Shown: positions 1-64,000 of the stretch, piece after piece
Layout of the letters: the number at the start of each line of letters is the position of its first letter
Position numbering within the stretch: position 1 is the stretch's first letter
Assembly (NCBI GenBank): GCA_016195265.1
Contig: JACPZW010000078.1
Location: forward strand, 78-64,077
Direction: 5' to 3'
DNA length: 64,000 nt
Origin: Acidobacteriota bacterium
GTDB taxonomy: Bacteria > Acidobacteriota > Vicinamibacteria > Vicinamibacterales > CAVVIG01
The notes under the pieces: model-generated
Told to the model about the DNA's origin: nothing
The model's database searches: none
What the model saw: only the letters and a program-made list of their open reading frames with translations
Position numbers and translations under genes: made by a program

Positions 1-95
1 CCGCTGATTCTGCGACACGACGCCAATGTATACTGCACGCCGCGATTGATGCCAAGGTCAAATCGCGCGTGACGCGTTTGCCACAGGAGGATCCC

Positions 96-1262
96 GTGAA
101 ACGTTTGGTGTTGATGATCGTCGTGCTGTTCGGCGTCGCGGCCTACGCGCAGCGCGGAGGCGCGCCGGCCGAGCCGGGCCAGGCGCCGCAGGGCGGCGGC
201 GCCGGTGGAGGACGTGGACGGGGCATGTCCCCTGAGCAACAGGCCGCGCTGGCCGCGCAGACCGAACTCGAGAAGAACACGCCGCAGATTCCCTACGACG
301 CGGTCTCGCTGCCGCTCATGCCCGCCGGCCACACGATCGGCGAGACCGTCGGCGTCGCGCTCAACTCCAAGAAGCACCTCTTCGTCTACACGCGGAGCGG
401 CAACGTCGGGCCCGCGCGCGGCGCGCAGGCGGCGGAGCTCTTCGAGTTCGACGAGACGGGCAAGTTCGTCAAGGAGTGGGGCCCGAACGCGTACGGGTTC
501 TCGTTCGCGCACACCGTCCGCATCGACAAGGACGACAACGTGTGGGTCACCGACGAAGGCTCGAACATGGTGATGAAGTTCAACCCGCAGGGGCTCGTCA
601 CCCTCGTCCTCGGCCGCAAGGACGAAGCGATTGACTACATGGAGCGCTTCCTCGAGGAAGGCCGGAAGGTCGACCCGGTCACGCTGACGGGTCCGGGCAC
701 CGGCGGCGGACGCGGCGGCAGCTTCGGCCGGCCGACCGACGTCGCGTTCGATCTGCAGGGCGACATCTTCGTCGCCGACGGCTACACCAACTCACGCGTC
801 GCGAAGTTCACCAAGGACGGCGACTTCGTGAAGTCGATCGGCACGCGCGGCAACGCGCCCGGCCAGTTCAGCACGCCGCACACGATCGCCAACGACGCGA
901 AGGGCAACATCTACGTCGGCGATCGCGGCAACCAGCGGATTCAGGTGTTCGACCCGGATTTCAATCCGATCCGCATCATCAGTAACGTGCGCGCGCCGTG
1001 GGCCATGTGCATCACGCCGCCCAACGCGCAGGGCCAGCAGTTCCTGTTCAGCTCGGACGCGGGCGGCAAGATCTACAAGGAGGATCTCGAGGGGCACCTG
1101 CTCGGCTGGTTCGGCACGATCGGCAAGAAGGTCGGGCAGTTCTACTGGGTGCACGAGGTGCACTGCGTCAGCGAGAACGAGCTCTACACGGGCGAAGCAC
1201 AGAACTGGCGCGTGCAGAAGCTGACGCTGAAGCCCGCGCCGCGCTCGACCGCGGCTCGCTAG
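96..1262 (+). CDS. NHL-repeat beta-propeller protein (peptidyl-alpha-hydroxyglycine lyase-like), secreted
   Basis: GTG at 96 preceded by AGGAGG; signal peptide; NHL repeats (FGRPTDVAFD, FSTPHTIAND, YVGDRGNQRIQVF). Confidence 0.8.
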   Translation: MKRLVLMIVVLFGVAAYAQRGGAPAEPGQAPQGGGAGGGRGRGMSPEQQAALAAQTELEKNTPQIPYDAVSLPLMPAGHTIGETVGVALNSKKHLFVYTRSGNVGPARGAQAAELFEFDETGKFVKEWGPNAYGFSFAHTVRIDKDDNVWVTDEGSNMVMKFNPQGLVTLVLGRKDEAIDYMERFLEEGRKVDPVTLTGPGTGGGRGGSFGRPTDVAFDLQGDIFVADGYTNSRVAKFTKDGDFVKSIGTRGNAPGQFSTPHTIANDAKGNIYVGDRGNQRIQVFDPDFNPIRIISNVRAPWAMCITPPNAQGQQFLFSSDAGGKIYKEDLEGHLLGWFGTIGKKVGQFYWVHEVHCVSENELYTGEAQNWRVQKLTLKPAPRSTAAR

Positions 1263-1272
1263 ACGAAAAAAC

Positions 1273-1354
1273 GCGCCGCAGAATTAGTCGATCTCGGGTC
1301 CTGTCCGCGAACAGCCCGCTCGTGGCCACCCGAACGCGACTGATCCTGCGGCGC
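1273..1354. repeat. palindromic intergenic element (18-bp imperfect inverted arms)
   Basis: gcgccgcagaattagtcg (1273-1290) vs cgactgatcctgcggcgc (1337-1354), 16/18 complementary; the 29-bp segment 1289-1317 is identical to 9034-9062. Confidence 0.7.
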
Positions 1355-1411
1355 AATACGCCCGGTTCGGCGCCACACGCGTTCTGCTAATTCTGCGACG
1401 CCGCCATTCCA

Positions 1412-2015
1412 ATGGCCGACATTGAGCTCTCCATTCGGATGGCGGCATTTCGATTCCTCGAAGAGCAATCGCGCCTTGCCGGCCAGGACGGCGCGCTTTC
1501 GAGGAAGTTGCTCGAGCGCGGGTTCGTCCACGAAGGTCAGCGCGTCCCTCTGGTCGGTCCGTCAGGCATCTTCAAGCCTCGCGCGCTTCGTTCCATTCCG
1601 TTGATATACGACTCGCCTATTCCGGCAGCGGCTGTATCAGACGGAGTTTCGCGAGCGCGTCGTTCGCGCCTATCAGCATCACTGTGCGGTGTGCCGGCTC
1701 AAACGCGACGAACTGCTCGAGGCCGCGCATATCATGCCTGATGCGGATCCGCTCGGCGTGCCGGCCGTTCCCAACGGCCTCGCGCTGTGCAAGCTTCATC
1801 ATGCCGCCTTCGATCGGTACCTCATTGGAATCACGCCCGACTCCGTTGTCGAAGTGCGGCAAGACGTGCTCGATGAGTCGGACGGCCCGATGTTGATTCA
1901 TGGTCTTCAGGGATTCAACGGCGCACGACTGCTCACGCCGAGTCGAAATGCGTGGAAGCCTGATCGACGACTGCTGGAAGAGCGATATCAGCTCTTTCGG
2001 CGGGCAGCCCGATAA
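1412..2015 (+). pseudogene. HNH endonuclease, internally deleted and frameshifted
   Basis: N-terminus MADIELSIRMAAF...GIFKP in one frame; after ~1604 another frame reads RQRLYQTEFRERVVRAYQHHCAVC...LEAAHI...NGLALCKLHHAAFD. Confidence 0.75.
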
Positions 2016-2111
2016 ACCTGGAATCGACGGCTCGAGGGCGTGCGGAGCGACGGCTCGATCGGCGAGGCTTCCCATCGCTGAAGTTCGAGAAGGATTGCTA
2101 AGGCGCCGCCG

Positions 2112-2432
2112 CACCGTGGCAGGGATCGCGCGTCCCTTGAAGACCAGCGGTTCGTCGCCGTCGTTCCACCAGCGGTGGGACACGTTCGCCGGAAAGCACG
2201 CTGGCTCTCCAGCTCTGATCGTGACCGTGCGCGCGCCCACGCGGCCCGACTGCACGCCGCGCAGCACGACGCCTTCCTCGCGCTGGCCGATGTGAATGTG
2301 CAGCGGTGGCCCCTGGGCGTGCGGCGGCACGCCGCCTTCGATCTCCAGGACGACCTGATCGCGATCGCGGACGCGGCGAATACGCAGCCATTCACCGGTG
2401 TGACGATGCTCGAGCTGTAAATGAGTGTCCAT
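2112..2432 (-). pseudogene. cupin-domain protein, 3'-truncated
   Basis: ATG overlaps upstream stop (TGATG); cupin motifs GPPLHIH..QREE and PANVSHRWWN; plausible protein ends near 2112 and the frame runs on antisense into the HNH remnant. Confidence 0.6.
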
Positions 2433-3496
2433 CACCGCCGCGACGCAGTGCGTCGCGCCTCCGAAGACAAGGGTTGGTTCTGATCGCCGGCGCCGTGCGA
2501 GAACGTGCACACTGGACACAGCGTCGGCGGTTGCGAATTGTCAACATGGTGCCGCACCGGCGAGAGCGTCTGCAGATACACGAAGACCGCGCCGAGATCG
2601 TCGTCCGTCATGTTGCGGTAGACGCGCCACGGCATGATCTGATTCAGCGTCCGCGCCTTCACCTGCCCGGCGCGAATGGCGTCGATGAACAAACGCGCGT
2701 CGTAATAAGGAATGCCCGACGGATCCGGCGTGAGGTTGGCGGACGCGACGCGTCCCCACGGTCCTTCCGCCACGAAGCCGCCGGCGAACGGCAGATTCGG
2801 CATCGGCCGGCCCTGCTGCTGCGGCGTGTGGCACTCCGCGCACGAAGCGATGGTTGACAGGTACGCGCCTCGTTTCACAGGCGTGGAGACGTCCGGCGGG
2901 GGCACGGCCTGGGTGACGGGCTGCGGCGCCGCGCGAATCAGGTATCGCACGGGAAACGCGACGCGTGTCGCCGGCAAGAGATTGCGCACGGACGGAAGCG
3001 TGCGCAGGAACACGACAATCGACGCGAGGTCTTCGTCCGACAGCGCGCGGTATCGCTGGTAGGGCATCATCGGGAACAGCGCGCGTCCGTCGTGGCCGAT
3101 GCCCTCGCGAATCGCGCGCGCCAGCATGTCGTCGGTCCACGAGCCCGTCCCGGTGTCCGAATCGGGAGTGAGATTGGGCGCCACGACGTGGCCCGGCAGT
3201 TCCTTGTAGACGATCATGTCCTGGCCGGTGCCCTCCCGCCCCGCGGGAATCGGCGCATCGTGGCGGCTCCAGTCGTGCGGCGAATGGCAATCAAGGCAGC
3301 CGGTCACGGCGGTGACCAGATAGCGCCCCCGGGCCAGCCGCCCGGGCGTTCGCGCGAACGTCCGGGTCGACACCGCGCGCGCGCGCGGCCCGACAATCGG
3401 GCGCCATCCGACGGTGACGCTGACGGCCGCGACGATCAGGAGCCCGGCGAACAGCGCGCCTCCCGCGATCCCCTTCCGCATCGTGGTCATCGTCAT
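2432..3496 (-). CDS. dihaem cytochrome c family protein
   Basis: two CXXCH motifs (CLDCH, CAECH), repeated RGxYL...xNLTPD..G units, N-terminal TM segment. Confidence 0.85.
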   Translation of the reverse strand: MTMTTMRKGIAGGALFAGLLIVAAVSVTVGWRPIVGPRARAVSTRTFARTPGRLARGRYLVTAVTGCLDCHSPHDWSRHDAPIPAGREGTGQDMIVYKELPGHVVAPNLTPDSDTGTGSWTDDMLARAIREGIGHDGRALFPMMPYQRYRALSDEDLASIVVFLRTLPSVRNLLPATRVAFPVRYLIRAAPQPVTQAVPPPDVSTPVKRGAYLSTIASCAECHTPQQQGRPMPNLPFAGGFVAEGPWGRVASANLTPDPSGIPYYDARLFIDAIRAGQVKARTLNQIMPWRVYRNMTDDDLGAVFVYLQTLSPVRHHVDNSQPPTLCPVCTFSHGAGDQNQPLSSEARRTASRR

Positions 3497-3524
3497 CGGT
3501 CCTCCCGGCGGCGCCTGCGTGCTA

Positions 3525-3587
3525 CACTTGACACCATGTCAAGCAACAGGCGTCAGCGTAAGCAATCACTTGACACCATGTCAAGTG
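3525..3587. promoter_or_regulatory. two palindromic TetR operators in the divergent promoter
   Basis: cacttgacaccatgtcaag at 3525-3543 and 3567-3585 (CTTGACA-cca-TGTCAAG); the second overlaps the TetR ATG at 3578. Confidence 0.8.
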
Positions 3588-4195
3588 CCGGGGGCGGCGG
3601 CGATCCTGCCACACGGCGGCGCATCCTCGACGCCGCGCAGCAGCTCATCACCGGGCGCCGCGGCGCCGAGGTCACGCTGGCCGAGGTCGCCCGCGCCGCG
3701 CGCGTCTCGCGCCAGGCGCTCTACCTGCATTTTGCCGATCGGGCCGCGCTCTTTCTGGCGCTCGTGCGGCATGCCGACGCGCAACGGGGACTGGCGGCGG
3801 CGATTCAGCGCGTCGCGGACGCGCCGACGGGCGTGGCCGCGCTCCGCGAAGCCGTCGCGATGCAATCGAGGATGAACCCGAAGATCTGGCCGCTGGCGCG
3901 CCATTTCGAGTCCGTTCGTCGTCGCGACGAGGCGGCCGAACGATCCTGGCAGGATCGGATGGAGGGCCGGCTGACGGGGTGTCGCATGGGAGTCGCGCGC
4001 CTCGCTCGCGAAGGCACGCTCCGGCGAGGGCTGACGCCGGAGGTCGCCGCCGATCTGCTCTGGACCCTCACCTCGCTGCGCACGTGGGAAGACCTCGTGT
4101 TGGAGCGCGGCTGGAGCGCGAAGCAGTACGAGAAACGTCTCGGCGACGTGCTGCTGATGGTGCTGACGAACAGCGGGATGACGCGGGCGCGTTGA
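3578..4195 (+). CDS. TetR/AcrR family transcriptional regulator
   Basis: TRRRILDAA...TLAEVARAARVSRQALYLHF helix-turn-helix; ATG at 3578. Confidence 0.9.
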   Translation: MSSAGGGGDPATRRRILDAAQQLITGRRGAEVTLAEVARAARVSRQALYLHFADRAALFLALVRHADAQRGLAAAIQRVADAPTGVAALREAVAMQSRMNPKIWPLARHFESVRRRDEAAERSWQDRMEGRLTGCRMGVARLAREGTLRRGLTPEVAADLLWTLTSLRTWEDLVLERGWSAKQYEKRLGDVLLMVLTNSGMTRAR

Positions 4196-4261
4196 CAACC
4201 GTCCGCGCCGGCCATAACGTGCGACCGATCAGATCCGCGGTTCGTGCTGGAGGGCTGCGCG

Positions 4262-5617
4262 ATGCGATGGAAGACCGCGTTGACGGCGGCGTTCGGGATC
4301 TTCATGGCGATCGCGCTGTGGGCGCAGACTCCCGCGACTCCCTGGCGAGGAGCGGGCGCGCCACCGTGTGTGGGATCCGACGGCGGCGTCTATCAATGCC
4401 CGCCGGCGTCTGGAGTCGTGGCGATTCGCGCCGGTCACCTGTTCGACAGCAAGACCGGCCAGATGTCGACGAGGCAGATCGTGCTTCTTCTCGGCGATCG
4501 CATCACCGCCGTCGGACCCGAGGCTCAGGTCAAAATTCCTGCGGGGGCTCGAATCCTCGACCTGACCCGCGCGACAGTGCTGCCCGGCTTGATCGACGCC
4601 CATACGCACATGTTCAACACGCGCGGGCCAAAAACGACGACTGAGAACGCGATGCTCGTCGCCGTGCAGAACGTGCGGGACGATCTCCGGGCGGGTTTCA
4701 CCGCGGCGCGCGACATGAGCTCGCACGGCAACGGCTACGCCGACGTCGAGATCCGCAACGCGATCAACCAGGGTCGCATCGACGGTCCCAGGTTTCAGGT
4801 CTCGACCCTGGGCATCGCGTGGGGCGCCACTCCGGCCACCGCGCCGGCGAACCCGTTGGCCAGCACCGTGGTCCGCTCGGTTGAAGACGCCCGCGCCGCG
4901 GTCCGCGAGCAGATCGGACACGGCGCGGACTGGATCAAGCTGTACCCCGCGGGGAATTACTCCTTCACCGCCACGGGCGAGGCGCAATACGTCGTGACGT
5001 ATCCGTTGCCGGTCCTGCAGGCGCTGATTGACGAAACGCACCGCCTCGGCCACAAGGCCGGCTGTCACGTCTACGGCGGCGAAGGCCAGAAGAACGCCAT
5101 CGTCGCCGGCTGCGACACGATCGAGCACGGGTTCGGCTTGAACCAGGAGCAGGTCGACATGATGGTCGTGAAAAAGCTGTACTACGATCCGACGCTGGTC
5201 CGCTACACCGAGCCGTACATGGACGATGACGACAACAGGAGGACGGGCGGCAAGTACCGGATGATTCCTATTTTCGAAAGTGCCGCGCGGATGGCGGCCG
5301 CGACTACGGGCATCAAGGTCATGATGGGCAGCGGCGTCGACGGCTCGACGTTCCCGCACGGGACTCAGGCGCTCGAATTCGAGTGGCTGGTGAAGCGCGC
5401 GGGCCTGAGTCCGGCCCGGGCCATTCAGGCTGGCACGACGATTAACGCCGAAGTGCTGGGATGGCAGGACCGGATCGGCTCGATCGACCAGGGCAAGTTC
5501 GCCGACCTGATCGCCGTGTCGGGCGATCCGCTGGCCGACATCACCGAACTACAGCGGGTAAAATTCGTGATGAAGGGCGGCAAGATCGTGAAAGACGAAT
5601 TGACGTCAGAACGGTAA
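4262..5617 (+). CDS. amidohydrolase family protein (prolidase-like), secreted
   Basis: PGLIDAHTH, GADWIK, TIEHG, GKFADLIAV motifs; GGAGGG upstream of ATG 4262. Confidence 0.9.
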   Translation: MRWKTALTAAFGIFMAIALWAQTPATPWRGAGAPPCVGSDGGVYQCPPASGVVAIRAGHLFDSKTGQMSTRQIVLLLGDRITAVGPEAQVKIPAGARILDLTRATVLPGLIDAHTHMFNTRGPKTTTENAMLVAVQNVRDDLRAGFTAARDMSSHGNGYADVEIRNAINQGRIDGPRFQVSTLGIAWGATPATAPANPLASTVVRSVEDARAAVREQIGHGADWIKLYPAGNYSFTATGEAQYVVTYPLPVLQALIDETHRLGHKAGCHVYGGEGQKNAIVAGCDTIEHGFGLNQEQVDMMVVKKLYYDPTLVRYTEPYMDDDDNRRTGGKYRMIPIFESAARMAAATTGIKVMMGSGVDGSTFPHGTQALEFEWLVKRAGLSPARAIQAGTTINAEVLGWQDRIGSIDQGKFADLIAVSGDPLADITELQRVKFVMKGGKIVKDELTSER

Positions 5618-5621
5618 CGCT

Positions 5622-6122
5622 ATGAAACAGTCGCTGTGGTTGACGTTGATCTCGAGCGCAGTCGTCGCCGTGGCGGCCACGGCTCAAACGCCGGACGCCT
5701 CCGACATCGCCGAAGGGCTGAGACTTTATCGGCAGAAGGCCAGTTGCCAGTCGTGCCACGGCTGGGCGGCCGACGGTCGCAAGTCGGACAACCAGATGCC
5801 CGACGGCCCGAACCTGCGGGAAACCAAGCTCGGTCGTGCGGGCCTGGTCATGACGATCAAATGCGGGCGGCTCAACTCGTCGATGCCTGCGTTCGACAAG
5901 TTCGCGTATTCGGACGGCCGGTGTTACGGCAAGACGCAAGCTGATCTGAAAGCGTATCCGACGCGCATGCCCGACCCGCCTTCGACGCTGCAGCCGCGCG
6001 AGATCGAACTGATTGCCGACTTCCTCATAGGGAAGGTCGTCGGCAAGGGTCCGATGGATCACGCCAGGTGCGTCGAATACTGGGGCGCTGACGTCGAAGC
6101 CTGCAGAGAGTTTCCAAAGTAG
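5622..6122 (+). CDS. monohaem cytochrome c
   Basis: signal peptide, CQSCH, GPNL, distal MPAF. Confidence 0.85.
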   Translation: MKQSLWLTLISSAVVAVAATAQTPDASDIAEGLRLYRQKASCQSCHGWAADGRKSDNQMPDGPNLRETKLGRAGLVMTIKCGRLNSSMPAFDKFAYSDGRCYGKTQADLKAYPTRMPDPPSTLQPREIELIADFLIGKVVGKGPMDHARCVEYWGADVEACREFPK

Positions 6123-6176
6123 GGCGGGGCCTTCTGGACCCGCCTGATCAGCCGGGTCCGAGAGGACCCGGCCTAC
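6119..6176. repeat. GTAG-type REP doublet (two inverted REP hairpins)
   Basis: gtagggcggggccttctggacccgcc (6119-6144) and gccgggtccgagaggacccggcctac (6151-6176) between convergent genes. Confidence 0.75.
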
Positions 6177-6191
6177 GTACCCGCCAGCCGT

Positions 6192-7940
6192 CTAATTCAG
6201 CGCGAACACGAACAGGTAGCTCGCATCCTGCAGCTTGTCGAAGTTCACCGGATGCAGGTGGCGGCCGCCGGCCTGCACGGCGAGATACTGCTTCGGTCCA
6301 ATCGCGTACGTGACGGGTGCGCCTTTGAGCGCAGTGCCGACGTTGAAGCGCCAGAGCTCCTCGAGCGTCTCGTCGTTGTAGGCGACGATCCATCCATCCT
6401 GCAGAGCGGTGAACAGCACGCCGCCGGCCGTGTCCGTCGCCCCCGATCGGATTTCGATGTCGGTGACGGCCTTCGCGATCACCCTGTGCTTGATCGTGTC
6501 GAACGCGGTGACGGAGCCGTAATACAGATCGCTGCTGAACGTGCGCTTCTCGCTCTTCTTTTCGTCGATGCCGCCCTGCGGCGAGAGGAACGCGACGGCC
6601 GCGCCGTTGGTCGAGAAGCATCCCTCGATCCCGACGCCGTAAGCGATGTTCTTGATCGGGTTGTACGCGGTCGGCTGGTGGGCGATGCCGCCGTGCCAGG
6701 TCGGGCACGTGCGCTTCGTGCCGTCGCCGCGCAGCGCCCGCGCCGCCGGGTTGTAGATCTGCACGTCGAGTTTCGGATCGTACTCGAGCGGCATGCCGGT
6801 CTTGGGATTGAGCCCTTTGGTCCAGTTCAGGTCGTTTACGTACTGGGCGCCCTTGATGAATTTTCCGGTCGTGCGATCCAGCGAATAATAGAATCCGTTG
6901 CGCCCGAAGTGGCCGACGACCTTGCGCGTCTGTCCGTCGATCGTCGTGTCGTACAGCATGTGCACGCCGACCTCGTCGTAGTCCCACGAGTCGTTCGGCG
7001 TGTACTGGAAATACCAGGCAAGCTTGCCCGTGTCGACATTCAGCGCAACGACGGAATTCGTATAGAGATTGTCGCCGGGCCGCGCCTGCGGATCGTATTG
7101 CGGGATCGGGTTGCCGGTTCCCCAAAGCGTGAGCCGCGTGGCCGGATCGTACGAGCCGGTCTGCCAGAGGCCGCCGCCGCCCGTCTTCCAGGCGTTGTTG
7201 GTGTCTTTCCACGTCTCGCTGCCCGGCTCGCCCGGCTTCGGCACGGCGTACCACCGCCAGAGCTCCTTGCCGGTCCGCGCATCGAGCGCGGCGATCCAGC
7301 CGCGCGTCTTCCCGTCGCCCGCGCCGTTGGCGACGATGACCTTGCCTTCGGCCGTAATCGGCGCCGCGAAAAACTTCTCCCGGCTGCCGAATTCGTTGGC
7401 GGTGGCCACCTTCTGGTCCCAGACGATTTCGCCGGTGTCCCGGTTGACGGCAATCACGCGGCCGTCGGGAAGGTTGGCGATCACCAGATCCTCCCAGAGG
7501 GCGATCCCGCGGGTGCGCGGAATGTTGCCCGCGTGCTTCACCCCGGGATCGGCCACCCAGACGATCTGGCCCCTGTTCGGATCGCGCACATCGATCTTGT
7601 AGAGCGTTCCCCAGCCGTCGGTCGTGTACATGCGGCCGTTGTCGATGAGCGGATTCACTTCGTTTTCCGGCCCGTTCTGGCCGACGTCCTGCAGACCGCC
7701 GAGCGCCAGGGCCCAGACCATGCGCAGGCTCTTGACGTTGTCCCGGTTGATCTGCGACAGCTTCGAGTAGCGCGTGGACGCGTAGTCGCCGTTCATCATG
7801 AGCCAGTTCTGCGGCTCACTCGGCGCGTTGATCAGCCGATCCTTGTTGACCGTCATCGTGTATTGCGCGGCCAACGTCGCGGCCCCCAACGCGACGATCA
7901 GCACGGCGGGGAGCATGGCGACGGCGACAATCCTGCGCAT
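6192..7940 (-). CDS. PQQ-dependent dehydrogenase, methanol/ethanol-family fold
   Basis: RYSKLSQINRDNV, WGTGNP, TPNDSWDYDE, W-docking repeats; ATG at 7940 with GAGG upstream and a signal peptide. Confidence 0.9.
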   Translation of the reverse strand: MRRIVAVAMLPAVLIVALGAATLAAQYTMTVNKDRLINAPSEPQNWLMMNGDYASTRYSKLSQINRDNVKSLRMVWALALGGLQDVGQNGPENEVNPLIDNGRMYTTDGWGTLYKIDVRDPNRGQIVWVADPGVKHAGNIPRTRGIALWEDLVIANLPDGRVIAVNRDTGEIVWDQKVATANEFGSREKFFAAPITAEGKVIVANGAGDGKTRGWIAALDARTGKELWRWYAVPKPGEPGSETWKDTNNAWKTGGGGLWQTGSYDPATRLTLWGTGNPIPQYDPQARPGDNLYTNSVVALNVDTGKLAWYFQYTPNDSWDYDEVGVHMLYDTTIDGQTRKVVGHFGRNGFYYSLDRTTGKFIKGAQYVNDLNWTKGLNPKTGMPLEYDPKLDVQIYNPAARALRGDGTKRTCPTWHGGIAHQPTAYNPIKNIAYGVGIEGCFSTNGAAVAFLSPQGGIDEKKSEKRTFSSDLYYGSVTAFDTIKHRVIAKAVTDIEIRSGATDTAGGVLFTALQDGWIVAYNDETLEELWRFNVGTALKGAPVTYAIGPKQYLAVQAGGRHLHPVNFDKLQDASYLFVFALN

Positions 7941-8075
7941 ACAGATCCTCCGCGGAAGGCGGCGAGTTTTGGACCCCGGAACTATACGCCTAATCCAGCA
8001 CCAGGCGCGAGGCGCCGGCCTTGTGTCGTACCAGTCCTGCTGGAGGAAAACCGAGGTCGGCGGTCGTGGAGCGCT

Positions 8076-8357
8076 AGAGTTGTGAGCCGGGAGGAATTGC
8101 ACCGGGACGCCGTGGACAAGGATGTGCTCGCCCTCGACGTTGAATTTCCGCGCGCGCGCCCAGACGTAAAACGGCTCGAGCGACACCAACGATGCCTATG
8201 CTGCCTGCGCCATCAGGACAAACACGTCCACGTCGTATGTTCGCGCCGGCTCCGCATAGAAGAGTGCGGCGGTCGCTCCTCCAATCGCATACTCGCGAAC
8301 AAGGCCGGTCGCCTTGAGCTCGTTGAGTTCCCGGAAGACGTCAGCCAGTGTGCGCAC
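8076..8357 (-). pseudogene. nucleotidyltransferase (MNT-like) remnant
   Basis: YAIGGATAALFYAEPARTYDVDVFV (GG...DxD); in-frame TAG at 8196-8198; continues GEHILVHGVPVQFLPAHN then is lost. Confidence 0.7.
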
Positions 8358-8384
8358 GTTCGGATTGTCGTCCGGCTTTCTGGA

Positions 8385-8579
8385 GGGGAAGCCGGAGTCC
8401 GCGGTCCGGTGAGACAACAGACGATGGGACCACATCGCGTCGGCGCGTGAGCGCCTCGGCACAACCTTCGACCGACCACCAAAGACTCACAAAGGAGTCC
8501 GTTTCAAGGACGGTTGGAGTGACCCAGTACGCTTCGTGGGCTTGCGCCCACGTGACCGCGCGCGCCCCCGCGCTTCCCC
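8385..8579 (-). ncRNA. putative ~195-nt structured non-coding RNA
   Basis: 5'/3' closing stem GGGGAAGC/GCUUCCCC, CGGGG/CUCCG, CGCGGUC/GACCGCG; internal hairpins including CGUGGGC-GCAA-GCCCACG (GNRA loop on the minus strand). Confidence 0.6.
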
Positions 8580-8600
8580 ACAATTCGGCCAAATCGATCG

Positions 8601-8897
8601 TCAGGTCAGCTCGCCGAGGGCCGTGTCGTCCTGGCTGTAGCCGTCGATGACGGTCTTCGCGTTGGTGGATTTCATCGCCTGCTCGAGCAACCGGATCTCG
8701 CGCGCAACGCGCGTCACGGATTTGTCGAGCACCTTGACGTCGTACACCGGCTCCCTGACGAGCTCCTTGTCCGCCGTGGCGCCATAGAACCGCCGCTCGC
8801 GATGCGCATTCTCATTGCGCAGGGCGATGAGCTCCTCATGGCGCTTCTTCAGCGTCTTGAGCCACGCCAGTCCTTCGTTGAGAGTGATCTGCGCCAT
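8601..8897 (-). CDS. small coiled-coil protein, DIP1984-like (98 aa)
   Basis: MAQITLNEGLAWLKTLKKRHEEL...YDVKVLDKSVTRVAREIRLLEQAMKSTNAKT; GC-rich third positions; resembles DIP1984-family helices. Confidence 0.7.
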   Translation of the reverse strand: MAQITLNEGLAWLKTLKKRHEELIALRNENAHRERRFYGATADKELVREPVYDVKVLDKSVTRVAREIRLLEQAMKSTNAKTVIDGYSQDDTALGELT

Positions 8898-9006
8898 GCG
8901 ACGACGATGCCATCGTCGAGCGACGAAGATCAAGCGGGAATTCTGGATGAGGGAGCGCCGGAGGAAAGTACGTACATTTCTTTCCTCCGCGTCCTGTACC
9001 TGTGAG

Positions 9007-9103
9007 GCTAATTCTGCGAAGCGCTCGGTGGGCCGATCTCGGGTCCTGTCCGCGAACAGCCCCGTGGTTGTCTTCTTCTCTGCGGTTTCAGCGATTTCTG
9101 CGT
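9007..9103. repeat. composite intergenic repeat block
   Basis: gctaattctgcga (9007-9019), 29-bp copy of 1289-1317 (9034-9062), three 9-nt units tctctgcgg/tttcagcga/tttctgcgt (9077-9103). Confidence 0.65.
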
Positions 9104-9124
9104 TGTACGTCGTCTGTCCTTCAG

Positions 9125-11311
9125 TTACTGGCCTCCCGTCGTGCGCGTCTCCGACGCGGGCAACGCGAACGCAAGGTACTCGCCCGAGTAGTTGCCGCCG
9201 CTTATCGCGACGATGATGTACTGCCGGCCGTCGGCGGAGTATGTCATCGGCGATCCGCTCTGCGGCGCCGGCAACCACACCGCGCCCACCTGATTCCCGT
9301 TCGTCTTATCGTACGCCCTCAGCATCGCCCCGCGTGGATGATCGGCCGTCGTCGTGATCTGTGGGTCGCCGAGAATCACGAGCGTCTTCGTCACCAACTG
9401 TCCGACGCTGCCCTGCTGCCCCGTCTTCGGAATGTTCATGCCGCGCAGCGCGGGATGATTGCGGACGACGTCCGGCGTGTCGCCGTGCGGGACCTGGAAG
9501 ACGAGATCCCCGCGATCGAGATTGATCGCGGAGAGGACGCCGTAGGGTGGCTTGACGAGCGGCAGTCCTTGCACCGTCGTGCCGCCGCCGCCACCACCTC
9601 CAGCCGCCGGCGCAGCTCCTGCCGCCGGCGCGGCGGCCGGTGCGGCTTCCGGCGCGGACGGCGCGATGCCAAGCCGCTGCAGTCGCTGCTGGCTGACGCT
9701 GATCTTCGGCGCCTCGGCTGCGCTGCCGAAACCCGGGCCTTCGTTGATGCGGAACTCGCGTCCCGCGACGCCCGCGACATATCTAATGTCCGAGAATCCC
9801 GCCGGCGGTTCGACGAGGCCGAGCGGCGAGACGCCGGCGTTGGCCGCCGATGCGTAGACCGTGTGCGTTTCCGGATCGTACGAGCCGCCGGGCCAGTTCG
9901 TGCCGCCGCCGAGCGTGCCGATCGTCAAGGCGCCGAGCGGTCCGCCGACACGGCTTACGACCGCGGGCAGGAACATCGGTCCCATGCGGTACTGATGCGC
10001 GACCGTAAGCCCTTGCGCGCGCAGATCCGGCGTGAAGTTGATCAGGTCGTCTTCCGTGATCGCCTGGCGCGCGTAGGCCGGCGGTTTCGTCGGGAACGGC
10101 TGCGTCGGCGACGTCTTCTCGCCGGGAACGTCGGACTGCGGGACGGGTCTTTCTTCGATCGGCCACACCGGCTGACCCGTGATGCGATCGAAGACGTAGA
10201 GGAACGCTTCTTTACTTGGAAGCGCGACGGCCTTGATCGCTTTGCCGTTGACGGTGATGTCCGCGAGGATCGCCCACGACGACAGGTCGTAGTCCCAGAT
10301 CGGATGGTGCGCGACCTGGAAGTGCCACTTGCGCTGGCCCGTTTTCAGATCGACGCAGACGAGCGAGTCGCCGAAGAGATTGTTGCCGGGGCGATGGCCG
10401 CCGTACTGATCGGACGTGGGATCTTCGACCGGCAGATAGACGAGTCCGGCTTCTTCGTCGACCGTGATTTGCGTCCAGACGCCGGTGTTGCCGTTGACGG
10501 CCCACGATTCGTTTTCCCACGTGTCGTTGCCGAACTCGCCCGGGCGCGGGATTGTGTTGAAGGTCCAGAGCAGCTTGCCCGTCTTGACGTCGAACGCGCG
10601 AACGAGGCCTTTCGTGTTGTTGTGCGTGACGACCTGCGTGCCTTCTTTGAAGGAGGAGCCCACGAGGACGACGTCCTTCGCGACCGTTGCCGTCGCGTGC
10701 AACCCGATCTCGCCGGTCTCGAGATCAATTTGCTGTCCCTTGCCGAAGACCGCGCCTTTCTTCAGATCGACGACGCCGCCGTCGCCGAAGCTAGTAATCA
10801 TTGACCCGTTCTTTGCGTTGAGCGCGATGAGCCGATAGCCCGTCGTCACGTAGAGGATACGTTCGTCGCTTTTGCCGTCGGTCCAGTAGGAGACGCCGCG
10901 GCCGGAGAGCTGTCGCGGCGCGATGGCGGCGCGGTTGCCTTCGCGGTAGCTGTGGGACCAGATGAGCTCGCCGGTCTTCCCGTCGAGCGCGACGACGGAG
11001 CGGCGCGTGCCGGCGGTGGTGTAGAGCGTGCCGCGGATGGCAAGCGGCGTGCCTTCGAGTTTGAACTCGGGGCGCGTGCCGAGGTTGTCCGTCTTGAAGC
11101 GCCACGCGACCTCGAGCTTGTTGAAGTTCGAGGCGTCGACCTGCGCGAGCGGCGAGTACTTCGACCCGCGCACGTCCGCGGTGTAGTGGGTCCAGTCGCC
11201 GTTCTTCGTGCTGGGGACACCCGCCTGGCCGCGTGCGCCGGCGGTCCACCAGACGAGGCCCATCGCAAGCGCCGCGACGGCAGGAATCGAGCGTCGAAAC
11301 AGTTTGGACAT
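9125..11311 (-). CDS. PQQ-dependent glucose/quinate-type dehydrogenase, periplasmic
   Basis: HHPIWDYDL, PVWPIEERPVPQSDVPGE..SPTQPFPTKPP, GGTNWPG, KPPYG; GGAG before ATG 11311. Confidence 0.9.
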   Translation of the reverse strand: MSKLFRRSIPAVAALAMGLVWWTAGARGQAGVPSTKNGDWTHYTADVRGSKYSPLAQVDASNFNKLEVAWRFKTDNLGTRPEFKLEGTPLAIRGTLYTTAGTRRSVVALDGKTGELIWSHSYREGNRAAIAPRQLSGRGVSYWTDGKSDERILYVTTGYRLIALNAKNGSMITSFGDGGVVDLKKGAVFGKGQQIDLETGEIGLHATATVAKDVVLVGSSFKEGTQVVTHNNTKGLVRAFDVKTGKLLWTFNTIPRPGEFGNDTWENESWAVNGNTGVWTQITVDEEAGLVYLPVEDPTSDQYGGHRPGNNLFGDSLVCVDLKTGQRKWHFQVAHHPIWDYDLSSWAILADITVNGKAIKAVALPSKEAFLYVFDRITGQPVWPIEERPVPQSDVPGEKTSPTQPFPTKPPAYARQAITEDDLINFTPDLRAQGLTVAHQYRMGPMFLPAVVSRVGGPLGALTIGTLGGGTNWPGGSYDPETHTVYASAANAGVSPLGLVEPPAGFSDIRYVAGVAGREFRINEGPGFGSAAEAPKISVSQQRLQRLGIAPSAPEAAPAAAPAAGAAPAAGGGGGGGTTVQGLPLVKPPYGVLSAINLDRGDLVFQVPHGDTPDVVRNHPALRGMNIPKTGQQGSVGQLVTKTLVILGDPQITTTADHPRGAMLRAYDKTNGNQVGAVWLPAPQSGSPMTYSADGRQYIIVAISGGNYSGEYLAFALPASETRTTGGQ

Positions 11312-11423
11312 CGTGGACTCCATGATGGCAGTGGCCAATTAGGCCGCCGGATGGGCACCGTTATACACCCAGGTCCACCGAGTGGGGTCACAGTTTTTCC
11401 CCTCTTGAGTGATATTCGGAGGC

Positions 11424-11576
11424 TTACGAAGCCGCCCACAACTCGGACAAAGCCTCAGCCTGTTCGAGGACTGTTTGAGTCGCCTTCTCTTGCTTGTCCG
11501 GCGGGTAGCCGTACTTCCGGAGAATCCGCTTAACGATCACTCGAAGCTGCGCGCGGACATTTTCGCGGACAGTCCA
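11424..11576 (-). pseudogene. hsdR: type I restriction enzyme R subunit, extreme C-terminal fragment (DUF3387-like)
   Basis: [41 protein letters not shown]. Confidence 0.85.
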
Positions 11577-11625
11577 GAGGCGTTCTGCTCGGCCTACGGA
11601 ATCCGGTGAGGCGCCTTCGGTTCGC

Positions 11626-12135
11626 AGCTTCACGCCGGAAGAGCTCCTCGGTCCTCTGAACCCGCTGGAACCCCTTCACGCTCCGAAACAATTATTTGCC
11701 GCGGGGCACGCTGAATGGCTGTGGGAGCGACCGCGAGTATCCATCGTCGGTTTCCTGAAGCCTTCATCGGACGGACTGAAGCGAGCCGCCAAGCTCGCAC
11801 GCGTCCTCACGGAGCATGGCGCGCTGGTCGTGAGTGGCCTTGCAGAGCGTATCGACGCGTCCGCTCACATCACGACTCTGGAGGCCGGCGGACGAACGAT
11901 TGCCGTGATCGGAACTCCGTTGTCGGAGGCCTACCCGACGAAGCATCGCAGTCTTCAGGACCGCGGGAGCACCTCGTCGTCTCGCAGTTTCCGGAAGGTC
12001 ATCCGACGACGCGCCGAAGTTTCCCGAGGCGCAATCGCACGATGGCGTTGGTATCCGATGCGTCCGTGATTGTCGAAGCGGGCGAAGGCAGCGGCAGTCC
12101 CTCGCAAGAATGGGAAGCGTTGCGTCGACCTCATC
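11626..12135 (+). pseudogene. dprA: DprA/Smf-like protein, frameshifted and truncated
   Basis: RVSIVG, VVSGLAERIDASAH, GGRTIAVIGTPL; frameshift near 11962; then VVSQFP, FPRRNRTMAL..VIVEAGEGSG; no start codon. Confidence 0.8.
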
Positions 12136-12173
12136 TGTCAGAATTCACGCGGCCGAGAGAATTGCCCTCTCTT

Positions 12174-13265
12174 TTACCCTCTCTTTGAGGTAATACCCTC
12201 TTTCGACGCCGACTCCATCCTCGCAGGCAGCCGGCGCCAGCGGGCGCCAGGTCCGCGTCCGACACACTCGACCAGTTTCTTCCGTCTCAACTCCTTCAGG
12301 ACGCGGCGAACCATATCCCGGCTCACTGCCGGGCAGGCACGTTCAAGGTCGGTGAGGCTGAACAGTCCCGCAAACGATTCGGTGGCGGCCTGCACCAGCG
12401 CACGCTTCGCGCCGCGGGGACTTCGAACGTCGCCGGCCCGGCTCTCGAACTCCCGATAGGCTCGCCGCACGACGCTCGAGAAATAGAGCAACCACGGCAA
12501 CGGATCGTGCGTGCCCGCGTGCCAGCCCTCGGAGCTCTGCCTCAACGCCTCGTAGTATTCGTCGCGCGTTTCTTCGACCAGCCTCTCGAGACTGATGTAC
12601 CGCCCGACTTCGTACCCGTGCTGGTACAGGGCGAGCAGCGTGAGCAGCCTCGACACGCGCCCGTTGCCGTCGCGGAACGGGTGAATGCACAGAAAATCGA
12701 GGACGAACGCCGCCACGGTCACCAGTGACGGCGCGCGGCGCTGGTTCACGGCCTCGCGATACAGCAGACACAGCTCGTCGACGGCAGCGGGTGTTGCCGC
12801 CGCCGCGACGGGACGGAATCGCACCCGAGGCGCCGACCCGGCTTTCAGCTCGACGATCTCGTTCTCGACGGTCTTCCACTGACCGGCATCGCCGCTGTCT
12901 TCCTGAATCGTGCGATGAAGCCGCTGCAGGAGTCCCGGCTCGATCGACAGACCCGCGGCGTTCGCGTGAATGAGACCGAGCGCGTGCCGATAGCCGAAGA
13001 TTTCGCGCTCCGAACGGTCGCGCGGCTTCGCCTGGCCGATCACCAGCGGCCTGAGCCGATCGGGATCGACGGTGACGCCCTCGATGCGGTTGGAGGACTC
13101 GGCGCTCTGCACGAGCGCCATCTCGCGAAGCGCCTTGAGCACCTGCGGCGCCTGGCGAGTGTAGAGCGCCTGCCGGCCCTTGGCCTCGGCGATTTCGTCA
13201 ATCAACCAGACAACGGCTGTCGGCAGCGAGAGACTGGAAAGCCGATCGCCGCGGAACGACATCAT
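12174..13265 (-). CDS. Fic/DOC family protein with C-terminal HTH
   Basis: HPFRDGNGRVSR Fic motif; SSNRIEG helix. Confidence 0.92.
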   Translation of the reverse strand: MMSFRGDRLSSLSLPTAVVWLIDEIAEAKGRQALYTRQAPQVLKALREMALVQSAESSNRIEGVTVDPDRLRPLVIGQAKPRDRSEREIFGYRHALGLIHANAAGLSIEPGLLQRLHRTIQEDSGDAGQWKTVENEIVELKAGSAPRVRFRPVAAAATPAAVDELCLLYREAVNQRRAPSLVTVAAFVLDFLCIHPFRDGNGRVSRLLTLLALYQHGYEVGRYISLERLVEETRDEYYEALRQSSEGWHAGTHDPLPWLLYFSSVVRRAYREFESRAGDVRSPRGAKRALVQAATESFAGLFSLTDLERACPAVSRDMVRRVLKELRRKKLVECVGRGPGARWRRLPARMESASKEGITSKRG

Positions 13266-13335
13266 GCTGCACCAATACTATGGCAAGCCGCGCGATCATT
13301 CGGCTCGTGGATGGAGACCAGATCTCGCTTCATCA

Positions 13336-13361
13336 GGCGGGTCCGAAAGGACCCGCCCTAC
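13336..13361 (-). repeat. GTAG-type REP, single copy
   Basis: reverse complement gtagggcgggtcctttcggacccgcc matches the REPs at 6119-6176. Confidence 0.75.
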
Positions 13362-13401
13362 ATCTCATCGTGGGCTTCCATCAGGCGCAGACGCGGCGGT
13401 C

Positions 13402-16296
13402 CTACTTCGCCTCGGGCATCAGCGTGACCTTCACGTAGTTCCGCGTGTCGAGGTACGCCTGCCCCGCCCGCTGAATCGCGTCGGCGGTCAGCGCCGCGAT
13501 CTGCCGCGGCAGATTGACCTCCGCCGCGATGTCCGCCGCCTCACCGTCCTGATAGCGGCGCGAGATCTGATTGAGGAGATACCCGTTCTCCTGGCTGCTC
13601 CGCTCGAACTCGCGCGTGAGCGCCTCGCGGATGCGGACCATCTGATCTGGTGAGATCGGTGCCGTCCTGACGAACGCAATCTCGTCGAAGACGCGCTGCA
13701 CGAGCGTCGCCGTGCGCGTGGGATCGCACGTCCATTCGATCCGCACGCTGAATTGCGGCCGGGGAAACTTGTCGACGTCCGGGTTGACGGTGATGCTGTA
13801 CGTCCCCCCGAGCTCCTGCCGGATCGTGTCGAACAGCCGCGACTGCAGCAGGAGCGTCGTCGTTCGAAGCGCCAGCGCGTGCGCGTCGTCGTACTCGAAC
13901 GGCCCGGACAGGACGATCGCCACCTGGCTCTTCGGCGCGATGCCCTTGACGATCGTTTTATCAACAACGTCTGTCGGCGGCGCGATGCCGAGGTCCTTCC
14001 ACGTTTCGTGCGCGTGCGTCGCCGGCAGGCTGGCGATGTACGTTTCGACGAGCGGCTTGATGGCGTCCGGCGTGAAACTGCCGACAAACACGAACGTGAA
14101 GTTGCTCGCGTCGGCGAACCGCGCCTTGTAGAACGCCAGCGACTTCTCGAGATTCCATTGGTCCACCGTTGCCGGCGTCTCGGGCTGCCGACGCGGGCTG
14201 TTCCGGCTGAGGGTGGCGTCAATGGCCTGATTAAACACAACGTCCGGACTCGCGATCCGGTTCGCGAGCAGCCCTCTGGCCTGCGACGCCATCGCGGCGA
14301 ACGCGGTCGGATCGGCGCGCGGCCGGGTGAATCGCAGATACAGGAGCTGGAACATCGTCTCGAGATCCTGCGGCGTGCTCCCGCCGCCCATCCCCTCGTC
14401 GATTTCGTCGATGAACGGCGTGACGGCGGCCGCTTTGCCCGTCAGGATCTTGTCGAGCATCACGCTGTTGAACCGCCCGACGCCGCCCGCGGGGATGACG
14501 TTGTCCGCGACGCGCGCGGGAATGAAATCGGCGTCGCTCGCCAGCGATGTCCCTCCCGGCGCGACGGCGCGAAACAGAATCTGATCTTCCTTCAGCATCG
14601 TCGGCTTCAGCACGACGGTGGCGCCGTTCGACAGCGTCCATTCGGTGATGCCGGCCTCGAGACGGACGTTGGTCTTCACGATCGCGCCGCGCTCCGGCGG
14701 CGCGTCCATGAGCGCCTGCCCCGCCGCGCCATCCACGTACGCCTGGAGCCGCTTCGCCGACGCGGCCTTGACGATCGCCGCGAGCTGCGCCTGATCGGGC
14801 AGGACGACCCCGGCCGTTTCCGGCGCGGACACGACAATCAGCCGGTTGCGATCGGGAAACCAGTCGCCGGTGAGCGCGTTGATCTCGTTCAGCGTGATGC
14901 CGGGCACGAAGCGCCGATGGAACGCGAGCTCCTGCCAGATCGTCGGCAGCGCTTCGCCGCGAAGAAAATTCCGCGTGTACTCGTCGGCGCGGCTCGCGGA
15001 CTCGCGGTCCGGGCTTTCCGTCACCACGCGCTCGTAGGAGGCCATCATCGCCTGCTTCGCGCGTGCGAGTTCGGTCGCGGTGAAGCCGAAGCGCGCGACG
15101 CGCTGGAGCTCGGTCACGAGCGCATCGAGGCCGCGCGTCACGCCGTCGTTTGCGACGAGCGCCTGGAGCACCGCCTCGTCCCTCGTCCTCGGCGCCGGAA
15201 ACAGCGCGCGACCCGCGGCCGCTCTGAGAAACGGCGGATTGGCGCTCTGGGCGATCTCGTCGAGCCTGGCGCCGAGCATGTCGGCGAACAACTGGTCGCG
15301 CAGGATCTCGCGATAGCCGCCGACCGATCCCTGGTTGCGCGCCGGCCGGAGGTCGGTGAGCTGGACGGCGGTCGCGGTCGTTTCCTTGTCGGTGACGATG
15401 GTGGCGCGCGTGCCGGGACGCTCCGGCACGTCGAACGCGGGCCGCGGCCGCGCCGGTGACGGCGACGTCAGCGACGAGAAATGTTCTTTGATCATGGTCA
15501 CGACGGCGCCGCGGTCGACGTCGCCCGCGACAATCACGGCCATCAGATCCGGACGGTACCAGTCGCGGTAGAACCTGGTCAGTTGCTCGCGCTGCGCGCG
15601 CTCGATGACGTCGGTCTTCCCGATAGGCGACCGATCCGCGTAGCGCGATCCCTCGAGCTGCACCTGGCGGATCTTGTCCTGCGTGCGCTCACCGGCGCCG
15701 AGGTGCATGCGCCATTCAGAGAGAACGATGGCGCGCTCGCGATCGATGGCGCTCTGATCGAACGCAGCGCCCTGCGCCCAGTCCTCGAGGACGAGGAGCG
15801 CGCGGTCGAGCACGCTCGGCACGTCGGTCGGCACGCGCAGCGTGTACTGCGTGTCGTCGTAGCCCGTCGCCGCATTCGCGTCCGGACCGATGCTCAAGCC
15901 GAGCGACGACAGGAAGTCGACGATGCGCTGCTGCGGAAAGTGCCGCGTGCCTTCGAACTCCATGTGCTCGACGAAGTGCGCCAGCCCCTGCTGGTCGTCG
16001 TCTTCAAGCACGGAACCGGCCTTGACGACGAGCCGCAGCTCGGCCCGATTTGCGGGCTTCGCGTTCGCGCGCACGTAGTAGCGCAAGCCGTTCGGCAGCG
16101 TGCCGACGACGACGTCCGGATCCACCGGCATCTGCTGCGAAAGATTAAAGGTTGCGACCGACGCCGCCGACGTCTCGCGCCCGGCGGGCCCGGTGGGCCC
16201 GGTGGGCAATGTCTGGGCGGAGGCGACCAGACCCGCAACGGCAAGCACGCCGGCGAACAGGCCGAAGAACGGGACACGGAGACGCGGAAAGGTCAT
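13402..16296 (-). CDS. M16 family zinc protease (PqqL-like)
   Basis: GLAHFVEHM (HXXEH), LPNGLRYYVR, duplicated M16 architecture, signal peptide. Confidence 0.92.
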   Translation of the reverse strand: MTFPRLRVPFFGLFAGVLAVAGLVASAQTLPTGPTGPAGRETSAASVATFNLSQQMPVDPDVVVGTLPNGLRYYVRANAKPANRAELRLVVKAGSVLEDDDQQGLAHFVEHMEFEGTRHFPQQRIVDFLSSLGLSIGPDANAATGYDDTQYTLRVPTDVPSVLDRALLVLEDWAQGAAFDQSAIDRERAIVLSEWRMHLGAGERTQDKIRQVQLEGSRYADRSPIGKTDVIERAQREQLTRFYRDWYRPDLMAVIVAGDVDRGAVVTMIKEHFSSLTSPSPARPRPAFDVPERPGTRATIVTDKETTATAVQLTDLRPARNQGSVGGYREILRDQLFADMLGARLDEIAQSANPPFLRAAAGRALFPAPRTRDEAVLQALVANDGVTRGLDALVTELQRVARFGFTATELARAKQAMMASYERVVTESPDRESASRADEYTRNFLRGEALPTIWQELAFHRRFVPGITLNEINALTGDWFPDRNRLIVVSAPETAGVVLPDQAQLAAIVKAASAKRLQAYVDGAAGQALMDAPPERGAIVKTNVRLEAGITEWTLSNGATVVLKPTMLKEDQILFRAVAPGGTSLASDADFIPARVADNVIPAGGVGRFNSVMLDKILTGKAAAVTPFIDEIDEGMGGGSTPQDLETMFQLLYLRFTRPRADPTAFAAMASQARGLLANRIASPDVVFNQAIDATLSRNSPRRQPETPATVDQWNLEKSLAFYKARFADASNFTFVFVGSFTPDAIKPLVETYIASLPATHAHETWKDLGIAPPTDVVDKTIVKGIAPKSQVAIVLSGPFEYDDAHALALRTTTLLLQSRLFDTIRQELGGTYSITVNPDVDKFPRPQFSVRIEWTCDPTRTATLVQRVFDEIAFVRTAPISPDQMVRIREALTREFERSSQENGYLLNQISRRYQDGEAADIAAEVNLPRQIAALTADAIQRAGQAYLDTRNYVKVTLMPEAK

Positions 16297-16320
16297 GCGT
16301 CCAATGCTAGCGCGCCTCAG

Positions 16321-16707
16321 CTACACCTTGCGCACCGGCCCGCGGTAGCGGGCCATGTGCGAATCGCTCGTGAGGAGCGTGATGCCCTCGCTGATGGCCT
16401 GGGCGAGCAGCATGCGGTCGAACGGATCTTTGTGCAGCGCGGGCAGGCCGTCCACGTTCACCGCGTGCTCGCTGGTGACCGGAAGCTCGACATATCCGTT
16501 ATCGAGCAACCCCCGGCGCAACTGACGAGGCTCGACTCGGAAGTCCGCCCGGCCCAGCGTGCTCTTGATGGCGATCTCCCACAGGCTGGCGGCGCTGAAG
16601 AGGAGTTCGTTGCGCGGGTTGTTCAGCAGCCGGCGCGCTGCGGCGGAGAGCCGCTCTGGGTGTCCGGCCGCCCACAGCAGGATCTGCGTGTCCAGCAGGA
16701 GCTTCAC
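16321..16707 (-). CDS. vapC: VapC PIN-domain toxin
   Basis: LLLDTQILLW, SLWEIAIK, HKDPFDRMLLAQA. Confidence 0.93.
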   Translation of the reverse strand: MKLLLDTQILLWAAGHPERLSAAARRLLNNPRNELLFSAASLWEIAIKSTLGRADFRVEPRQLRRGLLDNGYVELPVTSEHAVNVDGLPALHKDPFDRMLLAQAISEGITLLTSDSHMARYRGPVRKV

Positions 16708-16943
16708 ACGCCGCGCCCGAACAGGGCCGCGATCCGGGCGTCGCCCATGCGGTCGAAATCCTTGGGCACGGCGATCTCGCCCGCCAGGAAGCCCAGCCTC
16801 CGCGGCGCGCTCGGAGCATCGAGCGCCGCCACCTTCACCAGGGGCTTGCCGGCCTTGGCGATGACGAACGTCTCGCCCTTGACGGCGCGATCGACCAGCT
16901 TCGAGAGCTGGGTCTTGGCTTCGTGCATGTTGACGGTGACCAT
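16704..16943 (-). CDS. Phd/YefM family antitoxin
   Basis: VNMHEAKTQLSKLVD...VIAKAGKP; GTGA overlap with vapC. Confidence 0.92.
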   Translation of the reverse strand: MVTVNMHEAKTQLSKLVDRAVKGETFVIAKAGKPLVKVAALDAPSAPRRLGFLAGEIAVPKDFDRMGDARIAALFGRGV

Positions 16944-16956
16944 CACGCCCTCATAC

Positions 16957-16979
16957 GACTAAGTTGAATGGACTAAGTC
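16957..16979. promoter_or_regulatory. probable TA autoregulatory operator
   Basis: gactaagt repeated at 16957 and 16971 (GACT-A-AGTC near-palindrome) just upstream of the antitoxin. Confidence 0.55.
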
Positions 16980-17134
16980 TATCTCCCTCGTGTCCCGGCG
17001 TCAACGTGGTGCCGATCCTTCGTCGAACGAGCCGGACCTGGATCGACGGAGGTCGCGGGAAGTGATACTGGGAGAGACGTGTCCCTTGCCGCACGCCCGC
17101 ATTAACGGCCAACGGTGAGGATGGCGAGCGGACG

Positions 17135-18133
17135 CTATCGCGACGCGGCGCCAGGCGGTGGCATAAGCGACGACACGTACGCGGCGATGTTGACGAAGTC
17201 CTCGTCGCCGAGCTTCGCAACGACCGGCTTCATCAGATCGGCCCACTCGCCGTGACGCGCGCCGGCCTGCATGTCGTACATCTGCCGGACGAGATAACTG
17301 GGCGAGCGCCCCGCGATTCCTGGCACGGGGCCGAGGCCCATCAGATCCGCGCCGTGGCACACGCCGCACTCCACGGTCCGGCCTTTGCCGCCGGTCTTGA
17401 CGAGCGCCTCGCCCTTCTTGACGCTCCCCACCGGCGCGTACGCGATGAACCCCGAGCGCGGGTCGCGAAGAATCTCGGTGCGCTCCGGATCCTCCGGCGT
17501 CTCGACGATGCGCACGCCGATCGGCTCCTTCTGATTGCCCTCGACCGGGACCCAGATGCCGCCGCGGCTCACCATCTTCGGCACGGTGCTGGTTTCGACA
17601 ACCTTCACCCACGGCGTCCACTTCATCGCGCCGAAGTACTCGGCGGTGATCCTGATCTCCTCCGGCGTCATCGCCTTCGCGATCGCGATCATGATGTTGG
17701 TGTTGGCCTTCCGCGGGTCCGCGCTCTTGCGGACGCCGCTGTGGAAGTCGTTCATCTGCTGGATGAAGTAGGAGACCGGCAATCCTGAAACGCCGGCGTT
17801 CTCCTGCCGGCCCTTGCCGTTCGGGTAATGGCAGAGGCCGCACGCGCGCGCATCCGGCCGTTTGCCGTGCGCGACGATGTCCGGCATCGCCGGGTGGTCG
17901 CCGGGAAACCAGTCGGCCGGGCCGAAGCCATCGGAGATCTGCTGACGCGTGAAGCTGAGCGGACTGCCGGGAATCTGCTTCAGCGAGGTGTCGGGCGCCG
18001 CGGCGGGCGCACCAGGCGTCGGCGGCAGCGGGATGGCGTACGCCCACGCCGGCGGATCGCCAATCGCGCGAAGCACGGAGGTGGTGACGAGAGGCGCGAC
18101 TACGAGCGCGACGATGGGGACAAGCCTGCGCAT
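17135..18133 (-). CDS. dihaem cytochrome c (c4-like)
   Basis: CGLCH and CGVCH; IAGRSPSYLVRQM; signal peptide. Confidence 0.85.
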   Translation of the reverse strand: MRRLVPIVALVVAPLVTTSVLRAIGDPPAWAYAIPLPPTPGAPAAAPDTSLKQIPGSPLSFTRQQISDGFGPADWFPGDHPAMPDIVAHGKRPDARACGLCHYPNGKGRQENAGVSGLPVSYFIQQMNDFHSGVRKSADPRKANTNIMIAIAKAMTPEEIRITAEYFGAMKWTPWVKVVETSTVPKMVSRGGIWVPVEGNQKEPIGVRIVETPEDPERTEILRDPRSGFIAYAPVGSVKKGEALVKTGGKGRTVECGVCHGADLMGLGPVPGIAGRSPSYLVRQMYDMQAGARHGEWADLMKPVVAKLGDEDFVNIAAYVSSLMPPPGAASR

Positions 18134-18287
18134 ATAAAGCCTCCGTTGGAGCGGGCGATTGTTCGGACTGCAAAACTATACGCCCAATCCCGTACTTGCA
18201 GGCGGGGGGAGGCTTCGTCGATTGGCGGTCTGCCAACGTCTGGAGTAACCTGCGTGGTTGTTGTCAACCATTCACGGAGGATCCCCC

Positions 18288-18866
18288 ATGAAGACAATGA
18301 AGACGACCTTCCTGCTGATCGCCAGCCTCGTCGCCGTCGCGCCCGCACACGCGCAGGACACCCTCAAGACGACCAACATCCAGCGCTACTACATGCCGGT
18401 GCGCCTGTTCCTGCAGGGCGCCGCGGACGTGATGCCGGCCGAGAAGTACGGCTTCAAGCTGGCGCCCGAACAGATGGATTTCGGCCAGTGGATCAATCAC
18501 TCGACCGAGCGCAATTACCTCGACTGCTCGACGCTGGGGGGCGAGCCGAACCCGATGCCGAAGGCGAAGACCGATCTGCTCAAGAGCAAGGCGGACATCG
18601 TCAAGAACCTGAAGGACTCGTTCGACTATTGCGATGCGACGTTCGCCAAGCTCGACGATGCGAAGATCCTCGCGTCGCCGCAGATGGTGCAGGCATTCCT
18701 GCACACCACTGTTCACAACAACGAGATCTACGGCAACGTCGTCGGCTACCTGCGCGCGAACACGATCACTCCGCCGTCGACGGAGATGGTCCAGGAGATG
18801 ATCAAGCTCAAGAAGACGCCCGAGCAGATGATGAAAGAGATGATGGAGAAGTACAACAAGAAGTAA
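18288..18866 (+). CDS. DinB family protein, secreted
   Basis: AADVMPAEKYGFK, LKDSFDYCD, HNNEIYGNVVGYLR..ITPPS; GGAGG before ATG 18288. Confidence 0.8.
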   Translation: MKTMKTTFLLIASLVAVAPAHAQDTLKTTNIQRYYMPVRLFLQGAADVMPAEKYGFKLAPEQMDFGQWINHSTERNYLDCSTLGGEPNPMPKAKTDLLKSKADIVKNLKDSFDYCDATFAKLDDAKILASPQMVQAFLHTTVHNNEIYGNVVGYLRANTITPPSTEMVQEMIKLKKTPEQMMKEMMEKYNKK

Positions 18867-18875
18867 GCGTGGGTT

Positions 18876-19250
18876 TCATGGCGTCGTGCTCGCGCCGGTG
18901 GCGGGGTCGAAGCCGCAGCGTTCGCGCATGCGCTGCCGGAATCGTTCCCGCTCTTCCGGCGTCATATGCTGCCAGCGCTCGGCCACGCGATCGGCCATGC
19001 GATCGGCTATGCGGCCGCGGACATTCGAGCCACCGGAACGGTGCCATCCATGTCCGCCGAAGAGAATCCGGCACAGCGCCAGCAGTCCAAACGCCTGCCA
19101 GAAGGTGATCTCGCGCCAGCCGATGATCGGCGGCACCAGCCAGTTCCACAGCAGCTTCACGATTTCGCCGCCGATGAAGCCAACGAGCAGGATCCCCAGA
19201 ATCGCCGCCGGCGCCAGGAAGTACCAATGCCGTCTCATGCTCAGTTTCAT
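18876..19250 (-). CDS. small membrane protein downstream of ECF sigma factor
   Basis: TM segments, LWNWLVP..ITFWQAFGLLALCRILFGG, C-terminal MTPEERERFR. Confidence 0.75.
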   Translation of the reverse strand: MKLSMRRHWYFLAPAAILGILLVGFIGGEIVKLLWNWLVPPIIGWREITFWQAFGLLALCRILFGGHGWHRSGGSNVRGRIADRMADRVAERWQHMTPEERERFRQRMRERCGFDPATGASTTP

Positions 19251-19260
19251 GTTCAGGTCC

Positions 19261-19863
19261 TCATGCGTTCGTCAGTTCGTTGTAGATGCTTTGCAATCGC
19301 TTGCGCAGATGCCGCACCGCATAGCGTTTGCGCGAGAGCAGCGTATTCACGTTCACGCCGGTTTCGGCGGCGATCTCCTTGAAGCTGCGCCCGTCCAGCT
19401 CGTGCGCCACGAACACCTCGCGCTGCTCCTTCGGCAGCTCGTCGATTGCCAGCGCGAGTTCATCGAGCAGCACGTTGCGGGCGTACAGCGCCTCCGGTCC
19501 GGCGTCGGGTGACGGCAGCAGGTCTTCCAGCTGCAGCAGCTCATCGTCTTCGTCCGCGACAGCCGTCTCGCTGAAGCGCTCCGGCTTCTTCTTGCGGAAG
19601 AGATCGGCGATGCGATTGCGGGCCACGCGAAACAGCCACCCGGTGACGTGATCGATCGGCATCAGCAGGCGGTTCGCTTCCACCAGCCTGTAGAAGACGT
19701 CCTGCAGAATGTCCTCGGCGTCGCGCGGGTCGGGCACGCGCCGCCGAATGAAGTTGCGCAGGCGGGACTGCTCCCGCCTGACCACTTCGGAGATCCGGCG
19801 GTCCTGTTCGAGTGACATCCGTTCCAGGCGTTCCAGGCGCTCCAGACGTACCGCGTTCTTCAC
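19261..19863 (-). CDS. ECF sigma-70 factor
   Basis: DAEDILQDVF, WLFRVARNRIADLFRK, LPKEQREVF..SFKEIA; start could be ATG 19818. Confidence 0.92.
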   Translation of the reverse strand: MKNAVRLERLERLERMSLEQDRRISEVVRREQSRLRNFIRRRVPDPRDAEDILQDVFYRLVEANRLLMPIDHVTGWLFRVARNRIADLFRKKKPERFSETAVADEDDELLQLEDLLPSPDAGPEALYARNVLLDELALAIDELPKEQREVFVAHELDGRSFKEIAAETGVNVNTLLSRKRYAVRHLRKRLQSIYNELTNA

Positions 19864-19872
19864 CTACGGGTG

Positions 19873-19899
19873 TAGACGAATAGGGGGGGCGGATATTGT
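19873..19899 (-). promoter_or_regulatory. putative ECF-type promoter upstream of the sigma gene
   Basis: minus strand ACAATAT...CGTCTA just 5' of the start; a CGT -10 core is typical of ECF promoters. Confidence 0.4.
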
Positions 19900-19939
19900 A
19901 GGGAGGTCGACTCGTCCCCCCCCAGACGTTCCTGGGACC

Positions 19940-21376
19940 TTAACGTGGCGGAGCGATGCCGGAGCTCCGGGGCTTGGCGTCGACCGGCGGCCCGCCCTTG
20001 TACACGGCACCGTCCTTCACGACCATTTCGACGTGAGAGAGCGCCGTGATGTCAAACAGCGGATTGCCGTTGACGACGATAATGTCGGCGAGCTTGCCGG
20101 GCTCGATCGATCCGAGCTCGCGGCCCTTGCCGATGATCTGCGCGTTGACGCGCGTCGCGGCGGCGATGGCGCGCGTGGGGGTCATGCCCATGTCGACGTG
20201 CACCTTGATCTCCCGCCACAACGCCTCGCTGTGGAAGTTCATCGGCGTGCCGGAGTCCGTGCCCATCCCCATGACGGCGCCGGACTCGATGAACTGCCTG
20301 ACGCCGCGTTCCCGATACAGCATCTCCCGATCCGTCCGCTGGAAGTAGCCGAGCGTCCACCAGTTCTTCAGCGAATCCTGCACCTCGGCATAGATGTCGG
20401 GGCCGAAGGCCCGCTTCAGATCGGGATCCTGCAGACGTTCGGGGAACTCCGCGGTGTCCTGATAGACCCAGGCCCGGTGCGCCGCGGTGACGACGACCGG
20501 GCGCCCGGCGTTGACGATGTCCGTGATGAGCTCCTTGCTGTAAGGCGGCGCCGTGCCCGCCGAGCCGACGTGCTGCAGCACGTCGACGCCAGCCTCGAGC
20601 GCGTGGCGTACGTCGGTCTCGGCGTACACGTGCGCGTACACACGCAAGCGATGCCTGTGCGCGGCGTCGACGATCGCCTTGTAGTCCTCGAGCGTCAAAC
20701 CCGAGTGCGCCTTGATGTGATCGACGCCGGCGGCGGCCAGCTCCTCCACCTTCTGCGCGGCCTCCGCCGACGAAGCAATGTTGAAGCCCCCGAAGCCCAC
20801 TTGCATCGCGCCACCGGCGCCGGGCCCGGAGAGGCGCGCAATCCACGGACCGCTGACGAGAGCGCGGGTGCCGACGACGTCGCCCTTGTTGATCCGATCG
20901 CGAATGCTCAGACTCGGCTTGAGCGGCGCGCCCAAATCGATCGTGGTCGTGACGCCGGCCATCAAAAGCTGCCTGGCCGAGATCTCCATCACCCGCGTCA
21001 GCATCGCATCGCCGCCGTGCGCCGTGATCCAGGGGAACCAGGTCTCGTACGCGCCGTGGCCGAGGACAATCAGATGGCCGTGCGTCTCGATCAGGCCTGG
21101 CAGCATCGCCCGGCCGCTGGTGTCGACGACGGTCGCATCGGCGGGAATCTTGATCTCGGACGCCGGACCCGCCGCGACGATCTTGTTGCCCTCGATGACA
21201 ACGGCCGCGTGGTGAATCGGCGGGACTTCGTAGCCGGTCAGCAGCATGCCTCCGACAAGCGCCAGCCGCTTCGGCGTCTGCGCGCGCGGCGTCAGCGCGC
21301 CCGGCCCCGCGACGATGAAGGTGACGGCCATCACGGCCGGTAACGCTGCGAGCGCGCGATTACAGATCAGCCTCAT
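19940..21376 (-). CDS. amidohydrolase family protein
   Basis: PGLIETHGH, GTDSG, GSIEPGKLADIIVV. Confidence 0.88.
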   Translation of the reverse strand: MRLICNRALAALPAVMAVTFIVAGPGALTPRAQTPKRLALVGGMLLTGYEVPPIHHAAVVIEGNKIVAAGPASEIKIPADATVVDTSGRAMLPGLIETHGHLIVLGHGAYETWFPWITAHGGDAMLTRVMEISARQLLMAGVTTTIDLGAPLKPSLSIRDRINKGDVVGTRALVSGPWIARLSGPGAGGAMQVGFGGFNIASSAEAAQKVEELAAAGVDHIKAHSGLTLEDYKAIVDAAHRHRLRVYAHVYAETDVRHALEAGVDVLQHVGSAGTAPPYSKELITDIVNAGRPVVVTAAHRAWVYQDTAEFPERLQDPDLKRAFGPDIYAEVQDSLKNWWTLGYFQRTDREMLYRERGVRQFIESGAVMGMGTDSGTPMNFHSEALWREIKVHVDMGMTPTRAIAAATRVNAQIIGKGRELGSIEPGKLADIIVVNGNPLFDITALSHVEMVVKDGAVYKGGPPVDAKPRSSGIAPPR

Positions 21377-21412
21377 AAGCCACCTTGTCGAATTGGGGTC
21401 CGCCGGCGGTCG

Positions 21413-23269
21413 TCACGGCAGACCGAACGCCAGCAGCACGTTGCCGCGCACGCCGCCGCCGAGATCCGAATACCCTGATGGAACGAACAGCATGCCGCCG
21501 GCCACGACCGGTCCGGCGGCGTTGATGTTGCCGCCCTTCGCCGGCACGCCGTTGACGGTGTCGAACTCGCGCGCCGTGTCGAATTGCCAGAGCGCCTTGC
21601 CGTCCGTCGTCGAGTACGCGTACACGGTGCCGGCGCTGGATCCGAAAAACACGACGCCAGGAATCACCGTGACCGGAGCGGAGCCGCCTTCGGGCGGAGA
21701 CGCGCGCCACGCCAGTTCGCCGGTCGCCAGCCGCAGAGCGGCCAGGCCGAGGCTCGCGCGCGCGCGGGTCACCGGAAAATACGCCAGGCTGTCGTCGGCG
21801 GCCGAGCCCCACATGATCGAGCCGCCACCACCCTCGAAGCCGAGCCCGAGCTGACGGCTCCAGACCACGGCGCCCCGCTTGTCGGGATCCAGCGCCCACG
21901 CGTGGCCGTCCTTCTGCCCGATCACGATCAGCGTCCGTCCATCCGGCAGAGTGCGCAAGATCGGCGCGTTACCGAAATCCATGTCGGGCCCGAGATCGTC
22001 AGGACACGTTTCCGACTTGTTGTCCGTCGGCACGTTCGGGCGGTACTTCCCTGGACAATCGCGCACGTACGCATCGTTGGCCATCACCTGCTTGGTCCAA
22101 AGCCGCGCGCCGGTGTCGAGGTCGTACGCAATCACGGCGTCCGACGCCTCCGCGGCGGGTTCCGTATACGCGTTACCCGTGGCGACGTAGACGGCGCGCC
22201 GTTTCAAATCAATGGCCGGGGACGACCACACGCCCGCGCCCGCTGGCCCGTACAAGTACATGCCCTTCGCCGTCCGCTTGCGCGGTTGGGCTTCGGTGGG
22301 AATCGTGTACAACTTCCAGAGACGTTTGCCGGTGATCGCATCGTAGGCGGCCACGCCGCCGCGGAACGTACAGCACGGATAGTTGGGATTCCCGGCGCCT
22401 GACTCCTCGAGCGAGGAGAGCGGCACGTATAGCCGGCCCGCGATCAGCTTGGGCGCCCCCGTCACGCGCGCGACCGGGTGGTTGTCCAGCCGGTCTTTCC
22501 ATACCTGCGCCCCGGTTTCGGCGTTGACGGCGTAAACGTTGCCCTTCACGTCGCCGAAGTACGCGAGAAAACGGTTCGCGCCGCGCCCGGGGCCGATCGA
22601 CAGCGCCGTGCGCACGCCGGCATCCGCGCGGAAGGACCAGTGAATGCACCCGCTCGCCGCGTCCAGCGCGTAGACGAAGCCGGTGTCGGCACCCACGAAC
22701 ACGCGACCGCCCGCCACCGTCGGTTGCCCGTACGCCGAGTTGCCGCTGGGGAAACCAAACGCCCACTTCAGCGTCAGCCTCGGCGCGTCGGCCGCCGTCA
22801 GTCCGGGTGACGTTTGAAACCGCGAGTTGGTGCCGTCGAAGCCCCACCCGTTCCACTCCGATCCTTTGCCGACGTCGAACGCCGGATGGAGCGCGCAACG
22901 GTTTTTCATCTGCGCGGCATCGCCCGACGCGGCGGCGCCCATCGGCCGTCCGCCGACGTACACGGCCAAGACGCGCTTTTCATATTCCGTGAGCCCCTGC
23001 GCGTACGGCGCCATCCGTCCCGTCGTGATGCTCGCGAGTACTTCCTCGGGTGTGCGACGGTTCAGCGTGTAGCGGTCCTGCGCGCCGTCCTTGCCCGTAT
23101 CGTGGCAGCCGGCGCAGCGGCCGGTGAAGGCAAAGATTCCGGCGTTGGTGCCCTGCGGATGCGCCATGTCCTCTATTGACGCCGGCGCCTGCGCCCTGAC
23201 AATCAGCGCCGATGCACAGACGACGATCGACACGCCGGCCCGAACGACGCCATCAACTCTAGAACGCAA
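21413..23269 (-). CDS. cytochrome c-PQQ dehydrogenase (polyvinyl alcohol dehydrogenase-like)
   Basis: CAGCH N-terminal haem; LTLKWAFGF, CCTFRG, GAGVWSSP, GPDMDFG. Confidence 0.85.
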   Translation of the reverse strand: MRSRVDGVVRAGVSIVVCASALIVRAQAPASIEDMAHPQGTNAGIFAFTGRCAGCHDTGKDGAQDRYTLNRRTPEEVLASITTGRMAPYAQGLTEYEKRVLAVYVGGRPMGAAASGDAAQMKNRCALHPAFDVGKGSEWNGWGFDGTNSRFQTSPGLTAADAPRLTLKWAFGFPSGNSAYGQPTVAGGRVFVGADTGFVYALDAASGCIHWSFRADAGVRTALSIGPGRGANRFLAYFGDVKGNVYAVNAETGAQVWKDRLDNHPVARVTGAPKLIAGRLYVPLSSLEESGAGNPNYPCCTFRGGVAAYDAITGKRLWKLYTIPTEAQPRKRTAKGMYLYGPAGAGVWSSPAIDLKRRAVYVATGNAYTEPAAEASDAVIAYDLDTGARLWTKQVMANDAYVRDCPGKYRPNVPTDNKSETCPDDLGPDMDFGNAPILRTLPDGRTLIVIGQKDGHAWALDPDKRGAVVWSRQLGLGFEGGGGSIMWGSAADDSLAYFPVTRARASLGLAALRLATGELAWRASPPEGGSAPVTVIPGVVFFGSSAGTVYAYSTTDGKALWQFDTAREFDTVNGVPAKGGNINAAGPVVAGGMLFVPSGYSDLGGGVRGNVLLAFGLP

Positions 23270-26120
23270 AGCGAAGCCCCCACTGGATCTGGCGCGGGTC
23301 TCCCGCCGAGGTGCGCGACAGGAAGGCGGCCGCGTTCATGTTGGCCGAAACGCCGGGGCTGAAGTTGACGTGGTTCGTGAGGTTGTAGCCCTCGATGAAT
23401 AGGTCCACGCGGCGCGTGCCGCCCAGCCGTACCTGACGGGTCAGCCGCAGATCCACCGACAGATACGGATCAAGGTCCAGCATGTCCGGTGTGATCGCGG
23501 TCAGGTTCCTTGATGCCCGGAACGCGTTGATAATCGCGAGTTGCGACGCGACGTCGCCCATGCCGACGGTGATCGGGAGTCCCGCCGGCCGATCGCTCTG
23601 CGTCTGGCCGTCGCCGTCGAGATCGACGCCGGCCTGCACGCCGAAGGGCGATCCGCTCAGCCACCGGACGATGCCGCTGACCTGCAGGTCGTAGGGCAGA
23701 TGCGTGGAACCCGAGACGGTGAGGTTGTGGCGGGTGCCGCCTTCCTGATAGCCGGATTGCTGCGGGGTCCGCATCGTGCCGAAATAGTTCTGGTAATGGT
23801 TGACGCCGTCGCGCGTGCTGAACGCGAGCGTGTAGGACACCTGCAGGCTGTCGGCGCCGCGGACGCGCGTGCGCAGCTGCGTCTCGACCGCGTCATACCA
23901 GCTGCTGGTGTTGTTTTGCATGACCTTGACTTCGCTGAAGTTGGTCACCGGCCGCGGGTTGGCGGCGCTGATGGCGCCGGACGCCGGAAGGTTCAAGTCG
24001 TATGCGCCGAGCTGCTTCAACCCGAGGTCGTGCACGTAATCGACGTCCAGCGACGTGACCTTGTTGAGCTGCCAGCCGAATCCCGCGGTCGCGTTCCATG
24101 AGAACGGCAGCACGTAGCCGTTGTCGATGAGGAACAGGGAGCGCGCTCCGCCCGAGGCGACGTAGTCGGTGAGGCTCTTGCCGCCGAGCACGGCGTTGAT
24201 GTTGGGATAAAACTTCATCAGGTTCGGATCCGTGATCAGCACGGCCGTGCCGAGCGTGCGATCCTGCGTCGTCATCTGGAAGTACTGGCGGTTGCGCGTC
24301 GTGTACTTCCCAAGACCCGCCCGGGCGACGAGGGTGCCTTCGCCACGGACGTCCCACGTGATCCCGAGCCGCGGCTGGAAGTTCGTGTAGTCGTTGCCGC
24401 GGTCGGGCGAGATGAATCTGTTGAGGTTCGGGTACAGGGGGTTCGCCAGCAGCCCGTTGAAGTAGTCGACCAGCCGCAGGTCGGCGTCGAAGTGGTACCG
24501 CAGGCCAAGGTTCAGGCGAACACGATCGGCGACGCGCCACGTATCCTCGACGAACGCGTTCGATGATTTCGAGTTGAACGTCCAGTGCCCGGGCGTCTGC
24601 ATCGTGAACGAGATGGGATACGTTTTCGAGTTGTTGACGTCGAAGGGCAGGTCGGTCGTGAACTGGAAGTACCCGGCCTGAAAGAAATGCGCGTCGTATT
24701 CGTGATGGGCGTACTCGAAGTCACCGCCGAACTTGAGATCGTGGTTCGGAGTATTGATGTAGAACGTATCGAACAGCTGATAGCGATTGCGCGGAAAGTC
24801 CTGCGGCACCGTCGTGTCCTGTCCGAAGCTCGCCGACGGTCGCGCGATGCTGAGGTCGTAGCTGTGCGGGACGGTGCCCAGGTCGTGATTCATGAACTGG
24901 AACCGGATGCTGTTCACGCGCGTGTGCGACAGCACGGCGTCGTCCTCGACGATGACGCTGTGCATGTGACTGTAGTCGTCGTCCTGACGCGAATCCGAGG
25001 ACACGTTCGCCGTTCGCGTCGCGTACTGATCGTCGTGCGCCCAGCGGACAAACAGCGAGTTGTGGTCGTTGACCTGGTGGTCGACCTTTGTCGTCGCCAC
25101 CCAATTGCGCGACCCGGACGGGAACTGGCCGTTGTTGGTCGCGGCGAACGGATTCGTCGCCGGCAGCGCGATGATCTTCACGGTGCTCAGATCGTTGTGC
25201 TCGTAGGACCCGAAGAAATGCGTCCGGTTGGCCGCGATCGGCCCTCCAATGGTCCCGCCGACACGCGTCTGGCTGAATGGCGGCTTATCGGAGCCGGTCG
25301 CGAAGTAGTTCGGCGCGTTCAGCGCCTTGTCGCGACCGAAATAGGAGCCCGTGCCGCTGAACTGGTTCCCGCCAGACTTGGTCACGACCGAGACCACCGC
25401 CGCGAGCGCGGAGCCGTACTCGGCGTCGAATTGGTTGCGGAACACCTTGAATTCCTGGACGGCATCCTGCGGGATGTTGATCGTCGGATTGCCCCAGATC
25501 GCATCGTCGATGTCGCCGCCGTCGATGATCGTCGTGTACCCGTTGCGCTGATCGGCCGGCCCGCCGAATTGAATGATGGCGAACTTCTGGCCGAGGTTGT
25601 TCGGCGTCGTGCTCGGCAGCAACTGGGCCAGCGTGAGAAAGTTGCGCTGAAGCACCGGCAACGCCGCCACCTGATCGGCCACCACGACCGATGAGGGCTG
25701 CGACTTGGCCACCTCGACGAGCGGCGTCTGCGCGACCACGGTCAGGCTCTCCGCCAGCGCCGAGATGCCGAGCTTCATGTCGATCTGGAGATCCGAGCCG
25801 ATCGTCAGCACGATGTCGCGTTTCTGAGCGGCGAAACCCGACAGCTCGACCGCAATTGTGTAGGGGGCCGGCGGAAGCGCGACGGCGCGGTAGTTGCCGC
25901 GCTCGCCCGTCGTCAACACCTGACTCGTGCCGTTGGCTTTGTTCGTCACCGTCACGGTCGCGCCGGGCAGCGCGCCACCGCTGTCATCGGTCACGGTTCC
26001 ACCGATGCTGCCGCCCACCACCTGCGCGGCGCCGGCCCGCGGCGCCAGCATCACCAGCAGGAGGAAGGTCGCCGTCCACGCTCCAATTACGCTCAAGGAC
26101 CAGTGCCGCTGCGCTTTCAT
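23259..26120 (-). CDS. TonB-dependent receptor with carboxypeptidase-regulatory N-terminal domain
   Basis: GTVTDDSGGALPGATV, DAVQEFKV, LNLGLRY, C-terminal PRQIQWGLRFAF. Confidence 0.9.
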   Translation of the reverse strand: MKAQRHWSLSVIGAWTATFLLLVMLAPRAGAAQVVGGSIGGTVTDDSGGALPGATVTVTNKANGTSQVLTTGERGNYRAVALPPAPYTIAVELSGFAAQKRDIVLTIGSDLQIDMKLGISALAESLTVVAQTPLVEVAKSQPSSVVVADQVAALPVLQRNFLTLAQLLPSTTPNNLGQKFAIIQFGGPADQRNGYTTIIDGGDIDDAIWGNPTINIPQDAVQEFKVFRNQFDAEYGSALAAVVSVVTKSGGNQFSGTGSYFGRDKALNAPNYFATGSDKPPFSQTRVGGTIGGPIAANRTHFFGSYEHNDLSTVKIIALPATNPFAATNNGQFPSGSRNWVATTKVDHQVNDHNSLFVRWAHDDQYATRTANVSSDSRQDDDYSHMHSVIVEDDAVLSHTRVNSIRFQFMNHDLGTVPHSYDLSIARPSASFGQDTTVPQDFPRNRYQLFDTFYINTPNHDLKFGGDFEYAHHEYDAHFFQAGYFQFTTDLPFDVNNSKTYPISFTMQTPGHWTFNSKSSNAFVEDTWRVADRVRLNLGLRYHFDADLRLVDYFNGLLANPLYPNLNRFISPDRGNDYTNFQPRLGITWDVRGEGTLVARAGLGKYTTRNRQYFQMTTQDRTLGTAVLITDPNLMKFYPNINAVLGGKSLTDYVASGGARSLFLIDNGYVLPFSWNATAGFGWQLNKVTSLDVDYVHDLGLKQLGAYDLNLPASGAISAANPRPVTNFSEVKVMQNNTSSWYDAVETQLRTRVRGADSLQVSYTLAFSTRDGVNHYQNYFGTMRTPQQSGYQEGGTRHNLTVSGSTHLPYDLQVSGIVRWLSGSPFGVQAGVDLDGDGQTQSDRPAGLPITVGMGDVASQLAIINAFRASRNLTAITPDMLDLDPYLSVDLRLTRQVRLGGTRRVDLFIEGYNLTNHVNFSPGVSANMNAAAFLSRTSAGDPRQIQWGLRFAF

Positions 26121-26253
26121 GACAACCTTCTCCCGTGAATGGTCGCGTTTTCTTTCTGGTGTGGCTCAGGGCTTCGTACGATCGCCAGAATGCTACATCC
26201 GGACACGCTGATGGCGCCGACCTTTTGTCGGTTCGGCCGCGCGTCCACGAGGT

Positions 26254-27621
26254 CTATTCCGTGCGGAGCGCGTCGATCGGATTCAGGCGGGACGCCCGCT
26301 GCGCGGGATAGAACCCGAAGAAGATGCCGACGGCGCCGGCCGTGCCGAACGCCAGCAGCACGGCTGACGCCGAAAACGCCGTCGGCCACTCGAGCAAACG
26401 CGTGAGGACGGCGGACGCCGCGAACCCCAGCACGATCCCGAGCACGCCTCCGGCGGCGCTCAGCGCGACGGCCTCGACCAGAAACTGCAAACGGACGTCC
26501 CGCGCCCGCGCGCCGACGGCACGGCGCAGGCCAATCTCGCGGGTCCGCTCGGTCACCGAGACCAGCATGATGTTCATGATGCCGATGCCGCCGACGATCA
26601 GTGAGATTGCCGCAATGCCCGCGAGCAGCGCCGTCATCGTCGTGCCGGCCTGCTGGAGCGTGCTCGCCATCTCGCCCATGTTCACTTCATCGAGCTTCGG
26701 CATGTTGGCGAGGATGAACGCCGCCACCGAGGTGTACAGCCCCTTCGTCAGCGCCTCGGCGGCCTGCGACTTCACGGTGAAATCATCCGGCGTCAGTCCC
26801 GTTCCGCCGTTCGGCATCTGATTGCCGCCGAGTGCGCTCGACCGGAGCCTGGCGACGGCCGCATCGGTGTGCGGCTTGTGCCGGTCGCGCAGCAGCGCCG
26901 TGATGTCGCCGACGAGCCGCGTCGCGTCACCCGCCTGCTCGGCCGCGATCGTGATCGTGTGGAGGTACGCGATACCCAGCAGATCCTGCAGCGCGGTGTA
27001 CGGCACCACCGCCATCTCGATCTGATCCTCGTCCTGCGAGTTCGAGACACCGACGACCTTGAACGCGCGATCGCGAATCCGGATCTCGCGGCCGACCGGA
27101 TTGACGCCGTCGCCGAACAGCCGGTCGCGCACGGTCTGACCGAGCACGGCCACCGCCTCGCGGCCGCCGACCTGTTTCGCCGGGAAAAACCGCCCGCGCT
27201 CGAAGGACCAGCCGTAGATCGCCGGCCACGCGACGTCAGTCCCAATCACCTGCCCGTAGGACCGGCGATCGCCGGCGGTCATCCATCCGCGAAACCTCAC
27301 GCCGGGCGCGGAATACTTGATGCCCGGCACCGCGCGCGCGATCGCGTCCGCGTCGGCAGTCGTCAGCGTCGTCGCCGATCCGAGGCCCGTGGCGATCTTC
27401 GATTCTTCCCCGCCGCGCGTGAAGTTGCCCGCGTTGACGTGGACGAGATTCGTGCCGGCCGACTGGACGTTGTCGTGGACGCTCTGGCCCGCCCCGTTGC
27501 CCAACGCGACCATCGTGACGACGGCGCCGACGCCGATGATGAGGCCGAGCATCGTGAGCCCGGTCCGCAGCGGGTTGCGGCCGAACGCGCGCAGTGCCAC
27601 GCGCAGGCTGACCAGGATCAT
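26254..27621 (-). CDS. MacB/FtsX-type ABC transporter permease
   Basis: LTMLGLIIGV, GGIGIMNIMLVSVTERTREIGLRRAVGA, LNPIDALR; ATGA overlap at 27618-27621. Confidence 0.92.
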   Translation of the reverse strand: MILVSLRVALRAFGRNPLRTGLTMLGLIIGVGAVVTMVALGNGAGQSVHDNVQSAGTNLVHVNAGNFTRGGEESKIATGLGSATTLTTADADAIARAVPGIKYSAPGVRFRGWMTAGDRRSYGQVIGTDVAWPAIYGWSFERGRFFPAKQVGGREAVAVLGQTVRDRLFGDGVNPVGREIRIRDRAFKVVGVSNSQDEDQIEMAVVPYTALQDLLGIAYLHTITIAAEQAGDATRLVGDITALLRDRHKPHTDAAVARLRSSALGGNQMPNGGTGLTPDDFTVKSQAAEALTKGLYTSVAAFILANMPKLDEVNMGEMASTLQQAGTTMTALLAGIAAISLIVGGIGIMNIMLVSVTERTREIGLRRAVGARARDVRLQFLVEAVALSAAGGVLGIVLGFAASAVLTRLLEWPTAFSASAVLLAFGTAGAVGIFFGFYPAQRASRLNPIDALRTE

Positions 27622-29111
27622 TCGAAACGCAGCGAGTCGATAGGGTGCAGGCGTGCCGCCTGGCGGGCGGGATACCAGCCGAAGAACACGCCGACCAGCG
27701 CGGCAATGCCGAACGACACCAGTACCGCCCACGGTGACACGCTCGTGGACCAGTGCAGCGTGCGCGAAATCGCCAGCGCCGCGGCGAACCCCACGACGAT
27801 CCCGACGCCGCCGCCTGCGAGGCCGAGCGTCACGGCCTCAACGAGAAACTGCCGCAGGACGTCGCGCGCCCGCGCGCCGACGGCGCGCCGGATCCCGATC
27901 TCGCGCGTCCGCTCGGTCACCGACAACAGCATGATGTTCATGATGCCGATGCCGCCGACGAGCAGCGAGACGGCGGCCGTCGCCGCGAGCAGCGCCGTCA
28001 TCGTGCGGCTCGCGCGGTCCAGCGTCTTGCCCAGCTGCTCGAGCGTGACTTTCTCCAGACCCGCCACGTTGCCGACGACGGCGCGCGCGACTTCAGGGCG
28101 CAGGCCGCCTTTCGCCAGCGCCTGCCGCGCCTGTGTGGCCACCGTGAAATCGTCAGGCGCCTTCGGACCGATCTGATGCCGCGCGCGCAGCACGTCCGTC
28201 ACGTCCTTCGCCACGCGCGTGACGTCACCCGTCGACGCGGATGTGATCGTGATGTCGTTCAGCTTCGAAAGGTTGAGCAGCGCGTGCACGGTCGTGTAGG
28301 GCACGTACACGGCGTCGAACTGATCGTCGCCCTTCGCGGCGGCGACCATCCAGCTGGTGTTGCCGATCACGCCGACGACACGAAACGGCTGCTTCCAGAT
28401 GGCCACGTCGCGGCCGACCGGATCCTCGTCGCCGAACAGGGTATTCGCCGCCACGCTGCCCAGCACGACCACTTGCGCCCTCGTGCGCTGTTCACGCGCG
28501 GAGAAAAACCGGCCCGACCGCATTGTCCACGCGCGGCGGATCGACGGCAGCTCGACGTCGGTGCCGTGCAGGCGCGTGAACCATCGCTTGGCGCCGAAGA
28601 CGACGTGCGCGTTCTGGTGGAGGCCCTCGGCGACGTACTGCACGCCGCGAATCCGGCGGATCGCGTCCGCGTCCGCGGCGCTCAGCGTCGCCGCCGACCC
28701 CAGGCCGGCTTCCGTGTCGCCCAGGCGCTGGCTCGCCGTCGGATGATTGTGCTTTTCCATCGGGTCGTCTTCGGGATGCCCGATGAGCCGGAACGTCGGC
28801 GCGCGATCCGGGTACCAGAGCGCCGGCGCCGGGCGCACGGACGAGCGGTCCGGCGCGAACGCCGCCTGATGGTCGACGACGCCCAGATCGTCTTCGGTCT
28901 TCACCTTGTAGTTGCCCGCCGTGACGACGATCAGGTTCATACCCGCGGCGCGGACCTGCTGATCGATCGCGGCTTCCGCGCCGGTCCCAAGCGCAATCAT
29001 CGCCAGGACAGCCGCAACGCCGATCGTCATTCCCACCATCGTCAACGCGGTCTGCAGGCGATTGCGGCCCAGCGCCTTCAGCGCGATCGACATGCTGACC
29101 GGCATCGTCAT
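27618..29111 (-). CDS. MacB/FtsX-type ABC transporter permease
   Basis: GGIGIMNIMLLSVTERTREIGIRRAVGA; periplasmic insertion near the N-terminus. Confidence 0.92.
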   Translation of the reverse strand: MTMPVSMSIALKALGRNRLQTALTMVGMTIGVAAVLAMIALGTGAEAAIDQQVRAAGMNLIVVTAGNYKVKTEDDLGVVDHQAAFAPDRSSVRPAPALWYPDRAPTFRLIGHPEDDPMEKHNHPTASQRLGDTEAGLGSAATLSAADADAIRRIRGVQYVAEGLHQNAHVVFGAKRWFTRLHGTDVELPSIRRAWTMRSGRFFSAREQRTRAQVVVLGSVAANTLFGDEDPVGRDVAIWKQPFRVVGVIGNTSWMVAAAKGDDQFDAVYVPYTTVHALLNLSKLNDITITSASTGDVTRVAKDVTDVLRARHQIGPKAPDDFTVATQARQALAKGGLRPEVARAVVGNVAGLEKVTLEQLGKTLDRASRTMTALLAATAAVSLLVGGIGIMNIMLLSVTERTREIGIRRAVGARARDVLRQFLVEAVTLGLAGGGVGIVVGFAAALAISRTLHWSTSVSPWAVLVSFGIAALVGVFFGWYPARQAARLHPIDSLRFE

Positions 29112-29119
29112 CCTCTCTC

Positions 29120-29875
29120 CTACGTGGCCGCGGCCTCGAAGTCCTCGGCCGGACCGAACGCATCGGCGATCGTGCTGCGGCGCGACGGGTTCGGCCGATC
29201 GGACACGATATAACCGTCCTTGAAACGGATGATGCGCGAGCCGTACTCCGCGACCTGCTGTTCGTGAGTGATAAGCACGATCGTGATGCCCCGCTCATCC
29301 TGCAGGCGCTGGAAGAGATCCATCACCTCGAGGCTCGTGCGGCTGTCGAGATTGCCGGTCGGCTCGTCGGCCAGCAGGATCGATGGATTGTTCAGCAGGG
29401 CTCTGGCGATCGCCACGCGCTGCTGCTGGCCGCCCGACAGCTGGTTCGGATGATGGGTCGCGCGATCGTGCAGACCAACTTCGGCGAGCGCCGCCAGCGC
29501 GCGCCGCCTGCGCTCGACGACGGGCACGCGATCCTTCGTCGAGTACAAGAGCGGCAGCTCGACGTTCTCGACCGCCGACGTGCGCGCCAGCAGGTTGAAT
29601 CCCTGAAAGACGAAGCCGATTTGCTTGTTCCTGACGGCCGACAGCTCGTCGTCCGACAGCCGCGAGACGTCGTCACCGCTGAGCAGGTACTGGCCGCTGG
29701 TCGGACTGTCCAGGCACCCGAGAATGTGCATGAGCGTCGATTTTCCGGACCCCGACGGCCCGACGACCGACACGAACTCGCCGGCCAGTACGTCGAGCGT
29801 GATGCCGCGCAGCGCGTGAATCGCGACGTCGCCGACGCTGTAGGTCTTGGTCAGGTCCCGAATGCTGATCAGCAC
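29120..29875 (-). CDS. ABC transporter ATP-binding protein (LolD/MacB type)
   Basis: [29 protein letters not shown]. Confidence 0.95.
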
Positions 29876-29881
29876 GGCATC

Positions 29882-31546
29882 TCAGTTCGTGGTCTTCGCT
29901 TTCGGCGCGCCGTTCTTCCCGGCGAAGTTGTAGACCATGGTCGCAATCGATTTCTCGGCGCCGGCCATTCCGTAGACTTTGCCGGCGCCCTCGATCACGA
30001 AGTACTCGTTCGCCGCGTGCGCGTTGCCGCCGTGGCCGGCGGCGCCGCCCGCGATGGGCATCGACACCGGCGCGACGCGCTGCCCGACTTCGCCGTTGCC
30101 AAAGAGATACGAAGGCCAATAGCCGCCGCTCAGAATCGATTCGTGCGGCGACGGCTGCGAGTACGGGATGTGGAATATGTCGTACGTCTGTTCGATCGAG
30201 CGCGCGATGTCGGAATCGTACGACATCTTCGACCAGGGTACGTCGCCGATCACCTTCATCTCGACATCTTTATAGCCGTTGCGGTCGAGCTGCTCGCGGA
30301 TGCGCTTGACCATCTCCAGCCCGTTCATCTTGGGCACGTAGCGCATGTTGTGCTTCGATGTGATCTTGTTGGGCAGGATCGCGCCGGCGCCGCCGGCGTA
30401 CATGTTGCCCGACCAGATGCCGTCCAGGTTGAATGACACGCCCGCGCGGGCCATCTTGAGCATCGTAAATGGATCGTCGGAGATGTAGCGCGCAACGCCC
30501 AGGTTCTCCGCCGCGACCTTCATGTTGACGCGCTCCGCGCCGCGCTTGAGGATGCCGATCTCTTCCGGATTGAGGGGCTGCATTCCGTCAGTGAAGCCTT
30601 TGACCAGCGGCGTGTTGCCGTCCGCCGACACCAGCGACGCGAGCATCTTGATGTGGCGCCACGCCGGGCTGTCCACCGCGCGCTTGTTCGCGCCGTGAAT
30701 GTCCGATTGCAGCGGCCCGCGGCCCCACGCTTTGCCGCTTGTTGTCAGCTCGATGTACACGCAGCCTTCCGACGCACCCGAGATCCCGCCGTTTCCGCTC
30801 AGGGCCTGGCCTCCGCCATGGAACATCGCGTCGGCGCCCGCGAACAGATCCGGATGGTCCTTGACGAACTTGCGCAGCCCGATGTCCATCCGCTCCTCGT
30901 CGCCTTCCGCGACGAAGATCAGGTTCACCGGCAGTTTGCCCGTGACCGCTTTGATGGCCATCAGCGCGTTCAGCTGCGCCATCTCCGGGCCTTTCGAGTT
31001 CGTCGCGCCCCGCCCGATCAGCACCTTCTTGAACGGCGCCTGCTCCACCAGCCGCGCCTCGAACGGCGGCGATGACCACGCATCAGGCTGCGTCACCGGC
31101 ATCGTGTCGTATTGCCAGTAGATGACCAGCGTCTTCGGCGCGCCCTCGTCGCACTTCGCGTAGACCACCGGATTGCCGGGCGCGCCCCATTCCGTGATGC
31201 CGACGTCGTACACCTTCGCCTGCTGGCAGCCCAACTGCTCGAAGAAGCCCTTCACCATCTCGGCCGACTCGGGAATCCCCTCGCCGCTGTTCGAGATGCT
31301 CGGCTGCCGGATCCACTTCTGCAGGTTGACGACGTGATCGTCGATGTGATCGTCGATGTAGCCGTACACCTTCTTCAGATCGTCCGACGCGACCTGGCTC
31401 AGGTCGGGCTGAATCTCGGTGTCGCCGTTCGCGCGAATCCCAAGTTTCGGCGCGGCCTTGACCGCCGCCGCTGTCGCGGTGGTCTGATTCGAACATGCCG
31501 CCAGCGCGGCACAGGACCCGAGGAGCGCAATCAATCGCAAGCGCAT
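29882..31546 (-). CDS. M20-family peptidase/dipeptidase-like lipoprotein
   Basis: lipobox LAAC; GRGATNSKGP, EGDEE, AHAANEY. Confidence 0.85.
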   Translation of the reverse strand: MRLRLIALLGSCAALAACSNQTTATAAAVKAAPKLGIRANGDTEIQPDLSQVASDDLKKVYGYIDDHIDDHVVNLQKWIRQPSISNSGEGIPESAEMVKGFFEQLGCQQAKVYDVGITEWGAPGNPVVYAKCDEGAPKTLVIYWQYDTMPVTQPDAWSSPPFEARLVEQAPFKKVLIGRGATNSKGPEMAQLNALMAIKAVTGKLPVNLIFVAEGDEERMDIGLRKFVKDHPDLFAGADAMFHGGGQALSGNGGISGASEGCVYIELTTSGKAWGRGPLQSDIHGANKRAVDSPAWRHIKMLASLVSADGNTPLVKGFTDGMQPLNPEEIGILKRGAERVNMKVAAENLGVARYISDDPFTMLKMARAGVSFNLDGIWSGNMYAGGAGAILPNKITSKHNMRYVPKMNGLEMVKRIREQLDRNGYKDVEMKVIGDVPWSKMSYDSDIARSIEQTYDIFHIPYSQPSPHESILSGGYWPSYLFGNGEVGQRVAPVSMPIAGGAAGHGGNAHAANEYFVIEGAGKVYGMAGAEKSIATMVYNFAGKNGAPKAKTTN

Positions 31547-31555
31547 GGCGTTCTC

Positions 31556-33220
31556 CTAATGCGTCGTCTTCACGGGACTCTTGCTGTTCGCGAAGTTGTA
31601 GACGATCGTCGCGATCGACTTCTCGGCGCCGGCCATCCCGTAGACTTTGCCCGCGCCCTCGATGACGTAGTACTCGTTGGCCGCGTGCGCGTTCCCGCCG
31701 TGACCGGCGGCGCCGGCCGCGATCGGCATCGACACCGGCGCGACTTTCTGCCCGACGTCACTGTTCGAGAAGAGATACGCGGGCCAGTATCCGCCGAGTA
31801 TCGTTTCGTTGCCCGGCAGCGCCCCGTGCGGGATGCCGAACTGCTCGTACATCTCGATGACGGCGTGCGCGATGTCGGTGTCGTACGTCATCTTCGACCA
31901 GGGCACGTCGCCGATGACTTTCATCTCAACGTCCTTGTAGCCGTTGCGGTCGAGCTGCTCGCGAACGCGCTTGACCATGTCGAGTCCGTGCATCTTCGGT
32001 ACATAGCGCATGTTGTGCTTCGACGTGATCTTGTTGGGCAGGATCGCGCCGGCGCCGCCGGCGTACATGTTGCCCGACCAGATGCCGTCCAGGTTGAACG
32101 AGATGCCGTAGCGCGACATCTTCAGCATCGTGAATGGATCGTCGGAAATAAAGCGCGCGACGCCAAGGTTCGTCGAGGCCACCTTCAAATCCACTTTCTC
32201 CGCCGCCGTCTTCATCCGCGCCGTGTCCGCGGCGTCCATCGGCACCATCCCATCGGTAAAGCCCTTGATGAGCGGCGTGTTGCCGTCTGCCGACACCAGC
32301 GACGCGAGCATCTTGATGTGGCGCCACGCCGGGCTGTCCACCGCGCGCTTGTTCGCGCCGTGAATGTCCGACTGCAGCGGCCCGCGGCCCCACGCTTTGC
32401 CGCTCGTCGTCAATTCGATGTAGACACAACCTTCCGAGCCGCCGGCGACGTCGCCGGCGCCGCTCGGCGCCTGTCCGCCGAAGTTGAGCAACGCATCGGC
32501 GCCCGCGAACAGATCCGGATGGTCCTTGACGAACTTGCGCAGCCCGATGTCCATCCGCTCCTCGTCGCCTTCCGCCACAAAGATGATGTTCACCGGCAGC
32601 TTGCCCGTCACTGCCTTGATGGCCATCAGGGCGTTCAGCTGCGCCATCTCCGGGCCTTTCGAGTTCGTCGCGCCCCGTCCGATCAGCACCTTCTTGAACG
32701 GCGCCTGCTCCACCAGCCGCGCCTCGAACGGCGGCGACGACCACGCGTCCGGCTGCGTCACCGGCATCGTGTCGTACATCCAATAGAAGACGAGCGTGCG
32801 AGGTGCGCCTTCATCACATTTCGCGTACACCACCGGGTTGCCCGGCGCGCCCCATTCCGTGATGCCGACGTCGTACACCCGCGTTTGCTGGCAGCCGAGT
32901 TGTTCGAAGAAGCCCTTCACCATCTCGGCGGACTCGGGAATCCCTTCGCCGCTGTTCGAGATGCTCGGCTGCCGGATCCATTTCTGCAGGTTCACCACAT
33001 GCTCGTCGATGTGGTCGTCGATGTAGCCGTACACCTTTTTCAGATCGTCAGGAGCCTTGGCGAGATCCGGCGTGATCTCGGTGTCCCCGTTCGCGCGGAT
33101 GCCGAGCTTGATCTTCGCAACTGCGGGTTTGGCTTGGGCAGAGACGCTCGTGGTCGCGCCGCGCGAGCACGCCAGACCAAAGGCGGCAGCAACGCTTAGA
33201 ACGATCAGGGCAGGTCGCAT
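31556..33220 (-). CDS. M20-family peptidase/dipeptidase-like lipoprotein (tandem paralogue)
   Basis: lipobox GLAC; same motifs; long stretches identical to 29882-31546. Confidence 0.85.
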   Translation of the reverse strand: MRPALIVLSVAAAFGLACSRGATTSVSAQAKPAVAKIKLGIRANGDTEITPDLAKAPDDLKKVYGYIDDHIDEHVVNLQKWIRQPSISNSGEGIPESAEMVKGFFEQLGCQQTRVYDVGITEWGAPGNPVVYAKCDEGAPRTLVFYWMYDTMPVTQPDAWSSPPFEARLVEQAPFKKVLIGRGATNSKGPEMAQLNALMAIKAVTGKLPVNIIFVAEGDEERMDIGLRKFVKDHPDLFAGADALLNFGGQAPSGAGDVAGGSEGCVYIELTTSGKAWGRGPLQSDIHGANKRAVDSPAWRHIKMLASLVSADGNTPLIKGFTDGMVPMDAADTARMKTAAEKVDLKVASTNLGVARFISDDPFTMLKMSRYGISFNLDGIWSGNMYAGGAGAILPNKITSKHNMRYVPKMHGLDMVKRVREQLDRNGYKDVEMKVIGDVPWSKMTYDTDIAHAVIEMYEQFGIPHGALPGNETILGGYWPAYLFSNSDVGQKVAPVSMPIAAGAAGHGGNAHAANEYYVIEGAGKVYGMAGAEKSIATIVYNFANSKSPVKTTH

Positions 33221-33241
33221 GACTTTCCTCCGGCGGTCACA

Positions 33242-33727
33242 TCAGCGCGCCGGCGCCGGCATGGCCGAAAACGGCACATCGATCCAGTATGGTTTGCCGC
33301 GTATCGTATACGAAACGCGCGCCATGGCGTTTGGATCCGTGACAGGCAGACCGGCGGCGACCCAACTCTCGCCCGTATCATCGATCTGGAGCTCCACGGA
33401 TCGGGGCTGTCCGCCCGTTGGCGTGACGGCAATCGACACGGTCGACACGAACGACGCCGGCAACTCGGCGCGCGTCGCGTCGCTGAAATACACTTGATGC
33501 CGGCCATCGCGGCGGAGAATCACCTCGAAGTGCAAATCGCCGTTCATGAGGACCACGCCGCCGTAGTGCGGGTTGTGATCGCCGTGCGGCTGCGTTCCGG
33601 CGCTCGCAGCGTCGACGGCCGGCGCCGCAGTGGCGACGGGCCTCGACTCGGCGCGCGGACTGCCGCAGGCCCAGTGCAGGCTTGCACCTGCCACCAGCAA
33701 TGCCACGCGCCGAAGCTGCCGCATCAC
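33242..33727 (-). CDS. hypothetical lipoprotein with His-rich putative metal-binding motif
   Basis: WAC lipobox-like; HGDHNPHYGG...LHFE. Confidence 0.6.
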   Translation of the reverse strand: MMRQLRRVALLVAGASLHWACGSPRAESRPVATAAPAVDAASAGTQPHGDHNPHYGGVVLMNGDLHFEVILRRDGRHQVYFSDATRAELPASFVSTVSIAVTPTGGQPRSVELQIDDTGESWVAAGLPVTDPNAMARVSYTIRGKPYWIDVPFSAMPAPAR

Positions 33728-34056
33728 CAGTCGAACTTCACGCCGACCCGCGCGATGCGCGGCGGCACAATCGTCGACGGCGTGAGGAACGTCGACCCTG
33801 AACTCCAGTTGATGTTGGTCGCGGCATTCGTGTTGAACAGGTTGTAGCCATCGGCGAACGCCGACACCGTCCGCGCCGCCGCGAGGTGAAGGACCTTCTC
33901 GACCCGCACGATGATCGTGATGTTGTCCTGACGCTGGCTGTCGATCGTGGTCGACACGTCCTGCAACGCACGGAGGGAATTCCCTCGGAGCACGCCGTCG
34001 GGGCCGGGATCCAGAAGCGTCACGGGCACATTGTAGCGGGTATAGGTGTCGTTCAA
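33724..34056 (-). pseudogene. TonB-dependent receptor remnant
   Basis: YNVPVTLLDPGPDG fused to barrel C-terminus ADGYNLFNTNA...PPRIARVGVKFDW; only 110 codons. Confidence 0.75.
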
Positions 34057-34152
34057 TCCGGCGGGATCGAGAATCGCGCTAGCGGATTCATCAGGATTGT
34101 CAGAGCGTGCCAGTGAGCCGACGGAAATGTCGCGACGAACCGCCGCGAACGG

Positions 34153-35427
34153 TCAGGGCACGAACGCGCGCCAGGAAGTTGTCGCGGTTTCCTCGAAATC
34201 CCGCCAGCCGAAGGCCGGCTCTCGGGCGCTCGCGGCGCGCCGGAAACCGGGCCAGTCCGGTGCGTACGTGTAGGTCACGGTGTAGCTGCGGAACTCATTG
34301 AGGAACTTCAGCAGTCCGTCGGGCTGCGGGATGAGCGACCGCTCGCGCAGCGCGGTTCCGGCGCGCACGAATTCGAGATTGCCGTCGAGATAGCGGCGGG
34401 CGACGTCTGCGGTTGCCAGGCGAAGCTGGTCGATGAGTCGTGCGATTTCGACCGCGCGCGCTGCGTCCCGCGCGTCGATGCCGGCCGCGGGATACAGCAC
34501 GTCCCGCTCGAAGGCGGCGCGATCATCGCCGGGGAACGCGCGGTCGATCGCGTGCACCGCGAGTCCTTCCGCCACAAACATCTGGGCGCTGAAGAGCGGC
34601 TGCACGGTGAATTCCGTCCAGTCTCGAGGCGCCACCAGAACGTTTTCGATCAGGCTGTTCTGCACGTGATGGCCCGGGTAGCCCTCGTGGCACGCCAGCG
34701 CCAGCGCGGCGTCGACCGTGAGCCCGAAGTCGAGGTTGACCTGCACCGTGCTGCGATAGCCGCCGTGATAGCGGCTGTAGCCGTTCCACGGACTATCGCT
34801 GGTGTACTCGACGTCGACGCGCTCTCCGACCGGCAACGAGAGATGTTGCAGGGTCCGATCGCGACAGGCCGCGAGCGCGCGCTCGAAGACGGCGCGCGTT
34901 TTGTCCTGTGCGACAAGGTGACGACGCTCGAACGCCGCGTAACGATCGACCAAAGCGCCGGAGCCGGGCAGGAGTCGCGCCAGCGCGGCCTGCGTGGCCG
35001 CCACGCGCAGCGCATCAGGCGGCGGCACGGAGACGCCGAACAGCGCGCGGCTTTCCTCATCGAACGGGAGCCGGCGTCCGCGCAGCAGCTCCGCGCGGGC
35101 CGCCACCGATTGCAGCTGGCGAACCAGATGGCGCCAGCGTGCGGCGTCGGGCGATTCCCGGATCAGTCGAGCGAGACGATCCGCAGATGTCAGCGCTCGC
35201 GCCTGGATGACGGCGAGGGTCGGGGGCGCGGCCTCCTCGTCGGCCGTCCACTCGCGGGGCGCGTACGCGTAATCGAGGGAATCAGGATCGCGCGCGCCGA
35301 GCGCCACGACCAGGCTCACGTACTCCCGCACTTCACGATCGGGCCCCGCGTCAACGGCGGAAGGCGCTGCGCGGCAGCCGCCGACCAGCACGCAGGCGCC
35401 GATCATGCCTATTAGACGCCGGCTCAC
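34153..35427 (-). CDS. DUF885-like zinc metallopeptidase lipoprotein
   Basis: ACHEGYPGHH, VAEGLA; lipobox VGGC. Confidence 0.7.
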   Translation of the reverse strand: MSRRLIGMIGACVLVGGCRAAPSAVDAGPDREVREYVSLVVALGARDPDSLDYAYAPREWTADEEAAPPTLAVIQARALTSADRLARLIRESPDAARWRHLVRQLQSVAARAELLRGRRLPFDEESRALFGVSVPPPDALRVAATQAALARLLPGSGALVDRYAAFERRHLVAQDKTRAVFERALAACRDRTLQHLSLPVGERVDVEYTSDSPWNGYSRYHGGYRSTVQVNLDFGLTVDAALALACHEGYPGHHVQNSLIENVLVAPRDWTEFTVQPLFSAQMFVAEGLAVHAIDRAFPGDDRAAFERDVLYPAAGIDARDAARAVEIARLIDQLRLATADVARRYLDGNLEFVRAGTALRERSLIPQPDGLLKFLNEFRSYTVTYTYAPDWPGFRRAASAREPAFGWRDFEETATTSWRAFVP

Positions 35428-35436
35428 AATGAGGTT

Positions 35437-36444
35437 CTAGTTAGACCCGTTCTTCGCGTCGCGAACCAGCTCCACATTTTTTTCGTACGTGCGCTCAGCC
35501 GGATCGACGATCTGCGGCGGATAGGCGTGCTTCGCATACACGGGATACGCTTCGGTTCGCAGATGCGACAGCATGTGATGTCCGATGCGCGACGCGCGTT
35601 CATGCCGGAGCGCCGATACATCGACGGGGCCGACGACGATCCGCTCGCCGGGCCCTGGTGACGCTTCCGCGATCATCCTGCCGTCGAAATCGACGATCTG
35701 CGATCCACCCGGCCACGAATACGGCGGATAGAGCCGCAGGCTCGCGCCCTGATTGGCCGCGACCACGTACGCGAGATTCTCGATCGCGCGCGCGCGATTG
35801 ATGGTGGTCCACCAGCTCATGGGTTCGGTGGCGCCCCACGGATCCATGTACGCCGAGACGCGGATCAACACTTCGGCGCCGTTCGCCGCGAGTTGCCGGA
35901 TCGCTTCTGGAAACAGCCAGTCGTAACAGATCGCGCACCCGATTCGCCCAATCGGCGTGTCGGCGACGGGGAACAGCGGCTCGTCGTACCCCGGCAGATC
36001 GTGCGGGCTGCTGTGCACTTCATACGGAATCCACGGGTTGACCTTCCGGTACTTATACAGAATCCCCGACGGTCCGATCAGACATGTCGTGTTGAAGACG
36101 ACGCCCGGCCACTTCGCGTCCTCTTCGAGCAACGTACCACTCTGAATGTAGACGTCGTGCTCGCGCGCCTTCCCGGCCAGCCGCTCGGTGTGCTCGTTCG
36201 GAATCGGCACGGTCAGCTTCTCGAGCAGTTCGCGCACCGTGGGGAACACGGGCGCCGCGTGCGCGAACTCCGGAAACACGACGAGGCGCACGGGCAGAAA
36301 CGGCGCGGCGCCGGCGACGGCCGCATCCACCATGGTCAGCATGCGATCGGTGTTGGACCGCATCTGCTTCCTGTCGATGGGGTTCGGCGCATCGGTCTGG
36401 CAGACCGCGGCGGAGTAACGAATGAGGTGGGGCTCAGGATTCAA
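35437..36444 (-). CDS. carbon-nitrogen hydrolase (nitrilase superfamily)
   Basis: E-K-C triad motifs VFPEF, YRK, ICYD. Confidence 0.9.
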   Translation of the reverse strand: MNPEPHLIRYSAAVCQTDAPNPIDRKQMRSNTDRMLTMVDAAVAGAAPFLPVRLVVFPEFAHAAPVFPTVRELLEKLTVPIPNEHTERLAGKAREHDVYIQSGTLLEEDAKWPGVVFNTTCLIGPSGILYKYRKVNPWIPYEVHSSPHDLPGYDEPLFPVADTPIGRIGCAICYDWLFPEAIRQLAANGAEVLIRVSAYMDPWGATEPMSWWTTINRARAIENLAYVVAANQGASLRLYPPYSWPGGSQIVDFDGRMIAEASPGPGERIVVGPVDVSALRHERASRIGHHMLSHLRTEAYPVYAKHAYPPQIVDPAERTYEKNVELVRDAKNGSN

Positions 36445-39400
36445 GGTTCGGTGCAGGGTTCAGGGTTCTTGACGACGACGCGCGTGTTGTAGCGCGCTCG
36501 ATACTGCTCGTGCGCCGGCGTGGTCGGATAGTGTTCCGGCGCCGCGTAGGGGTACTTCGTCATGCGGTGGAACGGCAGCGGCTCGACACGATCCGGACTG
36601 GCGGAATTGATGTCCATCTCCTTGCTGAAACCGTCGGCCATCAGGAGAAACGTCCGCGTCCATCCCGGCGGCAGAACGCCGACACCGGTCGCGTCGAAGC
36701 TCAGCGCAATTTCATCGCCCGGCTTCGAAATCACGAACATGTCGTCGGAGCGGACCAGAAGCGGACGCACGTCACCCTCCCGCGTGAAGCGGCCGGTCAT
36801 CGTCTTCCACGGCGACCTCGCCGTCACGCGGCTGTAGTCGTACGTCTCAGGCTCCCGGCCGTCCGGGCGCAGATCGATCGAGAAGCCACGCGTATGCAGA
36901 TGCGCGGTCAGCGGGTCGAGACGCGTGGCGCGCCCGCCGACCCCCGGCGCCACGGACGCGACAAGAATCTGATCCCAGTAGATCCGCATGTTCGTCACGA
37001 TGCGTACTTCGTGTTCGCCGGGCCGCAACACCGGCGCAAGATCAACGACCATGGTCTGCGGCCGGCCGACTGGAATCCCGATGTCCGCGATGGCCTCGCG
37101 CCACTGGCCGTTCACGCCTTTCACAGACAGCGACGGCGGCGTCATCACCAGTCCCGCCTGATGCGCCGCGACGTTGTCGCTCGAGAACGCGTAGTCGGTC
37201 CACGCGGTCAGCAACAGCAAAGGGGACTGACCCGTCCCCGTGTCAATCGTGAGCTCGTGGCGGCCGGCGTAACCGCGAATATTCTTCAGCTCGAAGTCGT
37301 CCGGATACTGCCGGTCGACGCGCGCCAGCCGCGCGGTGACGTCGTGGCCATGCTCGTCGGTCGCGCGCGCCACCGGCCGCTCGTCTTTCACGGTGTAGAG
37401 CCGGACGGGCTTCGGCGGATCCGTCATCCCTTCGTTTGGAAACACCTCAACGCCGGCCGGATGAGCGACGGCGATCAACTGCAGCCGATCGACGAACAGC
37501 GTTTCCTCGAGCTCGTTGGTGACGCGGATTTCGTAGCGGCCGTTCCGCGGTTTCAGCTGGTCGCCGCGAATGCGGACGTACTCGACTGGATCCGGCGCAT
37601 CGTACGTCCCCGGCCCTTCCCAATCCCCCATCTCACCGCCGCCCATGAAATCGGTGACGAATTCGAATCGCTCGCCATTCCATGTGTAAAGAAACGGGCA
37701 CGATGAGGGCTTGCGATCGAGTTCCTCGACGGTCAGCGCGGACGGCAGCGGCGTGGGCGTCGTGGCGGGCGGCGCCGCGGCATCCGCGGATCCGGCGTAC
37801 TCCGCCTGAAGAATGCCGGAGGGCCACAGCACACGTACCACGTCGGCGCCGGGGCGCCGGCCGAGGCCGAAGACGAGATCCGCAGGCGCGACGACCGGCG
37901 TGGTCGCAGACGTCGCGAGGCGTTGCGTGAGGCTGCCGGAGCGGGTTTGGACCTTCGTGCCGGCCGCCGACCGATTGCTGACGCGATCCGCGCCGGCCGC
38001 GACGACGTCGCTGTGGCCGTTACCCTCGAGATCGCCGATCGCCAGCGCGCGTGCCGACGCAAGGCCGGCGCCGGCGGTTGCGCTGCGCGAAGGCAGCGCC
38101 GACGACGTCACGTCGCTCCAGCGCTGGCCGAGATTGCGAAACACGCGCAGGCCGTCCGGCGTCCAGGCGCCGAGGTCCAGCAGGCCGTCGTTGTCGTAGT
38201 CGAAGAAGAGCGCAGCCGCGGTGCCGCGCGTGCCATCGGCGGCGGCGGCGATTGTGTACCGTCCCCGGCCGTCGCTCATCGCGATCACGCCGGCCGCATT
38301 CGACCGCGCGAAGAAGAAGTCCGGATAGTCGTCCTTGTTCAGATCCGCGGCGGCGACGCTGGTGATGTCGCCGTCACCCGGCAGGACTCCTGTCAGGCCG
38401 ACGTCGGACGCGACGTCTCGAAACGTGCCGTCGCGCCGGTTCTTGAACAGGAGCGGCGCGCGATCGCGGTTCACGATGAGCAGATCGACGTCGCGGTGAT
38501 TGTCGAAGTCCGTCGGGACGATGGCGACCGCGTGCGCCTGGACGGCGAGGCCGGCCTCGCGCGTCGTGTCGGTGAACGTCCCGTCGCCGTTGTTGCGCAG
38601 CAGCCGGAGCGGCGCCGGCGCGAAATCGCGCGGGAAGGCCACCGACTGCCCCGCCGCAGCGTGCGTGGCGGCGACGTCGGCGAGCCCGGCGATGACGAGA
38701 TCGAGATCGCCGTCATGGTCGACGTCCACGAGCGCGGCCGCGCCGGGCAGCGCGGCGTACGCCGGCAGGCCGCTCCGCGCGGTGATGTCGGTGAAGCGGC
38801 CGTTGCCGTCGTTGTGGTACAGGCTGCTCGCGCCGTAGCGGAGCACAAACAGATCGGGCTTGCCATCGTTGTCGATGTCGCCGGCGACGCATCCGATCGC
38901 CACGGCGCCCGGCGGCACGACGCCGAGGCCGGATCCAGCGGTGATGTCGGTGAACACGCCACCGTCATTTCTGAACAGCCGCTCCCCGGCCGGCGCGGCG
39001 ACGAAAAGATCCAGATCGCCGTCACCATCGACGTCGAACAACGTCAGGCCGCCGCCAAGGGCCAACGCGATCCGTCGCGCGCCCTCGGCGGTGAGATCGG
39101 TCGCCGTAAACGACCGGCCGAACGGCGACGCAGGCGGCGGACTCGCGGCGCCGGCTCGCGACACCAACGGCGACGCCGTGAAAGTCGCCGGCGGCGTCGC
39201 GGGATCGACGAGATCCGCTTCGGCGCCCGTCGAGGCCGCGGCTTCGGCATAGCGCCCCTGCTCGAGGTAGCTGTTGGACAGCGTCGTACCGTACCCGGTC
39301 GTCCGGAGCGTCTGCGACCGCTCCATCATCTGCTGGCCTTCATCGCGCTGCCCCGCGCGCGCGAGCGCCAGACCGAGGTTGTACGCCGCAGTGACGCTGA

Positions 39401-39926
39401 ATGGCTCCTCGGCGACGGCGGATCGAAGAACCGCAATCGCTTCGGCGTACTTCCGGTCCTGCAGGTAGATCTGCCCGAGGTTGATCGCCGCGCCGCTGTC
39501 CCGCGGATCGATCTGGCGCACGCGGGCGAAGAACCGCTCGGCGTCGGCGTCACGATTCTCGGCGCGGGCGATGAGGCCGAGGATGTACGGCGGCTGCGGC
39601 GCCTCAGGCAACCGGCGGGCGGCGGCGGTGGCTTCCGTCGTCGCGCCCGCGAGATCGGGCAGGTAGAACAGGGCGATGCTCAGGTTGACGCGCGCGAGGT
39701 CCAGGGCGGGATCCAGATGCAGCGCCTCGCGGAACGCCGCCGCGGCCGCGTCGTACCTGAATTGCTCGAGGCGCGCGACGCCGAGGTTGTTGGAGCGGTA
39801 CGCGGCCTCGCGATCGGCAGACACGTGGGCAGACTGCCGCGCGCACGCGGAAGTCATCAGCATCGCGCCGCCGGCGCCGAGGGCCAGCGCGGCGACCAGC
39901 GTGCACTTCACGGCGCGGTTCATCAT
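36441..39926 (-). CDS. TPR + FG-GAP + ASPIC/UnbV protein
   Basis: N-terminal TPRs; DxDxDGxxD repeats; FGLG...VRVLWPSG; SCPFLYTWNG C-terminal domain. Confidence 0.88.
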   Translation of the reverse strand: MMNRAVKCTLVAALALGAGGAMLMTSACARQSAHVSADREAAYRSNNLGVARLEQFRYDAAAAAFREALHLDPALDLARVNLSIALFYLPDLAGATTEATAAARRLPEAPQPPYILGLIARAENRDADAERFFARVRQIDPRDSGAAINLGQIYLQDRKYAEAIAVLRSAVAEEPFSVTAAYNLGLALARAGQRDEGQQMMERSQTLRTTGYGTTLSNSYLEQGRYAEAAASTGAEADLVDPATPPATFTASPLVSRAGAASPPPASPFGRSFTATDLTAEGARRIALALGGGLTLFDVDGDGDLDLFVAAPAGERLFRNDGGVFTDITAGSGLGVVPPGAVAIGCVAGDIDNDGKPDLFVLRYGASSLYHNDGNGRFTDITARSGLPAYAALPGAAALVDVDHDGDLDLVIAGLADVAATHAAAGQSVAFPRDFAPAPLRLLRNNGDGTFTDTTREAGLAVQAHAVAIVPTDFDNHRDVDLLIVNRDRAPLLFKNRRDGTFRDVASDVGLTGVLPGDGDITSVAAADLNKDDYPDFFFARSNAAGVIAMSDGRGRYTIAAAADGTRGTAAALFFDYDNDGLLDLGAWTPDGLRVFRNLGQRWSDVTSSALPSRSATAGAGLASARALAIGDLEGNGHSDVVAAGADRVSNRSAAGTKVQTRSGSLTQRLATSATTPVVAPADLVFGLGRRPGADVVRVLWPSGILQAEYAGSADAAAPPATTPTPLPSALTVEELDRKPSSCPFLYTWNGERFEFVTDFMGGGEMGDWEGPGTYDAPDPVEYVRIRGDQLKPRNGRYEIRVTNELEETLFVDRLQLIAVAHPAGVEVFPNEGMTDPPKPVRLYTVKDERPVARATDEHGHDVTARLARVDRQYPDDFELKNIRGYAGRHELTIDTGTGQSPLLLLTAWTDYAFSSDNVAAHQAGLVMTPPSLSVKGVNGQWREAIADIGIPVGRPQTMVVDLAPVLRPGEHEVRIVTNMRIYWDQILVASVAPGVGGRATRLDPLTAHLHTRGFSIDLRPDGREPETYDYSRVTARSPWKTMTGRFTREGDVRPLLVRSDDMFVISKPGDEIALSFDATGVGVLPPGWTRTFLLMADGFSKEMDINSASPDRVEPLPFHRMTKYPYAAPEHYPTTPAHEQYRARYNTRVVVKNPEPCTEP

Positions 39927-41698
39927 TGCTTCCCGGGGCTCCCGCGCACGATGGGTGTGGCTTTAAGAACGCCGGCGCCCTCTTTGACGACGAGGGTCTG
40001 ATTGGCTTTCGTCGCGCCGATCGTGTCCACGCGACCGCCTGGCCAGCGCACGCGGATGCCGGCCACGTCCGTCGCGGCGCCGAGCCCGAACGTCACCGGC
40101 AGTTCGCTCTGCGACGCGTAGCTGGATCCCGTCTTCACGATCTGCCACGCTTTCGCGCCGCCGGCCAGCGTCAGCTCCACCCGCGCGCCGATGCCGTCGC
40201 GATTCGACGTTGTCCCGACTGTTTGGATACGGAGCACGTTGTTCGCGTTGCCGCCGTCGTTGCGCAGCAGGTGCGCGGGGCCGTTGTTCGTCATCACGAG
40301 GACGTCGAGGTCGCCGTCGTTGTCGATGTCGCCGTACGCAGCGCCGCGCGCGACCCACGCCTGCTGCAGCGACGCGGATTGCGCCGTGACCTCTTCGAAT
40401 TTCTTCTGACCGAGGTTATGGAACAGATGCGGGCGCTCCGCGTACTTCACGCGCGCCTGAACCCGCTCGATGTCGTCGGCGACGTGGCCGTTGGCGGCGA
40501 AAATATCGGGACGGCCATCGAGATCAAAATCGAAGAAGAAGCAGCCGAACGTCAGCGTCAACAGCGAGGCGCGGCCGATCGTCGACGTCGGGGCTTCGTC
40601 GATGAACAGGCCCGTGCCCTCGTTGTGGTAGAGGGCCATCATCTCGTTCGAGAAATTGCCGATGATCAGGCTCGGCCGGCCGCTGCCGTCGTAGTCGGTC
40701 GCGTCCACGCCCATCCCCGCACGGGCCACGCCCGCTTCGCTGAACGCGACGCCCGCGCCCATGGCGACGTCGGTGAACGTGCCGTTGCCCTTGTTCCGAT
40801 AGAGCCGGTTCGGCTGCGTGTCGTTGGCGACGAAAACGTCCATCCAGCCGTCGCCGTCGAAGTCGAGCATCGCGACGCCAAGGCCTTTCGACGTCGCGTC
40901 GAAGAGGCCGGCACGCTTCGTGACGTCCTCGAAAGTTCCATCGCCTCTGTTGTGATACAGCGTCGGGCTCTGCCCCTTATACGATTCGGGTGTGCAATAC
41001 GATTTGTTCTTGCCGTCGAGCGTGCAGAACAAATCCTTGTCGATCGACCAGTCCACGTAGTGGGACACGACGAGATCGAGCTTGCCGTCGTTGTCGTAGT
41101 CAAACCACAGCGCGCTCGTCGAGAATCCCGCGTCGGCGACGCCGGCCGCTTTCGTCACCTCAGCGAACCTGCCGCCGCCCAGATTGCGGAAGAGATGATT
41201 GCCGCCGAGCGCCGTGACGTAGACGTCGACCTTACCGTCGTTGTCAAAGTCCGCCGCCGCGCCGCCGATACCGTACACCTCCACGTCGAGACCCGACCCG
41301 CGGGTCACGTCGACGAAGGTGCCGTCATGATTGTTGCGATAGAGCGCGGGCATCGTCCGGGCGCCGCCGCGGCCCGGCCAGTTCGTGGAATTGATCAGCA
41401 GCAGATCCTGCCAGCCGTCGCCGTCCGCGTCGAGGAACAGGACGCCGGATCCCAGTGTTTCCGGCAGGTACTTCTTCCCGAACGCGCCGCTCGTGTGCAC
41501 GAACTTGATGCCGGCCTTCGCGGTGACGTCGGTAAAGGTGACGGGCGAAGCCGAGCGCACGGAGGGGACGGAGATCGCCGAGCAGATTAGCCACAGAGAC
41601 GCTGACACACAGACTCGAAGTGCGGATTGAGGAATGCGGAGTGCGGATCGACGCACGCTCAACTCCGCACTCCGCACTCCGCGATCCGCATTTCGCAT
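39923..41698 (-). CDS. CRTAC1-family protein (FG-GAP + ASPIC/UnbV)
   Basis: FTDVT..AGI, multiple DxDxDG, GSSYASQSE..VTFGLG; ATG at 41698. Confidence 0.9.
   Translation of the reverse strand: MRNADRGVRSAELSVRRSALRIPQSALRVCVSASLWLICSAISVPSVRSASPVTFTDVTAKAGIKFVHTSGAFGKKYLPETLGSGVLFLDADGDGWQDLLLINSTNWPGRGGARTMPALYRNNHDGTFVDVTRGSGLDVEVYGIGGAAADFDNDGKVDVYVTALGGNHLFRNLGGGRFAEVTKAAGVADAGFSTSALWFDYDNDGKLDLVVSHYVDWSIDKDLFCTLDGKNKSYCTPESYKGQSPTLYHNRGDGTFEDVTKRAGLFDATSKGLGVAMLDFDGDGWMDVFVANDTQPNRLYRNKGNGTFTDVAMGAGVAFSEAGVARAGMGVDATDYDGSGRPSLIIGNFSNEMMALYHNEGTGLFIDEAPTSTIGRASLLTLTFGCFFFDFDLDGRPDIFAANGHVADDIERVQARVKYAERPHLFHNLGQKKFEEVTAQSASLQQAWVARGAAYGDIDNDGDLDVLVMTNNGPAHLLRNDGGNANNVLRIQTVGTTSNRDGIGARVELTLAGGAKAWQIVKTGSSYASQSELPVTFGLGAATDVAGIRVRWPGGRVDTIGATKANQTLVVKEGAGVLKATPIVRGSPGKQ
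41621..41698. repeat. inverted heptamer tandem arrays
   Basis: tgcggat/tgaggaa/tgcggag/tgcggat (41621-41648) facing tccgcac x2/tccgcga/tccgcat/ttcgcat (41664-41698). Confidence 0.8.
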
Positions 41699-41708
41699 GC
41701 TCTTCTGA

Positions 41709-44519
41709 TCAACGCGTCCGCGCGCCACGATGTTCGTGGATCTGCTGACGCTCGTTGTTGTCGTCGGGCGACTTGAGCCGGTACGGCCCGGTAATCCCCT
41801 GCGCGGCTTCGTCGGCCTTGAAGCGCGCGTAGCGTTCCTGTTCGCGCGCGGCGAGGGCCGCGTTGCCGAGTCCCTGATAACACAGCATCAGGTTGTAGTG
41901 CGCCTGCAGGTCCTCGGGATCGACCAGCAGCGCGCGCTGGAAGGTGGCGATCGCCTCGCCGAACCGGCGCTGGAGGAACTGAATCCGGCCGATTTGATCG
42001 AGGACGACGCGGTCGCGCGGGTACGACGCGGCGGCGGCCCGCAGATGATCGAGCGCCTCGTCGTAACGGCCAAGCGTCTTGAGTGCCGTGCCCAGGAAGA
42101 AGTGCGTCTTGGCCAGATGCGGATCGATCGCGAGCGCCTTCTCGAGCATCGGCAGCGACGCCGCGACGTCGCCTTCCTGAATCTGCGCGCGCGCGACGTT
42201 CACGGGACCATCGGCGTACGCCGGATCCATCGCCGTCACCTTGAGAAACACCGCCTCGGCGCCCTTGAGATCGCCTTGCAGCAGCAGCCCGATGCCGTAG
42301 TCGTTCCACCGCTCGCGGACAGAGCGATCGAGGAACGGCCTGACATCGGGCAGCGGCGCGTTCTTCGCGACGACGCTGAGCGTCGCCTGCGCCTGAGCCA
42401 TCACCGTGATGGGAATATCCGGGATCGCCTTCGTGGCGCCGGACACCTTTGAGGTGTCGCCGTTGAACACCCACGGGCCATCGTCGTACGACCTCGTTAC
42501 GTCCGGCTTCGGCTGCCGCGGATCGCGGACGCCGGCGTACGCCCACTGCGTGTTCCACCACGTGAACTTGCGGTAATTGACCTTCGCTCGCAGGAAGATC
42601 CGATCGCCTGCCGTGTCTGGAATTACCAGCCGGTAGTGGACTGTGTCGGCAGCGCCTGGCGGAACCAGGCGCACGTACGCGACAGACCGCGTGGCCCAGG
42701 CGTTGCGCTTGTTGATGAGATTGCCGTGCTCGTCGAGCTGCAGGCTGCGATAGAAATGCGCGCCGGACTCGACCGGGCCTTTCCCTTCGTCGTCGACGCT
42801 GCCGCTGTGCAGCAGCACCTGGCCGCGTTCGTCAACGGCTTCGAGCTCCACCCAGACGTCGAACGCGTCAACGGTGCCGCCCGGGAAGAAATGCCCGACT
42901 TTGCGCGTGCGGACGACGACTTCGACGCGCACCGACTCGCCGCGCCGCACGGTGACCGGAACCCGATCGAGCGGCCCGAACACCTCGACCGACGGCGCGA
43001 GCGACACGGGCACGGCGCCGAATTGCGCGGATTCTTCGCCGACGGCAAACGTGCTCGCGAGCCGCGGCTCGGTGGCGCGCTGCGTCGGCGCATCCCCGGA
43101 CGCACTGGTCTCCGCGGTCCGCGCGATGCCGAAGACATCGACGGAAATCTGGCCGTCGCGCAGGAAGTCCTGGACCGCCTTCAGCTGCACGGTGTCGTGA
43201 TTGGCGAACGGCAGCGCCGTGTTCGCGCCGGGGAACCGGTGCGATCGAACCTTGCCGTTCGTCGCGGCGGGATCGTTCGACGCGACGAGCGGCATGTGAC
43301 AGTCGGCGCACTGCTGCGGCGGCGCCGGGTAATAAAAGGATCGCGCGCCCTGTCCGGAGACGCCGGAGGCCTGCCAGTTGTCGTAATCGTTGAACCCACG
43401 GAACCACCGGTAGTTGTTCACCGGCACGTCGAGGTGCACTTTGTGGCACACCGAGCAGAACTCCGCCGTCTGCTCGCGATGGAACGGCTTCATGAACGTG
43501 TTGCGGTGCGGTTCCGGCGCCAGATACAGCAGCGCGTCGTGCGTGCGCTGCAGGAACGGGTTGTCGCTCACGGCGAGGTCGTGCAGCGGCGGATACTCGA
43601 CGGTGAAGTCCCCCTGCCCCATCGATCCGCCAACGTGGACGATCGAATGGCACGACGTGCACGAGAGACCGGCCCGCGCTTCAGGGGTGTCGATCTGCTC
43701 CTTCATCGGCCGGTCGAAGCGTCCGTTAAAGAAGACCGCGTGGTCGTGACACCCGGCGCACCACTTCGACGGCTGCGTGCCCACCACGTCCTGCATGTAC
43801 TCGATCGCCTTGCGGTACCACTGGTTGTTGAACGACGACATGTGATGCACGGATGCGGACCACTGGTCGTAGATGTCCTTGTGGCACCGGCCGCAGGTCG
43901 CGCTGGTCATGAAGAAGTTCGAGGGGATCGTGCCGCCGACGTTCGTGCGCGCCGACGATGGAAAGAACGGGCTGGCGGGACCGCCGCCCTCGCCGGTCAT
44001 GGCCGTGGGCGGATCGAGCGGATTCACGATGCGGTACCGCGCCTGCCACTCGCGCTTCGCGACCGCACGCACGACGATTGGCGCGACCACGGCAACGCAC
44101 AACAGCGCCACGCCGGCCGTGGCCAGCCGCCGCTCACGCTGATCGGACAGGCGCGCGCGATACCCGTCCAGCCACGCGGCCAGCAGCAGCACGCCCGCGC
44201 CCGCCAGCGCCGCGTGGGCGTAGAGCGCCGGCTCGTGTGCGCGCGTCGCGCCCGTGTACGTCAGCCAGGTGCCAACGCCAGCGCACAGGATCAGCACGCC
44301 GACCGCACTCGATGCGCCTGTGCTCAACCGGTGCCGGTTGGAGGCCCAGGACACTACCGTCCACAACGCGAACACGAGGCCGAGGGCTACGTGAAGAGCG
44401 ACGTTGAAATAAAAGAACAGCGTCGGCGACGCGGCCGCCGCGAGGTAGGCGCTGTTCGCCACGAGGAGGACGAAACCCGCAACGAACGGACAGGAAACGG
44501 CGGCGCGGCCAGCGGTCAT
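41709..44519 (-). CDS. membrane-anchored pentahaem cytochrome c with C-terminal TPRs
   Basis: N-terminal TM helices; CGRCH, CAGCH, CTSCH, CSVCH, CADCH; TPR tail. Confidence 0.88.
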   Translation of the reverse strand: MTAGRAAVSCPFVAGFVLLVANSAYLAAAASPTLFFYFNVALHVALGLVFALWTVVSWASNRHRLSTGASSAVGVLILCAGVGTWLTYTGATRAHEPALYAHAALAGAGVLLLAAWLDGYRARLSDQRERRLATAGVALLCVAVVAPIVVRAVAKREWQARYRIVNPLDPPTAMTGEGGGPASPFFPSSARTNVGGTIPSNFFMTSATCGRCHKDIYDQWSASVHHMSSFNNQWYRKAIEYMQDVVGTQPSKWCAGCHDHAVFFNGRFDRPMKEQIDTPEARAGLSCTSCHSIVHVGGSMGQGDFTVEYPPLHDLAVSDNPFLQRTHDALLYLAPEPHRNTFMKPFHREQTAEFCSVCHKVHLDVPVNNYRWFRGFNDYDNWQASGVSGQGARSFYYPAPPQQCADCHMPLVASNDPAATNGKVRSHRFPGANTALPFANHDTVQLKAVQDFLRDGQISVDVFGIARTAETSASGDAPTQRATEPRLASTFAVGEESAQFGAVPVSLAPSVEVFGPLDRVPVTVRRGESVRVEVVVRTRKVGHFFPGGTVDAFDVWVELEAVDERGQVLLHSGSVDDEGKGPVESGAHFYRSLQLDEHGNLINKRNAWATRSVAYVRLVPPGAADTVHYRLVIPDTAGDRIFLRAKVNYRKFTWWNTQWAYAGVRDPRQPKPDVTRSYDDGPWVFNGDTSKVSGATKAIPDIPITVMAQAQATLSVVAKNAPLPDVRPFLDRSVRERWNDYGIGLLLQGDLKGAEAVFLKVTAMDPAYADGPVNVARAQIQEGDVAASLPMLEKALAIDPHLAKTHFFLGTALKTLGRYDEALDHLRAAAASYPRDRVVLDQIGRIQFLQRRFGEAIATFQRALLVDPEDLQAHYNLMLCYQGLGNAALAAREQERYARFKADEAAQGITGPYRLKSPDDNNERQQIHEHRGARTR

Positions 44520-44582
44520 GCGACCATCCGAATGTGAACGACGAGCTTACGGCCCTTGGCCCTTTGGAGCAACCGGCAGTTT

Positions 44583-44770
44583 GGCTCCTCCATCTTCACC
44601 GAGCGTCCCGGCTGCACCTCGATGATCGTCTGGATCGCTCCCACGGCCAGCGGATTTCCGCTGTCGGCGTCGCGACACCAGGCAGCCCAAAGATCACGCG
44701 CCGATCGTGGTCCGAGAGATGGTTTGGTGATGAACAGGCCCACGTGGCCGCTGTTGTCGTGATCGGCCGC
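44583..44770 (-). pseudogene. collapsed remnant of an FG-GAP/ASPIC-UnbV gene
   Basis: AADHDNSGHVGLFIT (FG-GAP-like), then LSDHDRRVIFGL...EIRWP and GAIQTI..VQPGR...EE across frameshifts. Confidence 0.6.
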
Positions 44771-44789
44771 ACGATCACGTGATCGAGGC

Positions 44790-45494
44790 TCAGACATCGT
44801 CGACCGGTCGACTGGCCGCGGCCTGCGGCAGCGACAGGTAGTAGCCCTTTCCATGGACGGTATGGATGAACCGCGGGTTGTGCGGCGTGACTTCGATCTT
44901 CTTCCGCAGTCGCGCAATGGCATGGTCGACGGCGCGCGTGATCGCGTCGTCCGCATACCCCCAGATCGCGCGCAGCAGATCGTCTCGCGAGACGATGCTG
45001 TTGGGATGTTCGGCGAGACGCTGAAGGATTTCGAACTCGCGGTGGGTCAGGTCGATTTCATGGCCGTCGCGGTGGGCTTTGAGCGCCACGAAGTCGATCG
45101 TGACACTCCCCAGCACGAGTCGCGCGTCCACCGGGCGCGCGCGCCGGAGCACCGCGCGGACGCGCGCGAGCAGTTCCTCGAGATCGAACGGCTTCGTGAC
45201 GTAATCGTCGGCGCCGAGCTGCAGCCCCCGAATCCTATCGGCCTTCTGGCCCCTGGCGGTGAGCAGGATGATTGGGACACGGGAGGCGCGCCACGCCGCG
45301 CACAGCTCGTAGCCGGTCTTGCCCGGCAGGTTGACGTCGAGCAGCACGAGGTCCGGGCCGAACTCCAGGGCCGCGCTCATCGCGAGCCGCCCGTCGGCGA
45401 CGCATTGCACGGTGAACCCTTCGTACGCGAGGTTGTCGAGGAGCACTCTGGCGAGCACAGGATCGTCTTCGACGACGAGCACGCGCTGCTTCAT
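44790..45494 (-). CDS. OmpR-family response regulator
   Basis: VLVVEDD, LLDVNLP, GADDYVTKPF, winged helix IHTVHGKGY. Confidence 0.95.
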   Translation of the reverse strand: MKQRVLVVEDDPVLARVLLDNLAYEGFTVQCVADGRLAMSAALEFGPDLVLLDVNLPGKTGYELCAAWRASRVPIILLTARGQKADRIRGLQLGADDYVTKPFDLEELLARVRAVLRRARPVDARLVLGSVTIDFVALKAHRDGHEIDLTHREFEILQRLAEHPNSIVSRDDLLRAIWGYADDAITRAVDHAIARLRKKIEVTPHNPRFIHTVHGKGYYLSLPQAAASRPVDDV

Positions 45495-47174
45495 GTCGCG
45501 ATCGGGAGGGCGACCGTGACGGTCGTCCCTTGGCCTAGCACGCTGCGGATCTCGAGCGAGCCGCCGTGATCGCCGACGATGCGATCGACGATGGCCAGGC
45601 CGAGACCGCTGCCGCCGGCGGCGGATCGGCGCCCGCGGAAGAATTTCCGCGTGACGTGTTGAAGCTCCTGCGGTGGAATGCCGACGCCGCGATCGCGCAC
45701 CTCGATGACCACGACGGCGTCATGGCGCCTGGCCGCGATCGCCATGTGCCGCGTCTCAGCGGAATAGCGTATCGCGTTGTCGACCAGGTTGTTCAGCATC
45801 AGCCCGAGGGCCGTCGGATCGGCCTGGACCGGCGGGAGATCCTCGGGGATCTCGACGTCGACCTCGAACCGGCCGTGGGCGATATTCCCGGCGAATTCCT
45901 GCAACGTCCGCGTGACGACCGCCTCCACGGAGACGGGCTCGAACGAGTACACGTCGGCCGCGTCGGTGATTCGAGAATAGGCAAGCAGGTTGTCGACGAG
46001 CCGCGAAAGCCTGTTCGCCTCGCGGATGCTCATCGTGGCGTACTCGCGCGACATCTCGATTGTCGCGCGTCCCGACGCGATCGTCTCGTTGATCGCGCGC
46101 AGATTCGCGATCGGGGGTCTTCAGCTCGTGGGTGACCGCCGAGACGAAGTCCGCGCGCATCTCCCCGAGGCGCTCCACGGCGCGCGCCGCCTGGAGGCTC
46201 AGCACGAGCGCGACTGTCAGCGTAAGCCCCATGACGGACGCCACGATCAGCGTGCGGTGCGCGCCGCGCTCCGCGACGCCGAGCGTAGGATCGTCCCGGG
46301 CCGTGGCGACCGCGGTCCACGAGGCGACCGGCAGGTCCGGCGGTGGATCGATGGCCACGGCGGTCGGATCGAAGAAGGCCAGCGGAAACACCCGCCGTCC
46401 CTGCGGCGCGTCGGCGAGGGCGGCGGACGTCGTGTCGCGCCCGGCCACGCGAACGCCGCGATCGTCCAGCACGAGAAACTGCACACTGCGATCTTTGCCC
46501 TCGATCTGCGCAACCTGCGCGGCGAGATCGGCGAAGTAGTACGTGCGCGCCCAGGTCAGATTGACTATGAACCCAAGCGCCGCTGCCGGGCGCTCGTGCA
46601 GCGCGTCCGCATATGACAGCAGCGTGACGACCTGGTAAGGCGACCCGGCGATCTCGGTCTCGAAGATCGAGAAGCGGCGCGTCTGCCAGGCGTCCTTCAT
46701 CGCACGCTCGATCAGCGCCCCTGCAACCGCGGGCGCACGGCCGACCACGACCGGAAACAGGGAGCGACGGTCGTCGCCCGCCAGCCACGAGGGACGACGC
46801 TCGGCCCGGGTGTAGAAGACAACCGAATCGGGCGCAGGCGCGGTGCCCCAGCCAAAGAAGGCCTCCGTGTAGGGATAGCGTGCAAATGCGCTGGCAATCG
46901 GGTGCAGCAGGTCCGCCGTGGGCTCCGGAATCGAGCGATCGCGCTCCGCCGCCGCCAGCACCTGAAGCTGGGCGCCACGCATGTCGCGCGCGAGCGCGGC
47001 GACGAGCAAGTCGGCGGCTGACTCCGCTCGGCGCACCGCGACCAGCGCGGCCGCGTGCTGCCACTCGACCACGGCCCGGTAGCCGGTCAGGACCAGCGCC
47101 AACGCGGACACGCCGACGGCCAGCGCGAGCGTTGCGCTCAGGCGCCAGCCGGACAGCCAGTGTGCTCGCGTCAC
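45491..47174 (-). pseudogene. sensor histidine kinase, frameshifted (or sequencing error)
   Basis: H-box VTHELKTP, then an extra base in the G5 run 46113-46117; other frame continues IANLRAINETI...NLVDNAIRY, DRGVG, GSGLGL. Confidence 0.85.
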
Positions 47175-48133
47175 CGCGACAGCTCACGCTCGCGGAAATA
47201 CCGCGCCGCGCCCGGATGGAGTGGGATCGGCGTGGCCGGCGCCTCGTCCGGATTCAGGAACCGGAGCGTGGCCTCGACGCCGGACAGCCGCGGATAGGCG
47301 CTGAACAGCTGAGCGGTCAAGTCGTACACGACCGACGGGTTGAGGTCGCGCTGGCAGAGCACCACCATGTCGATACCGACGGTGGGGATGATCCGATCCT
47401 GTCCGGGATATACCTCTCGCGGGATGGTCGTCCGCCGCACGAACGGATGGTCCAGACGCAGCCGATCCACGACGGGGCCGTCGATCGGCACGAAATACGC
47501 TCCGTCGCGAAGAGCGGCATGCATCACTTCGTCGGGGTAGACGTACCCCGGCAGGAACACCGCGTCGAGTGATCGGTCTTTGAGCCCCGCGGCGGCTGCC
47601 GCCCGCGTGTTTAGGTGTACAACCGTACGCGCGGTGATTTGGAACGCGTCGAGCACAAGCAAACCGAGCGTGGAACTCGATGATCCCGTCGGTCCCACGG
47701 CCACATTCCGTCCCCGGAGGTCGGGGACCTGTCGGATGCCTGACTGGCCGCGCACGAGCAAATACTGCGGAAGCGGCTGCAGGAGCGTTACACCGCGGAT
47801 CCGGTCCTGCGTGGCCGTGCGACTGCCGTCGGCGCCCCAATGCGCCAAGTACGCCACGTCGGCCAGCGCGACGCCGAGATCCACCGAGCCGTCCTCGATT
47901 CCGGCAATCACCGCGTCGGAGTCCGCGGCCGGCTGGGATCGGATATCCAGCGTGGGCAGCCGTCGCCGGTATTCGGCCGTCAACACGCTGCTGAGTGGAC
48001 TGAAGGCGGTGGCGATACGCAGCACCGGTCTGGGACTCGCGACGGTAGCCTGCCCGCGGCACGCGACGCCGGCCGCCCCGGCCAGCCCCGCCACGGCCGT
48101 CGCGAGACCGATGACCAGTCGTTTGCGGTCCAT
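47171..48133 (-). CDS. TAXI-family solute-binding lipoprotein
   Basis: DLRGRNVAVGPTGS, TIPREVYPG, PIPLHPGAARYF; lipobox-like VAC. Confidence 0.88.
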   Translation of the reverse strand: MDRKRLVIGLATAVAGLAGAAGVACRGQATVASPRPVLRIATAFSPLSSVLTAEYRRRLPTLDIRSQPAADSDAVIAGIEDGSVDLGVALADVAYLAHWGADGSRTATQDRIRGVTLLQPLPQYLLVRGQSGIRQVPDLRGRNVAVGPTGSSSSTLGLLVLDAFQITARTVVHLNTRAAAAAGLKDRSLDAVFLPGYVYPDEVMHAALRDGAYFVPIDGPVVDRLRLDHPFVRRTTIPREVYPGQDRIIPTVGIDMVVLCQRDLNPSVVYDLTAQLFSAYPRLSGVEATLRFLNPDEAPATPIPLHPGAARYFRERELSR

Positions 48134-48213
48134 GGCCAACGCGAGCCCAGCTTTTATCAGAAGCAACTCGCGGGATCAAGGCGCACAGGCGCACAGGTCG
48201 AACGCGCCGTCGA

Positions 48214-48233
48214 ACGCGACAAGTTGCGACAAC
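48214..48233 (+). promoter_or_regulatory. 10-bp tandem repeat, candidate response-regulator site
   Basis: acgcgacaag ttgcgacaac in the divergent intergenic region; similar tandem at 59725-59744. Confidence 0.4.
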
Positions 48234-48333
48234 TCCCCGTCAACAAAGGTGTTACTTAGTGGCGCCGATCGTGGGTAAGATATCCGGGCCTATCGTCGCC
48301 GATCGCGCGCATGATCAATTGAGGAGTGTATCC

Positions 48334-49809
48334 ATGAAGATTGCGAAGCACGCCGGCTGGACACTCACCATCGCGAGCGCCTTGGCCGCGGCCGTCTCGG
48401 CCGGCCTTGCATCGACCAGCGTCCTTCGGGCGCAGCAGGCCTCCGGCCAGGACGTCACGTTCACGAGGGACATCGCGCCCATCCTGCAGCGAAGCTGTGA
48501 GAACTGCCATCGCCCGGACGGCGTGGCGCCGATGTCGCTGCAAACCTACGACGACGTGCGACCGTGGGCGCGCGCGATCAAGCAGCGGACCAGCATCGGC
48601 CCGCGCGCGGGCGTGATGCCACCTTGGTACGTTGAAAAGAACATCGGCATTCAGAAGTTCCAGAACGACCCGTCGTTGAGCGACGCCGAGATCGCCAGAA
48701 TCGGCAGGTGGGTCGACGCCGGCGCGCCGCGCGGCAATCCGTCCGACATACCGGCGCCGCGTACGTGGGAAGACTCCGTGAAATGGGCAATCGGCACACC
48801 CGACCTCGTCGTCAAGACGACGGACATCGTCGTGAAGGCGGGCGCGCCGGACTGGTGGGGCGAGATTCCGCGCGTGCCGACGGGCCTGACCGAGGATCGG
48901 TACGTGACGGCCGTCGAGGTCAAGGAAGTCAACGACGTCGACAGCCGCGCCGGCAGCGGGCGCGCGACGGTCGGGGGCCGCTTCGTCTACCACCATATGA
49001 TCTGGAGCACGCGCGTGCTCGGCAGCGCGGCCGACGAAGCGAACCGCGATCCGCTGGCGTTCGACACCGACGGCAGCACGGGCTGGCCCGTCCACGAGGT
49101 CGGCCGCAACGCCGACTTTTTCGATCCGAAGGCGGCCCGGCTCCTCAAAACAGGCTCGAGCATCGTGACCGACTCCGTGCACCTGCACTCGAACGGGCGT
49201 GACACCACGGCGCACCTCGAGATCGGCTTCAAGTTCGCTCCGAAGGGATTCGTGCCGGCATACAAGCGCGCGACCTATTCCCTCGGCAACGGCGTGGACA
49301 TCGACATCAACCCGATGGAAGCGAACCAGCAGCTTCATGCCTATGCGGTGCTGCCGGAGAACACGAAGATCATGTCGTTCGAACCGCACCTGCATGCGCC
49401 TGGAATGCGGATGTGCCTCGAAGCGATCTGGGGCTACAACATCCAGACCCTGAACTGCGTGGGCTACGATCACAACTGGGTCCGCGGGTACCACTACACA
49501 GACGACGCGGCTCCGCTCCTGCCGAAAGGCGCCATCGTCCACATCATTGGCTACATGGACAACTCGCCAACGAACAAGAACGTGCCCGATCCGCGCAACT
49601 GGCAGGGCTCGGGCAACCGGTCCGTGGCGAACATGTTCATCGACCTTGGGAATCGCGTGGCGCTGACCGACGAACAGTTCAAGGAAGAGATGGCGAAGCG
49701 GGTTGCCAGCGCGCCGGGGCAGGACGTCTACCGCGGATGTCCGCTCTGCGGCGTGGCCACCAAGCAATCGACGAAGACGGCCACGAGTCAGAATCCGGAC
49801 CCGCAGTAA
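48334..49809 (+). CDS. haem c + copper type II monooxygenase-like protein
   Basis: GAGGAG RBS; CENCH; YHHMIW, VHLH, PHLH, ANMF. Confidence 0.7.
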   Translation: MKIAKHAGWTLTIASALAAAVSAGLASTSVLRAQQASGQDVTFTRDIAPILQRSCENCHRPDGVAPMSLQTYDDVRPWARAIKQRTSIGPRAGVMPPWYVEKNIGIQKFQNDPSLSDAEIARIGRWVDAGAPRGNPSDIPAPRTWEDSVKWAIGTPDLVVKTTDIVVKAGAPDWWGEIPRVPTGLTEDRYVTAVEVKEVNDVDSRAGSGRATVGGRFVYHHMIWSTRVLGSAADEANRDPLAFDTDGSTGWPVHEVGRNADFFDPKAARLLKTGSSIVTDSVHLHSNGRDTTAHLEIGFKFAPKGFVPAYKRATYSLGNGVDIDINPMEANQQLHAYAVLPENTKIMSFEPHLHAPGMRMCLEAIWGYNIQTLNCVGYDHNWVRGYHYTDDAAPLLPKGAIVHIIGYMDNSPTNKNVPDPRNWQGSGNRSVANMFIDLGNRVALTDEQFKEEMAKRVASAPGQDVYRGCPLCGVATKQSTKTATSQNPDPQ

Positions 49810-49831
49810 CCGCGCATCTGGGACGAGAACG

Positions 49832-50842
49832 ATGAAGAACGTTTTTCGCGCGCTGCTCGGCGTCGGAGCGCTGCTCATCGTGTGTTCGGGCGCGTTCGCG
49901 CAGTCGCTCACGTACTCGAGCGGTCAGACCGTGGCGCCCGCGTACGAGGGGTGGGAAGTGGCGGCCGACGGCGCCAAGTACTTCCTGTTCGGGTACATGA
50001 ACCGGAACTGGGACGAAGAGCTCGACATTCCCGTTGGGCCCGACAACAACTTCAACGTCGGGGGCGCGGACCAGGGGCAGGCCACGCACTTTCTGCCCCG
50101 GAGGAATCGATTTGTTTTCAGCGTCAAGGTGCCCGCGGGCTTCACCGAGAAGGACGAGCTGATCTGGACGCTCACCTCGCGCGGCAAGACGATCAAGGCG
50201 TACGCGTCGCTGCGCCTCGACTACGCCGTTGACGACGTCGTGAGAGCGTCGGAGACCGGCGCCCTCGGCGCGGGCACCAGCAGTCCGGAAGTGCGCGCGA
50301 ACAAGGCGCCGGTGGTGAAGGTCGAAGGATCGAAGACAAGGACCGTGCGCGCCGGCGAGCCGATGACCATCGTCGCGTATCTCCTCGACGACGGCGTCCC
50401 GAAGCGGCGCGCGTCCGGACTGGCTGGCGCCGCCGTGTCGAACGAGGGATCGCGCCGGGATACGGCGGCCACCGCGGAGGCGCCGGGCGCCGAGAACCCC
50501 GTGCGCGTCAACCGCGCGATGCTGCCGCCTGCGAGAAGCACGGTGGGGAAAAATGTCGGCCTCCATCTGTCCTGGTTCGTCTACCGCGGCGCGGGTGCTG
50601 TCACCTTCAACCCGCCGCAAATCAAGGTCTGGGAGGACACGCGGACCGGGGCAAATTCCCCGTGGGCGCCCGTGTGGTCGGCTCCGGACGTACCGACGGA
50701 CGGCCGCGTCGCCGCCGAAGTGACGTTCAGCGAACCGGGGACCTACGTCCTGCGAGGTCTGGTCGACGACGGCGCGCTGACCGGGAGCGAAGATCTGACG
50801 GTGACCGTGGTCGGCCCGGCGCGAACACCCCAAGACCGCTGA
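49832..50842 (+). CDS. secreted hypothetical protein with C-terminal PKD-like domain
   Basis: signal peptide; PAYEGW, FGYMNRN; TFSEPGTYVLR. Confidence 0.7.
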   Translation: MKNVFRALLGVGALLIVCSGAFAQSLTYSSGQTVAPAYEGWEVAADGAKYFLFGYMNRNWDEELDIPVGPDNNFNVGGADQGQATHFLPRRNRFVFSVKVPAGFTEKDELIWTLTSRGKTIKAYASLRLDYAVDDVVRASETGALGAGTSSPEVRANKAPVVKVEGSKTRTVRAGEPMTIVAYLLDDGVPKRRASGLAGAAVSNEGSRRDTAATAEAPGAENPVRVNRAMLPPARSTVGKNVGLHLSWFVYRGAGAVTFNPPQIKVWEDTRTGANSPWAPVWSAPDVPTDGRVAAEVTFSEPGTYVLRGLVDDGALTGSEDLTVTVVGPARTPQDR

Positions 50843-50882
50843 GGATGCCAGGAACCACCGCACGTCAGTCCTCTGCCGGGGC

Positions 50883-53135
50883 GTGACGCTCTTCACCGCG
50901 CTCGCGGCGAGCCTGGCCGCCGCTTCTCTGAGCGCGGCGTCATCGCCACAAACCCCGGCGTCCGGGACTCCGGCGCCGTCACAAGTTGCCCCGCGCGACA
51001 CATTGGGTCGCATGACGATTCGGGCGACCCGCCTCACGTCTCCATTGCGGATCGACGGCCAGCTCGGCGAGCGCGTCTACACGGACGTCGAGCCGATTTC
51101 TGATTTCATTCAGATGGAGCCCTCCGGCGGCCAGCCGGCATCGGAGAAGACCGACGTGTGGGTGTTCTTCGACGAGCGCAACGTCTACGTGACGATCCGC
51201 GCGTGGGAGAGCCGGCCGGATCTCATGGTCGCCAACGAGATGCGGCGCGACAGCAACAACATCCGCATGGGTGACAGCGTCGGCTTCTCGCTGGACACGT
51301 TCCACGACGGCCGCAACGCCTATCAGTTCGAGGTCAACCCGCTCGGCGCCCGCACCGACGGCCAGAGCGCCAACGAGCGCCAGTACAACAGCGACTGGAA
51401 TCCGGTCTGGGATCTCGCGGTCGGGCGGTTCGCCGGCGGCTGGACGGTGGAAGCCGCCATTCCGTTCAAGACGCTGCGCTATCAGCCGGGCGCCGCCCAG
51501 GTCTGGGGCTTCAACGCGCGGCGCAGCAGCAAGTGGAAGAACGAGATTGCGTTTCTCGCGCGGATTCCGCCCGCGTTCGGCATCGGCCGCGGCAGCTTCG
51601 CCGCGTCGCTCTTTCCCACGCTGATCGGGATCGACGCGCCGGCGCTCTCGAGACCTCTCGACCTGAAGCCGTACATCGTCGGCAGCCTGACAACCGATCG
51701 CACGGTCTCGCCGCCGATCGACAACGATCCGAACCGCGACGTGGGGCTTGATGTGAAGTACGGCGTCACGCAGGGGCTGGCGGCCGACTTCACCTACAAC
51801 ACCGACTTCGCGCAGGTTGAAGCCGACGAGCAGCAGGTGAACCTGACGCGCTTCAGCCTCTTCTTTCCGGAGAAGCGCGAGTTCTTCCTCGAGAACTTCG
51901 GCACGTTCGCGTTCGGCGCGTCGTCGACAACGGGCGCGGGCCAGCCGAGCGGCGACACGCCGTTGTTGTTCTACAGCCGGCGCATCGGCCTGAACCAGGG
52001 AGCGGCCGTGCCGATTCTCGCCGGCGGGCGCCTCAGCGGCCGGGCGGGCCGTTTCAGCATCGGCGCGATCGACATCGGCACGCGCGACTCCGCCACGGCG
52101 CGCGCCGCCGCCACCAATTTCTCCGTCCTGCGCCTGCGGCGCGACATCCTGCGGCGAAGCGCCGTCGGCGTGATGGCGACGACGCGGTCCGTCACGCAGA
52201 ATGGCGCGGGGACCAACGACGTGTACGGGGTCGACGGCACGTTCGCCTTCTTCGCGAACCTGTCGTTCAATACGTACTGGGCGAAATCCCGGACCACAGG
52301 TCTCGACGGCCACGACACCAGTTACCGGACACAAATGGAGTACGCCGGCGACCGGTACGGTCTGCAACTCGATCGGCTGGTGGTCGGCGACGCGTTCAAT
52401 CCGGAAGTCGGGTACGTGCGCCGCAACAACATCCGCGAGCACTTCGGACAGGTCCGGTTCAGCCCGCGGCCGGCGTCGATCAAGGCGGTGCGCAAGTTCT
52501 CCGGCATCGGCACGGTGACGCACGTCGAGGATCTACCGGGCGTGCTGCAGACGCGGACGCTGGATGGAGAATTCGCGATCGAGTTCCAGAACAGCGATCG
52601 CTTCAGCCTGGGTCTCAACGACGACATCGAACGGCTCGTCCAGCCGTTCGCGATCACGCCGGCCGCGTCGATTCCTGTCGGCACTTACGAGTTCGCCACG
52701 GCGAGAGCGGTTTACCTGTTCGGCCAGCAACGGCCCGTCTCGGGCACGCTCACGCTCGAGCGCGGCGCGTTCTACGACGGCCATCGCACCAGTGTCGGGT
52801 TCAGCAAGACGCGCATCAATCCGACGTCACGCTTCTCCCTCGAGCCGACGATCTCCCTCAACTGGATCGACCGGCCCAACGGGTCGTTTACGACGAATCT
52901 CATCGGGTCGCGCGTCACCTATACGATGACGCCGCTGATGTTCGCGAGCGCGCTCGTGCAGTTCAACGAGACGACGCATCGCGTGAGCACGAACGCGCGT
53001 CTGCGCTGGGAGTACCGCGCCGGCAGCGAGCTCTTCATCGTGTACAACGAAGATCGCGACACGCTCGCCGTGGGACCGCCGGACCTGCAAAGCCGCGCGC
53101 TGATCATCAAGGTCAACCGCCTGTTTCGTTTCTAA
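50883..53135 (+). CDS. CBM9-like/DUF5916 outer-membrane protein
   Basis: IDGQL, GWTVEAAIPFKTLRY, NTDFAQVEAD..NLTRFSLFFPEKREFFLE; C-terminal F. Confidence 0.85.
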   Translation: MTLFTALAASLAAASLSAASSPQTPASGTPAPSQVAPRDTLGRMTIRATRLTSPLRIDGQLGERVYTDVEPISDFIQMEPSGGQPASEKTDVWVFFDERNVYVTIRAWESRPDLMVANEMRRDSNNIRMGDSVGFSLDTFHDGRNAYQFEVNPLGARTDGQSANERQYNSDWNPVWDLAVGRFAGGWTVEAAIPFKTLRYQPGAAQVWGFNARRSSKWKNEIAFLARIPPAFGIGRGSFAASLFPTLIGIDAPALSRPLDLKPYIVGSLTTDRTVSPPIDNDPNRDVGLDVKYGVTQGLAADFTYNTDFAQVEADEQQVNLTRFSLFFPEKREFFLENFGTFAFGASSTTGAGQPSGDTPLLFYSRRIGLNQGAAVPILAGGRLSGRAGRFSIGAIDIGTRDSATARAAATNFSVLRLRRDILRRSAVGVMATTRSVTQNGAGTNDVYGVDGTFAFFANLSFNTYWAKSRTTGLDGHDTSYRTQMEYAGDRYGLQLDRLVVGDAFNPEVGYVRRNNIREHFGQVRFSPRPASIKAVRKFSGIGTVTHVEDLPGVLQTRTLDGEFAIEFQNSDRFSLGLNDDIERLVQPFAITPAASIPVGTYEFATARAVYLFGQQRPVSGTLTLERGAFYDGHRTSVGFSKTRINPTSRFSLEPTISLNWIDRPNGSFTTNLIGSRVTYTMTPLMFASALVQFNETTHRVSTNARLRWEYRAGSELFIVYNEDRDTLAVGPPDLQSRALIIKVNRLFRF

Positions 53136-53186
53136 GACGAGCACCCCACGGGCGGGCCCGACGGAAGTGCTATTCTTCGCCGATCG

Positions 53187-54956
53187 ATGGTGGCAGGTTT
53201 TCGCGCGGTCAGCGTCGTGGTGGCTGCGCTGCTCCCGTTCGCGTGGGCGGCATGCGGCGGCGAACCCCGCGCTACGCCTGCTCAGACGCCCGCCTCGTCG
53301 CGCGCCGCGGCCGCGCCCGATGATTGGTTCGTGGATGGCGCCGGAGCGGCCGGCCTCGACTTCGTTCACTTCAATGGCGCGTCAGGCCGGTTCTACTATC
53401 CGGAGATCCTGCCGCCCGGCGTCGCGCTGTTCGACTACGACAACGACGGCGATCTCGATGTGTACGTCGTGCAAGGGCGGAGGCTTGGGCCGCAGACGGA
53501 TCCGCCGTCGCTGATCCCGCCGCACGATGCGAAGCCTCTGACCGGTCGGCTGTTTCGCAACGACCTGCAAGTGCGCGCCGACGGAACACGCGTGCTGCAC
53601 TTCACCGACGTGACCGAACAGAGCGGGATTCGCGCCGACCAGTACGGCCTCGGCGTCGCCGCGGCGGACGTGGACAACGACGGATACACTGATCTGCTGC
53701 TCACGAATTTCGGGACAGTCCAGTTGTGGCACAACAACGGCAACGGGACGTTTACCGATGTGTCCAAGGCCAGCGGCGTTCAGGGTCCCCCCGGCGTGGC
53801 GGTGGCGGCCGCCTTCCTCGATTACGACCGCGACGGCTGGCTCGATCTCTACGTCGCGTACAACGTGAACTACGCGCTCGACCGCGAGCAGCCCTGCCCG
53901 AATCAGGCGGGCGCCAGGGACTATTGCCCGCCGCAGATTTTCGGCGGACGGCCGGATCATCTGTACAGAAACATGGGCCACGGGAGGTTCGTCGACGTCA
54001 GCGCCCGGTCCCTCATCGGAGGAAAGTTCGGCCCGGCGCTGGGGATCGCGACCGCCGACTACAACGGCGACGGATGGATAGACATCTACGTCGCCAACGA
54101 CGGCGAACCGAACCTTCTGTGGATCAATCAGCACGACGGGACATTCAAGGAGACGGCGCTGCTCGCCGGCTCGGCGCTGACCGGCGACGGGAAGGCCGAG
54201 GCGAGCATGGGCGTCGATGCCGGCGACTTCGACAACGACGGCGATGAGGACCTGCTCATGTCCGAGCTGACCGGGCAGGGATCCAACCTCTATGTCAACG
54301 ACGGCTCCGGCAGGTTTCGCGACGCCAGCGCCGCGTCGGGCCTCGGCGCCATGAGTCTGCCGTTCACCGGCTGGGGCACCGCGTGGTTCGACTTCGACAA
54401 CGATGGGTGGCTGGATGTGCTGACGGTCAACGGACCGATCGTGGCCAACGAGCGCCGCACGGGTGCGCCGTTTCCGTACGATCAGCGAAAGGTGCTGTTC
54501 AGAAATCTCGGGACCGGCCGATTCGAGAACGTCACGAGCAAGGCGGGCGCCGTCTTCGAGCTGTCGGAGGCCGGCCGCGGCGCCGCTTTCGGCGACATCG
54601 ACAATGACGGCGACATGGACGTTGTCGTCGGCAACGACAATGGCCCGTTGCGGCTCCTGTTGAACAATGTCGGTAATCGAAATCACTGGCTGGGCGTGCG
54701 GGTCGTCAGCGCGCAGGGCCGCGACGCGCTCGGGGCCAGGGTCGTCGTGATTCGCGCCGACGGCTCGAAGCTGTGGCGGCGGGCCCGATCCGACGGCAGC
54801 TATGCCTCGGCCAACGATCCGAGAGTGCTGGTGGGGCTCGGCGGATCGGCGGAGCCCGTGTCGGTGGAGGTTCGGTGGCCGAGCGGACGCGTCGAGCACT
54901 GGTCCAGCGTGGCGACCGATCGATGGATGACGCTAAAGGAAGGCAGCGGACGATGA
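53187..54956 (+). CDS. CRTAC1-family lipoprotein (FG-GAP + ASPIC/UnbV)
   Basis: AAC lipobox; DYDNDGDLD repeats; DGSYASAND.RVLVGLG, VRWPSG. Confidence 0.9.
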   Translation: MVAGFRAVSVVVAALLPFAWAACGGEPRATPAQTPASSRAAAAPDDWFVDGAGAAGLDFVHFNGASGRFYYPEILPPGVALFDYDNDGDLDVYVVQGRRLGPQTDPPSLIPPHDAKPLTGRLFRNDLQVRADGTRVLHFTDVTEQSGIRADQYGLGVAAADVDNDGYTDLLLTNFGTVQLWHNNGNGTFTDVSKASGVQGPPGVAVAAAFLDYDRDGWLDLYVAYNVNYALDREQPCPNQAGARDYCPPQIFGGRPDHLYRNMGHGRFVDVSARSLIGGKFGPALGIATADYNGDGWIDIYVANDGEPNLLWINQHDGTFKETALLAGSALTGDGKAEASMGVDAGDFDNDGDEDLLMSELTGQGSNLYVNDGSGRFRDASAASGLGAMSLPFTGWGTAWFDFDNDGWLDVLTVNGPIVANERRTGAPFPYDQRKVLFRNLGTGRFENVTSKAGAVFELSEAGRGAAFGDIDNDGDMDVVVGNDNGPLRLLLNNVGNRNHWLGVRVVSAQGRDALGARVVVIRADGSKLWRRARSDGSYASANDPRVLVGLGGSAEPVSVEVRWPSGRVEHWSSVATDRWMTLKEGSGR

Positions 54957-56611
54957 GTCGGAGTCCGCTGGCCGTCATGATCGCGATTGGCGCCGTCGCG
55001 GCATCCGCCTGCACCTCGCGGACCGACGCGCCCGCCCCGCATGGCCCGGCGGCGCAGCATGCAGGCGAGCGGTCGGATCCGAGCGCGGCTGAGGCGGGGG
55101 CGCGCGGGCTGCTGCCGGTGTCGTTGCCGGATCTGAAGACGATGACGGCGTCGGTGCAGAAACAGATCCGCACGACCCACGAGCTGATGTTGAAGAAGAT
55201 GGTGAACCGTCAGACGGCGGTTCCCGATCTCGCCGACGCATACGGCGATCTCGGCAAGCTGCTGATGGCCGCAGATTACCCGGACGCAGCCGAGCCGTGC
55301 TTCATGAACGCGCGAACGCTCGCGCCGGATGATTACCGCTGGTCGTACTATCTGGCGCACGTGTATCGCAAGCGTGGCGACCTCGACAAGGCCCAGCCGG
55401 CGTTCGAGCGCGCGTTGCAGCTGCATCCCGACGATGTCGCCACGCTGGTGTGGCTCGGCGATGTCGCGCTGGCGCAGGGGCGCGCGGAGGACGCCGAGCC
55501 GCGGTTTTCACGGGCGCTGGCGCTCGATCCCGCTTCTCTGTCGGCGCGGTTCGGCCTGGGACGCGCGGCCCTGGCCCGGCAGCAGTATCGGCAGGCGGCC
55601 GGTTATCTTGAAGACGTGCTCGCGCGTGATCCAAACGCGGCCGGCGCGCACTATCCGCTCGGCATGGCCTACCGCGGTCTAGGCGATTCGAAGAAGGCCG
55701 AGGCGCAGCTGCGGTTGCGGAAGAACCGCGACATCCTTCCGGCCGATCCTCTCATCGTCGAGATCGAGGAATTGCTCGAGAGTCCCACGGCCTACGAGGC
55801 GCGCGGCATTCGGGCCCTGGACAACAAGCGTTGGCCGGAGGCGGCCGCGCTGTTCCGCAAAGGACTCGAGCTCGCGCCCGACAGCGCGGCGTTGCGGCAT
55901 CGGCTGGGCACCACGCTGTTCATGATGGGCGACTCGCCTGGCGCGCAGAATCAGTTCGAGCAGGTCGTGCGCGCCTCACCGGACTACTTTCTGGCGCAGT
56001 ACAGCCTGGGCGTCATGCTCGAGGATCAGGGCCGCTACGCGGACGCGATCGATCGGTTCTCGGCGGCGTTGCGCGTCAGGTCGAGCTACACTGAGGCGCG
56101 CCTGCGGCTCGCGGCGTCCCTGCGAAAGGCCGGCCGCGCCAGCGAGTCGTTGCCGCACTACCAGCAGATCCTCAACGTCGACGCGAACCAGACCGAAGCG
56201 CGGTTCGGGCGAGCGATGACGCTGGTGCAGCTCGGACGCTACCAGGAGGCGCGCGATCACCTGGCGGACGACGTAAACGCGTACCCGACACAGACGGTGT
56301 TCGCGCACGGACTCGCACGATTGCTCGCCGGCGCCCCTGACGATCACGTGCGGGATGGCGACCGGGCCCTCGCGCTGATTGGCGAGCTGCTGAGCCGCGA
56401 ACAGCGGACGCTGGACTTGGGCGAGACGATGGCGATGGCGCTCGCGGCCGCTGCCCGATATGACGAGGCCGTGCGCGTGCAGCAGGATCTCCTGCGCGGC
56501 GCGGAAGCCTCCGGCCTCACGCGCGTCGTCTCACGCCTGGCCGCCAATCTGGTGCTGTACGAGCGCCGTCAACCGTGTCGCACGCCGTGGCCGCCCGGCG
56601 AAATTCCATGA
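54953..56611 (+). CDS. tetratricopeptide repeat lipoprotein
   Basis: ATGA overlap; ASAC lipobox; many TPRs. Confidence 0.88.
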   Translation: MSRSPLAVMIAIGAVAASACTSRTDAPAPHGPAAQHAGERSDPSAAEAGARGLLPVSLPDLKTMTASVQKQIRTTHELMLKKMVNRQTAVPDLADAYGDLGKLLMAADYPDAAEPCFMNARTLAPDDYRWSYYLAHVYRKRGDLDKAQPAFERALQLHPDDVATLVWLGDVALAQGRAEDAEPRFSRALALDPASLSARFGLGRAALARQQYRQAAGYLEDVLARDPNAAGAHYPLGMAYRGLGDSKKAEAQLRLRKNRDILPADPLIVEIEELLESPTAYEARGIRALDNKRWPEAAALFRKGLELAPDSAALRHRLGTTLFMMGDSPGAQNQFEQVVRASPDYFLAQYSLGVMLEDQGRYADAIDRFSAALRVRSSYTEARLRLAASLRKAGRASESLPHYQQILNVDANQTEARFGRAMTLVQLGRYQEARDHLADDVNAYPTQTVFAHGLARLLAGAPDDHVRDGDRALALIGELLSREQRTLDLGETMAMALAAAARYDEAVRVQQDLLRGAEASGLTRVVSRLAANLVLYERRQPCRTPWPPGEIP

Positions 56612-58041
56612 CACAGCCACCTCGGCCGCCGACCGCGCATCACGATTCCGGCCGCCGTCCCGTGAGCGCGCGACGAGTCGTGGCGTTCGCGCTCGCGTTC
56701 GGGCTGACCGCGCCGGGCGCGGCAGCCGTCGCGCAGGATGCGACCGCGGCGCAGCTCCTCGTGACTGCCGCCACGCCTGACCCCGACGGTCGCGCGCTGA
56801 AGATCGCGGGAAGGAATTTCGGCCCTCATCCCTTCGTGACACTCGATCTCTACCCGATCGCGCTGCAGTCGGCGACTGACTCCGAGATCGTCGCAACCGT
56901 GCCCACGGCATTGATGCCGCCGGGCATCTACCTTCTGACCGTCAGTCGCGGACCGTCGGCGACGGAGATCGGCTCGTTGCAAGTGACGGTCGGGGGCGGC
57001 CGGACAAACCCAGACACCACGACGGACCGCCCGGATCTCGGCACGCTGGGGCCTGCGGGCAGCGAGCCGGCGGCGAAAGTCGGCGATCGCGTGATCACGG
57101 TGGACGACGTCGATCGAGAGTGGCGGCGCACCGATCCGGGCGGATACCTCTCGCTGAGCCGCCAGCTGTACGAGAATCGGCGCCGGGCGACCGATGCACT
57201 CGTCACCAACGAGCTGCTGGCGCGAGAGGCGGCGCGGCGCGGACTCACCGTGCAGGCCCTGCTCGCCGAAGAGATTCCCGCCCGCACCGTCACCATGCCT
57301 GAATCCGCCGTGCTCTCGCTCTATGAAGGGCTGGGCGACCGCGCCCGCGGTGTGCCACTCGAACAGATGCGACCCGCGCTTCGCGCCTGGCTGGAGCGCG
57401 TCACGCAGCCGGAGCTGGCGAAGATGAACTACGTCGAGGAGCTGATGAAGGTCTCCACGCGCGCGGACGTGTTCCTGGCGGCGCCGCGGGTCCGCGTCGA
57501 CCGCGCGCCGCAGGACGCCGAGATCGGACCGGCGACCGCTGCTGTCGAGATCGTCGCCTTCGGCGACCTTCAAAGCCCCGAGTACGCGCGGTTCGCGCTG
57601 GTGTTCGCGAAAGTCCGCGACACGTTCGGCGACAAAGTGCGGCTCGTCTTCAAGCACTTGCCCCTGCTTGGACCCGAGTCGGTTACGGCGGGCGAAGCGG
57701 CCGCGTGCGCAAACGCGCAAGGCAAGTTCTGGGCGTTTCATGACGCCGCGGTCGTGCGGCCCGTGCCGCTGCGGCTCGATCGGCTCAAGAATGTCGCGGA
57801 CGCGGTGGGCGTGGATCGCCGCGCCTTCGACGCGTGCCTGGACGGCGGGACGTTCACGGAAGCGATCCGGCGGGCTGCCGGTGAGGCCGAACGCTACGCC
57901 GTCCGATCCAGTCCGAGCTTTCTGGTGAACGGCTCGCTGGCGCCGCCGCCGCCCCCATTTCTTCCGGCCTTCGAATTCCTCAAGCGCCTCATCGAGGACG
58001 CGCTGCTCCAGCAGGCGCGGGCTTCATCGAAGGATCGCTGA
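56608..58041 (+). CDS. DsbA-like thioredoxin-fold protein with N-terminal IPT-like and SurA-like regions, lacking CXXC
   Basis: IVAFGDLQSPEY, VRLVFKHLPL, CANAQGKFW, SSPSFLVNG; start uncertain. Confidence 0.75.
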   Translation: MTQPPRPPTAHHDSGRRPVSARRVVAFALAFGLTAPGAAAVAQDATAAQLLVTAATPDPDGRALKIAGRNFGPHPFVTLDLYPIALQSATDSEIVATVPTALMPPGIYLLTVSRGPSATEIGSLQVTVGGGRTNPDTTTDRPDLGTLGPAGSEPAAKVGDRVITVDDVDREWRRTDPGGYLSLSRQLYENRRRATDALVTNELLAREAARRGLTVQALLAEEIPARTVTMPESAVLSLYEGLGDRARGVPLEQMRPALRAWLERVTQPELAKMNYVEELMKVSTRADVFLAAPRVRVDRAPQDAEIGPATAAVEIVAFGDLQSPEYARFALVFAKVRDTFGDKVRLVFKHLPLLGPESVTAGEAAACANAQGKFWAFHDAAVVRPVPLRLDRLKNVADAVGVDRRAFDACLDGGTFTEAIRRAAGEAERYAVRSSPSFLVNGSLAPPPPPFLPAFEFLKRLIEDALLQQARASSKDR

Positions 58042-59776
58042 GGAGCCCGCGCGTCTCGTCGATCCGGACGAGCCGATTCGGCGCGAGGTCCGTGAACGTC
58101 TGGGTGATCCCCGAGGGCCACTCGACGACGACACGCGACACGCGCGAGTCCAGACCGAGGCCGAAGGTCAGCGTGAGCTCGCTCTGGGAGGCGTAGCTCG
58201 ATCCGCTGTGCACCATCTGCCATTGCGCGCCGGATGCGCTCGTCACGCGCACGACGGCGCCAAGCGCGCTGCGGTTCGAGCGCGTCCCGGCAAGCCGCAC
58301 GCGGAGCCAGTTGTGGCGATTGCCGCCATCGTTCCGGAACAGATGCGCGGCGCCGTTCAGTGTGGAGACGGCGACGTCGAGGTCGCCATCGCCGTCGAAA
58401 TCCGCGTAGGCCGCGCCGCGCGCCATCATCGGCCGATTGAAGGCCGCGCCGAGCGACGCCGACACATCGTCGAACGTGCCGTTTCCCTTGTTCCGCAGCA
58501 GGAGCGGCCGCTGGCTCAGACGCGCTCGAGCGTCACGGACCTGGGACTCGTCGGTCCCGCCGTTGGCGGCAAAGATGTCCGGCCAGCCGTCGAGATCGAA
58601 ATCGAAGAAAAACGCCGCCCAGGTCACCGACAGCAGACTGGCACGGCCGACTGTCGATCGCGGCGCGGCGTCGACGAACACCTTGCCGTTCTCGTTGTGA
58701 TAGAGCCCGAGCATTTCATTGAAGAAGTTGCCCACGAGCAAGTGCGGGCGTCCCGAGCGGTCGTAATCGGCCGCGTCGGTGCCCATGTTGGCGCGTGCGG
58801 CGCCGTTCTCGCTCAGCGCGACGCCCGCTTGGACGCCTTCTTCAACGAACCGGCCGTGTCCGTCGTTGCGATAGAGCTTGGCGGGGACGCGGTCGCTCCC
58901 GACGAACAGGTCCGGCCAGCCGTCGCCGTTAAAGTCGAGGACCGCGACGCCCATCGCCTTGTCGGTCGGCGCGTCGAGCCCGGCGCGCGCGGTAACGTCC
59001 TCGAACCGGCCGCCGCCCCGATTGCGATACAGCTTCGACGCGACGGGCCGGTACGCGTCCGGTCCGCAGTACCCGCGATCGCCGTTGAGCGCGCACACCA
59101 CCTCGGCGTCCGGTGACCACCGCACGTAGTTCCCGATGAACAGATCCGCCAGTCCGTCGCGGTCGTAATCGAGCCACGCCGCGCTGACGGCAAAGTCTGT
59201 GTTGCGAATGCCGGACCGGTCAGTCACGTCGGCGAACCTGCCTCCCTCATTGTGAAAGAGGCGTCCGCCCTCGACCGATGTCAGAAAGATGTCGTCCCGG
59301 CCGTCGTTGTCGTAATCGGCAATTGCCGCGCCCATCCCGTACAGGCTGACGGCGTCGAGCCCGCTTCCTGTGAACACGTCGCGAAACGTGCCGTCGCGAT
59401 TGTTGCGGTAGAGGCCGTGTCTCGAGCGTCGACCGCCAGCCGGCCAATCCCGACTGTCGACGAACAGCACGTCGGGCCAGCCATCGCCGTCGATGTCGAG
59501 GACCGCCACGCCGCCGCCGAAGAGTTCCGGATAGTACTTCCCGCCCGCCGCGCCATTGTGGTGAGCGAAGGTAATCCCTGCGCGCGCGGTCACGTCGGTG
59601 AACGCCGTTGGCGGAGGCGTCTGCGCCGCGGCGAACGCGCCGATGGCGGCAGCGAGAATGCCGGCGCACCGCCAGCGCCAAAACGTGCGGTCAATGTGAT
59701 CCAAAGCTCGGAATGTCACCGTTCTTGCGACATCTTGATACATTTCTGGGGAATTCGCGCTTGACACCGGTACCAA
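57989..59776 (-). CDS. CRTAC1-family protein (FG-GAP + ASPIC/UnbV)
   Basis: FTDVTARAGI, DxDxDG repeats, GSSYASQSE..LTFGLG, EWPSG; true start uncertain. Confidence 0.88.
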   Translation of the reverse strand: MVPVSSANSPEMYQDVARTVTFRALDHIDRTFWRWRCAGILAAAIGAFAAAQTPPPTAFTDVTARAGITFAHHNGAAGGKYYPELFGGGVAVLDIDGDGWPDVLFVDSRDWPAGGRRSRHGLYRNNRDGTFRDVFTGSGLDAVSLYGMGAAIADYDNDGRDDIFLTSVEGGRLFHNEGGRFADVTDRSGIRNTDFAVSAAWLDYDRDGLADLFIGNYVRWSPDAEVVCALNGDRGYCGPDAYRPVASKLYRNRGGGRFEDVTARAGLDAPTDKAMGVAVLDFNGDGWPDLFVGSDRVPAKLYRNDGHGRFVEEGVQAGVALSENGAARANMGTDAADYDRSGRPHLLVGNFFNEMLGLYHNENGKVFVDAAPRSTVGRASLLSVTWAAFFFDFDLDGWPDIFAANGGTDESQVRDARARLSQRPLLLRNKGNGTFDDVSASLGAAFNRPMMARGAAYADFDGDGDLDVAVSTLNGAAHLFRNDGGNRHNWLRVRLAGTRSNRSALGAVVRVTSASGAQWQMVHSGSSYASQSELTLTFGLGLDSRVSRVVVEWPSGITQTFTDLAPNRLVRIDETRGLLSDPSMKPAPAGAARPR

Positions 59777-59840
59777 CCCTACTTAGAGTGGCGCGCACAG
59801 CTCAAAAAGTGTGAATCATTGTCACGGAGGAAACCCCGTC

Positions 59841-62800
59841 GTGCGACATATTTTCGGACGATTCGGAGCCGTAAACTTCGCGCTCGTGATCGCGCTTGGC
59901 GCTCTGCTCGCGCCTCCGGCGCACGCCCAGCAGGCTTCCGGCATCGCCGGTGTCGTCCGCGACAGCACCGGGCTAGCGATCCCCGGGGTCACGGTCGAGG
60001 CGTCGAGCCCGGCCCTCATTGAAAAAGTCCGGGTCGTGACCACGGACGGCGAAGGCCGATACAGCATCGTCGACCTGCGCGTCGGTACCTACGTCGTCAC
60101 GTTTTCGCTGGCCGGCTTCTCCACGGTCAAGCGCGAGGGCGTCGAGCTCGGCTCGGGATTCACGGCGACGGTGAACGTCACGTTGAACGTGGGCGCGCTG
60201 GCCGAGACCATCACCGTCAGCGGAGAGTCGCCGGTAGTCGACACGCAGAGCTCCCGCAAGCAGGAGACGCTCAACACGCGCGAGCTCCAGGCCTTGCCGA
60301 GCGGTAATATCGGGCTCCAGACGCTCGCCTACGTGACGCCGGGCTTTGCCGCGTCGCAGGCCGACGTGGGCGGCACGCGCGACACGTGGTCCGCGCAGGG
60401 CGCGTACACGTTCTTCCACGGCAAGACGGGCACGCGCGCCTCATTCGACGGCTTCCGGAATCAGTACTTCATCGGCGCCGCGTCCGGCGTCGGGTACATC
60501 ACCGACCAGGGCACCATCGAGGAGCTGCAGCTCGAGACGACCGGCATGAGCGCAGAATCGGGCTCCGGCAGCACGTCGCTCAACGCGATTCCCAGAAGCG
60601 GGAGCAACAGCTTCCGCGGGGGCATCGACGCGTTCTACTCGAACAGCCAGATGCAGAGCGCGAACATCGACAGCGCCCTGCGGGCGTTCGGGATCGATTC
60701 GAGTTCCCAGGTGCAACGCATCTATCGCGACGGCGCGCAGTTCGGCGGGCCGATCAAGCGCGACCGCGTGTGGTTCTTTGCCGCGATCGCGCGCTGGGGA
60801 TCGACCGTCAATCAGCCGGGCGCGTACTACAACCCGCTGCAGGGCAAATCGACGGTGCCGGGGACGGCGACGCTCTTCTATCCCGGGCAGCCGGGCACTC
60901 CCTACGCCAACATGGCTCCCGACACGAGCCGGCCGGCCGCCAGCTTCGACTGGTTCAGAAATCATTCCCTCCGCACCACCGTGCAGGCATCCGAGCGGCA
61001 ACGCGTCAACGTCTACTTCGACATCCAGAAGTCGTGCAGATGTACGACAGGCCCGTTCACAGGCGCCAACGCCATCGAGTCGGAGCGCGGCTGGGACTGG
61101 TGGCCGTCGGGTGTCGTGCAGGGCACGTGGACGATGCCCGTCACGAGTCGCCTGCTCCTCGAGGCGGGCGCGTCGTGGCAGGTCGCCAACTGGATCAACT
61201 TCGTCGAGGAGGGCGTGACCCGGGACGATCGCTCCATCCTGGAGCTGTCGACGAGCTACCGGTACGGCGCGGCCGCCGTACTCACGGCGCCGGTCGCCCG
61301 CACGGGCCGCAGCGCCGAGCGGTTTTCGCTGTCGTACGTCACGGGCACGCACGTCATCAAAGTCGGCGTCACCGACGAGCAGGCGTTCAACGACGAGTCG
61401 AGAAGCCGCAACAATCCCGACGGCCTGAACTACGACTTCCTGAACGGAAAACCGTCGCGGATTCAATATCAAGCCGAGCCGTTTTTGCAGCAGGAACGCC
61501 AGAACATCGAGCTCGGCATCTTCGCCCAGGACGCATGGAAGATTCAGCGTCTGACCTTGAATCTAGGCTTGCGGTTCGACTATCTGAGCATGGGCTACCC
61601 GGCGGCCGACCTAGCGGCCGGTCTGTACGTCCCCGCCCGGCACGTCGATGCGTTGTCCGGCGTTCCAGACTGGAAGGACATCAACCCGCGCCTCGGCGTG
61701 ACGATGGACGTCTTCGGCAACGGCCGTACGGCCTTGAAGGCGTCGTTCGGCCGCTACAACCAGTTGAGCCGTAGCGACCTGACGCGGCGATTCCACCCGT
61801 TCAGCTCGTCGATCAACACGGCGTTCCGCAACTGGAACGACGACTTCTATCCCGTGGGCGACCCTCGCAGGGGGAACTTCATCCCGGACTGCGACCTGAA
61901 GAACTTCGGCACGAATGGGGAGTGCGGGCCGATTTCGAACGTGAACTTCGGGAAGTTTATCCCAACCTCGACGCTGTTCGACGACTCCGTCACCAAGGCC
62001 AATCGTGATTATTTGTGGGACATCAACGTGGAGCTCCAGCACGAGCTCGTGCAGGGCCTGTCCGTCAGTGCCGGCTACAACCGGAACTGGGACGGCAGCT
62101 TCACGGTGACGGAGAACACGCTGGTGGGTCCGCAGAACTTCGATGAGTTCTGCATCACCGCGCCGAAAGATTCACGCCTGCCGTCGGGCGGCGGCAACCA
62201 GCTCTGCGGGTTCTACGATATCCAGCCCCAGTACTTCGGGCTCGGCACGCTGCGCGTGACGAATGCCAAGGAGTTCGGCAGCCCCCAGCGTTATTGGGAC
62301 GGGTTCACATTCGCGGCGAACGGGCGTCTGCCCAGGGGCGTCAGGCTCGGAGGAGGCGTGGACCTGGGTCGGCAAGTGGACGACCACTGCTTCACGGTTG
62401 ACGTGCCCAACCAGCCGAACGACATTGGCAATACTCCGATGCTTGGCGGTCCGTTTTGCCGGATCGTGACATCGTGGGGAGACACCCTCGACGTCCGTTT
62501 CCGCGGGAGCGTTCCGCTGAAGGGCGGCATCGACGCCAGTTTCATCTACCGGAATACGCCCGGCGCGGAGGAATCGGCTTTCCTCACTGTGACGTCCGCC
62601 GACGTGACGTTCAAGAACCCGGCCCGCAAGACGCTCACGAGCGCCAAGACCGTGAATCTCTACGCGCCCAATTCTGTGTTCGGCGACCGCTTCTCGCAAC
62701 TCGACGTCGCCGTCAACAAGACGTTCAACCTTGGGTGGGGCCGCCTGAGGACAGCGCTCGACGTCTACAACGTACTGAACTCCAATTCCATCCAGTCTGT

Positions 62801-62888
62801 GGCGACGGCGTTCGGACCGCGCTGGCTGCGACCGACGGCGTTTCTCGACCCGCGCCTGGCGCGCGTCACTGCGAGCATTCAGTTCTGA
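59841..62888 (+). CDS. TonB-dependent receptor with carboxypeptidase-regulatory N-terminal domain
   Basis: GGAGG before GTG 59841; PGVTVEASSPALIEK, LTLNLGLRFD, PRLARVTASIQF. Confidence 0.9.
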   Translation: MRHIFGRFGAVNFALVIALGALLAPPAHAQQASGIAGVVRDSTGLAIPGVTVEASSPALIEKVRVVTTDGEGRYSIVDLRVGTYVVTFSLAGFSTVKREGVELGSGFTATVNVTLNVGALAETITVSGESPVVDTQSSRKQETLNTRELQALPSGNIGLQTLAYVTPGFAASQADVGGTRDTWSAQGAYTFFHGKTGTRASFDGFRNQYFIGAASGVGYITDQGTIEELQLETTGMSAESGSGSTSLNAIPRSGSNSFRGGIDAFYSNSQMQSANIDSALRAFGIDSSSQVQRIYRDGAQFGGPIKRDRVWFFAAIARWGSTVNQPGAYYNPLQGKSTVPGTATLFYPGQPGTPYANMAPDTSRPAASFDWFRNHSLRTTVQASERQRVNVYFDIQKSCRCTTGPFTGANAIESERGWDWWPSGVVQGTWTMPVTSRLLLEAGASWQVANWINFVEEGVTRDDRSILELSTSYRYGAAAVLTAPVARTGRSAERFSLSYVTGTHVIKVGVTDEQAFNDESRSRNNPDGLNYDFLNGKPSRIQYQAEPFLQQERQNIELGIFAQDAWKIQRLTLNLGLRFDYLSMGYPAADLAAGLYVPARHVDALSGVPDWKDINPRLGVTMDVFGNGRTALKASFGRYNQLSRSDLTRRFHPFSSSINTAFRNWNDDFYPVGDPRRGNFIPDCDLKNFGTNGECGPISNVNFGKFIPTSTLFDDSVTKANRDYLWDINVELQHELVQGLSVSAGYNRNWDGSFTVTENTLVGPQNFDEFCITAPKDSRLPSGGGNQLCGFYDIQPQYFGLGTLRVTNAKEFGSPQRYWDGFTFAANGRLPRGVRLGGGVDLGRQVDDHCFTVDVPNQPNDIGNTPMLGGPFCRIVTSWGDTLDVRFRGSVPLKGGIDASFIYRNTPGAEESAFLTVTSADVTFKNPARKTLTSAKTVNLYAPNSVFGDRFSQLDVAVNKTFNLGWGRLRTALDVYNVLNSNSIQSVATAFGPRWLRPTAFLDPRLARVTASIQF

Positions 62889-62905
62889 ATACCGGAAGGG
62901 GAGCC

Positions 62906-63232
62906 ATGCATCGAATGCTCGCGTTCGTCCTCGTGCTGTCGTTCGGCCACGTCTCCACCGTGCTGGCGGATGACAGCCTGCTCGCCACCGCAACCCGCAT
63001 CATGCTCAAGACGGCAGCGCGAAGCGCAGGATCGTCTCGGGCGGCCGGTCGTGCCACCACTGCCATCGCCACGGCCGAGCAGCAGTCGGGGCTCGCGGCC
63101 AGCGGCATGAGCCGGCGATCGAAGATCCTGATTGCCGTGGCTGCCGGCGCGGGGTTCGCGCTCAGCGCCTACGCCATCGACCACAAGGTCCTGGACAACA
63201 CGCCATCGAGTCTTGGCACGCGGAAGGATTGA
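62906..63232 (+). CDS. small hypothetical protein (signal peptide, C-terminal TM)
   Basis: GGGGAG RBS; hydrophobic N-terminus; KILIAVAAGAGFALSAYAI. Confidence 0.6.
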   Translation: MHRMLAFVLVLSFGHVSTVLADDSLLATATRIMLKTAARSAGSSRAAGRATTAIATAEQQSGLAASGMSRRSKILIAVAAGAGFALSAYAIDHKVLDNTPSSLGTRKD

Positions 63233-63535
63233 CGAGCGGGGGTATTTAGGCGGCGGCCGACAGAGTGGGCCGATGACGAGCCCCGCCGCCAGCGACCACG
63301 GACGGGCCACAAGCCCGTGATGTCCTCGGTCGTTCATAGCACGAAATGTCACTCGCGTCGAATATTCGCGTCACGACCGCGAGAAAACATTAAGGTGCAA
63401 GAAATGAACTAACGTGGCTGCCATATGATCGACTACGAGGCTGGCTTCACTGATTGCCGACTTCGCCGGTCTCGGTCGGGATTCCCTTATCGGCTATACC
63501 CAAGGTACGGCAGACTCAGTGCCTCCTCCCGTTCT

Positions 63536-64000
63536 TTACTCAGCGAAGTCCAACACCTCGCGAACCTTCGCCACAAGGGTGCCAGGCGTAAATGGTTTCT
63601 CAAGGAAGGGCGTCTTCGGATCGAGCACGCCACGATGCACGATCGCGTTGGCGGTGTAGCCCGACAGGTAGAGCACCTTCACCGTGGGACGAAGAGAGGT
63701 GACTGCGTCGGCAACCGTACGTCCACTCATGTGGGGCATGACGACGTCGGTGACCAACAGATGGATGGGGCCCTCATGGTGCCTCACCAGTTCGATCGCT
63801 GTCAGGCCCTCCGCGGCTTCGAGGACAGCGTAGCCGTTTCCTTCGAGAACCCGCCGCGCCAACAGGCGGACCCCACGCTCATCTTCAACGAGAAGGATGG
63901 TTTCGGTGCCACGTAGCGAGGCACTGGGCTTCAGCGGGGTGGCTGAGTCCAGCGGCGCATCGACCCGTGGCAAGTAGACTTTGAACGTCGTGCCTTGCCC
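63536..64000 (-). CDS. hybrid histidine kinase/response regulator, C-terminal part (5' end outside window)
   Basis: GQGTTFKVYLP then receiver ETILLVEDE, LLVTDVVMP, FLEKPF. Confidence 0.9.
   Translation of the reverse strand, partial: GQGTTFKVYLPRVDAPLDSATPLKPSASLRGTETILLVEDERGVRLLARRVLEGNGYAVLEAAEGLTAIELVRHHEGPIHLLVTDVVMPHMSGRTVADAVTSLRPTVKVLYLSGYTANAIVHRGVLDPKTPFLEKPFTPGTLVAKVREVLDFAE

Follow-up and report, generated by a model that had tools for sequence, protein, structure and literature searches.

A putative phage-derived cassette of a small helical protein gene and a conserved structured RNA in Vicinamibacterales and large tRNA-rich phages

We describe a compact two-part module, a gene for a small helical protein followed by a ~200-nt structured RNA, that was found in the window (the whole 64,000-nt stretch of Acidobacteriota DNA that was analyzed) and that recurs in other Vicinamibacterales and in phages. 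The module had been proposed from this one sequence, and comparison among loci upholds it. The RNA looks to be a previously uncatalogued family and the protein-RNA unit itself looks undescribed; the cassette is probably a ribonucleoprotein. Our preferred explanation, to which we lean without great assurance, is that the cassette would be phage-derived and self-contained, with its RNA released as a trans-acting, protein-bound particle.

The structured RNA

The coordinates and strand originally assigned to the gene and the RNA were correct (Table 1). The stop codon of the 98-aa gene occupies 8601-8603, and the RNA begins 21 nt beyond it with the G at 8579; at most loci the distance from the protein stop codon to the RNA is 15-30 nt.

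Table 1. Coordinates (window positions), strand and evidence for the features of the cassette and its downstream neighbor.
Feature	Position	Strand	Evidence
Structured RNA, 199 nt, apparently a new family; 5' GGGGAAG... 3' ...CUUCCCC-UCCA	8381..8579	-	covariance model R1
Gene for 98-aa helical-hairpin protein, short DUF6847/DIP1984-like family	8601..8897	-	ORF
Upstream control region (putative): TTGATC (8928-8933), then perfect palindrome CGACGATGGCATCGTCG (8902-8918)	8902..8933	-	conservation
P1 5' strand, pairs with 8385-8397 as closing stem	8565..8579	-	helix 1: 94.2% of cells paired, 12/15 pairs changed on both sides
P2 5' strand CGCGGUC, pairs with GACCGCG at 8400-8406	8554..8560	-	helix 2: 98.3% paired, 6/7 pairs changed on both sides
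P3 hairpin GUGGGC-GCAA-GCCCAC; length varies in relatives	8536..8551	-	helix 3: 6/6 pairs changed on both sides
P4 domain around P5; window copy imperfect	8484..8532	-	helix 4: 10/10 pairs changed on both sides, 82.1% paired
P5 hairpin CCGU-CCUUGAA-ACGG, 7-nt loop C(U/C)UNNAA	8499..8513	-	helix 5: 98.9% paired, 4/4 covary
P6 hairpin GC-CGA-GGCGC-UCAC-GCGCC-GAC-GC, 3x3 internal loop	8437..8460	-	helices 6 and 7
P7 hairpin and G/U-rich tail ...GUCUGUUGUCUCACC, ending just before P2 3' strand	8408..8436	-	P7 support weak
Nucleotidyltransferase-like remnant with in-frame TAG; continues in frame into the ORF of the following gene; outside the conserved cassette	8010..8380	-	DUF2204, E 0.08-0.1 only

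Model R1 matched the window RNA over its full length (122.4 bits, E 2.8e-29), and the RNA was present at 21 of the 22 Vicinamibacterales loci whose gene is full-length, the exception being L025, in which the gene is intact and the RNA is missing. The ends of the RNA are sharp: homology begins at GGGG and ends after CCCCUCCA in differing genomic contexts, stopping between loci immediately past ...CCCCUCCAG. The strand had also been called rightly, as the model scores a related locus (L011) at 251 bits forward versus 17 bits in reverse.

Changes on both sides were found in 41 of 53 modelled pairs, 91.8% of cells were paired versus 39.7-50.2% in controls with the partners slid, and the covariation score of 0.410 (0.066-0.100 when slid) was reached by 0 of 500 shuffles, although, because the alignment was fitted to the model and the sequences are related, these counts overstate independence. 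An independent MAFFT/RNAalifold run found compensatory changes in 10 of 34 predicted pairs. The structure is kept, with covariation, downstream of homologous genes, which is where the original prediction had proposed to look for it. Single-sequence thermodynamics was rejected as evidence: the sequence is GC-rich, and the fold of the window RNA (-95.7 kcal/mol versus a shuffle mean of -91.2, z -0.95) is not significantly stabler than that of shuffles. The RNA is thus clearly more than chance through its conservation and covariation, not through single-sequence energy, and the substitution patterns indicate that its structure is under selection.

Could the region instead be coding? It had been thought to contain no credible ORF; ORFs of 83 aa (minus strand) and 100 aa (plus strand) do overlap it, but coding is ruled out by the relatives, which have stops and indels of 1, 2, 4 and 6 nt that are not confined to multiples of three. 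Nor is the RNA a dispersed repeat, since both a DNA search and the model found a single copy in the genome (G000). Rfam 15, whose families in the comparison include tRNA, tmRNA, 6S, YrlA, GOLLD, ROOL and Acido-1, gave no match to the window RNA at the gathering threshold, none at E <= 10 over positions 8000-9200 and none at E <= 1 for the RNAs of six distant loci.

Architecture of the RNA

The RNA is predicted to fold into a rod-like closing stem (P1 and P2) around P3, a P4/P5 domain, a GNRA-capped P6 and a G/U-rich 3' segment. P1 is composed of GGGGAAG(C)/(G)CUUCCCC plus CGGGG/CUCCG, and a conserved (C)UAG lies just inside the terminal stem. The three-part end-to-end stem read from the window alone proved real and conserved, and two of the hairpins proposed with it, CGUGGGC-GCAA-GCCCACG (now P3) and GGCGC-UCAC-GCGCC (now P6, with a GNRA loop in most relatives), also stand. 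A third, GACUC-CUUUGU-GAGUC, is not conserved and has to be replaced by P5, which has stem variants CCGU/ACGG, UCCA/UGGA and GUCC/GGAC among the relatives. The fourth, CGAUG-UGGUCC-CAUCG (P7), is paired in 70.5% of cells, a weak degree of comparative support. P4 pairs well in relatives (CAUCGAUGAG/CUCGUUGAUG), whereas the window row has mismatches. The G/U-rich tail holds two to five UUG(A/G)UUGUU-like repeats in relatives, and its YACC end is conserved in both bacterial and phage copies. A long-range GGUG/CACC helix was also inspected and found no support.

The shape of the P5 loop, at the tip of the P4/P5 domain, resembles that of an anticodon loop. Is the RNA, then, a tRNA-like or tmRNA-like molecule of phage tRNA arrays, with an acceptor-like stem ending in 3' NCCA and an anticodon-loop mimic, that is processed by tRNA enzymes and could serve as a decoy or substrate in tRNA conflicts? 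The Vicinamibacterales copies do have a 7-bp GGGGAAG/CUUCCCC stem followed by U-CCA, which is where conservation ends, the P5 loop reads C-U-NNN-A-A on a 4-5-bp stem, and the RNA occurs inside or beside the tRNA clusters of tRNA-rich phages. However, the RNA was matched neither by ARAGORN, which does find the neighboring tRNAs, nor by the Rfam tRNA, tmRNA and YrlA models; its consensus lacks a T-arm and a G3:U70 pair, P1 runs on as a 15-bp rod, and the 3' tails of distant copies are not CCA (UAUUCA, AUUCA, AUUUA, GAAC). We consider this identity rather improbable.

The small protein and its upstream region

Searches with the 98-aa protein found 544 protein clusters, the 120 listed being 79-100% identical, and a profile search gave 293 matches, including relatives of ~98 aa at 36-55% identity. 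AlphaFold (pLDDT 82.6) places helices at residues 6-28 and 54-79 with a beta hairpin at 32-50 between them, so that the protein is confidently predicted to be a helical hairpin; K14, R19, R27 and K76 are near-invariant basic residues in the family. The protein has no recognized RNA-binding domain.

The likeness to DUF6847/DIP1984 that had been proposed for this protein is weakly borne out, and we regard the protein as weakly DUF6847/DIP1984-like. The Pfam DUF6847 model (PF20935) gave 19.4 bits (E 1.1e-3) and the NCBIfam DIP1984 model (NF038048) 19 bits (E 1.2e-3), but both fall short of the curated cut-offs, 27 and 70, respectively, and the profile is matched in its C-terminal half only (positions 65-139 of 141). 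The Corynebacterium diphtheriae structure 3kdq_C had the top TM-score among the fold matches listed (TMq 0.63 over 82 columns) but a Foldseek E of 5 at rank 47; the fold search returned nothing significant, and a sequence search of solved structures nothing below E 0.8. In the nearest Atlas clusters, which are 67-100% viral, PF20935 is present in 20-60% of members, with values of 20% and 60% for the neighbors of 100-105 aa. The DUF6847/DIP1984 family had no match across the genome G000. In the parts of the literature available to us, DUF6847/DIP1984 (PF20935/NF038048/3KDQ) appears as an annotation only, with no function established there (PMC10889530).

Upstream of the gene, TTGACAA and the palindrome GACGACGATG(C/G)CATCGTCGTC are conserved in the Vicinamibacterales loci compared and absent from the phage loci; relatives have TTGACA where the window has TTGATC. 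A scan of the region for consensus sigma-70 promoters found no site. The palindrome GACGACGATGSCATCGTCGTC is likely an operator lying over the -10 region. The original prediction was right that the window copy has no Shine-Dalgarno sequence, but the leaderless transcript that it suggested reflects a leader deletion peculiar to this copy: the other Vicinamibacterales loci compared (28 of 28) all have a leader of 20-45 nt after the conserved palindrome, most with a Shine-Dalgarno sequence like GAAGG(T)GG.

Relatives in phages

Relatives of the protein at 36-60% identity have the RNA downstream on the same strand; this holds for 8 of 8 viral contigs from IMG/VR and for one contig from a metagenome. 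The RNA model, built from Vicinamibacterales sequences only and then run on distant loci, scored 39.8 bits (L049), 30.9 (L051), 29.0 (L054), 22.3 (L056), 21.2 (L052), 19.4 (L071), 19.3 (L055/L057) and 17.3 (L068), the next-best matches in the same searches being at or below 11.5 bits; in absolute terms the phage matches are weak (17-40 bits), and their E-values, which come from small searches, are rough. At three further distant loci (L044, L047, L050) the terminal-stem RNA was recognized by eye only, with no model match. The comparisons indicate that the protein and the RNA have stayed together through deep divergence and through transfer between bacteria and phages, and that they are co-inherited both in bacteria and in large phages rich in tRNA genes.

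The viral contigs that carry the cassette are 6-317 kb long. tRNA genes lie within 3 kb of it in L044, L052, L055/L057 and L056, and two of the host phages have 34 and 62 tRNA matches. Its other phage neighbors are HNH, TPM, vWA/phrog_7371, metallophosphatase and cpYpsA genes, and L044 has a strong PHROG neighbor. Because the cassette resides in viral contigs, has this PHROG neighbor and has nearest Atlas clusters that are predominantly viral, we suggest that it originated in phages. When three distant relatives were compared with GenBank phages, and one with plasmids, tblastn gave no match.

Does the RNA act on its neighbors or at a distance? One rival explanation is that it is a cis-acting intergenic or 3'-UTR element that controls the flanking genes at the level of stability, processing or translation, for instance by occluding the downstream start codon or exposing it after cleavage, with the small protein as its regulator. 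Several aspects of the layout are consistent with this: the RNA mostly begins shortly after the protein stop codon, the ERCC4 ATG of many relatives (see below) follows ...CCCCUCCA by ~2-20 nt with no Shine-Dalgarno sequence of its own, and all the decayed copies keep the RNA 3' end beside the downstream gene. Yet the downstream genes are unrelated between loci (ERCC4, nucleotidyltransferase remnant, TPM, vWA and others), those of the phages have their own Shine-Dalgarno sequence 15-30 nt past the RNA, and a 200-nt multi-helix RNA is large for such a role. Moreover, the RNA stands apart from the protein gene in L056, in which it is 1.1 kb away, past another ORF and a tRNA, and in L055/L057 (~240 nt away), and because of this separation we suppose it to be trans-acting rather than purely cis-acting. 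A cis role is one to which we give a minor share of belief.

The downstream gene and decay of the cassette

At 15 of the ~35 Vicinamibacterales loci examined, the RNA 3' end directly adjoins an ERCC4-HhH nuclease gene, in place of which the window has its nucleotidyltransferase-like pseudogene. The relatives' gene product matches PF02732 (E 7e-21), HHH_5 (E 3e-14) and the Hef nuclease C-terminal region (E 1.7e-50), and all 7 of the sequences aligned (7 of 7) have an unchanged GDY...ERKT.ADF motif; with a GDxn-ERKxxxD motif and a C-terminal HhH2, it is by sequence an XPF/Mus81/Hef (ERCC4) nuclease. Bacterial loci have no conserved neighbors besides ERCC4. In Vicinamibacterales the distribution of the cassette is patchy and its decay is frequent, and the decayed copies (L005/L028, L033, L038, L064) are those noted above as retaining the RNA 3' end. 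The mobile context that had been suspected fits these observations, namely phage origin, variable islands and many decayed copies. Further small-gene pairs, PIN-like ones among them, can be read from translations in the bacterial islands.

The proximity of nuclease genes raises a further alternative, in which the RNA would be an inhibitor, sensor or guide of the adjoining nuclease (ERCC4-HhH in bacteria, HNH in L052) within a defense or toxin-antitoxin-like system. Such a system would accord with the intact GDY...ERK motif of the genes straight after the RNA, the HNH gene just upstream in L052, the company of the small-gene pairs in the islands and the patchy, decaying distribution. Against it, the window and most of the phage loci have no adjoining nuclease, and ERCC4 is intact in L005 and L028 despite the loss there of most of the protein gene and RNA, contrary to an antitoxin role. 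In addition, the RNA has no obviously hypervariable guide-like segment, and at E <= 0.1 neither the small protein nor the nucleotidyltransferase-like fragment nor either of two ERCC4 proteins matched any family of PADLOC-DB 2.0. Of the explanations weighed here, this is the one that we credit least.

Proposed mechanism and significance

Under the explanation that we prefer, of a phage-derived cassette with a released RNA, the unit would consist of a promoter with a palindromic operator, the gene for a 98-aa short DUF6847-type protein and the gene for the ~200-nt structured RNA. The RNA, with an anticodon-loop-like 7-nt loop at the tip of its P4/P5 domain and UUG(A/G)UUGUU-like repeats in its 3' segment, would be released as a stable trans-acting molecule. 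The protein may bind it in the way that certain tRNA synthetases bind tRNA with helical-hairpin arms, the most plausible sites being the P4/P5 domain and the G/U-rich repeats. The resulting particle may have a part in conflict between phage and host, or in processes related to tRNA or translation. Among Vicinamibacterales the cassette lies in variable islands, is often fused to the ERCC4-HhH nuclease gene and frequently decays.

A bolder version, which we put forward tentatively and think more apt to be wrong than right, is that the cassette represents an unrecognized ribonucleoprotein class of large, tRNA-rich phages, in which an RNA borne in tRNA arrays, with an acceptor-like end, an anticodon-loop mimic and a platform of G/U-rich repeats, accompanied by the short DUF6847-type protein as its helical-hairpin chaperone, would manipulate host translation or blunt tRNA-targeting defenses, and which Vicinamibacterales would have captured and repeatedly coupled to ERCC4-HhH. 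If so, that coupling could give an RNA-sensing or RNA-regulated nuclease system.

It is now rare to find a structured RNA of ~200 nt that covaries strongly and belongs to no catalogued family. To our knowledge, most orphan RNA classes (GOLLD, ROOL, raiA) are without any protein partner, whereas the RNA described here is paired with a dedicated, highly conserved candidate partner gene, which provides a direct experimental handle. The cassette would supply the first functional context for DUF6847-type proteins, would be a further component of the tRNA islands of huge phages, which are poorly understood, and points toward a link with ERCC4 nucleases in Acidobacteriota.

Comparison with known systems

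Two known kinds of system were considered and rejected. Like retron msr-msd RNAs, the RNA here has a terminal stem made by its two ends, followed on the inside by a conserved (C)UAG, and a body rich in hairpins, but a search for RVT_1 that did detect the control genomes gave no match in any of 5 viral records, all of them at least 93% complete, and no reverse transcriptase was noticed among the ORFs read beside the bacterial loci. In type III toxin-antitoxin systems an RNA of tandem direct repeats lies upstream of an endoribonuclease toxin gene; here the RNA is downstream of the gene, its fold is one multi-helix unit in which the G/U-rich motifs are no more than short, and the 98-aa protein has no ToxN-like match.

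With DIP1984/DUF6847 proteins (PDB 3KDQ) the small protein shares the weak C-terminal-half profile matches, and PF20935 is present in short viral clusters related to it, but its scores lie under both cut-offs and it is ~98 aa long versus ~150 aa.

Some large phages carry SmpB-tmRNA among their tRNA genes, and the cassette resembles that pair in combining a small dedicated protein with an RNA that starts with GGGG and has an acceptor-like stem with NCCA at its end. It differs in that the protein is unrelated to SmpB and the RNA has no ARAGORN tmRNA match, T-arm, G3:U70 pair, tag reading frame or pseudoknots, nor is CCA conserved in the distant copies. GOLLD, ROOL and the small stable RNAs of the T4 tRNA cluster are orphan structured RNAs that phages carry, often next to tRNA genes. 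At three to four times the size of the RNA here, GOLLD and ROOL are not known to have a dedicated protein partner, and both belong to Rfam, in which the RNA here has no match.

Finally, Ro60 (Rsr) is encoded with Y RNA/YrlA, a 100-200-nt RNA whose ends pair in a long stem, which lies beside the gene of its protein partner, has tRNA-like features and occurs in phages too. The cassette differs in that its protein, a helical hairpin of 98 aa, is no TROVE/vWA ring and its RNA is not matched by the YrlA model of Rfam; even so, it is like the Ro60/YrlA modules in having a structured RNA, its ends paired in a long stem, that adjoins a protein gene and is found in phages as well.

Conservation and covariation of the structured RNA

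The original prediction placed a structured RNA directly behind the gene of a 98-aa helical protein, and the end-to-end stem it drew is present as described in the window RNA. Three of its four inner hairpins are likewise present, but the fourth, GACUC/GAGUC, lies outside the consensus. The minimum free energy of this stretch is -95.7 kcal/mol against a dinucleotide-shuffle mean of -91.2 (z -0.95) and, because the DNA is GC-rich and the energy no better than that of shuffles, the drawn fold alone proves nothing.

Features of the cassette and its surroundings in the window
Feature	Position	Strand	Remark
98-aa ORF	8897 to 8601	-	ORF reading
Structured RNA, 199 nt, GGGGAAG at start, CUUCCCC-UCCA at end	8579-8381	-	21 nt past ORF stop
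Palindrome GACGACGATG(C/G)CATCGTCGTC, candidate operator	8902-8918; also L003-L039	-	just downstream of TTGACA-like hexamer
Nucleotidyltransferase-like remnant after the RNA	8010-8380	-	weak DUF2204 match; in-frame TAG at 8196-8198
PQQ-dependent alcohol/glucose dehydrogenase genes flanking the cassette	6195-7934 and 9128-11338	-	cassette inserted between both
c-type cytochrome gene beside the dehydrogenase genes	5622-6119	+	
Type I restriction R subunit C-terminal fragment, 69 aa	11427-11633	-	T1RH-like_C, E 8e-20
DprA fragment, 79 aa	11830-12066	+	E 6e-11

A DNA search over 41 related genomes gave 74%-identical matches in two, spanning the gene and ending at the RNA 3' end, and a match with an internal deletion in a third. 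Scanning the GTDB species genomes with the protein gave 33 loci, all but three in MAGs labelled Acidobacteriota or Vicinamibacterales, the exceptions being two contigs of one Bifidobacteriaceae-labelled MAG and one of a Chloroflexota-labelled MAG. As predicted, the RNA lies directly downstream in 21 of the 22 loci whose gene is full length (L025 is the exception); in L024 it has an internal deletion between two CTCGTTGAT repeats. Similarity between loci starts at (U/A)UGGGG and stops at CCCCUCCA, with complete divergence beyond. Indels of 1, 2, 4 and 6 nt among the relatives exclude a conserved reading frame, and a coding region was thereby ruled out as a reading of this stretch. Loci L010 and L027 carry a 45-55-nt insertion with a GC-rich hairpin between stop codon and RNA, a hint that the RNA may be more than a simple 3' UTR.

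Is the fold itself conserved? From a plain MAFFT alignment of 21 sequences, RNAalifold recovered helices P1, P2 and P3 and the GNRA hairpin, with compensatory changes in 10 of 34 pairs. The fuller structure, P1-P7, has 53 pairs, and a covariance model of it, R1, built from 12 sequences, yielded an alignment of 28 matches, 26 of them distinct. There, standard pairs occupy 91.8% of cells (39.7-50.2% with partners slid by 1-3 columns), 41 of the 53 pairs change on both sides (13-20 when slid) and the covariation score is 0.410 (0.066-0.100 slid, 0.199 shuffled, and reached by 0 of 500 shuffles), figures that overstate independence because the alignment was fitted to R1 and is made up of related sequences. 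Even so, the MAFFT-based result agrees with the slid controls in direction. Covariation support is strong for P1-P5 and clearest in P5, where CCGU/ACGG, UCCA/UGGA and GUCC/GGAC alternate in the stem below a 7-nt loop; P6 is conserved and varies little, and P7 has weak support (70.5% paired). These comparisons show that purifying selection maintains the fold of this structured RNA.

A CUCGUUGAU motif occurs twice in main-group RNAs (e.g., L011:3317-3522), once as the 3' strand of P4 and once immediately ahead of the 3' tail. Either copy can base-pair with the 5' strand of P4, which would allow an alternative fold; in L024 the segment between both copies is deleted.

The partner protein

The likeness of the protein to the DUF6847/DIP1984 family, suggested in the original prediction, is weakly borne out by matches to the C-terminal half of the Pfam DUF6847 and NCBIfam DIP1984 profiles (E about 1e-3), but these fall below both cut-offs, leaving the protein outside curated-threshold membership of either. 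The nearest ESM-Atlas clusters hold 98-105-aa proteins, mostly viral, with DUF6847 in 20-60% of members, and we treat the protein as a short, phage-type DUF6847 relative. Its close relatives form a tight family of 544 clusters; the 120 listed are 79-100% identical, none has a Pfam domain and those named at source are all 'hypothetical protein'. A profile search of 1.84 billion representatives returned 293 matches, many of them ~98-aa proteins at 36-55% identity, and with that alignment AlphaFold2 confidently predicted a helical hairpin (pLDDT 82.6) whose tip is a beta hairpin. Foldseek found nothing significant with this fold; the best TM-score among the matches listed, 0.63, was to the Corynebacterium diphtheriae family member 3kdq, but at E 5. 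Our literature search found no function for the DUF6847/DIP1984-type family.

Linkage of protein and RNA in phages

More distant loci came from metagenomes (L044-L050) and from IMG/VR, the latter being eight distinct viral contigs of 6-317 kb. R1, trained on Vicinamibacterales sequences only (about 60% GC), matched downstream of the gene and on its strand in metagenome locus L049 and in each of the eight viral contigs, at 17.3 to 39.8 bits, with every other match in those searches at or below 11.5 bits. In L049 and six of the eight viral contigs, no more than about 30 nt separate the stop codon from the RNA; the distance is about 240 nt in L055 and L057, and in L056 the RNA lies 1.1 kb away, beyond another ORF and a tRNA gene. 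Loci L044, L047 and L050 gave no R1 match and have, by eye and RNAfold, a terminal-stem RNA of 160-230 nt; L048 ends too early for its RNA to be judged. Bacterial and phage copies share the rod of P1 and P2, the junction (C)UAG ahead of P3 and (C)GA(U/A)AAA behind it, a P5 hairpin whose loop reads C(U/C)UNNAA, and a G/U-rich stretch towards the 3' end, which holds several UUG(A/G)UUGUU-like units and terminates in YACC immediately before the P2 3' strand. Judged from these arrangements, protein and RNA have stayed linked through deep divergence, and their linkage points towards phages. Five viral records of 93-100% completeness contain no reverse transcriptase.

Could the RNA be related to tRNA or translation? 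Several phage loci have tRNA genes within 3 kb, and in two host phages, with 34 and 62 tRNA matches, the cassette sits at the edge of the tRNA array; furthermore, P5 resembles an anticodon loop and bacterial copies have an acceptor-like end of 7 bp plus UCCA. However, the RNA matches no tRNA or tmRNA model and has no T-arm, and the CCA is unconserved in distant copies, so that we keep such a role as a distinctly unlikely sub-hypothesis.

In L052, a viral contig of 179 kb, the tRNA cluster contains two YrlA (Y RNA-like) matches at 1557-1777 (+), about 1.5 kb upstream of the cassette; at 36.8 and 31.2 bits they stay below the gathering score of 69 and may be tRNA-like elements. In two unrelated phage-like loci a vWA-type protein gene follows the cassette, each just upstream of a tRNA gene: L044:3374-3994 (phrog_7371, E 2e-57) and L055:3739-4371 (a weak Pfam VWA match, E 5e-4, below cut-off; the PHROG comparison covers L044 only).

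Decay, neighbours and possible role in bacteria

Distribution of the cassette is sparse and patchy: the protein occurs in 3 of 401 sampled Acidobacteriota genomes and the RNA, as one copy each, in 7 of 151 Vicinamibacterales genomes; one of the seven (L064) retains only the RNA 3' half, fused to an unrelated gene. Many copies have decayed: deletions in L005/L028, L033 and L038 have removed the gene's 3' part together with the RNA's 5' part, and L035-L040, P0192 and P0228 have frameshifts and truncations. In the window, the nucleotidyltransferase-like remnant has no start of its own and continues in frame into the following PQQ-dehydrogenase ORF. Gene debris, the restriction and DprA fragments, lies ~2.5 kb from the cassette.

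Upstream, Vicinamibacterales copies have TTGACAA, the perfect 10+10 palindrome and a spacer that varies, in most cases followed by a GAAGG(T)GG-like Shine-Dalgarno. The palindrome looks like an operator and is absent from phage copies. Its CGATG/CATCG core reappears in P4 and P7. The window copy has TTGATC and has lost spacer and Shine-Dalgarno, its ATG directly following the palindrome; the leaderless start originally proposed thus holds for this copy but is peculiar to it, and is possibly a defect.

In 15 of roughly 35 loci (among L003-L038) the gene behind the RNA encodes an ERCC4-HhH (Hef/XPF-like) nuclease, about 230 aa long, whose GDY...ERK motif is intact (e.g., L004:2023-2730). Other loci have unrelated genes downstream; judging by their translations, these include PIN-like and other small-gene pairs. 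A nuclease-linked defence or toxin-antitoxin role would fit the neighbouring ERCC4 and HNH genes and a distribution that is patchy and decaying, but PADLOC gives it no support and orphan ERCC4 genes are intact, and we consider it very unlikely. ERCC4 is intact in L005 and L028 beside deletions in RNA and protein gene, which argues against either being an essential antidote to the nuclease.

Where an ERCC4 ATG is nearby, it lies about 2-20 nt past the CCA, abutting the RNA 3' end, and has no Shine-Dalgarno of its own. Cis-regulation of flanking genes by the RNA would explain both this start codon against the stem and the RNA 3' end kept in remnants; it leaves the separated phage arrangements unexplained, and we regard it as unlikely. 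We lean instead, somewhat, towards a stable, trans-acting RNA with the protein as its binding partner, the two together forming a ribonucleoprotein in which the repeated G/U-rich units and the P4/P5 domain would be the obvious candidate platforms for binding.

Comparison with known systems

Rfam 15 matched nothing anywhere in the window at its gathering threshold, nothing on the window RNA at E <= 10, in keeping with the original prediction, and nothing at E <= 1 on RNAs from six of the distant loci. The literature searched holds no description of the RNA or of its pairing with a DUF6847-type protein, and no Rfam family, PADLOC or PHROG function, or solved homologue of known function covers either. 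Across the loci compared, the RNA is coupled genetically to a small helical-hairpin protein, and the pair comes from phages and moves among genomic islands. Set beside these known systems, we rate the feature as real and the RNA as a new family with a dedicated partner protein.
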